NCBI GenBank assembly: GCA_964304625.1
Contig: OZ199839.1
Span: 633,416-697,415, forward strand
DNA from: Kudoa neothunni
Lineage: Eukaryota > Animalia > Cnidaria
Direction of reading: 5' to 3'
DNA length: 64,000 bases
Made by a program: the position numbers and the translations under genes. The notes beneath the pieces are model-generated. The model did no database searches. It had not been told where the DNA came from and worked only from the letters and a program-made list of their open reading frames with translations. The stretch's first letter is position 1, and every line of letters begins with the position of its first letter. Below are positions 1-64,000 of this stretch, in pieces.

Positions 1-1950
1 CAAAGAATATGTTCTTTCTACCAAAACAATAATCTACATGGGAACCGAATGTAGTATCATTAATAAAGAATGGTATCTTGGTCAGGTATTTTCTCAACAT
101 AATCAAAATTACATATTATATATTATGCTTAACTATACGCAATAGTTCAAAACAACAAGCATTGAAGCATGTGTCTATTTGTTGAACAGAATTGCCAGTT
201 TTCGAAGAGCCAATCCTGTGGATGTTTGTCGAGCTCTGTCAGCACTGGTAATGGATATATTAGTTTTAAGTTTATCGCGAATATCGATCTAATAGGTGAA
301 CTCCAACGATGACAATGGAGTTGTGATGGGAAATTGGACTGGTGAATACACAGACGGCGTCGATCCAAACACATGGATTGGTTCAGCAGAAATTCTACGA
401 AAGTACGTCAAGTCTAAACAGCCGGTCAAATATGGTCAATGTTGGGTTTTCTCTGGAGTGTTATGTTCTGGTAAAATCTTTCATAATTTCTCTCTATTCC
501 GTTTTTATTTGAATACACCATATTAATCTATATTTAGTTCTTAGATGTATTGGTCTGCCAACCAGATGTGTCACGAATTATCAATCGTTTCATGATAGCG
601 ATGGCTCTATGCAATGGGAAGTTTATTTTGATGAAAATTTCAATTTATTAAATATCTCCAAGGAAACTTGTTGGTATATATGACTCTATGAGGTGGCTTG
701 ACATCTGAATTTTTAGGAATTATCATTGTTGGAATGAAGTCTGGATGAAAAGGGATGACTTGGGAGCTGGTAGATTCAATGGTTGGCAAATTGTCGATGC
801 TACCCCTCAAGAAAGGAGTTCTGGCTTATTTCAACTGGGTCCTGCATCTAGGTATGCGGTCAAGAAAGGATTCATTGGAGCACGATTCGATACTGCATTT
901 GTGTTTGCGGAAGTGAGTGCTGATCGTATCTACTACATTCGGCAAAAAAATGGCAAATTCAAACATTACCTAACACAAAAAGGTGAAGTGGGTATGTTAG
1001 TTTCTTTGGTCCAAATTATTCTTCCTATCACACATAACATATATCGGTTTCAGCTAATCAATGTGAATTAATGAAAATTTCATCATTTTATATTCATTAA
1101 TCTTATATTATATTCACAATTCTTATTTCTTAGGTAAGCTGGTATGCACCAAAAAAGTTGGATGTAAAGAGAGAAAAGATTTGACCAGGTTCTACAAAGA
1201 TGGCATGTACAATGGACAGAGCGGAGCCAATGAAACCACCTCGGTCAACGAACGTATAGCTAGAGAAACAGTACGCCACAGAACAACCCAACCAATCACC
1301 ATAGCTATAAATGCAGAATCTGATTACACCCTTGGATCGTCGCTTAAATGTACTATCAATGTGTATGGTTTGAAGGAATCGAAGCGAATATACACCAAAG
1401 TAAAAATTTATCTGGTTTCCTATCATGGGAAACATGTTGGAGTGATATATAGTAGACCACATCCGGTGGATTCAACAAGTAATTCACATTCTTAAATTAC
1501 CTTATAATTCTAAGTTTCATTAAATCTCCAGACAATAGTTTTACTTTGAATGTCAAAGCCGACGAGATTACAGCAAAAATGACTCCAGCTTGCTCTTACA
1601 TCAAATGTACTGCCAGTTGTTTGACAAGCGACGATCAATTTGCACACAAGGAAATGTTGATCAATGTGTGTGTACCAAAGATAAGCTTTGAAAAAGTACC
1701 AGAAGCAGTTTACATAGGTGAGCCAATAAAACTTCGGTTTAAAATTCACAATCCCCTGACGGTTCCCTTAACTCAAGTCAAAGTTTACATTGAATGTGAC
1801 GCTATATTTAAGAGGCAAACCTACAAATTCGAGTAATTTAACCCAATGAGAAATAAACACCAATCTTATTTAGGAAAATTGAACCTCTCCAAACTTTACG
1901 TCACAAAGTGGTTCTTATCATGAGGGTATTATTGATTTGTTGATAAATTG
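1..1950 (+). CDS. Protein-glutamine gamma-glutamyltransferase (transglutaminase), multi-exon, 5' part outside window; 3' end uncertain
   Basis: Spliced exons <1-85, 146-247, 296-470, 538-673, 717-991, 1134-1478, 1515-1832 and 1874-~1925/1950, all with GT-AG introns. Catalytic motifs [10 protein letters not shown] (Cys), [10 protein letters not shown] (His) and [11 protein letters not shown] (Asp), plus [13 protein letters not shown] and [10 protein letters not shown]. Confidence 0.93.
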
Positions 1951-2567
1951 TTGGATATTTAATATGAAATAATTAAATCTGTTAAAATTTCCTTCGTTAG
2001 TTATATTTAGGCTTTTTTGAGTCTTATAATAAAATTTAAAACGTATAAATTTATCAAAAGTAAGTAATTTATGATAATTAATAACAGTTCAATTAAACTC
2101 TGAAATTAACATTTTTATCACATAATTTTTTGTTTGAGGGGTAAAAATCAATATTATAACAGTTTAAACGTTAAAATTCCCAACAAATAATCATAATCAA
2201 ATTACAATAAAAAATAAAAATCTTATTTTCGCGTGTGGCATAACCATGCAAAAATTGCATAATATCTTTTAAATGCATTGAAAATTTATTCTGTATCTTA
2301 ATTCTAGAAAATAACTTAATATTATCAATGTGCTTACATCGATCAAATTTTTGTGCATGCGCACCAATCATGATATCAACTTCTCATTTTCAAACATGTT
2401 AATATTCAATAATACTTAAAACTAAAGCTTGTAATATTTTTAAAGCGGATTGATTTTTAGTATATTTATTTTTTTTCATGACGTAGACATGATTAACCAT
2501 AAATTGTGTCAATAATAATTCCTGTAGAACTTTTTTAAATTAGAAAAAAACTTTTCAAATCTATATA

Positions 2568-3033
2568 CAGTGGGCGACCAGTTGTTCGTACTTTTTTTCT
2601 GAGACCTTTCTTACGAATTAACCAGTTTTTCGTAATTACAGGAAAATGAGAAATAAAAAAATTATATAATTACAAAAATATACAAGAAATATATTAAATT
2701 GTCGTGTATTTTGATTTTTTTGTCGTAGAGGGGTGCCATGACTACTACTGTTCACCACTTTAACTTATTCATTATTTCAACGTCGCACGGTATCCTAATT
2801 GGAAAAAACGAAATTATTGTTTAATTCGAGATTGGACTCTATTTAAAAATGGAAAATATTATTAACTATTAAAACCAAAATAACAAAAGTTTCACCAATA
2901 ATATGAGTTGTTATATTTATTTTATTATAGAATAATATATACGCACATGCGCTAAAAGTACGAAAAAATCGACAGTTAGTAGTTTCGTATATTTTTCCAT
3001 CTCCGTGGGGAAAACGCGAGTGACTACCTACTG
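2568..3033. mobile_element. Possible Tc1/mariner-type MITE
   Basis: TA|CAGTGGG...CCTACTG|TA: CAGT termini flanked by TA. The TIR match beyond about 7 nt is poor. Confidence 0.35.
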
Positions 3034-3135
3034 TATGAACATTTTTAAACTATGATTAATTATATTTTAACGACAATATTGTATAAAATATTTTATGTCC
3101 ACATTTAAAAATGAATTACATTGTTATAAGGCAAA

Positions 3136-3292
3136 GACTATTGGAGCGGTATAATTTAATCTCAACAACTCCTATTTATTAGATTTTTACAGATTTAATG
3201 ATTTCTAGTCGACCATTTTGCGTTTAGGATCAGAAATAATTATAATCAAAACTAGTGTCACCTGAATATTATTTAGCTGTGCCAATAGCCAC
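3136..3292. mobile_element. Degenerate copy of the ~185-bp MITE family seen at 12045-12229
   Basis: Shares CAACTCCTATTTATT and the end GTGCCAATAGCCAC with 12045-12229. Confidence 0.55.
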
Positions 3293-4291
3293 TTTCCTGT
3301 TTAAGATAGTACAAATTTAGATTTTTTTAATACTTATTCTAATATTATAATTTATTAAAATTAAAATTATTCGTTTTCAAACAGATAAAAATCATAATAA
3401 CACTTTCAAATTATTTAAAATATAGCACCATAGAGGTGAAACATTATTTTTTGTTAGTTTAAAATTTAAATGAACGTTGGGTACAAAAATTTCTAATAAA
3501 TTATGTTGATAAATGGTAACAGTAATCGGTTTTCTTTGATTTCATATGGAGATCTGGCAAGAGTAGTATTGAACCTATTTATTTAATACACTAATCAAAC
3601 TATTGAATTACATATATATTTTTAAAAATTTGAATACATTATAATAATTAGAGACAATGTTATTTACATTAAAAATTAGCTGTACTCAAAATTAATCAAT
3701 GTGAATTTTTGCGATGAATCATTGAAAGCGCGTCAATAATGATTTATAATGTTAAATAATGAAACAAATGTCATTGAAATAAAAAAATAAAAATTTTAAT
3801 TTTCAGCTTTTCAAGATTAGATAAATGCATCCAAAATCCTTCTCGATTATTTTAATTACAAAAATGCTTAGTTTTTTGGAATCCCATTCAAAATTAATTA
3901 CCTTTATTTGTTAATTATGACCTTTTATAGAAGAAAATTAATAAGCGCGATTTTATCTTCCAATATATAGATAAATATATAGATAAATAATGACTCAATA
4001 TAAGTTATGGATATGAATTTCAAATATATTGATATAATTTTAAAAAATCTATAATATTCACGTAGATAACAAATTAATATGTTGATTTCATATAGTTAGC
4101 AGGATACAAAACTATTTTCGCAAATATCAAGTGCCGCGAATTCTCATCATTAAGCAGTTCTACCGAAATAGTTGTCATACGAAAATACACAGAGCGATTG
4201 AGCCGTTCAATTGAATAACACCGCATCAAACAACGAAAAAAAGTCGCCGAAAGAAAATATATAAAATTAGAGATGAAAAAATAGACAAAAA

Positions 4292-5428
4292 TTATTTAAT
4301 TTTGTATGGTTGTGTTTGTTTTTTTGATATGACATCAGTTTTTGGGCAACATATATAGTTGTCAATGACGAATCTCCTTGCCTTTTCCAGTTGGTGTTTA
4401 TATCGATTCTGACGAAGTATGATTTCGTCACGAACATGTCTACTCTCCAACCGAATATCGCGAATTCTTTTGCGTATTTTCCAATCGAGGACACGCTGTC
4501 CTTGTTTTTGTCTATACAGGCGATACAGTGTCCAAAAAAGATCGCTAGGAGTGTAATTAGTGTAGGACCGAGCATAGTCGGTATCGAGAATATCTTGGAA
4601 AGGAACACTCAAATGTTGTTTTGTATCGTTGGATAGTTCGGTGGGGGTTACTCGAGCCGAAACCCCATCAAAATTATTCAATATCATCCGATGATACATT
4701 GGTTCCACATTGAAACATCTAGTGTCAATCGTAGGTTTCATTCTAGGAGGAAATAGGCCACACTTTAGTTTCTGTATTTCCATATTGTATGGTACTGTCG
4801 GTAGAGATGCGATACCAACATTAGGGGTGGCCTTTGTGTTGATATAGGTTAAGTAGGTGGGCATACGATGAATGTAACGTAACACAGTACAACTATCAAT
4901 TTGAAGTTCATCACAGATGAAATTCAGTTGTTTTTGAATATTTTCGCGTGGGAAAAGCAGAGAATCGTAAAGTTGATGGAAGAAATACATTTTTGGAGTG
5001 GTGTCAGTCTTGATATTAGTCTCATCCATTACAATACCTTTTAAAAAATACAGTGGCGAACGATAATAGTCTAATTTGTTCAGCACTTCACTACTATCAA
5101 AAGCCATAATAAAGGGGGTTTGATATTTTCGAATTTCCTGCCATTTTTGTCTGGGCTGAATCATCACAGATGAAAGATACTCGACTCTTTGGCAGAGCAA
5201 TCCTATTTGATAGTAGGTAACACCAATGCATTTTGGTTGCAATTTTAAAAAATGGGTTGGATTCATGGTTTTTTCCAGTGGAATCAATTTGTTATGATTG
5301 GGAAGGTGAAAATCTGGTATTTTGTATTCTAGGTACTTGAACACCGACTCAATTTCATGAGTTCGATAATCATTCACTCTGATTGCATCTCGATTGAAGC
5401 TGCGACGTATGATGCGTGACAGCAACAT
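4292..5428 (-). CDS. mTERF-family mitochondrial nucleic-acid-binding protein, single exon, 378 aa
   Basis: Arg/Ser-rich presequence-like N-terminus MLLSRIIRRSF. mTERF-like repeats LCQRVEYLSSVMI, SSEVLNKLDYY and PRENIQKQLNFICDELQIDSCTVLRYIHRMPTYLTY. Confidence 0.65.
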   Translation of the reverse strand: MLLSRIIRRSFNRDAIRVNDYRTHEIESVFKYLEYKIPDFHLPNHNKLIPLEKTMNPTHFLKLQPKCIGVTYYQIGLLCQRVEYLSSVMIQPRQKWQEIRKYQTPFIMAFDSSEVLNKLDYYRSPLYFLKGIVMDETNIKTDTTPKMYFFHQLYDSLLFPRENIQKQLNFICDELQIDSCTVLRYIHRMPTYLTYINTKATPNVGIASLPTVPYNMEIQKLKCGLFPPRMKPTIDTRCFNVEPMYHRMILNNFDGVSARVTPTELSNDTKQHLSVPFQDILDTDYARSYTNYTPSDLFWTLYRLYRQKQGQRVLDWKIRKRIRDIRLESRHVRDEIILRQNRYKHQLEKARRFVIDNYICCPKTDVISKKQTQPYKIK

Positions 5429-6116
5429 TTCTAAACTCGCCTGATACAGCGCAGACGCTCACTCAAAATTTCAAGCACGTGAGTAAAACAAATGGATTTA
5501 ATTAAAATTGGGGTTTTGAATTTTATCATTTGGGTTTTATTTAAGTAGTTTAATAAGTGTCATGATAATATTTCAAATTTAAGCAGTAATTTAGTCGTTC
5601 AAATGTTTCAGTGAAAATAAAATTTTTGATCAGAATATTTACTTTAAATTTCAAATTTTTATACTCCTTTGATTAGTAGAAAGAAATAATTTTCAAAAAA
5701 GATTTAAATTATGTTAACAATAATTATTTACTGAAAATTTTTATTCAATTGTTTTATTGTTGTCGTTACATGTAATTTTAATGGGGTTAACAATTGCCAA
5801 TGATATTCTTGTCGAACATAATTTATTCGATTTTTCATTTAAACATATTTATCTTCCAATATTGAATAATAAATAAATTTTTGAATGAAGAGATGGCAAT
5901 AAAAAATAAATTTCCCCTCAATGTGCACGCACATTAAAGGTATGTAGAACCAGGCGTAACCAATTTTACGCACTTTCTCCCAGGTCCTTGAAGAAGTGCG
6001 TGAAACCAGTTACCTACTGTAGTCAATTGACCATCTATTTTTCGCGCGTGCGTCATGAAATGAAACAAAAAATCCGTGAATTCAAATGACAAAAAATAAC
6101 ATAAAAATTGAAACAT

Positions 6117-9100
6117 TCACTTTCTCGAAATGTAAACAAGAAAAAGGCTCACAGCAGCGAAGACAACCAAAATAAACTTTTGACTTTTTTCGCCAATATA
6201 ATTGGGTGTTTGAAGGGCGGCAATTTGATTGGTGAATTTTTCTACAACAATCATTATGCATTAAGTATTGTGCATTAGGTGTGAGAATTCTCTGTAAAAT
6301 TGTAAGCGGAGAGTAAAAAATTACTCGAGTCTACGACTTGTTCGATAAAGTTAAAATGTAACGCTAATGGAGTGTTTCCGTCAAAATACACATTTAGAGG
6401 GCAATCTTTGAGCACAACATATTTAAGCAGAATCACGTAGGAAAATAGTCGAAAGTCTAATATTGTCAGATCATCTCTAAATCTTGTCAAAGAATGAGAA
6501 AAATTTGACTTGGTTTACTTCTCTCTTGAGAAAAATTTATTTAGCCGAATAATTCTGTTTATATCGTCTAAAAGCTTTTCCACATTCCTGTAAATCTAAG
6601 ATAAGACGTTCAGATTAGTTCAATTATCATAACATTCGACTTCAGATCTAATCCTACTGATAAAATCTGAATATCAAATTATACGGATGATGCAGATAAT
6701 TTTTGCAAAATGGTGACTATAGATGATAGCAATAAAAATTTTCATCCTCATCAAAAAAAAATAATGCGCACATTCGCCATTCAATGGAGGCTGTTTGTCA
6801 TACGAAAAAATAAAATTCCACTTATCAAGATCATGATCATCCACATTTAATTATTTGACACTACAGTTAGTGATCGGTTGTACATACTTCCGATTTTACT
6901 CACTTTTTAAAAAGCAACAAAATTTTAATAATCAAATGTGCAATCGATATAAAATATTGTTAATTGTTTTTATCAACTAATTGGGACCTAAATAATACAT
7001 TTCGGTGGAGAAATTTCCCAATTGTTGTGTCACGTGATTAATTGATAACACGCATTTCTTTCGGGAGGTTTTTGAACAAATAGATGAGTTTTGTTTAATG
7101 TTCGACACAATTAAATGAAATGACAGTATTACTATGTAAAAGTATAAACTAATTAATAAACTAATAAATTAATAAACTAATAAAATAGGTCAATAGAATC
7201 TCCTAAAAAGGTGTTAAATCTGTTACTATAAAATACTATATATATCCAACTCCTATGGCACCTTAAAAAACAAATATAAAATTGTTTGAAAGGCTTAACA
7301 CAACCCTATTATTGTTGTTATTTGCGAATATATTAAAATGAGTTTAAAAAATTATTCAAGTTTGACAAAAAGGAACGATCGATCATGTTCGCAATGTTGG
7401 AGGAAACTATATTTCAAATTATCTGAACAAATTTTTTCCCAATAAAAATAACTAATTATTTTATTTTTAAGTGAAAGAAATTATATTTTAAAATGTATGC
7501 AAATCAATCACATTAAATAACTACGTATATTACGTTGTGTGCGCGCGCAAATGAGTGCTTTATACCAGTGTTTCTCAGTCTTTTTTCTATCGTGCCCCAC
7601 CTTTTTCAAATATATTAATTTTTTAACTTAAATTGCTTATAATTTTGAATCAAGCTTCATGTCACATTAAAATTAGAAAATGGCAAATATATATATTTCT
7701 TTTTCATTAAAATTAAATTAAATTAAAATATATTGGATCAGATCTAATTTAATTCATAGATAGACTTTAAAAACTAACATTTTTATTTCTTCATTCAGTC
7801 AAAAACCACGTCAAGTGAAACTTGTGGTAATCCAACCCGCATCAGGCAAAACTTTTTTTTATTGGGGACTTATAAATCGAAATTAAATCATTAATATAGA
7901 AAATTAATCGATATTATCTTTGGATACGACAAAAATTAGGGAATCACGGTTATAAATTTGAAAACATTTGAATTATAATCATTCCGATTCTATTGAGCAA
8001 AAACCATGTTAAACGTTTTTATATTTTTTATATAAATTGATCGGTTCTTTTGTATTCTTTTAGGATATTAACGTTGGCTTAAAAATAAATAAGATCAAAA
8101 ATCGAAGTATTGATTTCAATGTACGCCATACTGCCCAATTATCTCACAATTATCCATGTCACAGCAATGCTCCGGATTTTCCACGTCCTACAAGAGCCGT
8201 TCATTAAACTCTCGAAGATTTCCATGCCCCACCAGTGTGGCATTGCCCTAAAGTTGAGAAACACTGTTTTATACTGTCAGTGATCGTATAAAACAGTGTT
8301 GGTTCTCATCCTTTCTTCCTCGCAAGCCCCAAATTTGTTCAATGGATTGATCACGGATCGCATTTTGCTTTAATGGATAATCCAATTGTACATACAAATA
8401 TGTTAACTCTTTCGTTCCCATTTTTCATTTTAAAGGGCAGATTGAGAGAAATTTTAAATTATTGTTAAATTATATATTGTTAAAAAATACAATTCAAATT
8501 GGATATAATTTTAATATTAGTTTAAATTAAAAAATTCTCGTTTCAAAAGAAAAATATGAACATGAAAGGGTTAACTTAAATTATTTATCTAATATCCCCA
8601 ATTATATTAAATTATTTATTTATTGTATTACAGTAGACAACCGATAATTTTTTAGATCTCATCAACTCTTATTCTTAATCGCAAATTTTAATGGATTTAA
8701 TTTTTTTATAATCTGATATATTCCATTATTTGTGGTCCACCGATTTGTTCTAAGTTCTTAGTTCTTAGGAATAATTGTAGTCAAACCTAAAGACACCTAA
8801 AAATTATTTTCCATGACAATAGCCACTTTCAGTTATTCAAGGACAAATGACAATTAATCCGTTAAATGGCGCATAGTTATTAAATATCATGCTTTAGAAA
8901 TTGCATTGAATTTTCTATCATCTCCAATTACAACACTACAATACTGCATCGATGATATTGGTCTAATTAAAAAACTATTTATTTTATTGAACACACATCA
9001 CGCTTCGATAATCGTTTCCTACCCCCCCCCTAACAATACCAACTTAAACGAATAGAATTAACAACTAATGATTTGATGTGTGAAATCTAATTTGTCGAGT

Positions 9101-9955
9101 TGATGGGATTGTTAGCCCGTAGAATTAAAGTTTGGATAATGCGCAAGCATTCAAAAGATAAATAAAGAGTTAAGTACATCTTTGTCGGGCGTCAATCCGT
9201 TATCCTGACCACGCAACACATTCAGCATATATTGGCGCAGGTGGCGAGCCGCGAATAAATTGAATCTTTGCGCGCAGCCGAACGCTAAATTGGGATATAT
9301 GTATTGATTGTAGTTGGTCTCATTTTTCCACATATAATAGCACTAATTATGTTGAATAAATTCAACAACCGATCTCAAACAGCTTACCAACGCAGGTTTC
9401 AACGAATCATTTATGTAAGAAGCGAGTAGAACAGCATTTGCTGAGATACTCATTGCGTGAGACGAATGCTTCAACACCTACACACATATACAACACATCG
9501 CTCATCAATGTAACAGACAAGCTGTATCCAAAAGATCTCACCTTATGTGTGATGTAATCGTAGATTCGATCTAATCCACGTATCCTTGTTACATTATCGC
9601 TATTTCTCTCATCCAATATGTATGGGAACATTGGATCTAAGCGGCGATCAAACTCAAACCAGCACACATCGATCATCTTGGCTTACACTCAAGATCCTCT
9701 TTCTGCATTTCCATTTCGACGAAAGAAATCTTTAAATATTTTAATAGAAACTATTTGAATTGTTATCAGAAAATTTGTTTATTAACCGAAACCCAATTAC
9801 GTAGAGCTCAATAGAATCCGGTATTGCGGCCGGGAACGGTTTCAACTTAGGGCCGAATACCACTTTCAACGTTAATGATTCCGTCTATTTGCCTGCTTTA
9901 AAACGAAACACCACCACATTAACTATACATTCCGCTCACTTTCCTGGGAGGACAT
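6117..9955 (-). CDS. MTX1: Metaxin-1-like outer mitochondrial membrane (SAM complex) protein, 9 exons, about 292 aa
   Basis: Exons 9955-9929, 9884-9801, 9750-9687, 9636-9542, 9477-9388, 9342-9178, 6595-6519, 6476-6325 and 6241-6117 join in frame with GT-AG introns. Metaxin-like motifs: LASYINDSLKPALCYYMWKNETNY, IYRNVEKLLDDINRIIRLNKFFS, LTILDFRLFSYV. C-terminal tail anchor FILVVFAAVSLFLVYISRK*. Exon 1 is least certain. Confidence 0.8.
7566..8266. mobile_element. Non-autonomous hAT element in MTX1 intron 6
   Basis: TIRs CAGTGTTTCTCA / TGAGAAACACTG; 8-bp TSD CTTTATAC/TTTTATAC. Confidence 0.85.
8635..8828. mobile_element. Degenerate copy of the ~185-bp MITE family seen at 12045-12229
   Basis: Shares CAACTCTTATT and the end GACAATAGCCACTTTC with the copies at 3136 and 12045. 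Confidence 0.5.
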
Positions 9956-10030
9956 CTTTAAACTTTAAATGCACATGCGCCATGGAAACATTGCACGCGT
10001 ATAAACAAACATTCAAGGGTGGGTATAGAG
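9956..10030. promoter_or_regulatory. Compact bidirectional promoter between MTX1 and URB1 with NRF1-like sites
   Basis: About 75 bp between divergent ATGs; contains GCACATGCGC (9971-9980) and TGCACGCGTA (9992-10001). Confidence 0.5.
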
Positions 10031-13000
10031 ATGAACCCACGTGGTCATCTAAAAACCATGGATGGGTCGCTTGCACTGATGGACCTCTCGCTTAAATTTA
10101 ACACTTACAGAGAAGCACTCAACACAGAAACTATCACCGAAAATCAACTACATGAATGTAATCTGTTATTGTTATAAATGTGTGTAATTTCATTGTGGTC
10201 TTCAGTGTTTGGATCGTTAAAATTATTCATCGACCGTAACGACGAAAATTCGAGCTTAGATCGATTATGGAAAATTATTTTTCTTAATCCCCACTATTAT
10301 GACAATGATATTGATTTCACCGAAGGTGTTGAAGTTATACGTGGTTCCATTAGTTATTATTTGGTGTTGATGCTGAAACAGGCATCAAAACTTTCGTTGG
10401 AAATGGTAATTAGCATATCAACGTCAACTCGCAATTAATAAGCTGGTTCGTTGTTGAATCTGTCCTGTTTTGCCGCCTGCGACCAACAACGACCAATAAT
10501 TATATAATTTGAGTCTCTGTGCGCGCATTACATTTTACATTGTAAATAATTCGAGTTTTATGAACAGCTACAACTACAGCTACAGCTATAAGTAGTTCTG
10601 ACCTGTCATATTTTGAAAATAACGGATATTTTCTTTTTTATCAATTATTGAATATGCAAAAAACCTCGCGCAGAGAATTAAATCTCCTTGGCATGACAAA
10701 TTTTGCTATTGATAGCTATTTTTATCTACCAAAATATAGGTGGCGTCTGTGATGGAAGTGTTAACTGCCAGTCTGCATTATTGTAACAGTGGGTGCGGAT
10801 TTATGGAGATGAATGCGTGTGTCCGACTTGGAACGTTGTTATGCTCGATGATTTTGTGTGATTCGAGTTCGTGCGCCGATCTCTCGCAGTAAGAATCTAA
10901 ATTCATTGTGCCAGACAAACTTAAATTTTTGCTGCGCGCGCTCATTTTATCATTATCATTTATCATTTATTTTATCATTATCATTATCGTTGTAGGTTTA
11001 TTGGAAAAAACGAAATTCTCTATCCATCGGGAGTTTGTTTAATTGCGGCGTTGTCGTCCTATGGACCAATTTTTTATTTCCGAATTTTCGCCAATTTTTC
11101 TCTGAACCAAATAGCGGCTTGTTACCGCGCCACCTTCAAACCAGTCAAAGTGATTTGATTATGCTAACTTTGACGTATTATTTTGAGGTAGAATAATAAG
11201 AAGATTTCCTATTCGCATAGTTCAATTCAGAATTTTGAAAGGTCAATTCTGGAGCTGTTTGGACTAATCCTTTCCACCGGCGTGCGACGATCATATGCTA
11301 TGGTTGTTCAAAATTGTGGTAAATACATCATTAACATATTTAATGTATTATGTGTCTGCGCGCGTTTCTTTTTTAGCTCTTATTTTCTCAATTTAAACCT
11401 TTTTAAGTGACCCGCGTTTTGTTACAATAATAAATAATAAGTAATACGTAATGATGATTAATAATAATGTGAAGTTTATACAAACTAAATCCGCAAAAAT
11501 ATGAGATTCTTCATTTTTTATACTATCGAGATTGGATAATGCGTGGTTTTTTGTCGGTTCTAAAAACCCACGCAATAAAAAGTTTACGCAATATCCAAGT
11601 TCATGCGTGCGCGTTGCGCTGTAAAACACGATTTTCTTGTGCGTACGTTTGATGATTACTCCTACAAACAAACTTTGTTAAAACACACATATCATAGCGT
11701 TCAATTAAGGAAGAGTTATTAAATTTTGTCAAAAAATGTGAGTTCTAACGAAGGAAAGAGTACATAAGTGATTTTAATATCTAGTGGCTCTTGAAAATTG
11801 GGATAACCTTAAAGTTGGCTCCCGATCTGGTCAAATCTGACCACCTATGGTATATACACTAGTCGATTTTGATGGAATTTTTTACATTTAAATTGATGGG
11901 GTTCCTAATTAGTATTAAAATTTTTATACAAACTTTAACGCGTATAAACCCAAATATTTTTGTGCTATTAACAAATACATTTCTATTGCGCAGTTTTCAG
12001 GCATAAAGTGTTAATTGCTGCGATCGATTATTGATATCAGACACTGGCTATTGACACGGAAATTTTTAATCCCGGCAACTCCTATTTATTGTTGATCTAT
12101 AAAGTTTATTTGTTGTGATCCGCCGTATTTGGTAGTTTTGACCAATCATTACCGCTACTATGGACCATATATAATTAAGTACAGCCAAAACTATACCTAC
12201 CTGGGCATAATGATCCGTGTCAATAGCCACCTCCTTATTTATATCATTGCAACAATTGTGTGCATATAATATAAGTATTCTTAACGTCCCCCGACTAAAG
12301 TAAACAATTAGAGTGACGTTTTAAATCAGAACTAATCTTTGTTATGTTGAACAAGAGTTTAAGCTGTAAAATTATTCATTAACAGTGGGGAATTTTTATT
12401 TTCCAGTAAGCCAAGACTATTGATTATTGTACGAACTTTTATTTGTCAACATAGTTAGGTTGGCTTATATTACGTTAGATACTTGATAATCATTTTTTAA
12501 ATATTAGGTTCCGAAACTGAGTATTTTTAGGTAGAGACGATAAATCTGCTAAAGAAGATATATTTTATTATTGAAGTTATATTGTTTCGTTATAATTAAA
12601 CTAATACTTAAAGTAATATTAGTTTTCGTTGAGTATGATAAACTTTAACCAATTTCTATTTATGGATGTAAATTAATTAAATAAATAATTGACATTTCGG
12701 AATTTTGATGCAGATTTAAAATGTAACGATAAATTAAATGCTAAAGTTAGAGAAATTTATATTCTCTCGTACCAAAACCATTGAATCACTCGTTAAATTA
12801 TACAGACTACATTTTATCAGCTATCTTATATTTTAATCATAACTTGATTAAAATAACCGGCATATTGGTCGGATTTATGCTCTCAATGTACGCCTAAGTT
12901 TTAATTCGGTAAATTAATAATTAAAGCAAATTACCACAATAAAATAAAATTTCGCTAGTTATACCTTCACTATTTATGCAATCGTTCCTCCAAAGTAAAT

Positions 13001-16000
13001 ATAAAAAATTATAACTAAAATGGAAACTTTTGATTTTATTTGGCATATCGTTGATTTTTTGAGAAATATTTCAGCTAGACATTTTAAATTTTATCACAAA
13101 TGCATGTGCGCGGAGCGGTTAAAATTTCGCAGATCTTTAATTATTCTTTTAAAAGTTTCAACATTTTTTGGATTAACTAATAAATGAAAAAACAATGATG
13201 CTTAAGTCTGCATTCATTGGGGTTTCGATTATAATTCTATTATCCACGAGAATAAATAATTTTTTCCTTTTTAATAACTTGAATTCGATACTAATACTTA
13301 ACTTTAAGATTTTTTTCAATTGTGTTTTGAATTGGCCGAGAAACTTCCTTCGATGATTCCTTGCTTATTGGAGATACTTTTGAAAAATGTATTTCTCAAA
13401 ACTTTAATTGATTTCCACATTAATTTCAACTTTTCAATAGATTAAACTTCATCATATCGATATGGAAACCGTTCAGTATGATACCCACCCTAATAAATGT
13501 TTCAGCGCGATTTTGTTACGATGCATTTGTGGATTAGCTGAGCATTTGGTCGAGGGAAAAAGTAATGATGTCGAAGATGAATGCTTCGCTTCTTCCCTTG
13601 AAACAATTCAATCAATAATTCAACAGCTAACATGCATTAACAGCTACCCTCTATCTATCACGACAAAACAACTTTCATCAATATTAATCAATCAAGGCAA
13701 AGGAATATTTTTTATGGAAGATTTTATTGGTCTAACCAAACAAATTTTTGCTCACCATCCTGGATGTATTGATGAGTTATTCAGTTATATCTTAACGGTC
13801 GATGATAATTTAGAACTTTATTTGGGTGTAGCTTATTTTTTGAACAATTCAACTGCATTAAATGGTCAACTATTTAGATGTATCAAAAGCTTACTCAAAT
13901 GAAAGTCTTTGATATAATTCTGCCTTTGATATCCAGTGATTTTAAAGACGAAATTCCCGCGCTGTTACATATAATTGCTTGTCAAAATATCAATTTTTCG
14001 GATGAAACTGTATATTTTTTATTATGATTTTCTTATCTTCATCATCAAATATCTATTAGATATGTTATTCAAGCGGTAGTAATTATTGGACGCTTTTTTC
14101 ATTGTTTATCTCCCATGTGGAAAGTTGTATTTCATTTGTGTGTGACAATTGTGCGAATCCAAAGCAATCACAACAATTAGCAACTTCTTTTCTGGGAGCT
14201 GTAAGCAAAAAGTTTCCAACGGCCCGGCAACTTTCTGGTTGTTTGCTATCATTAAATCAAGAGCACTCATCCCACTGTTGGTCCATTACCACCACATTTC
14301 TTCGTTTGTGCCGTTATCAACAAGATTGGCCTTTAATTAGCAGCTATTTTCCTATTATTCTTGAGTATTACTATGGCATGCTGATTGGAACCGACAACAG
14401 TGATGGAAAGTGTGGTTTTCAACGTTCACGTCCCACTCTGTCTAAATCGAAGATATGTAAGTTTGTTGGAGCTCTTCAACAACTACCTACGTCCTTGTTT
14501 GTATGTGCAGTATCCCAGCAGAAAGTAAACTTATTTTAACTGAGTCTGGGGTTTTGGCTTACCGACATTGAATGTTAATTGTTATATGTATTTATGCATA
14601 TCGCTATTTAAATTGCCATGACATCTGTTTAGAGAAGACGGGTGGGTACTCTTTATTTTCGATAAGTCCCTATTTTATTACATTTAATATTCATTCAAAT
14701 TTTAATTATTGATTTTCTTGCTAACGATTCTATCTTGTTTATATTTTGATATATAAAAGAATATTTTCCGTTTTAACTTTTTAATGAAAGAGATGTACTA
14801 AGAATTTTACGAATTGTTTGTTTTTGAATATTTGATCTCATTAAATAATGAGTCTTTAAATCTGTTTCGGTTACAAAATTTTATTTTTTTATGTGATATA
14901 CAATCGGCTGCGCATATTTTATATGGTCGTTATTTTCTAGACGTCTCTCAACTGGTCGCTTGAGTCATTTAGTATAACAGAATTTTTTATTTCTACTCAA
15001 AATAAGCGGTCCATTCATTGCGCGTACGTCGTGCGTGGTAATAAATTGTCGGTTGTTTATTTAAATGAACCTAATTTTTAATTATTTTTATTTTTTATAA
15101 CATCTTTATTCCTATAGTATTTTTTACAGTTCTAATTATTAGATGCAATCGAAATCTATGATTCTGTGCGTCCATCATTAATATTTTTAAATATAACCTT
15201 GAAATGTATTTTCCAAAACAACTCGAGTATTAAAAATTAAATTTGGTTTAATGAATTATGTGAGAATTAAAAAAATTTTATTATTTTAACGGCTTTTTTA
15301 CAAATAAAAAAGTTTGCTTTGTGCACCTAACTAAATTTTAACAAGATTCTCACATTACATATTGTTGATAGGAGTTGCTAAAATAATAAATACTGTCTTC
15401 TAAATATAATCTATGACTTTTGTTTAATTTAACGAATTTTAATTTTTAAAATCCAATCATTCGAATATTTTTAATAAGAAAAATAAAAATATGTTTAATT
15501 TATAAAAAGAAACTGCCTCTGGCTCATTAAAATACTACCTGCTACAATGGGTGAAGGGTAGTTCGTAATTTCTAAGATTGCGCGCACGACATTATGGAGG
15601 TAAAAATGCTATAAATAAACTATAATGATAAATTTTTTTGAAGGAAATTACTCACTTATAGTAATATTTTTAAGTTTTCTGACAATTATATTGTATACTT
15701 CTCGTTCAATATCCGTTTGATGTTTATAACTATTTCATCCTTGATATTTCAAATAACGTCTTAAACCAGACAAATGAGAGAGGAAATTTTGAATGGAATA
15801 ATTTTTCGTTCTCTATCTCCAAAATAAGACACTTGTCACCTCTGTGACAGTTACCGTCATTTATAAAATAAAATCACTAATATGGGATTCGTTTTCAATA
15901 TTATTTCCGCCCCCATGCCTTCGTTAGTTTTTGAAAAACTTTATTATTTTGTATTTCTCTTTTAATGTTCTAACTCAATTTTTGTTTGTATCCTCCATTT

Positions 16001-19000
16001 AGTCACTAATCGAAAACGATAATCTCAACGCATCTGAGAAGTTACGAACCACACGTCACTACAAAATAATCCATAAAAACATAATTAATTTAAAAATATT
16101 TTATTTATATTCTTAACGGTCAAATAAATGTTTTTAAATAATTTGTGAAATAAATAATTTTATAATCTTATGTATACGTTAACTTTGTAACATTTTCTCA
16201 AATTACGAATAACATGTCACTATGAACCACCCCCACCCATTATATATATTGTATGCATGCGCGACTTTTAATTTTCATTTAACTCCAACTTTTTTAATTT
16301 GTGTTAAAGGCGTATTATTTTCTGTATAAAACCAAAGATGCATCGAACTCGACGAAACATTGGCCAGTGGCGAGGTGATAAGACACCTTTTTTCACGAGC
16401 TGTAGTTTTCAATATTTCGTTATTTGCACGTTCGCTTGTCGTATTAAGTTTTCGTTTCTATGAAATAAACTTATTTTTTAAATATTACATTATAATAATA
16501 TTTTTGTGAAATACTATTTTAAGCCATGTATCTTCATTTTTGAAGCCTTTATTATTGTGATAATATTTATTGTCAAAAATTTTGATAAAACATTAAGCTA
16601 AGCCTTGGACGTTCAATTTCATTTTCACTTTCACAATCTTTATTAATCGTTCATAATATAGTTTATCTCGTGTTTGTCGGTTGTATTTGGTATTATTTTG
16701 ACTTGGGATTCGTTCGATGAAATATTGAATTTTGTATCTCTATTTTTTAAAGTAGTTTCATTGAAAAATTTTGTCCTATTATTTTATTCTTCTTAGTTGA
16801 GGTGCGGAAGTGACGTAAATGATTCTCATTATATTCTGCATCGTTTTGAAGTTATTCTTTCTTATTCTATCCAAAAGAGTAGGTTTATACATTGATTTTT
16901 GCACCGCTAAACACACATTTAGTAATGAGTATAATGGATTCCGACTCGTTGCTTGAATTCCTCTCTCTATTGTTTAACGATATTTTTGTTTTCTCAAATA
17001 TAGACAAAGAATTGCTAGGTGATTGTACGCTTCTTGATAACCTTCCAAATAAAACTCAAATCGAGTAATACGTTCAATTATCTATAGTGTTTTATTTGGA
17101 TCATATTTTTAGGTTGACTTTATCACTGATGTTCTGTCTCACCACGAGAATTGGTTCTTTAGAAAGAGGAACTGAATCATGTAATTTTTAGGAGGCATTA
17201 ATTATTAAATTTATTGTTAATATGCAGTTTTTTTGAATTTATTCATAAAAAATAATCATTTTTACTCTCTCATAATTATTAATTATAGTAGTAGTAGTAG
17301 TAGTAGTAGAAATAATTACATCGATTTTAGGTTTAATGGCTGTGGGTCTGTTTTCATTTATTTCAGACTTGAATGTGCTGATTTATGAAAACAATTCAAT
17401 CACTCTTCAAATACTAACAAGCATGCTCAATAAAGTGTTCAATATTAGCTCGTCTCAACCAAAATTAAATCAACACTTCATATCAATATTATCGAAGGAA
17501 TATTTTCCCGCCATAGGATCGGAGATCCATAACCCAACCCTTCGCGTGCTTTTGCGATGTATTAACTCAAAATCAATAAAACATGATGTAGCAGATATCT
17601 CATCCGACAATTTTACAATCGAACTGTTATGGTTATGTCGAATTTCCCCCGATATTGCCAAATATCTTCAAACAAATAATTTTGATTCTCCAAACTTATA
17701 CTATGAAAATTTTCTTCTACATCACCACCTCAATATCAATAAAGATTGCGAGTCTATTACATCTACTCCGTCGCATCAATCCGAATATTGCAATGCACCT
17801 CTCAACATCTTTGATATCATTATTATGGATTGTTTAAATAAATCTACCCAGTATGGCTCAATCGATAGCATAATTCATCAGTTGCTATTGAAACAATCCC
17901 AAGCTATAGAATATGGTTTTAAATCGGTAGACGATTATACTACAAAAGTGACTTTAGAGTCATGCCAGACTCTTTTTGAATTTAGCAAAGACCTTCGTTC
18001 AAACGAACGGATCAACTCTACGATCCTACGTCTATGCAGTCAGTTTAGTGAGAAAAATAAACCGCTAGAATGGATTCTGCAAACATTTATATTAATCGAC
18101 TCTAACAAGCGAACTGGATCCTTTACAAATTTAATATTTTCAATATTGATTGAAATTTTTGGGCGCGAAAAAGTATTCTCAGTTTTATCGTCAAGAATAT
18201 TTGTTGAAAGTATCGACGATGATCTCCGATTGCAGTTACAACTTGTGTTTGATTTGCATTTGGATCGTTCCAAGACTAAACAAAGGTCATTAGATACACC
18301 AAAATTTTTTGAGAATTCATCTGCCAGCTTTCAAATGGATAACTATCATTACCGACGTTTTATGCGATGTGTTGATGCCGCGGAGGATTTATCTTCGGTA
18401 GTTTTCGACGACTTTAAAAAATTCCCTTATTTGTTGGTTGTTTGTCTTCCAAAATTAAGCCCTGCCAATCAAACGATTTTTTTGGAAACTTTACTTAACG
18501 ATTATGTTTTCAACTGTCATGACGATGGATTAAATTCGACTATAGCGTTTCTACGAGATATTATTGAAATATATACCTGCAATAAACTAACTCATCTGCT
18601 TGAACCACATTCAAAAGCAATTTTAAATTATATTTTGAATTTGGATTATGAACTTTATTACATATTGGATAATTTGGATAATGTTTGCGCCATTGTGAAA
18701 TTAATTTCGACTGATGCTTGTGAAGTTGTCGAGCTTATTAACAATATCAATTATGATAAGAATAATGGCATCTCATGTTATAATATACCAACATATGTCT
18801 TTCCGATAATTCGTCGCTCTTGTAGTTCTCATGCCACATTCACATCTAATAAGAAACGTGAATACTTTATCAAGTTATGTTTGGATAAGATTTTGAACGT
18901 TAACAATATGATCGAATTTGTCATTGGCTACCAATGTCAACATCTCGATAAGGCTATTTCAATAAAAGATGTGGAAAACTTTGTTGAATTGTCCCATTGG

Positions 19001-21273
19001 TTTATTTTCGAGGTTGTTGATAAGCTACCCCAAACTACTATTACACTGCTTCCTCAAATAATTAACATATGCGAATGTGTATTGTGTTTCTATGAGGGAA
19101 CTTGTTCATCTATTGATATTAAACTCGATCAATTAATTGAATGGATTCACATTAATTTATCCGCAAAAATACTTGATAATTATTATTTTAAAAAAAGGTA
19201 TAATAATAGTTTCTTAGTTGTATATTAATATTTTTATCTTTTAAATTTTTGTTTAATTAGATCAAACATGCTATTGCCCATAAAATGTGATATTTATTCT
19301 CGCGTTATTCTCAAAGATCGCGCCACTAAAAATGTGTCATTTTTCTGGGTCAGTCCTAAAACGCACCTGGAAGCAATTGACAGGAACCAGCTTTTTTACA
19401 GCATGGCACACTTTCCCCAGAAAAGGTGGTTGGGGAAGGGTGTAGTGGAGAGCAGTCAGTTCACGATGAATTCCAACGCCGACCGTATCTATCATCCAAA
19501 ATATATTCTGAGTCTTCTCAATGGTTTGCTTCTTGAGAGTGGCGTAAATTTGGAAAATGTCCTTAAGAAAGGCCTTCATGCCTACCTTTGTGTTTGTTTG
19601 TCGAGTGATTGCTCAAATTTGCGATTATGGGCAATGTTTCTCATCGAGAAATTAACCAAACTTATGGAGATAAGCTCAAGAAAGAACTGTTCCTCTTGGA
19701 AACTAATCACCTCAATTACTCGTCTTCTTATTTATAATCTAAATAATTATATCGCTACAAAAAAAGATATTAAACTCGAAGCAACATCTTACGATCACCA
19801 CTCATCAACATCTGTTGTAATAGAACAGCTTCCTTTTGTCAACAGTTATGTGATTGGATGTGTTTTGGGTGATTGTGTTTGCTATCCTGAATCTCAATTC
19901 AGTGAACAGATGATGCGACATATTGGAAAAATGTTTAAAAAGTCTCCAACCACCACCAACTGCTATCTTCTGAAATCGATTCAAAGTTTAACAGCGTTAG
20001 ACCAAGTGACTACTTCTTCTTTCCGACATCAACTTCTAACTCTGTCTATAACTTTGGTATCCACTTTGGATACAAAAATTTTGGAATATCATCATGTGAT
20101 TAGCTATTTGTTGAATTTGATGAATTGTTTCGAACGCTCTTGCGTCGTTAAAGCTTCTCACTGCGGTCATTTGGAATCCGGCCGTAATAATGTTGGATGC
20201 AGTTTATTTGTTCTTGAAAACCACACATCAGGAAACATCCTCAACAATTTTTTGTCAAATATACAACCGCAAAAATCAAAAACCATTCTCACTCCTAAAG
20301 ATAAACTACTCGCTCAACACACTATCATACATGCATTTATTATTATAATGGAGAAAAATCCTGACGTTTGTTGGCTCATTATTAAACAATTACGTTTCGA
20401 CTATTTCGTTCAATCTCTTTCAAATGCTACGACTGCTACCCACGATTCAAAACGCCTGCTTAAAATAATGGTTAATCAATTCCTAACGTCATTAACCATA
20501 AAAATGGCCAAGTTAACCCCTAAAAAGGCAAAAAAGATGTCATCCTCAGTTATCGATCAGTTTCATTCATTCGTTTGTAGCTACTCTGATTTGGTTGGCT
20601 CCAGCATTTTGAAATTTATAGAAGTGTTGTGCTTCTTTTATAGTCATTCTTCAAATGATTTCCATGCCACTTCTATTATTGCTTTGTTAAAAGACAATTA
20701 TCTACATAGGTTCATTTTTGATGTGTTAAAGACCATCTCTACTAATGTATTTTCAATTTTCTATGTGTTAATTTAACTTATGGTTGTTTAAAGGACGTAG
20801 AATGTCTTCCTACATACCTTTTTACACTTTTTCACTATTTCCTTCAATTTTTTCTCAGTTTCGACCCCAAACCTCCCAAACAAATTATTGACTATAGTTC
20901 CGTCGTGATTGTTGACTTTTTCTCAGCTTGGAGATATCTGCTGATTAATTTGAATAAAAAATGGAAAATCGACAAAACTGCCAACAACAAATTAAAATCC
21001 CTCTTAAAATTAATTGATTCCTTTGTTCAGAGTCATTTTATCGTATTCAGTCTCCATCAAAGGTTTTTATAGTCATACAATAAACAATAATTAATATTAC
21101 CCTTCGTTTATAGATATCAGCTGGTAGATGTTCTTACTGTTGTGGTTTCGAGAAACGACCTCATATACAGGTGGTTCTCTGCGTATTGTTCATCCTCTTG
21201 CTCTACCACTGTTGCTGATTCAATTGTTAAGTTATTAGATAAAATTTTAGAACGTGTAAAATATATTGAATAG
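10031..21273 (+). CDS. URB1: Nucleolar pre-ribosomal-associated protein 1 (URB1/Npa1), multi-exon; 5' exons approximate
   Basis: Long exons at 17332-19198 and 19261-~20745. C-terminal NopRA1-like motifs YHPKYILSLL...GLHAYLCVCLSSDCSNLRLWAMFLIEKL and QLPF...YPESQFS. Additional same-strand helical-protein exons near 10031, 10206, 11192, 13309, 13441 and 14102. Last exon ends KYIE* at 21273. Confidence 0.72.
11523..11740. mobile_element. Terminal fragment of the pogo/Tigger element at 32254-34217, in a URB1 intron
   Basis: About 220 bp closely similar to 32254-32475, starting TA|CTATCGAGATTGGATA. Confidence 0.85.
12045..12229. mobile_element. MITE with perfect 16-bp TIRs, superfamily unassigned
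   Basis: TGGCTATTGACACGGA ... TCCGTGTCAATAGCCA; related copies at about 3136 and 8635. Confidence 0.75.
17286..17309 (+). repeat. (TAG)n microsatellite in a URB1 intron
   Basis: About 8 TAG units. Confidence 0.85.
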
Positions 21274-21382
21274 TTTTTTGACTATTTTTTTTCAGCTACA
21301 AAAAATTAAATTAATGTGGAAAATGGAATGGGCATAACACCTATTTCATTTTTTTCGAATTCGAGGAAAAATCGCATTTTAA

Positions 21383-22700
21383 CCTTCCAAGTATAATTGA
21401 GGTCCAAAGGACCACGTTTTTATTTGAGAAAATATTTGAAGAAATGATAATATGAATTTTTTAGATGTTTTTAAAATATTTTATTGATTATACATTCAGT
21501 GATTTTACAGATGGCATTATGTAATATTGTGTGCGCATATGCGAATGATAAAGAAATATTTTGACCACAGCATATGTATTACTTTTGAGATCGCATATTT
21601 TCTATAAACATAACTCAAAATTCAGTTCACTTAGAAAAATTAATTATTTATTTAATTTTCGCTTAAAATGATAAAAAAACATAATCCTGGCATAGACTAT
21701 TGCCTAAAACAGGTGACATAGATACTCTATGAAATGTTTATTAAGGCGGAAACGACGCGTGAGAAACCCACCTAAATCTAAATATACCGTAGTTCTTCAA
21801 CATCGTAAACTTCCCGGATTATTCCGTTACCGCAATATTTTCCATACCATCAAGATGTAAAACGCATTATTTGGCGGAATATACATAAAGAGATAAATCT
21901 TGATATATCTTTCCTTCTTCTAACCTAAATAACTCTTTAACCGATTCTCGATTATCCCTGTGATATCCCATCAGAAATAAACAGCTAATGAACCCATCCA
22001 ATTCGATCCATCTATCCCCAAAAAATTTTCCACCCGTGTACTGGTATATTTTAAAATAATGGTGTACATAACAAAACTAAATATTATTATGAAAGCATCA
22101 ATTGTAGTTTGTAATAAAAACGGAGAGACACCAAGACGATTATTCACAATATTTGCAACACATGTTCTAGATGCTAACGGCGGGGGTTCATTGACCGCAA
22201 CATTCCGTTCTTGTTCATTAATGAGTTAAATTGTATATTAGTATCAATATCAAAATTTTCTAACGATAAATAATCATGAAACCAATAAAGTGAATCTGAA
22301 GACTCGGTATCAGAGTAATTATTATCAAGGTCGCTTAAACACATCGTTTAAATAAATTATGGTGCATGCGCGATGTAGATTAAGATATGATATTCATGTG
22401 ATAAAAATATATTTACTCGATAGAATTTTTTTAAAGTTTCCCCACACATTTACTTCAATATTTTGGATAATTAGATTTAAAAAAATCGTGGGGTCTTTTG
22501 GGCCCCAATTTTACTTGGAGGGTTTTTTTGCATTGAGTTTTTTTCTACGGAATGAAAAAGTTTGTTGATTAGTGGAATTTTACTACAGAAACTTTTAGAG
22601 GAATAGAGCGTCTGCCGAAAATTTTTCACAAGTTAATGTGGCAGAAAATTGATAACTAATGTCACCTGGAGTCCAAAAGACACCAATTATACTTAGAGGG
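21383..22700 (-). mobile_element. Decayed piggyBac-type element with two right ends
   Basis: TTAA|CCTTCCAAGTATAATTG ... CAATTATACTTAGAGGG|TTAA. An extra internal end CAATTTTACTTGGAGGG finishes at 22522. Possible degraded transposase N-terminal region on the minus strand. Confidence 0.75.
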
Positions 22701-24248
22701 TTAATAATACTATATGATCTGAAGGTTTTCCCACTAAATCAAAGATGAGCATAATATTGTCTGTCAATGATGTTTCATCCGGTCTTCGAGAATAAATAGC
22801 AAGCTTGTTATAAATTTCATCTATTGTTGACAGACTTTGCTTCCAGCTACTTCTTAAGACAGTTTGAGGGTAAAACTACTATTGATTACGTGTATACATC
22901 ATGCTTTCGTATATTTTATAATTTAGTTTAATAAATTTTCGCGTTATATTTATAATTAGAAACGCGAATAACTATTAAATTGCGCAACGAATATTTGGAA
23001 TATTTGATGGTATGACTAGAAAAATAGATTAACGGTTATATGCATTATATCATCAATCTGTAAAAGCCAAAAAATCTTAAAAATGAAGTTTGATATTTAT
23101 TTTATTGGGATGATGCTTTATACCAAGAGATTGGTTCTACACGAAATAATGAAATTGTGTCACAACAAATTTATTAACTCAATAAGCTGTACAAAAATTC
23201 ACGAATAGTAAATAATGTACCGTTCAATTTTAAGGCGTTTTCGTAGAAAAATTTAAGCAAGTTCGAAATTTTTGAATCCATTTTTTCATTGTAGTTGCAA
23301 GAGTAATTGGAAAATGGAATATACTTTTATTTGGGCCGTGTAACGCTATACATTTTACCTTAATGAACTTTAAAAAGCGGGAAATTTGTATGAATACCAC
23401 GTTCTTATTAAGTATTCAATTCATGAGTATTTTTTAATATTTAGCAATAAAAAGCTTATTTCCTTATTTATTAACATGCCCTTGTAAAATTCAAAAAATA
23501 TTATTCAAATTTTATATTGAATTTTGATTAAAAACACTCTATTTTACAAAAATTCTTTTCAGATACATCTGGTCAAATGTATTCTCATTATAAAAACCGA
23601 GCCTGTTAGCGATGAAAATGCGACAATCTTGTGTACGTTGAAATATACTTCCCATTCTGTGCTAAATTTGATTATTTTGATCTCAAAGTCGTTTTTACGC
23701 CAAGAATATTATATTTGGAAAATTAGGGGATTATTGCTTGAATCAATAAGATTTGACGAGACCCCAATAATACAAAATACCTTATTTATTAATTTTCTTG
23801 TATTGTTAAAATCATATAAATATATAAATTTTAGTTTGTTTGAATTTTATACATAATGCAAACCATAAAAGTGATATATTTTTTTTTAGTTAATTTTTGG
23901 AGTCATTACTTATCGGTTTGTATTTAAACGTTCCAATGTTTTCCTATATTGTAATTATTCATGAAATATTTTTTATTTACTCTGTTATATATATGGTCAG
24001 AAACATCGGAAGTAGCTTCCAAATTTAAAATTTTATTCAAGTCGATATCAAAAATTCCTACTTTACTTAACCAATTAGCATTATAAAAATATTCTTAAAT
24101 TATTTATTAATGAAGTAAAGAGTTTATCATCGTGAAACGTTTTGTTCGTAAGTAGTATTTAGAAGCGTATGATGTAATCATGATCGGCCCTGTTATACGT
24201 GTACTGACTATCCCTCGTTGTTTAAACCGGGGTTCTCTAACCTGGGGT

Positions 24249-25581
24249 CAGGGTTGTCAGACGATTTTTGTAAATATTACCAAAAAATTTAAAATCGTTC
24301 TAAAATTTTAAAAAAGGTTCCATACTTTATAAATAATACAAATAATATAATTCTAGCAACATTAACTAATCGAAACAGAAAAAATAGTTGATTGCATCTA
24401 TTTACATCTCAAAATATTAATCAATTATCACTGCCTTCCTCATCATATAGGTTTATTTTTTCAATCTTTTTAGTCAATTGATTAGAGATTAGATGGGTTC
24501 CATCTCGTACGATCGACTTCTCTCAGTAAATATTCAGTATATAGTAGAGCATTTGTTGTTTCATCTTCTAATATAAATCTGTTTTTAACTTTGTTTTTGT
24601 TCACTGATGAAAATAATCTGTCAGCAAATAAAGGCAGCATTAATTTTGACAGCAATCGATACTTAAGTGGTTCTTCTCTTCTTTCATCTGCGACCGCATA
24701 CCAATATTTCTTTGGTTCTTTTTCAATGAAATAATCATTATTTTATTTGCCAAGTTCTATCTATTCATTTTCAACAATAATATTTGGAAATCCCATTGAG
24801 ACGGGGGTAATGGAATGGGGCTTTCCTACATTGACATTTGAAGGATGCACTGCTTCAAGTAATTGTAAAGTTATAAATTTTGAGATGTTTAAAAACCTTT
24901 GAAATATCTATTTCATCTGTAATAAATGGAAATCTAGAGTTTTGGTATGAGAGTAAACACGATCTTGAGTACTTATTCCAGTAGTATTTTCATTCTAAAT
25001 TGATTCTACTTTTGACTCACAATAAAACTTATCCGGAAGAATATAACTTTAGAGGTATTTAAAATGTAAGCTTCAGGTGTTCTTTTTCTAAAGGCCTCTC
25101 CAAAAATCATTGGGTTTCATTTTAATAATATTTTTAAGGGAATTTTCTATTTTATGCAATCCAAACTCTCATCTTGTGATTCAACTTTGACTTTATTGAC
25201 TATGGGTAGTAAAAAAGTTTAAAAAAGCATATTACATTTTATTTATAGGTTTAAATAGAAGTTCAAATATTTTAGGTGCTGGTTTAGCCCTGTTTTCTTA
25301 TGATCCGTCATTGATAAACGTTATGAGAACTGTCTATTCTTCCAATATTTTCTGAATAACTTGCTCAAGAGACAGCCATCTTATGCACCAGAGATACAAT
25401 ATCATCTGATACCCGATGCCGAACAATTATTGTAATTCGTTGTATTCATTTTGACGTTATGAGTTATTTGAGGGATATGAGTGGATACTTTGTGCCGAAG
25501 TCATACCAAAAGTACCAATACCTTTGTTTAGGGCGAAAACGTTACAATTTGGTACGTTTTGTACCAACTCTGGCAACTCTG
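24249..25581 (-). mobile_element. Internally deleted hAT transposon with transposase remnants, nested in another hAT-type element starting at about 24227
   Basis: TIRs CAGGGTTGTCAGA / TCTGGCAACTCTG; TSD CCTGGGGT/CCTGGGTT. Minus-strand remnants IRWLSLEQVIQKILEE* and dimerisation-like KYRLLSKL...DRLFSSVNKNKVKNRF...TTNALL. Confidence 0.85.
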
Positions 25582-25828
25582 CCTGGGTTCCGTGGATTAA
25601 TTTCAGAAGGTTTATGCTCTTCAAAAATTTCACACATAAAAATTGTTCTTTTTTTATTTCCTAGGGATAATACAAGCCTAATTTAAAAAAATGATAAACT
25701 TCGTTACACAAACGCAATTAAATGCCTATTTCAAAGTTATTTATTTTTTTACATTTATATTTATTTTTAAGATATATTATTGAATTTTTATCTCCAGTAA
25801 TTTAAGAACAACAATTTTATCGATTTAA

Positions 25829-26726
25829 CCTTCTAAGAAAAATGGGTCGGTTTCTACCCCAAGTGAATTTCGGCAACAATGGTGTAAAGTATTAATCGAA
25901 CATAACTTCGCTTCAGTTTTTGTAACCTTTTATTTTTATGAAAACTTTCAGGAAAATGAATGGAAATTTTTTTGCCATATATCAAAAAGTTAATGTCAAA
26001 ACACATTTTTCGTTCAATAAATTATTCAAAAAATCGATACATGCCATTTTTAAAAATTTACGGAAATTCTATTAAGTAAATAATGAATAAATAACGAAAC
26101 ATCATCAACGATATGCCAGTACGCATGCGCCACGTGGATTTAAGCACGTTATTCTCCCATTATTCTTGTACTAGTTATTCCAAATATGATGTCTCTTTAT
26201 TAGGTTTCTTAGTTAGGCGTCGTACAGAGCATCCAAAAACATATGTGAAAATTGTTAATCAATATTCTTAGTTTCGTATTGTAGGGAGCATCAAAAAACG
26301 TGATGTAATTGTTTAACAGTTTGACAATTTTTTTGTTAAAGAAGGGTTTAAAACATATTATAAATTTTTGTGAAATAATCACTGTTTTCTATCGTTTTAT
26401 GTTTTTCTGCGCGGTATTACATTGCGTTGTTTAAAAAAATGTAAATTAATTGGCAGCTGTTATAAACTTTGGTTAAATTTTAAAACTGAAAACCCGCGGA
26501 AATACACCTACGAATACAATTATGCTCCAAAGAAATGGAACAAAATTAATGTGCACGCATGCGTACACATTAATATAACTTTAATAATTGGTCATTTATT
26601 CCAAATTTACTCGATGAATTTTCCTCTTATTTTTTCAGTCAATGCTGACTTTTATGTGAGACAATTTTATCAAATAAAAAAATGGGGTAGATTTCCACCC
26701 CATTTTTATTATTTTTATTTGGAGGG
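25829..26726. mobile_element. piggyBac-like MITE
   Basis: TTAA|CCTTCTAAGAAAAATGGGTCGGTTTCTACCCCA ... TGGGGTAGATTTCCACCCCATTTTT...TTTGGAGGG. Confidence 0.6.
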
Positions 26727-27853
26727 TGTAAATTTTTCAAGTACTTTGCCGGCTAATGATGCAGGTTGAATCACAGTCAGCATGATTAAAATCTATAATA
26801 ATTAATAATGCTCTTTCTGTGGGGTTTAGAATTTTAATTTTTAAATTTTTCATAGATTTTTAATTATGTCCGTATCGATTTATTAAAATTTGATAATTCA
26901 AGGATTACCAACAAAATTTTATTCAAAGCGGGTATATAATCTATATAAAATACTTTATAAAATATATCTCTTGGAAAAAATCGATCAAAGTGATATTACA
27001 ATAAAAAAACTCATTTTTCAATCCAAGAGATTTTCGGAAGGCGATAAAAGATGTTTTTGATTTTTAATTCATTTATTAAGTCTCGGTGATCTTATTCAGT
27101 CGTTATAATTTCAATATGAGGTTGGAAAGTAAGACAAGTAAGGGTGACTTCCACCGTTTAAACTGAATACAATATAAAAATACTTTAAACGAGGTTTTTC
27201 TTCGTTATTAATGTAAACGGATGACCTTTTTCTTTTTCAGGGAAACCGTATTTGAGATGAATAGTACATCTTCCATTTTGCTCTGGTCAACATCAACTAA
27301 CATAAAAATATAGAATGTCCGTACTTCTCTTAATTTTTCAAAACAGAAATTTATGTAGAAGACTTAAATTTTTTCACCTTCAGGTATATTAACTAACGTA
27401 ATAAATTTTTACATTTAATTATTTAACAGTTATAATATATAGAACATATGTGTTAGATTAATATAACTTTTTAATTACGATACAATTTTCCTGACAACGT
27501 TACCGCGTTGAAAAGAATAGCGCTAATTGCGCACGAAACGCAAGGACGTAGGTTATTGGTTCACCGCTAAAGAGCAATCAAGTGTTGATTTTGGGCAGAA
27601 ATAACTACAAATTTTAGTATGATTCAATATCTAAGCTTTAAAATAAATTTATTATTAAGATTGAAAAATATATCACTTTGATTTAAAAGTAATTAATCTT
27701 AATAAATTCATCGATAAATAGATTTTTGGTTATATACAACTGTCAAATCCTCAAAAAATAATAAGAGTGAATAAAGACTCAAATAGTATGACTAACTAGC
27801 TAATAAGGAAATATTGTTATTGATGAAGATATTACTCAAAATTAGTGGTAGTC

Positions 27854-29839
27854 TTAATCTCTTTTGAAGAAAATTAGCTGCACTATCGATAATATGATGG
27901 AGATGACAAGGAGGGCAATTCCAACTGCAATAATAGTTTGAGCCATACCCCTCGTGAATATTAGCACTCTAACGAATATTTCAGCATTTTGCAAATTTTT
28001 ATGATCAATATTGTAGTATTTATTGATTAAGGCCAGCGGAATCACAAGCAAAATAACTAAAAAAAGTTACGTAGGTTAAAAATTAATATATTTACATGCC
28101 ACGACTTCTAGAATAATTATAATAATAATGAACAACTTGTTATCAACAAAACCAACCAATACAGCCAGCACCAATGCACACATTAGAATTAGAACTCCAA
28201 ATACAGGAGCAACTCTTATAAAGTTTGAGACTGGAGAGGCTCCTTTTCCTACGAAAATACTTTATAATTAATCATTCATAGAGTAGATACTACTTAAACC
28301 TTTGAACGATTCACCTGTTATTAGAAACTTTGAATAAACTATATAAATTTAACAATTTAATAACTATTTTGGTTAATATACCAATATCGGTAGAGTTATC
28401 TGGTTTTTCTAAATAAAATTTAGCTGATTTCAATCATTTATAACTAACCTTGGGGAAATTCATTTGAAATGTATCCAAACAAAGAATCTAAAATTTTATT
28501 TCCGTAAAAATTCTACTTCACATGATTTTAAATGAATGTTTTTAAATCATTCATGAAACTTGATTAGTAATTCATCATACCCTCAAGTGTAAGGTTCACT
28601 TTGGTGTCATTTCCTTTTAACATTTGCCAATCATCTATATCTGTGTGAAGCTCGGCTAAAACAGCCCCATGTTCAATAATTTTTCCAAAATTTTCATCAG
28701 AATAGAAGGGTTCACTGACAACATCATTATTGGTAGAGGTAGGATCGGTTCCAGAATTATTCGGGTCGGTATTTGTATCTACCCCACTTTCAGTATCTTC
28801 GTTCACGACTTCAGTGTTAGGAGACTCTTCCGAAGTCCCGGTGTTAGAAGGCTCACTTGGTTTTTCATCGGTGTTAGAAGACTCATCTGGTTTTTCATCG
28901 ATGTTAGAAGACTCATCTAGTTTTTCATCGGTGTTAGAAGACTCATCTGGTTTTTCATCGGTGTTAGAAGACTCATCTAGTTTTTCATCGGTATTAGAAG
29001 ACTCATCAGGTTTTTCATCGGTAGCGGATGAGTCCTCGCTTGGACTTGCGGTGGTAGCGGCAGTCTTCTCTGTTTCATTTTTCTTCGATATAAGCTTAGT
29101 AGTAATCGAATCTATAAAAGGTTAAATTAGAATAAGGAACAAAGATACATGTTGAAAGATAGGAATAGCTTGTATGGCATAGTCCAATATCATCGGGGAA
29201 GGGATCAGGGTATTTGGCGAGATCCTTGAATGGTATGTCATTGGCTTCCAATAAAATGGCTTCAATAGCTGCTTCTTTTACATTATATTTTTCTAAATCG
29301 GCTTCATTAGTAGGTTTTTTTAATTTGGTCGTATTTCCAAGTTTTTGGAAAAATTCGTCAACAGTCTCTGAGATAAATGCAGTTTTCAGAAACGATTTGT
29401 CATATTCTATTTTGAAAACTTCAAAATATTCTTTTACATCCTCTAACTCAAGCATCGCTAAGTTTTTTATCAAGTTTTCATTAGCATTCGTCATATTTCC
29501 AATTGTTTGATTGGTATAGAAGAACCATGTTTCATGAAAAGATTTTTCTGGTACTTTAATACCCTTGGCTCCCGTGATTTTGGGGAAGAAAACTATCGAA
29601 AGCCATACGCCGTAATGTGATTCCTTTCCGAGTAGATTTGAAGCTGTAAATCTTGCCGAATGAAACTTTGAAATGTTAAACAAACATCCAGTATGTATTC
29701 CACCAACATAGAGGTAGAATTTGTTCCCCAATAACATATAGGCTCGAACATTATTGTCTGAAGCATAGCCAACAATAAACAGAATTATCTCTATCCCCAA
29801 TAGTAGGGTAGTAATAACCATGAAGACAAACTTTAACAT
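27854..29839 (-). CDS. Four-pass membrane protein with claudin/PMP22-like topology and a very large first loop containing an acidic 10-aa repeat (about 550 aa; may extend 5' to about 30068)
   Basis: N-terminal TM (FVFMVITTLLLGIEIILFIVGYAS). Exon 29149-29839, a repeat exon ~28580-29111, and several mini-exons. Then three C-terminal TMs: VAPVFGVLILMCALVLAVLVGFV, LFIIIIILEVVA-LVIPLALI, AQTIIAVGIALLVISIILSIVQLIFF. Confidence 0.7.
28841..29030 (-). repeat. Coding 30-bp tandem repeat, about 6.5 units, encoding TDEK(P/L)DESSN
   Basis: Unit TTTTTCATCGGTGTTAGAAGACTCATCT(G/A)G on the + strand. Confidence 0.95.
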
Positions 29840-32253
29840 CTTTAACTCTTAGCGACACACAAACAGTATCTCAACAACCAATATTATCCTAAGGAATAGC
29901 GAAACACGACTATTAGCAGACTGTGGTATTAAGGGTTTGACTTTACTCTTGTGTAATAGAGTTTTAAATAACATCTACATTATTTTCAACATCCACATAG
30001 ATATAATGATGCGACACCTTATCCTTTTTCCTTTGAAGAAAGTATAATTTTTTGACTTTCTTATTCATATAAACAGATTTTAAATAATTTTAGAAGATCA
30101 AATCCTTCTTAGTACATAGAATATAACCAAATTTAGATCAATTTTTAGCAGGTTTTACAATATTTTGAAAACAAAATGCGCTATTTGATCTGGTTACAAA
30201 TGGATATATTTGATTATAATTTTTACTCCCATTAATTTCTACTTTTAGCCATCTCATGTTTAATTAAAATGGTAATCACACGAAATGATTTTAATAATAG
30301 CTTACAAGTCTACAGAATAACTTATCATTTTCCTATAGATACATATGATGCCCACCATTCGATTAAACCTTGGGAGAAAATTCTCGTTTTCACCAGATAT
30401 TTACTTAATTATAAACATGGTAATAAGTTTGTTTTTTAATTCACCGGGGATGTGTCAACATTTAAACAAAATGTGGATCTACCTAATCCTGGAATAATCC
30501 AAATTGTAGAGAGGTTTCATTCTTAAAATAATATAATTAGTTACTTCATGCCATTTTAAATAATTTTATAAAGATGGATTGTGGAAAATTATCACTTTTT
30601 CTTCGACATCACTCATTTTTATATAATTAACACAAATAAAAATTCTTGATCATTGTAGCTTACATATAGAATTTGAATTCTTTAATGCACAAACAATAAC
30701 CCCTATCTAATTTCTAATCGAGATTCTTCAACATGTTTTAACGCAAAATATCGATCTAAAGCGTGGAATACTTCGTTCTATGTTGAAGTAACTTGGTGAT
30801 AATAATTTTTTGAATTTGTTGATAAAAAATATTACAAGGATATTGTATTAATAAGATCCTATTTATTATTTGTATATATTTCTTTGATATGCGAATTCCT
30901 TTGTTTAAGGGTGTTATAGTTTCTTATTACGAAACTCCCTCCCTCGTGAGAACTGTGCAACAGAAGGTAAGTTATGTTAATGGTATTAAAATGCAAGCCA
31001 GATTAGAAACAACAAATGGAGCATATTTCTTGTTAATCATCTTATTTTAATTCTGAAACTAATCTCATGAAATGAGGACAAGTTGGTTGACATCTCTTCA
31101 TAGTTATTCGCATAATGATTAGAAGCTTCGGCCCAAATATTCTTAATTTTTATTTGAAATGGGTCGATAAACCAGAGCATGATATTTAAACAAATTTTGG
31201 ATGATAAATTATTTTTTACGATTTATTACAGATTATTGTTTTTCACGTACTTTGTCATGTAACAATAAATAAATTTGTTCAGTTAATTTATATTATTTTT
31301 TGTAGATTCTTATTGATTAACTTTCGATCTATGTTTGTAACTGCTAAGAAAAATTTGTAATTAACACATTGTCTAATAACTGAAAGATACAAAGTATTAT
31401 TTTGAGCGATAAATTTAAATAAAGGGTAGGTATGTAGTTTACAAAATAATAACTCATTGTCAGATATCCATCTTTTCTTCATATCTCACTATTTAACGTA
31501 AAAATATTGTAAAAATTAAAGGTTATAAAGTAAAGTAAACAATGAGTATTGTGCACATTTATGGGAAATAGGAAAAAAGTTACACAATACACATTCTGTG
31601 CGCAATATCCATCGAATTGTGTACTCCGTAAGAATAAAATTCAGTTATTATCCATAAAATAAGCTAATTAACTATTCTAGTTAAACAGTCTGTTTTATGA
31701 ACGCCTTTATTGTCAACTGTGATAATTTTAGATATTCCATCAGTCACTGGGTAGAAATCATTCAATTCGTCTGTATCTTTCAAGTAGAACGCCCGATGTG
31801 TTTATCAGAGGATATTTTTCAGTTGTCCCGTATTTAACGCATACTTGATCCGATCATCTTTATTAATATTTTTAATATTTTGGTCATTTTCAATTTAAAT
31901 TGATTTAAATTTTTTGTTTGTTTTTAATATTTATCATTATAATTATAATGATGCTTTCGGTATTTAGAACAATGCGAATTACAATACTAAAATTTTATAC
32001 TTTTTTAAATTAAACATTATTTTCAAAAATTAATGACTTTTTTTAGTTCGTAAATTTTTTTAGAGCTAAAGTATCCTCAAATTCAAGAGGTATACAATTA
32101 ATAATTGAAAATATTTACCAACGGATTTTTAAAACCATTATATTTCCAAATTCTAATGACGTAAATCTTTGCTTCATTAGTAATAAAAATGTAATACAAA
32201 TAATGAAATTATGTTAAAAGAGCTCGTTTTCTTCGTATTAACCAAACAGAGTA

Positions 32254-34217
32254 CAGTCGAAATTGGATATTGTGTGGCTTTTTGCTGGTTCTAAAAACCC
32301 AAGCGATAAAAAGTTTTTACGCAATATTTACTTTCATGAATGCGCATCACACTGTAAAGTACGATTTTCTTGTGTTTACTTTTGATGATTATTCCTACAA
32401 ACAAACTTTGTTAAAACGCAGATAACATAGAATTCAATTAAGGAAGGATTATTAAATTTTGTCAAAAAATCTTGTGATTTTTGTGTCGAAATCTTTCTAT
32501 CGATATTTTTTAAATTCTGTCCATTGTGGGATATAAATCAAACAATCCAGATGGAGTCCCTTGAGTTAAAACTTTCTTTAAAATGTTAACCATATTTTTT
32601 ATTTATTTTATTAAAATTTTGACTTCTTTAATAATTGGTTCGATATCATCAGATTAACCGTTGTGGACAATAAGTCCGCATGATTTTGATTCTAACATGT
32701 TGCAGCATTATTATCGTCAAATATATTTTCGTAAACTTCGAATTCATTTAATACGATTAATTATGTATACATAAAATACTACCTTTTGAACTGTTTCTAG
32801 CTCGGGATATCTTTCTTAAATTTTCTTATTTTATAAACTGATTCAACTTTTTTATTACAGTTTTATATATTACTACCAAGCATTTTTGATTTTTAAAACA
32901 ATTAAATATAATTTCTGGCGTAATACTCTCCCAACGTTTAATTAATGGCACGATTGAGTTTAGTAATGTTTTTTTTCGATGATAAAAGTTTCACATAAAA
33001 CCGTGTGCTTAGTCAGTGTATTCCTGTCTTACTTTTTAATGCATTTGATGATGCTTAAATTAAAGGTCGTAGAATATTAGTTGTTTTCTTCGTAGAAAAA
33101 AATTTAGATATTTTAAAAAAATCAATATTTTTGGGATGAAAAGGATACTGATCCAACAAAATTAAAACTTTTCTGTTCTCATCTATCATTCTTTGGTTCA
33201 ACTTTCTTATTATGTTTATAAATCTACTACACATCATCCGTGTGTTTTTTGAATAATATTCACGCGGTAGATGTTTAACTCAGTTGAAAAATTCAGGATT
33301 TTGAAATTTACCAATTAAAACCGATGGGAGTTTACCACTATTTACAAAAAAAAGTGACAGTAAAATATTCACTCTTTTTTGGATATTTTTCGCCATTATT
33401 CCAACTTAATCCTTTAAAACATAACAAACGTTTTGTAACTGCTCACAAAAGAAGGAGAGTTTTACCAATGTTTATAACGTCTTTAAGACTATATGACTTA
33501 ACCAAATTAGTGTTTTCAACAGGCCATGAGTCAATTGATGAAATATCTGTATTCTCAGCCTCATCATGAAACATTTTGAAAACTATCCCATATTTTGACG
33601 TGGAATCTGAAAACCACCCTTAACTAGACTTTAAATTGGAGATTTCTTGTTTATTTGCAATTTATATAGCAACTTCGATAATAACAAATCTCAGCAGAAC
33701 ATTATCATTCGACCATTGTATAACGAGCCAAACAAACAGCTCGCCATCTATATTTTTAATTTTCCCGAGAAATGTGTCCTCCTTTTAGTTTTAATATCCG
33801 TATTTTTGAATTTACCATCGTTAAAGAATTCCATCAATTTTTAAATGACCTTAAACGTGACAATGTATTAATATTCAACATAGATCACCATATCACTCAA
33901 TTTAAACTTAGAAATTGTCATTTTTTCGACAACTTTCAATATCTTTATCGAATTATAATAATCAATGATTTCTCTTTTCTCTTAACTATTACGTTTTTAA
34001 CGGGACATAATAAAAACATTTCTATTTTTAAATTGATGGGTTACTAAAATCACGCAATACGCAATAACGAGACTTTATATATAAATAAAAAAAATTATTT
34101 TTTAGTGTTGACAATGTTTACAAAAGAATTAGATAATAACAATACCAAAAGACTAGATTTCTCTCTAAAAAGAATAACGTCGAAATTTTGGAATTACGCA
34201 GTATCCAATCTCGATTG
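32254..34217 (-). mobile_element. pogo/Tigger-like (Tc1/mariner) transposon with pseudogenised transposase
   Basis: TA|CAGTCGAAATTGGATATTG ... CAGTATCCAATCTCGATTG|TA. DDE_1-like remnant ENRKVLILLDQYPFHP...TTNILRPL. Confidence 0.88.
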
Positions 34218-35562
34218 TATTTAATTTATCAAAGATCTTTGTTATAAATACTTAATGTTTAGTTGTATAAAAGTTAATTTGTTGGCAATCGATTAGCATT
34301 CCTAAGTAATTCATTGTTTATATGAAATTTCAATATTACAGCTTCTAATTAATAAAAAATAGGGAATTCCATTGGTATTAGCATGAAATATAACGAAAAA
34401 CTTGTTCGTTTCCTGTAATAATTGTCCTTATTTTTTTTGTAAATCTTTATTTAACAAGTGACCATGTATTTTTAGATCATTATTGGGAGGTTGGTGATGT
34501 GTTAAAGAGGAGTAAGATCAACATTCTGCCAAATATGATCGTTAGATCGCACGGGCACAAAACAGAATCAAAGAAATACTTCGAAATTAATGTGCTAAAT
34601 GATTATTTAAAAAAACGTTATATATTTTATTCTATTGTCTATTACATCATTTCAATATTTCGTGTAAATTTTAGTGATTATAATTTTATTTTCTTGCGTC
34701 AATATATGTCTCTGGAAAAAATTAGAAAAATGGCTATTATTGTTCAATAAATATTGAAAGCTGTTGATAAGATTATATCGAAATGCCATCCCATCACGTA
34801 TACTTTGTTTATCATCGATTTAGTCAATTATATTCGAATCCCATTGTTACATTAATATAAGAAAAAGATCTGTATGGAGAAATTAAATCCACATTTGTCT
34901 ACTAATAATATATAAATTAAATCTACATTAATAGAATTATCTACTTTTAATAGTCATAGTAAATACAATAAAAACATTTTTTAACTCATTTAAAATTCGG
35001 GATTTAGCATTCCGAAACTGCGTAGCGATTCAACAGATGGTTAATAGTCGTATTTTATATGGTTTATCTATCCTTAATTGATGTTGTTGCATTATACTGA
35101 AATATATTTAATCAGCCGAAAAAATTAAAGCGTGCTATTTTGAGGGAGACGGTGGAAGCATCGTATCAACCTTTATTGGATAAAAATTTAAAAAGAAAGG
35201 TTTTATAAATAAAAAAGTTCCCAGGGATAATTAATTGAGTGAATTTACCCAGCATCCCTAAACAAGAGCGCTGTAGCCTCCATCTTCTTAAAAAAGACAA
35301 TTAAATCATCTAACCAAGGTTCTAAATATTTTTGTTATTTAATGCTAGTCTCTATTTTTATTTGAAAGTTACTCTCAATAATTAAGTCGAACAGTACCAA
35401 CGTAGATTATGTTTTAGGAGAGATGTAAACACATTCCAAATTCTATCGATTGAATTTATTATAAATCCACAATTATTATGTTTTGAGAAGATTTAAGCAA
35501 AACAAATGTGGAGTTTTTTCCCTCAAGCTCGTTAAAGGATGGAATTTTTCGTCAGTTTAGAA

Positions 35563-35921
35563 TAGGTGTTCTCAAACGTTTTTAAAATTTATCCCTCCTA
35601 AACTTGGAAACTAAATTCAAATCTAATTCAAGTTACACACTTATTTGCGTATTATTAGGTTACATTTCCAAAAGACAAATGAGCCATAAATGAAAGAGAA
35701 TGGTATTGTTTTACAAATAGTTGTTAAATACCTATTCCTAAAAACATTATAAGCATTTCTACGAACATTTTCATTGAATTAAATAGATCTGAATAATATA
35801 AATTATCGGAAATCCTCAAATACGTAACAAACCGCATTATACGAAATTGCCCTTATCCAATTTTGATGTCACTTAATTTGCCACGTGTTATCTAGAATTA
35901 ACCCTAAGTTTAGAACCCCTG
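35563..35921. mobile_element. hAT MITE
   Basis: TAGGTGTTCTCAAAC ... GTTTAGAACCCCTG; TSD GTTTAGAA/GTTTAGAG. A homologous fragment lies at about 51105-51322. Confidence 0.75.
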
Positions 35922-36460
35922 GTTTAGAGGGTTAATAAAAAAATAATCCAGATTCCATTTTCTTTAAATGTATGGCTTTAAACAACAATTTTACGTTTTC
36001 TTTCTTTTTCTGACATTGACTTAAATTGAAAGGTATTTGTTTTAATAAATATCTGTAGAAAAATGAATACAAACCATACCAAAACGCGTTACACTTACGA
36101 AGACTCTTGTTTGATGAGTTATATCCAACATTTATTTACCTATTTCCTATTTAAATAATAATAATAATAATAATATAAATGTTTTTTACGTATGTAGTCA
36201 TACATTGTTTATATAAATATATTTACTGATCATTAATATTTTCCTAATATAATTCAAAAAAGACGATATTGGTTATCTTTTGGATATTAATTAAGAATTA
36301 TGATTTTTTCAAACAGAAAAGTCGTAGTTCATTAATCTAATTTTAATTTTATAGATATAGATGATAATGAGGAGTTCACTTGCCGAGTTTTAAATTTTAC
36401 ATCATGTTATATCAGCCATCATTGAGATGTATATACACAACTTCGTAAAATATTGAACAC

Positions 36461-36735
36461 CCGTGTTTCCCAACGTGGGCGTGAAAACAAATGGGGGGGG
36501 GGGGCATGGAAATTGTTAAATGTTTAATGAATCGCTCCGGTTGGACGCGGAAAATCCTGGGTATTGGTGTGACACGGATAATGATGAGATAATTGAACAG
36601 TGCGATGTACTTTGAAATCCGTATCGTTAATTTTCAAGTGATGATTAACATCACAACAATTTTTTATAAAGGTGAGAAACGGCACTTTTTCTTCTGGGAA
36701 AAGTGGCGCGCGATACAAAAAGGTTGGGAAACCTG
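36461..36735. mobile_element. hAT MITE, a shorter inverted relative of 7566-8266
   Basis: CCGTGTTTCCCAAC ... GTTGGGAAACCTG; TSD TTGAACAC/TTGTACAC. The reverse complement of 36461-36600 aligns to 8130-8266. Confidence 0.82.
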
Positions 36736-37287
36736 TTGTACACAATACTAGCAAATATCAAAAGAACGTGTTTACTGTTTACTGCTTATAATTTTGAATT
36801 TCTAATATCCAAACAATTAAACTCAGCCTGATAAAAATAAAGCTAATCAATCGGCTGAATAAATTTACCTTATGGGATTAAATAATTAAGGAATCAACAC
36901 TATCAGAAGCATGGGGAACCAAAAAAATATAAAAATTATCTTTTCGTTCCTGGCGTTTTCAGTCAAAATCCTGCTATATTGGTACATGCATTCTCTCATT
37001 TTTTTATGACTATATTAAAATGTAAACAAGAAGTTTTAATCAACACTCATCTAATCTACCAAGCGCACTTGCGAAGTATTTTGCTGGCGAACTCAAAACG
37101 ACCCACCAGAGTTCCGTCTGCGCATGCGACTTTAACGAAATACACTACCTAGAGGAATGATTGCATTATTATTAGGCCGTGCCGTGCCGTACCGCATCTA
37201 GTTGTCAGCTGTAGCCTACGATACCACCCACTCACAGCCATGTATGCAAAATACGCCGCAACCGCGGAATTTTTACTGATTAATCGC

Positions 37288-37445
37288 CCGGCTCCGCGCG
37301 CACGCAGAGCTCGCTAACAAAAATTATACGCCCCAGTTACCCATATCGGATAATGGCGGAGGTTAGCAGACGCATAGTGCAAGGCGCAGCCTCGCCCCGG
37401 ACGCAGTCTATACATGATCAAACCACGCCTGCATCAAGTAAGTGA
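37288..37445 (-). ncRNA. RNU1: Variant U1 snRNA (5' arm UCACUUACUUGA)
   Basis: SL1 with loop GAUCAUGUAU, SL2 loop CUUGCACUAU, SL3, Sm site AAUUUUUG and SL4 GCUCUGCGUGCGCGCGGAGC. Colinear with the copy at 37801. Confidence 0.9.
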
Positions 37446-37500
37446 ATAGCGAGGCGTCCGCATTGCATTAATACCGTAGTAGCCGAACACACCTTCGTTT

Positions 37501-37514
37501 ATAATGACGTCACA
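37501..37514 (-). promoter_or_regulatory. Candidate snRNA proximal sequence element TGTGACGTCATTAT of the variant U1 (-69 to -56)
   Basis: Identical 14-mer at an identical distance upstream of both U1 genes. Confidence 0.65.
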
Positions 37515-37731
37515 ATGTTGATATGGAGAGCAAATCAATTAGGTAGAGATTTGAGAACATGAACAAACTAAAATTATATTTTTTCATTTAAGATAAAATT
37601 GTCCAAAAATTAATTGAAATTTTTTAAATAAATGGATAACTATAGAAATTTTTAAAATTGTTAGCAAATGTAAAAATGATTTTCCAATAAAATTTGTAGG
37701 AATCAAGTTAGAATAAATAGATTCTGCAGTC

Positions 37732-37745
37732 TGTGACGTCATTAT
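37732..37745 (+). promoter_or_regulatory. Candidate snRNA proximal sequence element TGTGACGTCATTAT of the canonical U1 (-69 to -56)
   Basis: Same 14-mer and spacing as at 37501-37514; the position matches metazoan PSEs. Confidence 0.65.
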
Positions 37746-37800
37746 GAAAAATATCGAGAACGCTCGTGTAGCATTAAAAACTTCGGATGCGCTTGCTCGT

Positions 37801-37959
37801 TTACTTACCTGACGCAGGGAGTGTGGCGATCAAGCATTCTACCTCCCCGGGGCGAGGCATCGCCTTGCACCATGCGTTTGCTGACCTCTGTGATTGTCCA
37901 AAATTGGGCAACTCGGGCGTGTAATTTTTGTTAGCTGGTTCTGCGTGCGCGCGGAGCCA
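37801..37959 (+). ncRNA. RNU1: U1 snRNA (canonical arm ACUUACCUG)
   Basis: TTACTTACCTG...GATCA...GGGCGAGG...TTGCAC...GCTGACC...AACTCG...TAATTTTTG...CTGCGTGCGCGCGG, colinear with metazoan U1. Confidence 0.95.
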
Positions 37960-39719
37960 TGGAATTTAACCAGCAAAAAATTTTTCGTACCACTTTTAAC
38001 TTACTTTTTCTGCTCGTGTGGTATCGTCGTTTGTTTGCAAGTAGGTGTAAGCTATAGCTGGTGACCAATTTAATTTATTTGTTCGGTGTTTTGTTGAGTC
38101 TTTTTGCTAAAAGACATCGTACGTGTGCCAACTTGGTGCTCACGGGGAAGCGTCCGACGGATGTCAGCGATTGTTTCGCTTGTGTATAAAATCAGAATAT
38201 CTCCATAGAGAGTTTATTTATTTAAATACCTTCTCCTAAACAAATAATTTGATATGTATTCTGCCGGGCATTGTGTATTTTTGTGGGTTTTCGGTACTTG
38301 TGTGTAAAAGCACCCAAAATAAATTAAATTCGGTGGGTATAACGCCCCCATTTGAAGCAAACCTTCGTTTAATAAGAATTTTATCATGCGCGAAGTGTAA
38401 ACTTCCAAATTATTATATCCAAACAATAGCCACTCTGTGGCATGGAAACTCCTTCAGCATTATATATTACTAACACGGAAACCTGGCATATTTGTTCAGT
38501 ATTTCGGGAATAAATCTATTAAATAATTATTATTCAGATAAAGATAGACTGTGCATAATATTTTAGACAAATAAGAGCTTGAAAGGCAATAAAGTCAATG
38601 TTCGGGACATGTTGAGTCTAAAAACTTATTTCAATAAATCCCAAAACAGAAAATTGCATATAAAACTGTAGCTATTGCTCGAATTTTTTAATGGGCCGTA
38701 TGGATATCGTATCACTTAATCGTGGACGTAACAGTCATTACAAAGCTAATTTAGAAATAAACTAAAAACATTGATTGAAGTTTTGAAGGAAAACAATAAA
38801 TTAACTTTTCATTACATGGTTTTATGAAATGCATCATCACATTTCAACAAATTTCTTTCCTTGGCGTTTAATATTAAAATCTTAATGAATAATTATAATA
38901 GTTGAAGAATACAAGCAAAACTTATGATATTGTTTTTCTTGGTTCTGTCTTGGTCTTGCGAAATTATAGATCAGTCCTTGACATTGTCCCTTTTGAGTTT
39001 CACTTCTCCTCGCTCCCTTATCCAAAATTAATCATAATCATAATGTGGATTATGAGTTCCATTTGGACAAATAATCTCATAATAAGCCCTAGGCAGTCTT
39101 AATGGAAGATATATTTATTACAATAATAAAAGTTAATGATAAAAGAAAATAAAGTTTAAAAATCTTATTTTATTTATTATTTTTTCGATAATGGGGGAGT
39201 ATACACCCTACCAAAATCAGCCTTATTTCATTTTTATAACATCCCCGATGTTATAAAAATCACATTATACGTAATTTCAGAATATTGATAGTACCAACAA
39301 TTAGCAACTTTGCACATAAAATATTTTGTTAAATGTAGTTGGGCAAACTCGTCGCGTGCAAATCTATCAGCTCAACTAATTCTCTCGTAATTTTTCTTAA
39401 GATTAAGCCTTTAAAACCAATCAATAAGGCTTCCAGCACGTATATATTCTAAAATCTAATAATTTAGAATGATCTGTGACTCTATTTTTATCAACACCCC
39501 TGAAGAATAATGTTAGTCTTGTTTAATTTTATATAACTTGTCATCCAGATAGCAAGTTGAGTTTTTCTGGAAGTAAGAATCATATTTATACGGAGAAAAT
39601 TTTATCTACAATCTACACGACTAAAGATGATCAACGACAGTTTATTATTTAATTCTAAAAGTTGAATCTTTGATGAAATTTTTACTTGAAAAGAGTTTAA
39701 TTTATAGAATACCAAATAG

Positions 39720-40738
39720 ATAGAAAACTATCGGAAATATAATAAACGGCACCTTTAAAAGAACAATGAAAGAAGAGGGCCAACTGAGTTACCCGGACGA
39801 TTTATTTTATATTCCAGCAGGGAAAATAACTTATGTTTGCTCAAAGCATTTATTCAAAAGTTGATTTATTTAAATTCGTTATAGTAAAGATTTCCAAATC
39901 ATATTTTCCCCTCTAATAACATTCTTTTTCGATATTATTAATTCCACCGGAAAAATGACTACACTAAATTATCCAATTCGCAAATATTTGAACGGGATTG
40001 CCTTTGGCCAATTGAGTAATTAAGATGTCTAGAAATAATAATGGCGGATATTTCGACCAAGACGATAACATTTTGCCGTTCGTCATTAAGAAAAATTTGT
40101 TCTGCTGTCTTCCACCGCCGTGAAACGCTTGGTTGAGGAAACCGGATTATTAAAATTGACGACTGTTTGTTACGCAAGAATAATAGGGGTCGTTACCTTC
40201 AAATAGATCGCTGGAGCAATACACCAAACGAAATGTATATTCCCAGCGATTGTTATAACGAAAGTTCTGAGGATGTTTCCATTATAGAACAATACGACGG
40301 CTGCATTAGAGGGTCATCGATAGTAGGTATCTATGAATGCGATGTTAATGATGAAGGACACCGCATATTGTTAGAATACAGGTATATTATTGTTGATCGA
40401 AGGGATAAGCAGACACTTATTCCCCTCATTCTACAATAAGTTAGCCATGGGCTAAAACTTTCAATGATGAATGAAAAGACTACCGAACATTTTGATATTA
40501 CTTTTATAACCATATAACCATATAACAGCCAACCATTCAAACTAATATGTGGTCTTCATACAAAGACAATCGAGATAGTTTGGCACCACCAACAACAAAG
40601 ATACTACGTTGAATGAGTGGTTTTCCGAGGACTCAGTTGAATTCATATTTAATCGAAGAATCAATGCATTCCAAATATAAAGATCAATGAAAATTTTTCA
40701 ACTTTATTTTAAACAACATTTCACGAATATATTTGTAA
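39720..40738 (+). pseudogene. Merlin/IS1595-family transposase remnant
   Basis: IIKIDDCLLRKNNRGR, IVDRRDKQTLIPLI, GLHTKTIEIVW and QLNSYLIE, interrupted by stops and frameshifts. TIRs not located. Confidence 0.85.
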
Positions 40739-41292
40739 AACGCATATATTTTATCAGATATTTATTAGATAATCTTTTTTTATATTTTTTAAACTCTAAA
40801 TTTATCTTGAACCATAAATAATTCGACATGAAATTAATTATTTATTAATCAAAAAATCTTAAACAGTATGAAAAATGCATTTCTCGAAGATTCATCTAGA
40901 CACTTGAATTTCGTGAATATATAATTAAAGCGATTTCATTAGCGTAATTTTCATATTTAAAAAATAATTATAATGCTTCTTGACATATTTTCAAGTTTTC
41001 AAAATAGATATAATAAATACAGCATGAGCCCCAAGTTATTTTGATTATTAGATATTTAAAAAAGTATCATAATTGTTTCGCTTTTATAAAGGATTAATTG
41101 TAAAATACCTTTCACGCGCTATCACATCAAGCCTGATTTGTGCTGGGCGCTGATTTCTATTTTATCTGAGATATTCATTAAAAAATTAAAATTATTATTA
41201 AATTTAAAATTGATTAACCCAATCTATGTATAAAATTTGTTACTTATCGCCAAACCGAATATTACCGACTTATTCCTATAACTTGACCCAAA

Positions 41293-44200
41293 ATGCAGGT
41301 CAGCTCCAATGAAAGTTCTGATGAAGATAATCAGTCAACAATTGTTGCTGGAGAGACGACAATTTTGCTGGAACCAGTTAAATTTGAATTGGGGATTAAT
41401 TCGCAAAAAAGTCAATTGAATGGTACTTAAATTTTTTTTATTATTGTTATATTGTTCATATAGATGTGGATATATTAAATCAACCAAAGACTATTCATTT
41501 AGGTATTTCATATGTTTAAGTTTATAAGAATTAATCGTTATACGATGTAGAAATAAACTCTAAAAAGAATACCATAAAAAATGAAAAGTATCCTTTTGAT
41601 TTCATTAGGATAAATATAAAATTGAATTAGAAAAAGACCCAAAAATATTGGCGATTGGGATAAACATACATCCGGATTTGGAATGAAGATGTTGCTTAAA
41701 ATGGGCTATAAAGTTGGGGAAGGTCTAGGCAAAGATGCATCTGTAAGTATTGATATATTTTTGTCTAATCGGTTGTAAATGGTCAACTTCAGTTGTGTTA
41801 AATACTTGAATTTATCATCGAATGATTAATCATAATTCGATTCAATGTCATATAATTTAATATCTGAGATATAATCATTTTTAGGGTATAGTGGAGCCTA
41901 TCCAAGCGACATTAAGGCAAAAAAGGTCTGGGCTTGGGGCCGATGGACCGGAGTTAGATGTTGCTTACAATCATAACAAAGTTCCAACAGATCAAATCTA
42001 CAAAGAACAACAATCTAAAGCGATTCCATTGTGGAAAAAGTCATCTAAAAAAGTAGTGGTTTTAGGCGGTATATTATTAAACCTTGTGTGCTCAATATAG
42101 AAAGAGAAATATCTCTATAAAACACTCGAAGAGATTGATGTGACGCAGTTTTTGGTAATTTTTGTAGTATTTTTAATTTTAGACTGAAAGCCAGAAATTG
42201 GGCGATAAACAAACACCAAATAGAGAAAACCGACTATCTCATGTTAAGGTTTTGTCTCGTATTGTTATCCTATTATTGGAATTGTGTTTAAGGTGATTGA
42301 TATGCGTGAGAGGGAAATGCAAGTTCATAATGATTATGACACGTTTTCTAAAATTGAGATGGAAAAGAAGAAACGAGTTTTTCGTCGTTTTGATGTCCCT
42401 GAGTTAGTTCTCAACTTGAAACAGCTTATCAGTATATCAGAGGACAAAATATCTACTTTGTGTCGAAAGTAAGTCGTAACTAGGGCTTTAATCCCGAGTA
42501 TTGAGAATTGGGAATTGAGAATAAACTTTTACGAGATTTAAAATGTCGATATATTCTACATATAATTGAGGTTTATGCAAGTTGAATTTCATAGTCGAAA
42601 TAAAGTCGTGAATGCTATAGATTTACGAGCTTTTTCTTATCTTTACCAACAGTTTTGCTGATCTTTATAAAACGAACGAAAAATCGATCGATTAAATCGT
42701 CTGAGATAAGGTGTTCTATAATTTATTGGGGCTGTTGCTATTGGGCTAATTAGTTTAATCTTAAGTCGCAGCTTTCAAATTTTATGTGCTATAATCCACT
42801 ATGAAATAATGCATTGGGAATTTTAAAAATTAAAACTATGTTTTTTCACCTCGTTAACTTTGCAAAAAGTTATTGGATTTTATTATTCTCCATTACTTAA
42901 TGATTTGTTGATGAATAATTATCATTTAAAGATACTAGTAAGATAGTTTATTAATAAATATTTCGTTTTTACGATTTAAGCTGACATACATTAAAATAAG
43001 CTAGGTATAATTATTTAATCAATAATGAACAAATTGTAGATAAATAATTTCACCATCCATATATCTGTATCATTGGATTATTGAAAAAAAACTACAAGTC
43101 TGGTTGTCAATTCCGTGAAATTTTCTTTGCTATTATATTATTACATACATCGGTTTAAAATATATGTAAAAAAGTTTTTGATTATATTAATAATACAGAA
43201 ATTTATAGTACTTGAGGCGCTTCAATCTCGCCTGTTATTACAAATCACTTTAGAGATTAAAAACAATTATTAAAATTTTACTATAAAACAAATAAATAGA
43301 TATATTTAATTAGATTAAAAAATTATTCGTAGTGTTTATACTCCGCGAAATTGAACATTATAACTTTAAATATCAAGATTTTAACAGTAATTGATGATAA
43401 ACGATTCCTAAATAAGAATAAAGAGTATAAGAATATAAGATTATAGATATTAAGGCTTTACCAGTTTACGAACAAAAAAATCAATTATCACATACGCTAT
43501 TATTGTGATCAATTTTAAAATTGGATTTATCTCAAAACTACAATTTTAATTTTAATCTTTTTATTGTTGTATTTATAATTAATTCTTTATTCTAAAATTC
43601 AGTTCCCTCGTTGAATTCTTTAATTATATAAACATTTATAATTTCCTGTTAATGAAAATATTATTATAAATAAATATTATCGTAATTTCTTTTATATATT
43701 AGCAAAAGTCAACCTAAAACATGCGGCTGTGGTTAAAATACTCATATTAATCCCTTATGGAGCGCCTTAGACTCCAAGAGTATAGGGATTAAAAAATATC
43801 AATCTTATGATTAGGAATTTTGGAAAAAATATGCTCGTTACTCAATTCATTGGCTGAACTTACATCCGATGCTTTTATATTTTCTAAGCAATCGGTTAGT
43901 TCATCATACGTTATACTTTCGCAGCCCAATGTCATTTTAATCATATCAATTGAATAAGCTCTAAATCGATATGATACCACAAAAATTCGTATTTCTAATT
44001 TAACAAAACATCAGGTTCTTAACAGCAAATTTAAAATAATGTAATTTTAAAAAATTAAACCAAACATAACGAAGATAAATTTTATGCATATACTTAAACT
44101 CGAATTTTAACAACAGAAAGGTGTCATTTAATGTATAGGTTGGCTTGTGGAGCACAAGATGATCCATTAAGAGTTAAATTTAAGGTTCAGTCTTCATTGA

Positions 44201-46785
44201 TTAACATTGACAAATAAAGAAACAAGCTATAATAACAAAAATATAAAACATCATTTAAATGAGTATTTGCACTCAAATTTAACCACCCGCAATATTAAGA
44301 TAGAATCTTCTTTCTCTAATTATGAAGTTACTCTGTGTTTGAAGCATCAAGTTAGTCTCGATACTCGAGTTTTGAACATCCCACAAATGTCTATTGGTCG
44401 CAACATTAATTATTGGTGTAGGAAACACACAAACCAAGATCTCCTCGTTAGTTATATATACGAGGTGGAATCACTTCAAAATCAATTAGATAACTGTTCT
44501 AGTGAGAGAAATAAAATGACTTCCATTGTTGATATGCTAGAAAAGTATGTTGAGAAATAAGCTGTTGTGGTTTTTAACCAATTAAAACGATTTTAGTTGT
44601 ATTGTGGCACCAAACGCTAATTCGAAGAATTCTCCATTAAATTCTTTAAAATTGCCGAATCCTGTTGAAGCTCTCGATTACAATTTAAATGTGCTAGAAA
44701 AGTTGGTCAATTTCCACGAATATTTCGTAACTATGCTCTCAACGATTCATACTATTAAGATTATTAAGGAATATGGATTGTGTGATTTATGCGGTCCATT
44801 GTTTGTTGGTTGGATTGACATACTACTTATTACTGTCAACCCCAATATACTACAGCTGAATGATAGTGTGGTTGAATTTTTTAAAAAGTGGTGTGAGTTT
44901 TCACAAAAAGAAAACGAGCAGCGAATTCTGTTTGATGTTTCCATCTCCACCCAACCAATCACAACCAGTTTTGAGATGTACGAAAAAGTTCTCTGGTTTA
45001 TGATATTACCCAGATTGAAAGAAGTGATCAAGTAAGTATATTTAGTTTTGGTATTTTTGTATTAATTTTACTCGTTGATTATAGTGGATATAACCAACCG
45101 GTTTATTTTTCCAACCAATTGGTGGATTTCTTGGACAAATGGATGGATTTATTCCCAAAATGGTTTAGACAACATCTGTTTGACCATCTGATCTATCCGA
45201 AATTGAAGGTATTTTTTAAGTGTGTTGTTTCTAATTGATTTTTTGCGTTGACTCAGAACTTTGTTGAGCAATGGAATCCGAAGGATAGATCGGTTGCTCT
45301 AGCTCATGAATGGATTCTTCCATGGATCCCACTGTTCGTTGATCGGTTCGAAATCACCGACCAGCTCTTTTATATGGTTCAAATGAAGTTGTGCTCACTG
45401 CTAAGGGAGTGGAATCCATGCGATCGTTCAATCAAGAGTGTGATCACTCCTTGGTTGGATAAATTCTCAGAAAAATCTGTTAAAAATATAATGCAAAATA
45501 TGATCGTTCCAAAACTGGAGCTTCTGCTGTTGAACGACTTTGAAATTAATCCTTCAGACCAAGTTATTGGTAAGGCAAACGACCACTATCATACCATACA
45601 ATAATTTCTGCATAATAATAATAATAATAATACTCAATCAATCAGTCGATTGATCGATTTTTAATGGCTCAAAATTTTTAGAACCATTTCAAGATTTTAT
45701 GGATTGGTATTCGATTGTGCCAGATCAACACATGGTGGGACTGTTAAATAAACATTTTTTCAAAAAATGGCATTCCATTTTACACTGCTGGCTGAATCAA
45801 GAAGCCCCTAATTACGAAGAAATCGCCATTTGGTAAGTACATCAATATTAAACCCGCTACCTTTAACTATTTTCTGGTGGAACCAACTCCACAGTTTTTT
45901 CGAGACCAAATTTTGTTCACAAGAATACTTGTTTTAAAAGAAATACTCTCAATGCGCATATATTGGCGCTTTTTAAATACTATTTCGATATTAACATATC
46001 ATTTCTAGGTATAAAGGATGGAAAAGTTTGATACCGAAGTCTTTGGTTGAGTATGAATCTACCCAAAGTGAGTTAATTAATTATGTTTGACGAGAAATTA
46101 ATTACACATATATCATCGAAAATTTAATAAGTATCACATTAATAGTTCATTCGTTTGTGATAATTTGAATTTGGTGCGATTTTATATGCTCAAAATTGTT
46201 GATAATGTAGCTCAAGGTTAACAAATATTTACACAATTTTCTCTAGAGAATCTCTCATTAGCCTTACACATGATCAACTATTCGTCCCAAGGAATCGATA
46301 TTGGAGATACACTCGAACAATTCATTGCCAAGTAACATTGGTTGATCTTGATGAGCTTGTAAATGGATTATACTTTGGTAGATATGAGGAAGAATCCAAA
46401 CGACAAACCCCAAAGATCTCGTCGCCGCCTCCTACGCAACAAGTATTCTTCTTTTCGGCAAATCATTCGTACGATAATCATAAAACAATAGAATACTGCC
46501 ACTATTAAAGTGAGCAATTTCTCAACCAACAACTTCAAAGATATCATCGAACAATATGCCAGTGAGCGGGATATATTATTTAGACCGCTAGCCTCCAATA
46601 GTATCAGTTACAGTGATGGAAAAACTTATTATCAATTCGGAAATGCGGTCATCTTCATCGATCGTGGGGTCATATTTGTGAAGACACCAACCGATGGTAA
46701 CCAGAACAAATTGACCGCTAGTTCCACAGTTAAATGGCATCCTATTTCACTTCAGGACCTCATTGAATCGGCTGTTCAATATTAG
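41293..46785 (+). CDS. TFIP11: Tuftelin-interacting protein 11 (spliceosome disassembly factor, G-patch + GCFC), multi-exon
   Basis: G-patch WDKHTSGFGMKMLLKMGYKVGEGLGKDAS-GIVEPIQ; VKVIDMR; VPELVLNL; HEWILPWIP; FEINPSDQ; PNYEEIAIWYKGWKSLIP; C-terminal FKDIIEQYA...YQFG...IDRGVIFV...WHPISLQDL. Confidence 0.95.
43751..44173. mobile_element. piggyBac-like MITE in a TFIP11 intron
   Basis: TTAA on both flanks; imperfect TIRs TCCCTTATGGAGCGCCTTAGACTCCA / TGGAGCACAAGATGATCCATTAAGAG. Confidence 0.5.
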
Positions 46786-47969
46786 AATTGGGTTGTGGAT
46801 GGTGACAAAGATTTCCAACCTAATGTTGTATTATATTTTAGTATGACTTGTATCTGTCTTGCTTTTTTATCATTGCACGTGCCTGTTTATCAAATTTTTA
46901 TTTTCATAGATCCACTAATTAATAGATGCAAGAATGCTGCTCGCAGCTTCATCATGAAAATGTTTAAAAATGATTCCATATTTTCTTCATACTTCGTCTT
47001 CGTCACACATCCCTTGCTTTCTTTATAATTTTGAACTTTATTCTTTTCGCAATGGTAATGAACATTTTAATAATCAGTCTCCAGAAATAATGTGATCATT
47101 CGTGCGATTTTTGATAAACTTCTTCACCTGTGCCGATGAATCTTTAATTTAAATGGCCTTCCTATTTCCTGCCACGTCTGAATTTTTCAACCTACATTTT
47201 TATGGCATCTTTGATTGTTTTTATTGAGATTAAACACCGTATTATTCTAATTTTATCGACAAAATATTTTTTTATTTTTATTGTAAATCAAAATATTGGC
47301 TAAATGAAATAATGATAATTATTTAAGATAAAAATTCCAATGTAATTATTCTCATAATTAAAATCTTAAATCACGCAATATCCAATTAATAAATTTTCAC
47401 TAAAAATAAAAAATTACAATGTAAAATAAGATAATAAATTCCGAATAGCAAAATCAAGCTACATCCGCAATACATACTTCCGAGTTTGGCGACTAGCATT
47501 GAATGTATGTTTTTAACCGCTGTAATATAACATTCTTATTTCACTTTTTATTGTACAAAAAAAGGAAAACCGATCATAAATAAAATCTGCCCCGCTAATA
47601 GACATAACCTTTAATTTTTGTGATATCTGATAAACTACGAAAACAATTTAATAATCGTGTATTGTAATAATTATTAGAGAGATAAGCAATGCTACGGTTA
47701 TTTTCTTCTACAGAAAACGTCGAAGAATTCACTTACAATACACAATACCCAATACAGTCAGGGAGTAAATAACTTGGAAGATAAATTTAATTGTTCATAT
47801 CGACAACAATCGAAAATGTGATTATGCTTTTATTAAAAAAACAATTCAATAATAGGAATTGTTGGTGAGTAGAAAATTAGCAAATAATACTTTGAATTGA
47901 GAAATTAATCCCAGATTATTAGACAATAAAACATACAAAACAATATTAAAACCTAAAAAATGAGCACAA

Positions 47970-49884
47970 TTAATCTCTTTCCAAGACATTTGAGTACAAA
48001 AATTGCAGCTGAAATGCTTCGGCCAGTAGCACAGCTATATCTTCTTCTGTCCAGGTGTGGGTTGGTAGATTTTGGATGAAATAGCTTACTTCCTAAAACC
48101 GCAATTAAGACATTAATAAGAAAAAAATTAAGTGCATCAGCAGACCATATTATTTAATACTGCGATCACAACTAATAAAGCCTACTTGAAAATCCTGAAG
48201 CCGTACAATGATACTTGAGAATTTTATGAGAAAAGCGGCGCACACAAATAAATGTAGTCGATCAAAATTGCCATTTTCAGACTAAACCAACAATTCTCAA
48301 CCAATCACTCACACCAACTATTACAAAATAGGTGTCCCACAATCGAATAGTGCATTCGATAGGGATCTCCCGAACCAAAATATTATTCATCCATCTAAGA
48401 CTGAATTGGAGAAATTGAATATTGATATCAGTAAGAAATTGATATAAACGCTCTATTATTCACATACAAATAACAAACTACATTAAGTGACCGCGTACTG
48501 TCTGCAAAAGATATAATTTTTTCAAGAAGTCGTACACGTTTTTGAATTCCAGGTTGGTCCGGTGTATAATTATCCTGTATGGATATCAGATATGACTACT
48601 AATTTAACCCAAGTTTTATCACTTGAATCCCATCTAACAAATGAGAAAATGTCCAATAAATATCTGATTCGACTTGATTTAACTTTTCGCTGGATAGAAA
48701 CTTGGAAATATTATCCACATCGTAATTTTTACCTACACACAACAACAATGTGTGTGTGTAATTTTAAATTATTTAACATCTAATACAAATTAAATCACCC
48801 AAGTATTCATAAAGATAAACTATTAGAAAAGGTGCAATAAGATCGTTGATGCCTTGGACGTAACCACACGCAGGATGGCGAATAGCCCAAATAAACAACA
48901 CTCTCTCGTATAACTACATAAGGAACAGATTATAAAATATACCAAATACAGGAGGGATTTTTCACAAAACCCCCATTCTCAAAAAAACAACAACTGCTCG
49001 ACCAATTCAATAACCTCAAGATATTAATCAGGAACAAAATTACATCAATTATTTCCTGGTTTTGAAGTAAAACCAAATTGGGATGGGTTCTCGGTATGTC
49101 TATTATAATCTTCAACGACATCGGTTCAGTCAAAAAAATGAATAAAAACAAAAAAGTTGGTTACTTGTCGATAATATTCATCATTTGCAGAATTGTTTCT
49201 ATAACAAAAATATTGTTGAACGAAATTTTGGTACTCCTGACGTTTCCTAATCAGAGTATCTTGTTGGTTTTCAATTTTCGCAGGTATATACCCCTAGTAT
49301 AATTTAAAATTAGTAGAATAAAACTTATCATCTTATTAGGTGGTTAGATTGTCAGAAGAATTTGGGTTGAATAAAATACCGTCAACATTCTCCAAACTTT
49401 ACCACGTAAACACCATGGTATTCCGTTCCATGATAATTCCGCAAGAATTTTCATATCGCATGTGGGCAATGACAACAATTGATGAAATTTTAAATGGTTG
49501 TAAGACTCATCATTACACAAATTAACATTGTTTTGTGTGTGTTGATTATTAGTAGACATACTGCTAGAGTTGGCGAGAATTTTTTCTGTTGACTCTCTAG
49601 TCCTATTAATGCTACTTTAATGGAATACCCCGGATGATTAACTCTAATCCTGTAGTATAATAATTTTTACTTTTTCCTCGCTATACTAGTATCCCCTGAA
49701 CAACTATTAAAACTACTCAATATTTGTATTTGATACCGTTTTCTTGCTTTATTTTGTAATGGTCTTTTTCTATATTTTCATGGTTTTTCGGTGGTACATG
49801 AGTTGATATAACATCCAGAGTATATTTATGATTTTTATCGATAGAAGACGCTGTGTTAAATTTTGAACGTCGAATATTTTCCAT
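47970..49884 (-). CDS. TBC1D22: TBC1D22/Gyp1 Rab GTPase-activating protein, multi-exon
   Basis: LSWNGIP..LRGKVWRMLTGYIP, IIIDIPRTHP (Arg finger), WAIRHPACGYVQGINDL (Gln finger), DGIQDNYT, LRWMNNILVRE, IRLWDTY, LLAEAF. Confidence 0.93.
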
Positions 49885-51034
49885 GGGGAAATTCCGGTCA
49901 AATCCTATATTCTCCAACAACAAATTTCAATGTTGTCGACTTAACAAAAGTAAACCAACTAACTAACAATGTTTGTTTTAATGCGCGTGCGCGAATCAGA
50001 ACGTCGGTATTTTACGTTTACTCCAAATAGGTTTTAACTTTCTCTGCTCATTCACACCCGATCACCATTGTTTGGTTCTCATTTCTCAACCTTATAGCTT
50101 TATTATTCGAGCTATCTTAATGGATTTCCTAAAGGATATAAACTGGAAATGCAGCATACATACTTAACTGACTATTCATCCTATTAAAATCGATAAACAA
50201 TTGGTCGAGTACTGTTGATTGTTTTAGTTGTGGCTCGACTGTCTAAATGTCTAAACGTGTTTGATTATCCGCCGATTAAATTGACCTTCTTATTCCTCTA
50301 TGGGCGATAAATTTGGAATTGTTTTGAGGAACACTGTCTATTTTGTTCACTCTATTATCTAATAAATAGATGGATTATGCTCAAACCCTAGTGATGAATT
50401 CGGAGTATTTTCTTTTCCATGGATACTAATTAGCTTCTATGGGGACAAGGTGTGGAATTCTTTTGTGGGCCAATGGATGAATATATTATTACCATGGAAA
50501 TAGATACAGTCGTTTCAACCGACCATTCTCAAAATGGTCAAAATAATCCTATCATTGGAAATTAAACAATATTTCCTCAATGAACTGCTTAGAAATAATT
50601 CCAATTTTCTGGTCTATACAAACTAGGTGTAAAATGAGTGGTAACACGTTAAATGTACAATTGATTTGTCTCACTTGAATTCCGGGATGTTCGATCGTGC
50701 TGAAGTAACAAATGATGGATAATATTAATAAAATTCTTAATTTCGAATCTTGCCTAAAAAATAAAGGAGTTAGGTTCGCAACCGTTTTTTTTAAATTCCC
50801 CATTTATCTTGGAAGCAAAATTCAGATTTCCTTTAAAGTTTTTTACCGGTTTAACTATGGCGGTGACAATTTTAAATCTCGTTGGCTTTTACTCGAAGTT
50901 GTTTATAGATTTGTTTTTTTAGATTTTTCTAAATTAAATTATTTCTTAACCATTCCTCCGCTTTTAAGATCAGAAATAATTAAAAATATTAAAGACACTT
51001 GAATATTGTTTACCATGAAAATGGTCATTTTCAG

Positions 51035-51065
<31 letters not shown>

Positions 51066-51104
51066 ATTATTAGACTACACCAATAAGAAATAAACTACTA
51101 ATAG

Positions 51105-51322
51105 TTTTGTAAATGGCTGTTAATTGCGTATTTCTAAAGGCGTTTTTAGAATTTCTGCCTAATTCTTATTGAGTTTAATAGTAATAGCCCTAGATAATAT
51201 AATTCCTTAGAAATCCTGAAGTACGTCACAAACCCATAATGCAAAAATTAAATAATATCCAATTTTGATGTTATTTAATTAACCCCCTGTCATTTAAATT
51301 TTACCCCCGGTGGAGAACCCCT
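51105..51322. mobile_element. Partial copy of the hAT MITE at 35563-35921
   Basis: Shared blocks GAAATCCT..A.TACGT.ACAAACC and ATCCAATTTTGATGT; terminal GAGAACCCCTA. Confidence 0.65.
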
Positions 51323-52346
51323 AAGTTAGATGATAACTTATTTATTGTTTTATTGAGGAGCATACTTTGCTTGTATGTAATTTTGGAGAGACAAGAATAA
51401 TTGTTGGTTGGTTTTGATTTAAGTCTTTTCTCACAACTGTTAAAAATATATAAATTAGTGTAATAGTTATTTATATAAGTGTTGAAAATTTATCAAGAAA
51501 ATAACCAAAAATTGTAGATATCTGGGCAGTTAAGGAAATAATGATTAATCAAAGGGTTTAACCCTCTAATGAATTTTGGGTAAATTTTTTCTCCAACAAG
51601 GAATTTCTGGATATTTGCAGCCCTCACAGAACTGAGCCAACGTTTTTAAAAGAATAAGGTTTCATGTTCATGTTACGTCCTGCGGTGCCTAAAGCGTTAA
51701 TGGAAGAGGTCTGACCAACGAGAATTCCACAACCTAATAAGTTGCGCCAGGGGTTTTACCTTGTAAACAAAAAAAACTTCCCTATTTTAAATTATCACTT
51801 ATAAGTGGTTAAAGCATATTTCTCATCAAAACCATGTTCGTATTAAATTATAATTCAATAGCAAACCATAATATTTTAGGCAGTCGAATTTTATAATATA
51901 ATGGCTTAACCATCTTATTTATTCAGTAATATTGAATATTAATTTTAAGGTAAAAAAATAACTCAGCAATAATGCTAAAAATTTTGTAATTATACGCGTC
52001 CAAAACAAAGGAGAATTTAAACGACGATTTAATATTTAATTTATAGCTTGTGGGTAGACATAATTTAGATTTAGAGAAACTATATCACTATGGCATGAAT
52101 GCTTTAATAAATGTTGATAAACATAGGTGAGAATCTGGATTAGAACTAGAGTTTTTGATTGATCAAATATGACTGAATAAATTAACAGTATTAACTCATA
52201 TAATTATAATTTATTCTCTAAAATTTAGGAAATTATTCTATTTGTTTTGGTATTTTGTTAGGTTGGAAATGATATCGTTCTCACGAAGTGCGTTATCCCA
52301 TTTCAAATGATCATCTTAAAACGATTACCAACTTAAACCTGTTAGA

Positions 52347-53571
52347 ATGAGTGAAGATAGCGATGAAAGCCAATGTGATAATATTTCAACTGATGAAAGT
52401 AATTTATGCGTTAATAAAGTAGAAAATAAGGTTTTTATTAATTCAAGGTTATGCACTAAGTGGTCAGTGTAGTACCGTGGATAGCAATCATTACAGGGGA
52501 GCAAGAGAGAACCGTCAGGTTGATTTTCAATATTGTATTACTTAAAGTACTGCCTGTTTAGAATTCAGTAATAATACAGGAGATATTATAGATTATTGAA
52601 AAAAGCTTAAAATTTTTTAAAAAAATTATCTATTATGAAACACAGATAATTATTATTAATTAATAAATTTTACGATTCTACAGTTAAATTTATAATATTT
52701 TCCTAAATAGTCAGCATAAAAATATGTTTTTATATATAACAATAAAATCGTTATATACTATATAGCTATTTAACAGATTTAAACATTCATTTGTTAGCAG
52801 TACAATAGGTTGATGGTGTAAAAATTTAACTATCCTAATAATACAATATATTATATTAAGTACATTGAGGATATTAAGCAAGAAAACTTTGATATTAAAT
52901 TACGTCTACACAGCTATGAAACGTCGATTAAAGTACAGGGTACCTATTGTGTTATTCTATTTCTATTATTTATAGAATTACAACAATATAATATCTAAAA
53001 AGGATAATGACATAGAAAATTTGAACAAAGTTGTCGAGGAATTGATAGAAGAAAATGAACGACTCAGAAAAACTGTAATACAACTCAAATCTAATATGTC
53101 TAAAACCAGCTGTAACATAATAACAAGAAACCCCCCACCCAACTACAATATTAGTAATAACAATGAAGAACCTGGTAAAAAAAAGTAGATTTAAATTTTA
53201 AATATTTAATGTGTTGGTGTTTTTCTTACGAGCTCTAATAATTAATATTTGTTTCATCATTGAAAAGGGCATTTAATTAAGTTGATAGGGATGACAGTGG
53301 TAAACTAGATGAAAAATATCTACAATACATACCTAAGAACGAAATTAATGATGATCACAATTGCAACTTTAGTAAACGCTACACTACCAACCCGAGAAAA
53401 CTATTTCATCCATGTGCACAGTCGGATTTATGTCGCAACAAGAGCACCATTTTTATAGATAAAAAACATGATTACACCAAAAAAAATATTAAAATGAATT
53501 TAATCAAAAGTATATTCAAACGATCCACAAAGAACCAATCAAAATCCTCCGATAAAAACGAACAAAAATAA
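52347..53571 (+). CDS. Small multi-exon protein with a CM1 (centrosomin N-terminal, gamma-TuRC-binding)-like motif and coiled coil
   Basis: Exons starting 52347 (MSEDSDESQ), 52448, ~52798, 52861, 52976 and 53282. YIEDIKQENFDIKLRLHSYE resembles the CM1 core I.ELKKENFNLKLRIYFLE and is followed by the coiled coil IENLNKVVEELIEENERLRK. Confidence 0.6.
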
Positions 53572-53669
53572 TATATTATATATGTTTAGTCCATTTGATA
53601 TGATTAAATTTATTACTTTATTTTTGAAATAGCTCCAAATCACAGTAAAACATATATTTATTCAATAGT

Positions 53670-54520
53670 TGAGGCGACGCAATATTATTCTCTTAAGCTG
53701 TGGAACTATTATTACTGTACATCTATTTAATACTTACATCCGATAGCTGTTCTTGAAGGTATTGCACCTTTCCAAGCTTAATGAAAGTACATTTTTTTAA
53801 GTTCAAACCGACCAATAATATACAATGTTTAAAAAAAGAGTGTTATCATTGGATGATGCACCGCCTGGAAAGTTTGCATGAGTATTAATCCGAGAATCTT
53901 TTTCATAATCAGGCTTGACTACAGTAAAAATAATAGAAATCTAATGAACAAATATACCAATATTTGGGAATTAAAATAATTTTGTTGATGAACTGAAGGG
54001 TTCTAAAAAACAAGGTTAATTTAAATTTAGTTGAATTAAAATTTAACATCTGCATTTGAGCCAGGACTTGTTAGAGCTGTCGCATTGGTAGTTGATTTCT
54101 AAGGTAGAAGATCAATAAGTTGTTTTATACTTTTATAACTTGAATGTACATAAGAATTTCATCCAAAAATAAAAATGATTACCAAATATAAATCTACCCA
54201 AACTACCAACGCAGTGAGGCCGTCTATTAAAAATAATTAACGATATTTCAGCCATTTAGAAATAATCAAACTCCAAAAGAGTAACCAAATGGATAACCAA
54301 CAAGTCTGCCTCATCGATTATTATTCGGTGTTTAATGATAAGAAGTACTGCGAATATAATAATAATTCAGTAATATGAAAAGATGATAAGAATAACAATG
54401 TTACATTCAACGAATTAATGATGATTAGTAAAGCAGAATAAGTCGTATTGTAATTACGATAAATATTTACTCAAATGGAAGCTTACAAACAAATAATAAT
54501 TGTTGCGATATTTCTCACAA
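53670..54520 (-). CDS. Possible small multi-exon gene of unknown function
   Basis: A run of GC-richer blocks bounded by minus-strand AG/GT sites. The reading frame could not be fixed uniquely. Confidence 0.3.
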
Positions 54521-54593
54521 TAATAATTTATTGAATAATAGGTTTACTTAAATGTCGTGTAAAAAAAACTGATGAAAAAGAAAAGCAACCTCA

Positions 54594-54664
54594 TGCACTA
54601 GCCGGGATTCGAACCCGGGTCACCCGCGTGGCAGGCGAGTATTCTACCACTAAACCACCAGTGC
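54594..54664 (-). tRNA. tRNA-Gly (GCC)
   Basis: GCACTGGTGGTTTAGTGGTAGAATACTCGCCTGCCACGCGGGTGACCCGGGTTCGAATCCCGGCTAGTGCA forms a cloverleaf with A/B boxes; downstream T-runs. Confidence 0.97.
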
Positions 54665-55279
54665 TGCGTGCTTCTTACTAAGAAATTAAGCCCTAATATA
54701 ATGAAATCAATAGTATCTCATAAATATAAAAATAGAAATAAATCATAATAATAGTTGTTAATAGTTTAGTTTATGTGTAATATTATAATTAATTGTCATA
54801 GCTTTTAGAATTTGATCCTAGTTGCTAACTTCGATTAGATATCCCTAAAAGTTTTGGACGAATAAAATCTGGAAATTTTCATTTAAAAAATTATGAACAT
54901 AAGTCATAGCCTCGTTGGCATTCAAATCGTCGTTACTATTTATATAGATATTTAAAAAATATAGTATTCAAACGAACCTAAACATTTCGAGTAACTTAAT
55001 TCTACTCAGTCGTAAGATGCAATCTAGGCGAATTATATTACTGTTTAAATTATTGTATAAGACATAATATTTTGAAAATGATAATTAAAATTATCCATAC
55101 TTCGACAAAAATGCAATTTTTGGTTCATATAAGTCTGTAAAGTAATTTAATTTATGTTTATTACATATGTATGTATGTATATATATATATATATAATTTG
55201 TGCTACTATACTAGCCGGATATTTCACCAAATCTTATAAAAACTTTAAATACCATTTATTTTTTATTGTTGATGTTTAA

Positions 55280-55442
55280 CCCTTTCGTGCCTAATGACGC
55301 CATATGACATCGTGCATGTAACTTTTTTATTTTAGCACACTCAAGCTCCAAAATATTACACATGGTTTATTTTACTTTAAAAATAACATTTATGTAATCA
55401 AATATATTTTCCAATCATAAAAGAAATCTCGGCGTGAAAGAT
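55280..55442. mobile_element. Short piggyBac-like MITE
   Basis: TTAA|CCCTTTCGTGCC ... GGCGTGAAAGAT|TTAA. Confidence 0.55.
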
Positions 55443-58400
55443 TTAACAAATAAATCATTGGTTCATTAATTTAAAAAATATGGCGTCATTCAACGGATGC
55501 GTCGAAATGTTGTTGAACGCGTATTAAACTACCCACAGTGCCACTGATGGCAAAAACCATTCTTGCGGTATTTTATACTTCACAGAATCATTAAATTACT
55601 GAGTAAGTTATCTTACCCACGTTTAGAGTTATTTTTTATTTCCCAAATATTAAAGTTATACACAATTATTTCTTAAACAATTTATTGGCTCCTTTTAAAA
55701 CATAAATTCATTTATATAATGAAAGTTCGGTTTTTCTTTTAAAATAGCTGATTTTCGATCCGTCACAGGATATAAATCACAGACCTTCTGGATCTTGGCT
55801 TGCATAGGTCCGTCTAAGAGTTCTTAAGGCATCCTTAATTTTAGATATTGACAGTTTGACGATTAATTGTTCCTTTTAACACTTATCATCAGAGATACTA
55901 GCACATGGTCCGCTATTAAATTAGATCGTTAATAAAGCCTCTTCTTCATTCACGTTTTCGTTTGTTAGAAATGTCGTAGATAGAAAGTTTTTGTTCTAAC
56001 TAAGATTCTACCGAGGGTTGAATGTTCTTTATATTTAAAACGTATTTTTTACCAAGACATAATTATTCTATTACTAAGATCAAATTTCTAAACTGTTCAT
56101 TTTTTAACTTCTCATCAACATCCCTCTGTATACTTGGCATGGTCAAATTTACTACGCAATTTCATATTAATTTTTTTGTTCATAAATATTTTTACACATA
56201 TTCATCTTATGTCTAGAATTTGAGAGGGATTCTATTCTTTTGAACATAATTAAGAAATTCATATATGTTAAAATTAAAGTAATTATGTTTTAAACTTATT
56301 TTTTGGAGGTAATAGGGAATATGTCGGTATTTCTTAATTGGGGGGAAGTCAAGTAAAGTGAAGGAGATAATGCACATACGCGCATATTTCGTGAATGTCT
56401 CTTGTTGATTATAACTTGGAGTGATAATGATTATTTTTTGAATTTTTTTATCAAAATAATTTCTCTCTTCTTGGAAGTTTAATAATGGTTGTTATGTTTT
56501 TTTCTACCTTACAGATAAAGTTTTTAAGGGAGATTTAGGACCAAAAACAGTAGTTAAAAATCATAATTTTATAGTTCAAATATTACAATAAGTATAAATT
56601 TGATCAAGTTTTCATTATTTATATAGACTCAACAATTTTTTCTGAGTCCTTTTCGAGGGGTTGACCAAAAGGAACCCAACAAATATCCTGAGAGCAATAT
56701 CAACATATGCGTGCGCATATAAATAGCATCCAAGTATTCTCCTTAAAATAAGATAATTAACAATTATATTTTGATAAAATTTGTTATTTACGTGTGCATT
56801 TCTAGACACATTTTGTAATTTAAAATATTTGGCATATAACTGCGTAAGAATCATTCAATCCATCTGCATCTTAAAAGTAAACACTCGGTGTATTCTTGAG
56901 AGGAGATTTTTCAGTTTTCCTGCGTTTACAACATATTTGGTAGGGTCATTTTTATTAAAATTAGCATAATTTCGGATATTTTAAACTTAAATTGATTAAA
57001 ATTTTTCTGTTTATAAAAAAAATTGATGATAGGCACGTTTTGAGTATTCAAAACAATGTTAAATACACTACTGGAATTTTATAATTAAACTTTATTTTCA
57101 AAAATACAAACTATTTTTTAGTTTATAAATTTTTTTTAACTTTTTTTGTCGTCTTAATATAAACAATATATAACTATTAATGGAAGATATTTGTCATCAG
57201 TTTTTTTAAATCAATAATTTCTATATTTTAATGAAATAGATCCATAAATTATTTGTTACAAAAAATAAAGCGTCTACGATAAAGTTATTATAAAAACAAA
57301 AAATTGTATTAATTGAACTTACAAGAATAACATGAAATTTATCACATTGCCCAATATATTGCACTAAGTCAATAGCATTCCTTTGTCAAATATTTTATAT
57401 TTAGTTAATTTTTGGACACACGATTTATTTGGGTAAATAACAGAAAATTTAAATATTTATAGAAAAAAACAATATTATAACTTTAATTAATAAAACAAGA
57501 GAATTTATTTGAAATAAGCACAAAATTACATTACCCTGTGCAATTAAAACGGAAAAATCTGTTTGTTCCGTATAATGATTGTCTTAGTCTGTATTTTTAT
57601 CTTTAATTTAGCACATATCGCATTAAGATATTATTATTGCTCACATTTTGGAGTATTTTAATGGGAAAAAGTAATTGTTCTCTTCCGTGTAGTTGCTAGG
57701 TTGCGCAGGCACAAACAAACCTTAAGAAATATTTCGATAATAATGTGGTGTACGAATCTTTAAAAAAATGTTAAGAATGTTAATTTAATTATTTTAATAC
57801 ATCTAATGAAGTTGAATGACAATGATATTATCCACCTGCATTATTATATATCTTACTGACAAATTTTAGAAAAGACTATTACTACTCAATAAATATTTAT
57901 TTAATTTCGCAATTTTATAACATCTACATCCCAAGATCTAATGTTTACTTTTAAATGAATTCCTATAGATTTCATTTTTAATACATTCTAACGAAGTGTT
58001 AGCTAGAAAATTAGAACTATACGATTTAATAAATCGATAAAATAGACTTAATGTTAGAAGACATAATTAAAACATATGCTAACTTGTTAAATAGAAGATG
58101 TATATTGTAATTTCAATAATTTATGGATGATTGTTCAATCAGAGGTCTAATTAATTACTCAAAAAGTTAAAAGCCCCAGTTCAATTATTTTTCAGTCTAA
58201 AAAAGCATGTAACTAATGAAAAGTAAATAGATTTAAAAACTACCCACCTTACAGGGTGGTAAAGGTAAGGGATAAAGTGAAAATATTTCTAGTTTTTTAC
58301 TTGTAAAGCTTCAAAACTCAAGAGTAAAAAACTCGAGTATTACTGATTTTAGCGGACTCAAAATTCCTTTTTAATGTAAGAACAGGTCAATTACATCTAT

Positions 58401-59903
58401 AAGCGGAAAAATGATATCTATGAAATCTACAAGTAGACATTAAACTTCTCAGATATAATTTCCAAAAATAAATTAATATTCCATAACATATATTAATTTA
58501 AAATGATGTGGGATTTAAAAATGCATAACCATTCCAAGGATTGGTTCCATGAGATGGTAAAATTTTTCTACTTGCCATTGTTTATATTGAAAAATCCGGA
58601 GGTTTAATGATAATCAATTATTTATCCTTAACAAACGGAATATACAAATGTCCCCTTTAAAATTTCTCAAAGTTTGAAGGAATTATATCAGAAATTTTTC
58701 CCATTCAAAAGAGAAAGATTTTCAGCGCATAGATCGATATTCTTCACGCCTAGAGACAGACGTAATCGTTTTATTCCGTCTCTTATTGATTCAAAAACAC
58801 CACCAGCCTAATTCAACTAATTTATCTTGGAAATACGTATAATTATTGAAGTAGAATATCCAAAAGTGTTATTTTTTATCAAATATTTTACAAAAAGTCA
58901 GATAAATCAAGATAAATAAATTTGACATAAAAATAGTGAAATTTAAATCGTTGGAAAGTTGTTTAAATCCATAAATTTTGTAGGTATAAATATTTAGATA
59001 TGGAATTATTTTTAATGTCAAATTTTTTAAAACACTAATCTATTTGAAACTACTGTCGATTTTACGAAAAATGATAATTTTGAGCATTATTCTTATTAAT
59101 CATTTCATAAGATTCCAGATTAGGAACTTAAATGTAACCGAAGAAAACGAGGTTGAAAATGAAAAAATTGCAAAATGTTTTGCCTAAAAGTTAATAGTAA
59201 CTTGAGAATGTAATGAAGAGAATACCCTTAAGATAGTTGACGAAACATTTTTAATTTCAGAATTAAATAATGATCTTACTTCAATCATAAGTGTGACTCG
59301 AAGACAAGGTTTTGATAGAATTGGTTAATTTACAATCTTTAGTAAACTAAAATGATACTAGAATAAAAAAACCTTTCTACTTTAAAATAGAATAATTTAT
59401 CAGTAAAGTAAATTTTAAGTCAGTTACACCATATCATATGCAAAGGGATGCGCTGAGATAGAGCAGGGTGTCCAATAAGATTATCGGAAAAAACCCATGG
59501 TCGCAAAGAAAACACAATAGTATTATTATGATAACAAAATTTTTTATTTTAAACGCGTTTTCTAATTACTGTCGTCAGTTGAATCGCCTTAATCATCTTC
59601 ACAACATCGCCGTTCACATCATGTATTATTTCTTCTGATCAACTGCTTTGCGATAAGTTTACATTCTACAATTTCATCCTTTAATGAGTTTGTTTATTTT
59701 TTACTGTATCATTAATGAATAAATTCGTTAAACATTTGCAGTAGCTGAAATTTCATACGTACATTAAAATAATACACGTCAAAAACTCCAAAATATGTTA
59801 TTCACAAACTCGAATTTTCTACTAGATGGTAAAGTCGAATTTTTTTGGAAACGCCGCATTAAATCGACACAGTTTTATAAAAACAAACGATGCAATCAAT
59901 AAA

Positions 59904-61535
<1,632 letters not shown>

Positions 61536-62699
61536 GTTAATCTACCGTCGGTCATCGTTATAACTTAAGCCGACCATAGTCTATTCCTAATTTGACGGCT
61601 GTTGTTATTTGGTCCATGGTTTCAAATTGACGAGGTGAGGAAAATATGGGAATGTTTTACAGATGGATTAACTATGAACAATAACGCTTTGTGACACAAA
61701 TCACTATTTGTTGGTAGTTCTTATGATACGTTTCTCTCGATTAAATCTCAAATCACACGGTTTCAACAAAAAATCATAATAAGCACTCGAGTTTAACACA
61801 TTTTAGAATGAATTTGTCGGTCAAAATACACGTTAGTTTTCCGACTCTTGCTCGTCCAAGATTCAAGATTAGTTGAGAGTGGATAAAAATTAATAACACC
61901 AAATTAATTATTCATGCGAATCAAATGATACAAAACTATTAATCATTATTGGAAATCTCACCTCAGAGTGAAAGCGTTAATTCAACATCAATTAATTTAA
62001 CATTCGGTAAACTGCATTATTAATCTCTCATTAAGCCAGTAATGGTACGCCTCGTGAGCCCCCAAACCAACTCTGATGCTCGCGTTGTTTCGTTGGTGAT
62101 GAGAAAATTTTCTAAGAGAAAAATATCTAACCCAAGATTAAAAAGACGAATTCCATGCATCGATTAAACTTTGATATTACTAATAGAAGTATTTTTAGAT
62201 GAATAGGTGGTACTAATCAAATAATTTACAGGGTTGGAAATTACAGATTATAATAGTCGGTTCACGTCGATTGGAATCTTCAGTATGAAAATTAGTTGAT
62301 CTTTATTTTCTATTCACCACAATATTATGTTATCATTCTATAAGTATTTTCGGTTAAAATTGGATAGTACCATCGCGGAAGAAAATAAATAAATAAATTA
62401 ATTGAATAAGGGGACAAACAATTTAAACATTAATTACGATTTCATTTTACCATTACCATACTCTAAATGTGAACAATTAATCTCAACTTGTTGATATTAA
62501 TATTATATTTCCACCACTAATTAAATAATAAAATAATATTTATTATAATAAGCATTTAAATCATCGCCGTCCATTAAGGCAATGTAACAACGAAAAGTGA
62601 TTGATTAATATACCATGAATATAGTGTAATAAATAAACGATAATTTTTTTAATAATATATAAATAAATGACAAATTAATAATAAATCATATCAACTTCA

Positions 62700-63962
62700 C
62701 ATGGGTCATATAAGGGACAATGGATCATGACCTAATTTTCTTTCGAAACTGATGATGAGGAAAAAACCTTGATTGTGGTCGTTGTTATTCGAGATGCAGA
62801 TATTTCGGAACCAGTTAGTATTTGGGACGTCGAAGATGCGTCTTTTTTGGAAACGATTACTTTAAATTTTATTTTGACAATGATCTCCTCGAAAATATTG
62901 TCTTAGAGACAAATTTATATGCCGTTTAGCAAAATTCCGGTTTTAATACTGATATTGAAGAAATTCAAAAATATATTGGTGTCTTGATTATCATGGGCAT
63001 AGTTAAAATGCTCAGATATAGGTGTTGTCGGGCCAAACTCTTGCAATATCCCATTGTTACTGAATGTGTCTCGAGAAATCGCTTCGAGGCAATGTCGAAA
63101 TAATTACACTTCGTATGTGATACTAACATTGTGACCAACCCAAACTCTCCCAAATATGACGAAATTGCAAAAATTCGCCCTTCACTAAATTCGATCAGAG
63201 AAGCCTGCCTGAAAGTAGAATACGAGAGGAATAATTCTATACCACCCCCAACTTTTTCTAAAGAAAAGAAACATTTTTTCGGTTGGTTTGACAGCATTGT
63301 TGTCACTCTCTCTTCCACCCATTCTTCAATTGAGCCTGCTTCATTTACAAGAAGATTTGACCGATCCAAGAAAAGAATAATAGAGGTAACTTGTCCAGCA
63401 GTTGTCAACGAAAATAATAAAAACATGGGAGGGATTGACCTCTCTGATATGTTGATGTCGCTTTATGTTATGCAACATAAATACAAGAAATATTATCATC
63501 GAATTTTCTTCTGGTGCTTGAACACGTCAATAATCAATTCTTGGGTACTATGCCGACGAAATTGCGCTGTTAGAAATGTACCGAATAAGAATATTTTAGA
63601 TTTGTTAGATTTTTCATTAAGTATATGTGAAAATAATATATTCTACAAAAAAGTGCTGCTTACCGACCAAATCAGGTTTGATGACGTAGGTCACTATCCT
63701 GAGATACGTACCGACAGTTCTAGGTGTCGCGTTTGTCAAATGAAAACTAGAATATGTTGTATAATTATTTAAATCAATAAAATATCTGCTTTATTACTTA
63801 CTTATATTCCCATTGTCCCATATATGGAACAGTTGAAAAGTTAGGAATAAATTCCAAAAAAATAATTCGGCTGGCGTAAAAATAATTAAAATGGAAAAAA
63901 CAAACACAATTAATGTAGAATAATAATTTTCAGGTCGAAATGAAAAATTGGGAGCGAAAGGG
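62700..63962 (+). mobile_element. piggyBac element with internally deleted, pseudogenised PGBD transposase
   Basis: VSRNRFE, KIRP, CPAVVNENNKNMGGIDLSD, KYYHRIFFW...INSW and C-terminal RCRVC. Right end GGAGCGAAAGGG|TTAG. Subterminal IR CATATAAGGGACAATGG / CCATTGTCCCATATATG. The catalytic core is missing. Confidence 0.9.
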
Positions 63963-64000
63963 TTAGCAACTACATGTAGGCAAAATTACAAGAGACCGAA

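Follow-up and report, generated by a model that had tools for sequence, protein, structure and literature searches.

Two U1 snRNA genes are located head to head in the window, i.e., the whole 64-kb stretch of Kudoa neothunni DNA analysed here: U1a with the canonical donor-pairing arm and U1b, a predicted variant U1 whose arm is non-canonical only at C9. U1 was the only duplicated major snRNA detected in this genome. In the reading favoured here, to which a probability of about 0.55 was assigned, both genes would be expressed and U1b would broaden recognition towards donors with A at -1 within one major spliceosome.

The Rfam U1 model (RF00003, gathering score 69.5) matched U1a at 37801-37960 of the plus strand with 110.2 bits and U1b at 37445-37287 of the minus strand with 90.0 bits, both copies exceeding the cut-off over the full model (model positions 1-166). 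The head-to-head pair with a 355-bp spacer, as described in the original prediction, was thus borne out by two full-length matches, with 355 bp between the Rfam ends. The locus comprised the following parts:

37803..37958, plus strand: U1a, the U1 snRNA gene with the canonical arm; its start is inferred at 37803, and the Rfam envelope spans 37801-37960
37290..37443, minus strand: U1b, the gene of the variant U1 snRNA; its start is inferred at 37443, and the Rfam envelope spans 37287-37445
37446..37800, no strand: spacer of 355 bp, in which two separate opposed promoters flank an AT-rich core

The alignment of U1a with U1b gave 76% identity (124 of 163 columns, 32 mismatches), with the divergence concentrated in SL1. 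The original description of stems differing strongly in sequence held with regard to divergence, mostly in SL1, and was qualified by the overall identity of 76%. An inverted duplicate made by the assembly was ruled out, the copies being 24% apart.

Several other features were observed in the window. TFIP11, encoding a spliceosome disassembly factor with a GCFC domain, occupies 41297-46787 on the plus strand, beginning 3.3 kb downstream of U1a, and is a useful synteny anchor for locating the U1 pair in other Kudoa. Directly downstream of U1b there is an unexplained GC-rich stretch of ~220 nt (37060-37275), the end arms of which (37064-37084 and 37246-37266) can pair at 81% and which holds the only GCGCATGC palindrome of the window (37120). 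No gathering-level Rfam match and no convincing ORF were found in this stretch, and its fold z was -1.35. The minus-strand gene at 28057-29839 is lineage-specific, with a hydrophobic N-terminus, a low-complexity tandem peptide repeat and no Pfam match; its product is probably secreted or exposed on the surface. A tRNA-Gly(GCC) gene was located at 54594-54664 (minus strand) and a remnant of a piggyBac-type transposase (PF13843) at 62900-63772, and the gene at 1-1940 is presumably transglutaminase-like, judging by its motifs.

The genome searched has 4 contigs and a total length of 40.26 Mb; three of the contigs measure 17.15, 12.04 and 11.05 Mb. The published Kudoa neothunni assembly has 40.2 Mb with an N50 of 12.0 Mb and a GC content of 30.4%, organized in three chromosomes and a mitochondrial circle, with an intron length of 49 bp (PMC12239612). 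The genome-wide RF00003 search (E<=10), which the original prediction called for, detected exactly two U1 genes among the best candidates scored, and these were the two head-to-head copies. U2, U4, U5 and U6 were each represented by one detectable copy in the genome-wide Rfam search, and the branch-point motif of U2, ACAGAGA of U6 and loop 1 of U5 were all canonical. No third U1 or U11 was revealed by Rfam at E<=10 or by the promoter-plus-Sm pattern; the best genome match for U11 (RF00548, E=2.6) was located away from the U1 locus and was not accompanied by the promoter octamer. The assignment of U1b itself as a U11, with an arm for RTATCCTT donors, was ruled out, as U1b matches the U1 model. 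Among U1 protein partners, LUC7 was represented by one locus and zf-U1 by one clear locus and a second, weaker match. The only 18S match, found with a stricter filter under which full copies may have been missed, covered the 3' third of the gene (C2:5426127-5426748) and adjoined unrelated AT-rich sequence.

The donor-pairing arms of both copies were as originally predicted:

37803..37811, plus strand: canonical donor-pairing arm of U1a, ACUUACCUG, read from the sequence (C9 at 37809)
37435..37443, minus strand: donor-pairing arm of U1b, ACUUACUUG, with the C-to-U change at position 9 (C9U), from the sequence and the cmscan alignment (changed base at 37437)

Position 37437 of the window, at C2:670852, corresponds to position 9 of human U1, which faces the last exon nucleotide (-1). 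The ACUUAC core was kept in both arms, and the canonical C9-U10-G11 facing exon positions -1 to -3 was found in U1a and not in U1b, which has U9. The proposed pairing of U1b with A(-1), in addition to a wobble with G(-1), agrees with base-pairing rules and has a precedent in human cells (PMC12380619). In computed duplexes, U1b gained 2.6 kcal/mol on -1A donors and lost 2.6 kcal/mol on -1G donors. Among 27 single arm changes paired with U1a, C9U gave the largest gain and was first in 73-86% of bootstraps, but it still ranked first when exon ends were swapped for upstream exon bases as a composition control. The rank therefore reflects composition and was rejected as evidence. One change in nine arm positions is also no more than expected from the 20% divergence of the gene. 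The yeast U1 study covered C9 deletions only and no C9U.

Splice donors were collected with a two-strand gene finder trained on 328 kb of the genome, in which the exon-side donor positions were left unmodelled and the codon statistics were trained on joined predicted exons. The median intron it predicted (49 nt) was equal to the published value. Among 295 predicted introns of no more than 150 nt, the -1 position was occupied by A in 35%, G in 32%, T in 24% and C in 9%, with A at +3 in 79% and T at +6 in 55%; AA|GT was found in 59 of the 295 introns versus 38 for AG|GT. The usual -1G rule is largely lost in Kudoa donors. In human donors, G occupies -1 in 82% (PMC8283771), and the donors of all examined myxozoans are reduced to GTa in published logos (PMC13644364). 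Relative to the phase-matched coding background, G at -1 was enriched 1.6-1.7-fold and A 1.05-1.17-fold, with C depleted. An excess of A among non-G donors was observed at -1 (z ~3), but also at -2, at the base that opens the following exon and at -4 (high-confidence set). Not being position-specific, it was rejected as evidence for U1b: AT bias, a bias of the gene finder or U5 loop 1, by which exon ends are also read (PMC11732430), are as likely a source of it as U1b. In 110-295 predicted introns, -1 and +5 showed no compensation, and the sole covariation difference was a weak one, with less +6T in -1A than in -1G donors (p=0.03, uncorrected).

Related sequences were reached as Logan contigs of two related runs. 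For 14 TFIP11 introns aligned with the relative, five of them read by eye, -1A was present in 6 here and in 9 in the relative, with three G/A switches at -1. The comparison exposed at least two wrong donor calls by the gene finder, so the intron counts given above carry noise. The TFIP11 contig of the relative stops 687 bp upstream of the gene, with no U1 within that short flank, and two further exon queries for the U1 locus of the relatives gave no match. The contigs of the relative had 23% GC, and one TFIP11 intron with a GT donor in Kudoa neothunni had a GC donor in the relative.

Since A at -1 is near background, its excess is unspecific and the rank of C9U stems from composition, the donors would suit a U9-type U1 and do not bear its footprint. 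Of the two effects on donor recognition originally envisaged, broadening is in accordance with A(-1) being the commonest state and AA|GT exceeding AG|GT, whereas a split into two donor classes was not upheld, as no clear covariation was present. A broadened donor recognition by the U1 pair is plausible on these sequence grounds.

In the explanation favoured here, an old inverted duplication would have produced the U1 pair, with a separate Pol II snRNA promoter for each copy, and both genes would probably be transcribed, Sm-assembled and bound by one U1 protein set. C9 of U1a would pair with G at donor -1, and U9 of U1b with A through a Watson-Crick pair or with G through a wobble. As the donors appear eroded to little beyond GTA, with about a third of them carrying -1A, U1b is expected to bind these -1A donors better, and the two RNAs would cover about two thirds of donors at -1. 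The outcome would be an overlapping, broadened recognition by one major spliceosome and not two intron classes. Expression, snRNP assembly and a splicing effect of U1b in Kudoa are what we infer. A more far-reaching version, which we regard as tentative and rather doubtful, is that U1b with C9U was selected in Kudoa, perhaps in myxozoans, as an inherited solution to eroded donors, with U1a and U1b preferring -1G and -1A, respectively.

Somewhat unlikely, but the best of the other explanations, is that U1b is a functional dosage duplicate in which C9U was tolerated and neutral, having drifted in after the erosion of donors. Such erosion would have relaxed selection at position 9, where U9 still wobbles with G, C-to-T is the mutation expected in an AT-rich genome, and donor choice is mainly settled by U5 and U6. 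The near-background -1A, the lack of -1/+5 compensation and class structure and the persistence of the top rank of C9U in the composition control are all in line with neutrality. Multicopy U1 genes usually stay near-identical, unlike U1a and U1b, which remain 24% apart, and this speaks against a simple duplicate. A dosage reason for a second copy could be found in U1 being the most abundant human snRNA (PMC11732430), and donors are eroded in all examined myxozoans, whatever their U1 (PMC13644364). However, the same change redirects human splicing despite many wild-type copies (PMC12380619), which makes its silence in one of two genes unlikely.

Helix H and stems I-IV can pair in both copies, with a weak upper SL2 stem in both. 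SL1 of U1b forms 10 consecutive pairs from largely different sequence, four of them G-U, and SL3 stays paired in spite of two double changes between U1a and U1b and several changes on one side only. For both copies, the arms of SL1 and SL3 given in the original prediction were confirmed, and the Sm site and SL4, described there as kept, were present in each. The GAUCA.G.A motif of the U1-70K loop I and the UUGCAC motif of the U1A loop II, the critical positions of which we take to be those of the human snRNP, were also found in both. The Sm sites were located as follows:

37317..37325, minus strand: Sm site of U1b, identical to that of U1a
37923..37931, plus strand: Sm site of U1a, between SL3 and SL4

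The 32 substitutions between the copies missed all 25 nt of the pre-chosen motifs (arm core, loop I, loop II and Sm site; P=0.002). Folding energy was rejected as evidence of constraint: neither copy folded better than its shuffles (z 0.07 and 0.27), and the comparison with random decay gave p ~0.06. As a separate observation, loop II reads CCUUGCAC in both copies in place of CAUUGCAC, and an alternative hairpin sequestering loop II is possible in both; U1A binding may be altered in the Kudoa lineage.

The regulatory elements of the pair were identified at the following positions:

37505..37512, minus strand: PSE-like octamer of U1b, 69 nt upstream of the start inferred for this gene, shared with U2, U4, U5 and U6
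37734..37741, plus strand: PSE-like octamer of U1a, shared with the other snRNA genes
37468..37474, minus strand: GTATTAA, the second promoter box of U1b, located 38 nt from the start of its octamer
37771..37777, plus strand: GCATTAA, the second promoter box of U1a, located 37 nt from the start of its octamer
37270..37283, minus strand: 3'-box-like element of U1b, fitting the AATCAG.AAAA form found downstream of U2 and U5
37966..37979, plus strand: 3'-box-like element of U1a, read from the sequence

The octamer TGACGTCA occurs twice in the window, once upstream of each U1, and was found 68-72 nt upstream in all six snRNA genes (U1a, U1b, U2, U4, U5 and U6). Over 17 nt, the octamer region of U1b matches the U1a element in inverted orientation (94%). 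The A of ACUUAC is the probable first base of both U1 RNAs, which would thus lack the 5' AU: its distance of 69 nt from the octamer in U1a and U1b is the same as that for U2. This probable start is a small correction to the original description. The second box, G[CT]ATTAA, was located 37-38 nt past the octamer in U1a, U1b, U4 and U5, with GTATTAA of U1b differing by one change from GCATTAA of U1a, U4 and U5. The 3'-box-like TTAA.CAG.AAAAA was present downstream of both U1 copies, so that both this box and the upstream element were kept as anticipated. The promoter boxes and the 3' box hold the spacing of other snRNAs, whereas the remaining U1 flank is largely diverged, and both U1s carry the features of Pol II snRNA genes, i.e., a PSE common to other snRNAs and a 3' box. 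The snRNA promoter of this species appears as a palindromic octamer ~70 nt upstream and a second box 37-38 nt later, with a TATA-like box instead in U6. Two similar dispersed elements, C1:1882286-1882449 and C3:10153127-10153289, both on the minus strand, have the octamer at their start and an Sm-like run downstream; they had no Rfam match and probably represent a repeat family.

The survival of the promoter boxes, 3' box, motifs and stem pairing through the divergence argues for U1b being a gene that would have been kept by selection long after duplication, its present expression apart. The view that it is not a decaying pseudogene was sustained by sequence criteria, with motifs free of substitutions (P=0.002), stems paired and the promoter kept. 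The idea that U1b, like most genes of human variant U1s (vU1s), is expressed weakly or was silenced recently and has little effect on splicing is unlikely. It would fit the lower Rfam score (90 vs 110 bits), the four G-U pairs in SL1, the mismatch in the second promoter box and the weaker constrained fold (-51.7 vs -57.8 kcal/mol for U1a), and human vU1s together make up <0.1% of U1 in 293T cells (PMC8457000). On the other hand, the protein-binding motifs, promoter boxes and 3' box are intact after ~20% divergence (P=0.002), and the 3' box of U1b is closer to the U2/U5 form than that of U1a.

U1a and U1b could also be stage-specific isoforms, for the fish and the invertebrate stage, with the arm change secondary to the changes in the stems. 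Each copy has a promoter of its own, and the sequences between the boxes have diverged, which would allow for this, as would the two hosts of the Kudoa life cycle (PMC13644364) and the embryonic and adult U1 isoforms established in flies, frogs and mice according to work cited in PMC8457000. Such a specialization is regarded as very unlikely; the core promoter boxes are nearly alike and lie within one 355-bp spacer. The least probable explanation is that the T at position 9 stems from an error in the consensus or from a heterozygous site of which it is one allele, the diploid assembly having been built at low coverage (~7x by k-mers; PMC12239612). Against this stand the published QV of 48.5, corresponding to ~1 error per 70,000 bases, and the nature of the change, which is a substitution rather than a homopolymer indel.

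Akin to the RF00003 family, both Kudoa copies have the four-way junction, loop I, loop II, Sm site, SL4 and ACUUAC core; they differ from it in U9 of U1b and, in both copies, in the probable lack of a 5' AU, in the CCUUGCAC loop II and in the UGCG loop of SL4. The closest parallel to U1b is the human U1 g.9C>T mutation, which is somatic and harmful and recurs in 1.4-1.5% of CLL and also in DLBCL (PMC12380619). In g.9C>T tumours, introns excised more often are enriched for -1A, and transduced cell lines reproduce the effect (PMC12380619); the effect of C9U on -1A donors is thus established in human cells. The human change is identical, acts beside wild-type copies and favours -1A donors, but in Kudoa it is a part of the assembled genome, affects one of two U1s and coincides with -1A donors being the commonest.

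The opinion that the U1 5' arm is nearly invariant across eukaryotes proved overstated, since altered arms occur together with canonical ones in human vU1s, Physarum and Sulcionema. The human vU1s are minor members of a family of ~178 genes, together accounting for <0.1% of U1, and the eleven found in snRNPs and spliceosomes all carry 1-3 arm changes (PMC8457000, PMC10870369). Many of them are capped and assembled, rarely affecting splicing (PMC10870369). Akin to U1b, they are diverged U1 paralogues, but U1b constitutes half of the gene complement and has a near-full promoter match. Physarum has a standard and a modified U1, while Entamoeba and Mastigamoeba have co-evolved single U1s (10.1101/2022.06.08.495308). 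In all three the arm is changed to complement the local donor, and Physarum has both forms; the changes there face intronic +3/+4 of a clear new consensus, in contrast to U1b of Kudoa, where the change faces exonic -1 and the donors are those of an animal and lack a consensus. In the diplonemid Sulcionema specki, two U1s, of which one is canonical and the other is altered at its 5' end, were proposed to serve degenerate donors; the alteration is a C-rich replacement and not a single C9U, and the available text of that report describes no head-to-head pair (PMC12621601). Fritillaria borealis, an animal with relaxed donors, also has two U1 genes, but their 5' ends are identical, and according to the authors the route followed there was not one of U1 divergence (PMC13326754); Kudoa would contrast with it in this respect. 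In the literature searched, no report of myxozoan U1 variants was found, the myxozoan splicing study covering U2 and U2AF, not U1.

An altered U1 arm beside a canonical one is therefore already known, and it is the Kudoa setting that is new: an animal whose snRNA set is minimal, a pair of U1s one arm base apart, eroded donors and the exact change seen in leukaemia. Most lineages with odd donors retain the canonical U1 arm (10.1101/2022.06.08.495308), and the two U1s, the single copies of other snRNAs and the largely lost -1G rule make Kudoa a genome in which the co-evolution of U1 with donors becomes testable. U1b of Kudoa would be a natural, tolerated counterpart of the recurrent leukaemia mutation. 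If U1b with C9U was indeed selected, a leukaemia-type U1 change would be the normal half of an animal's U1 pool.
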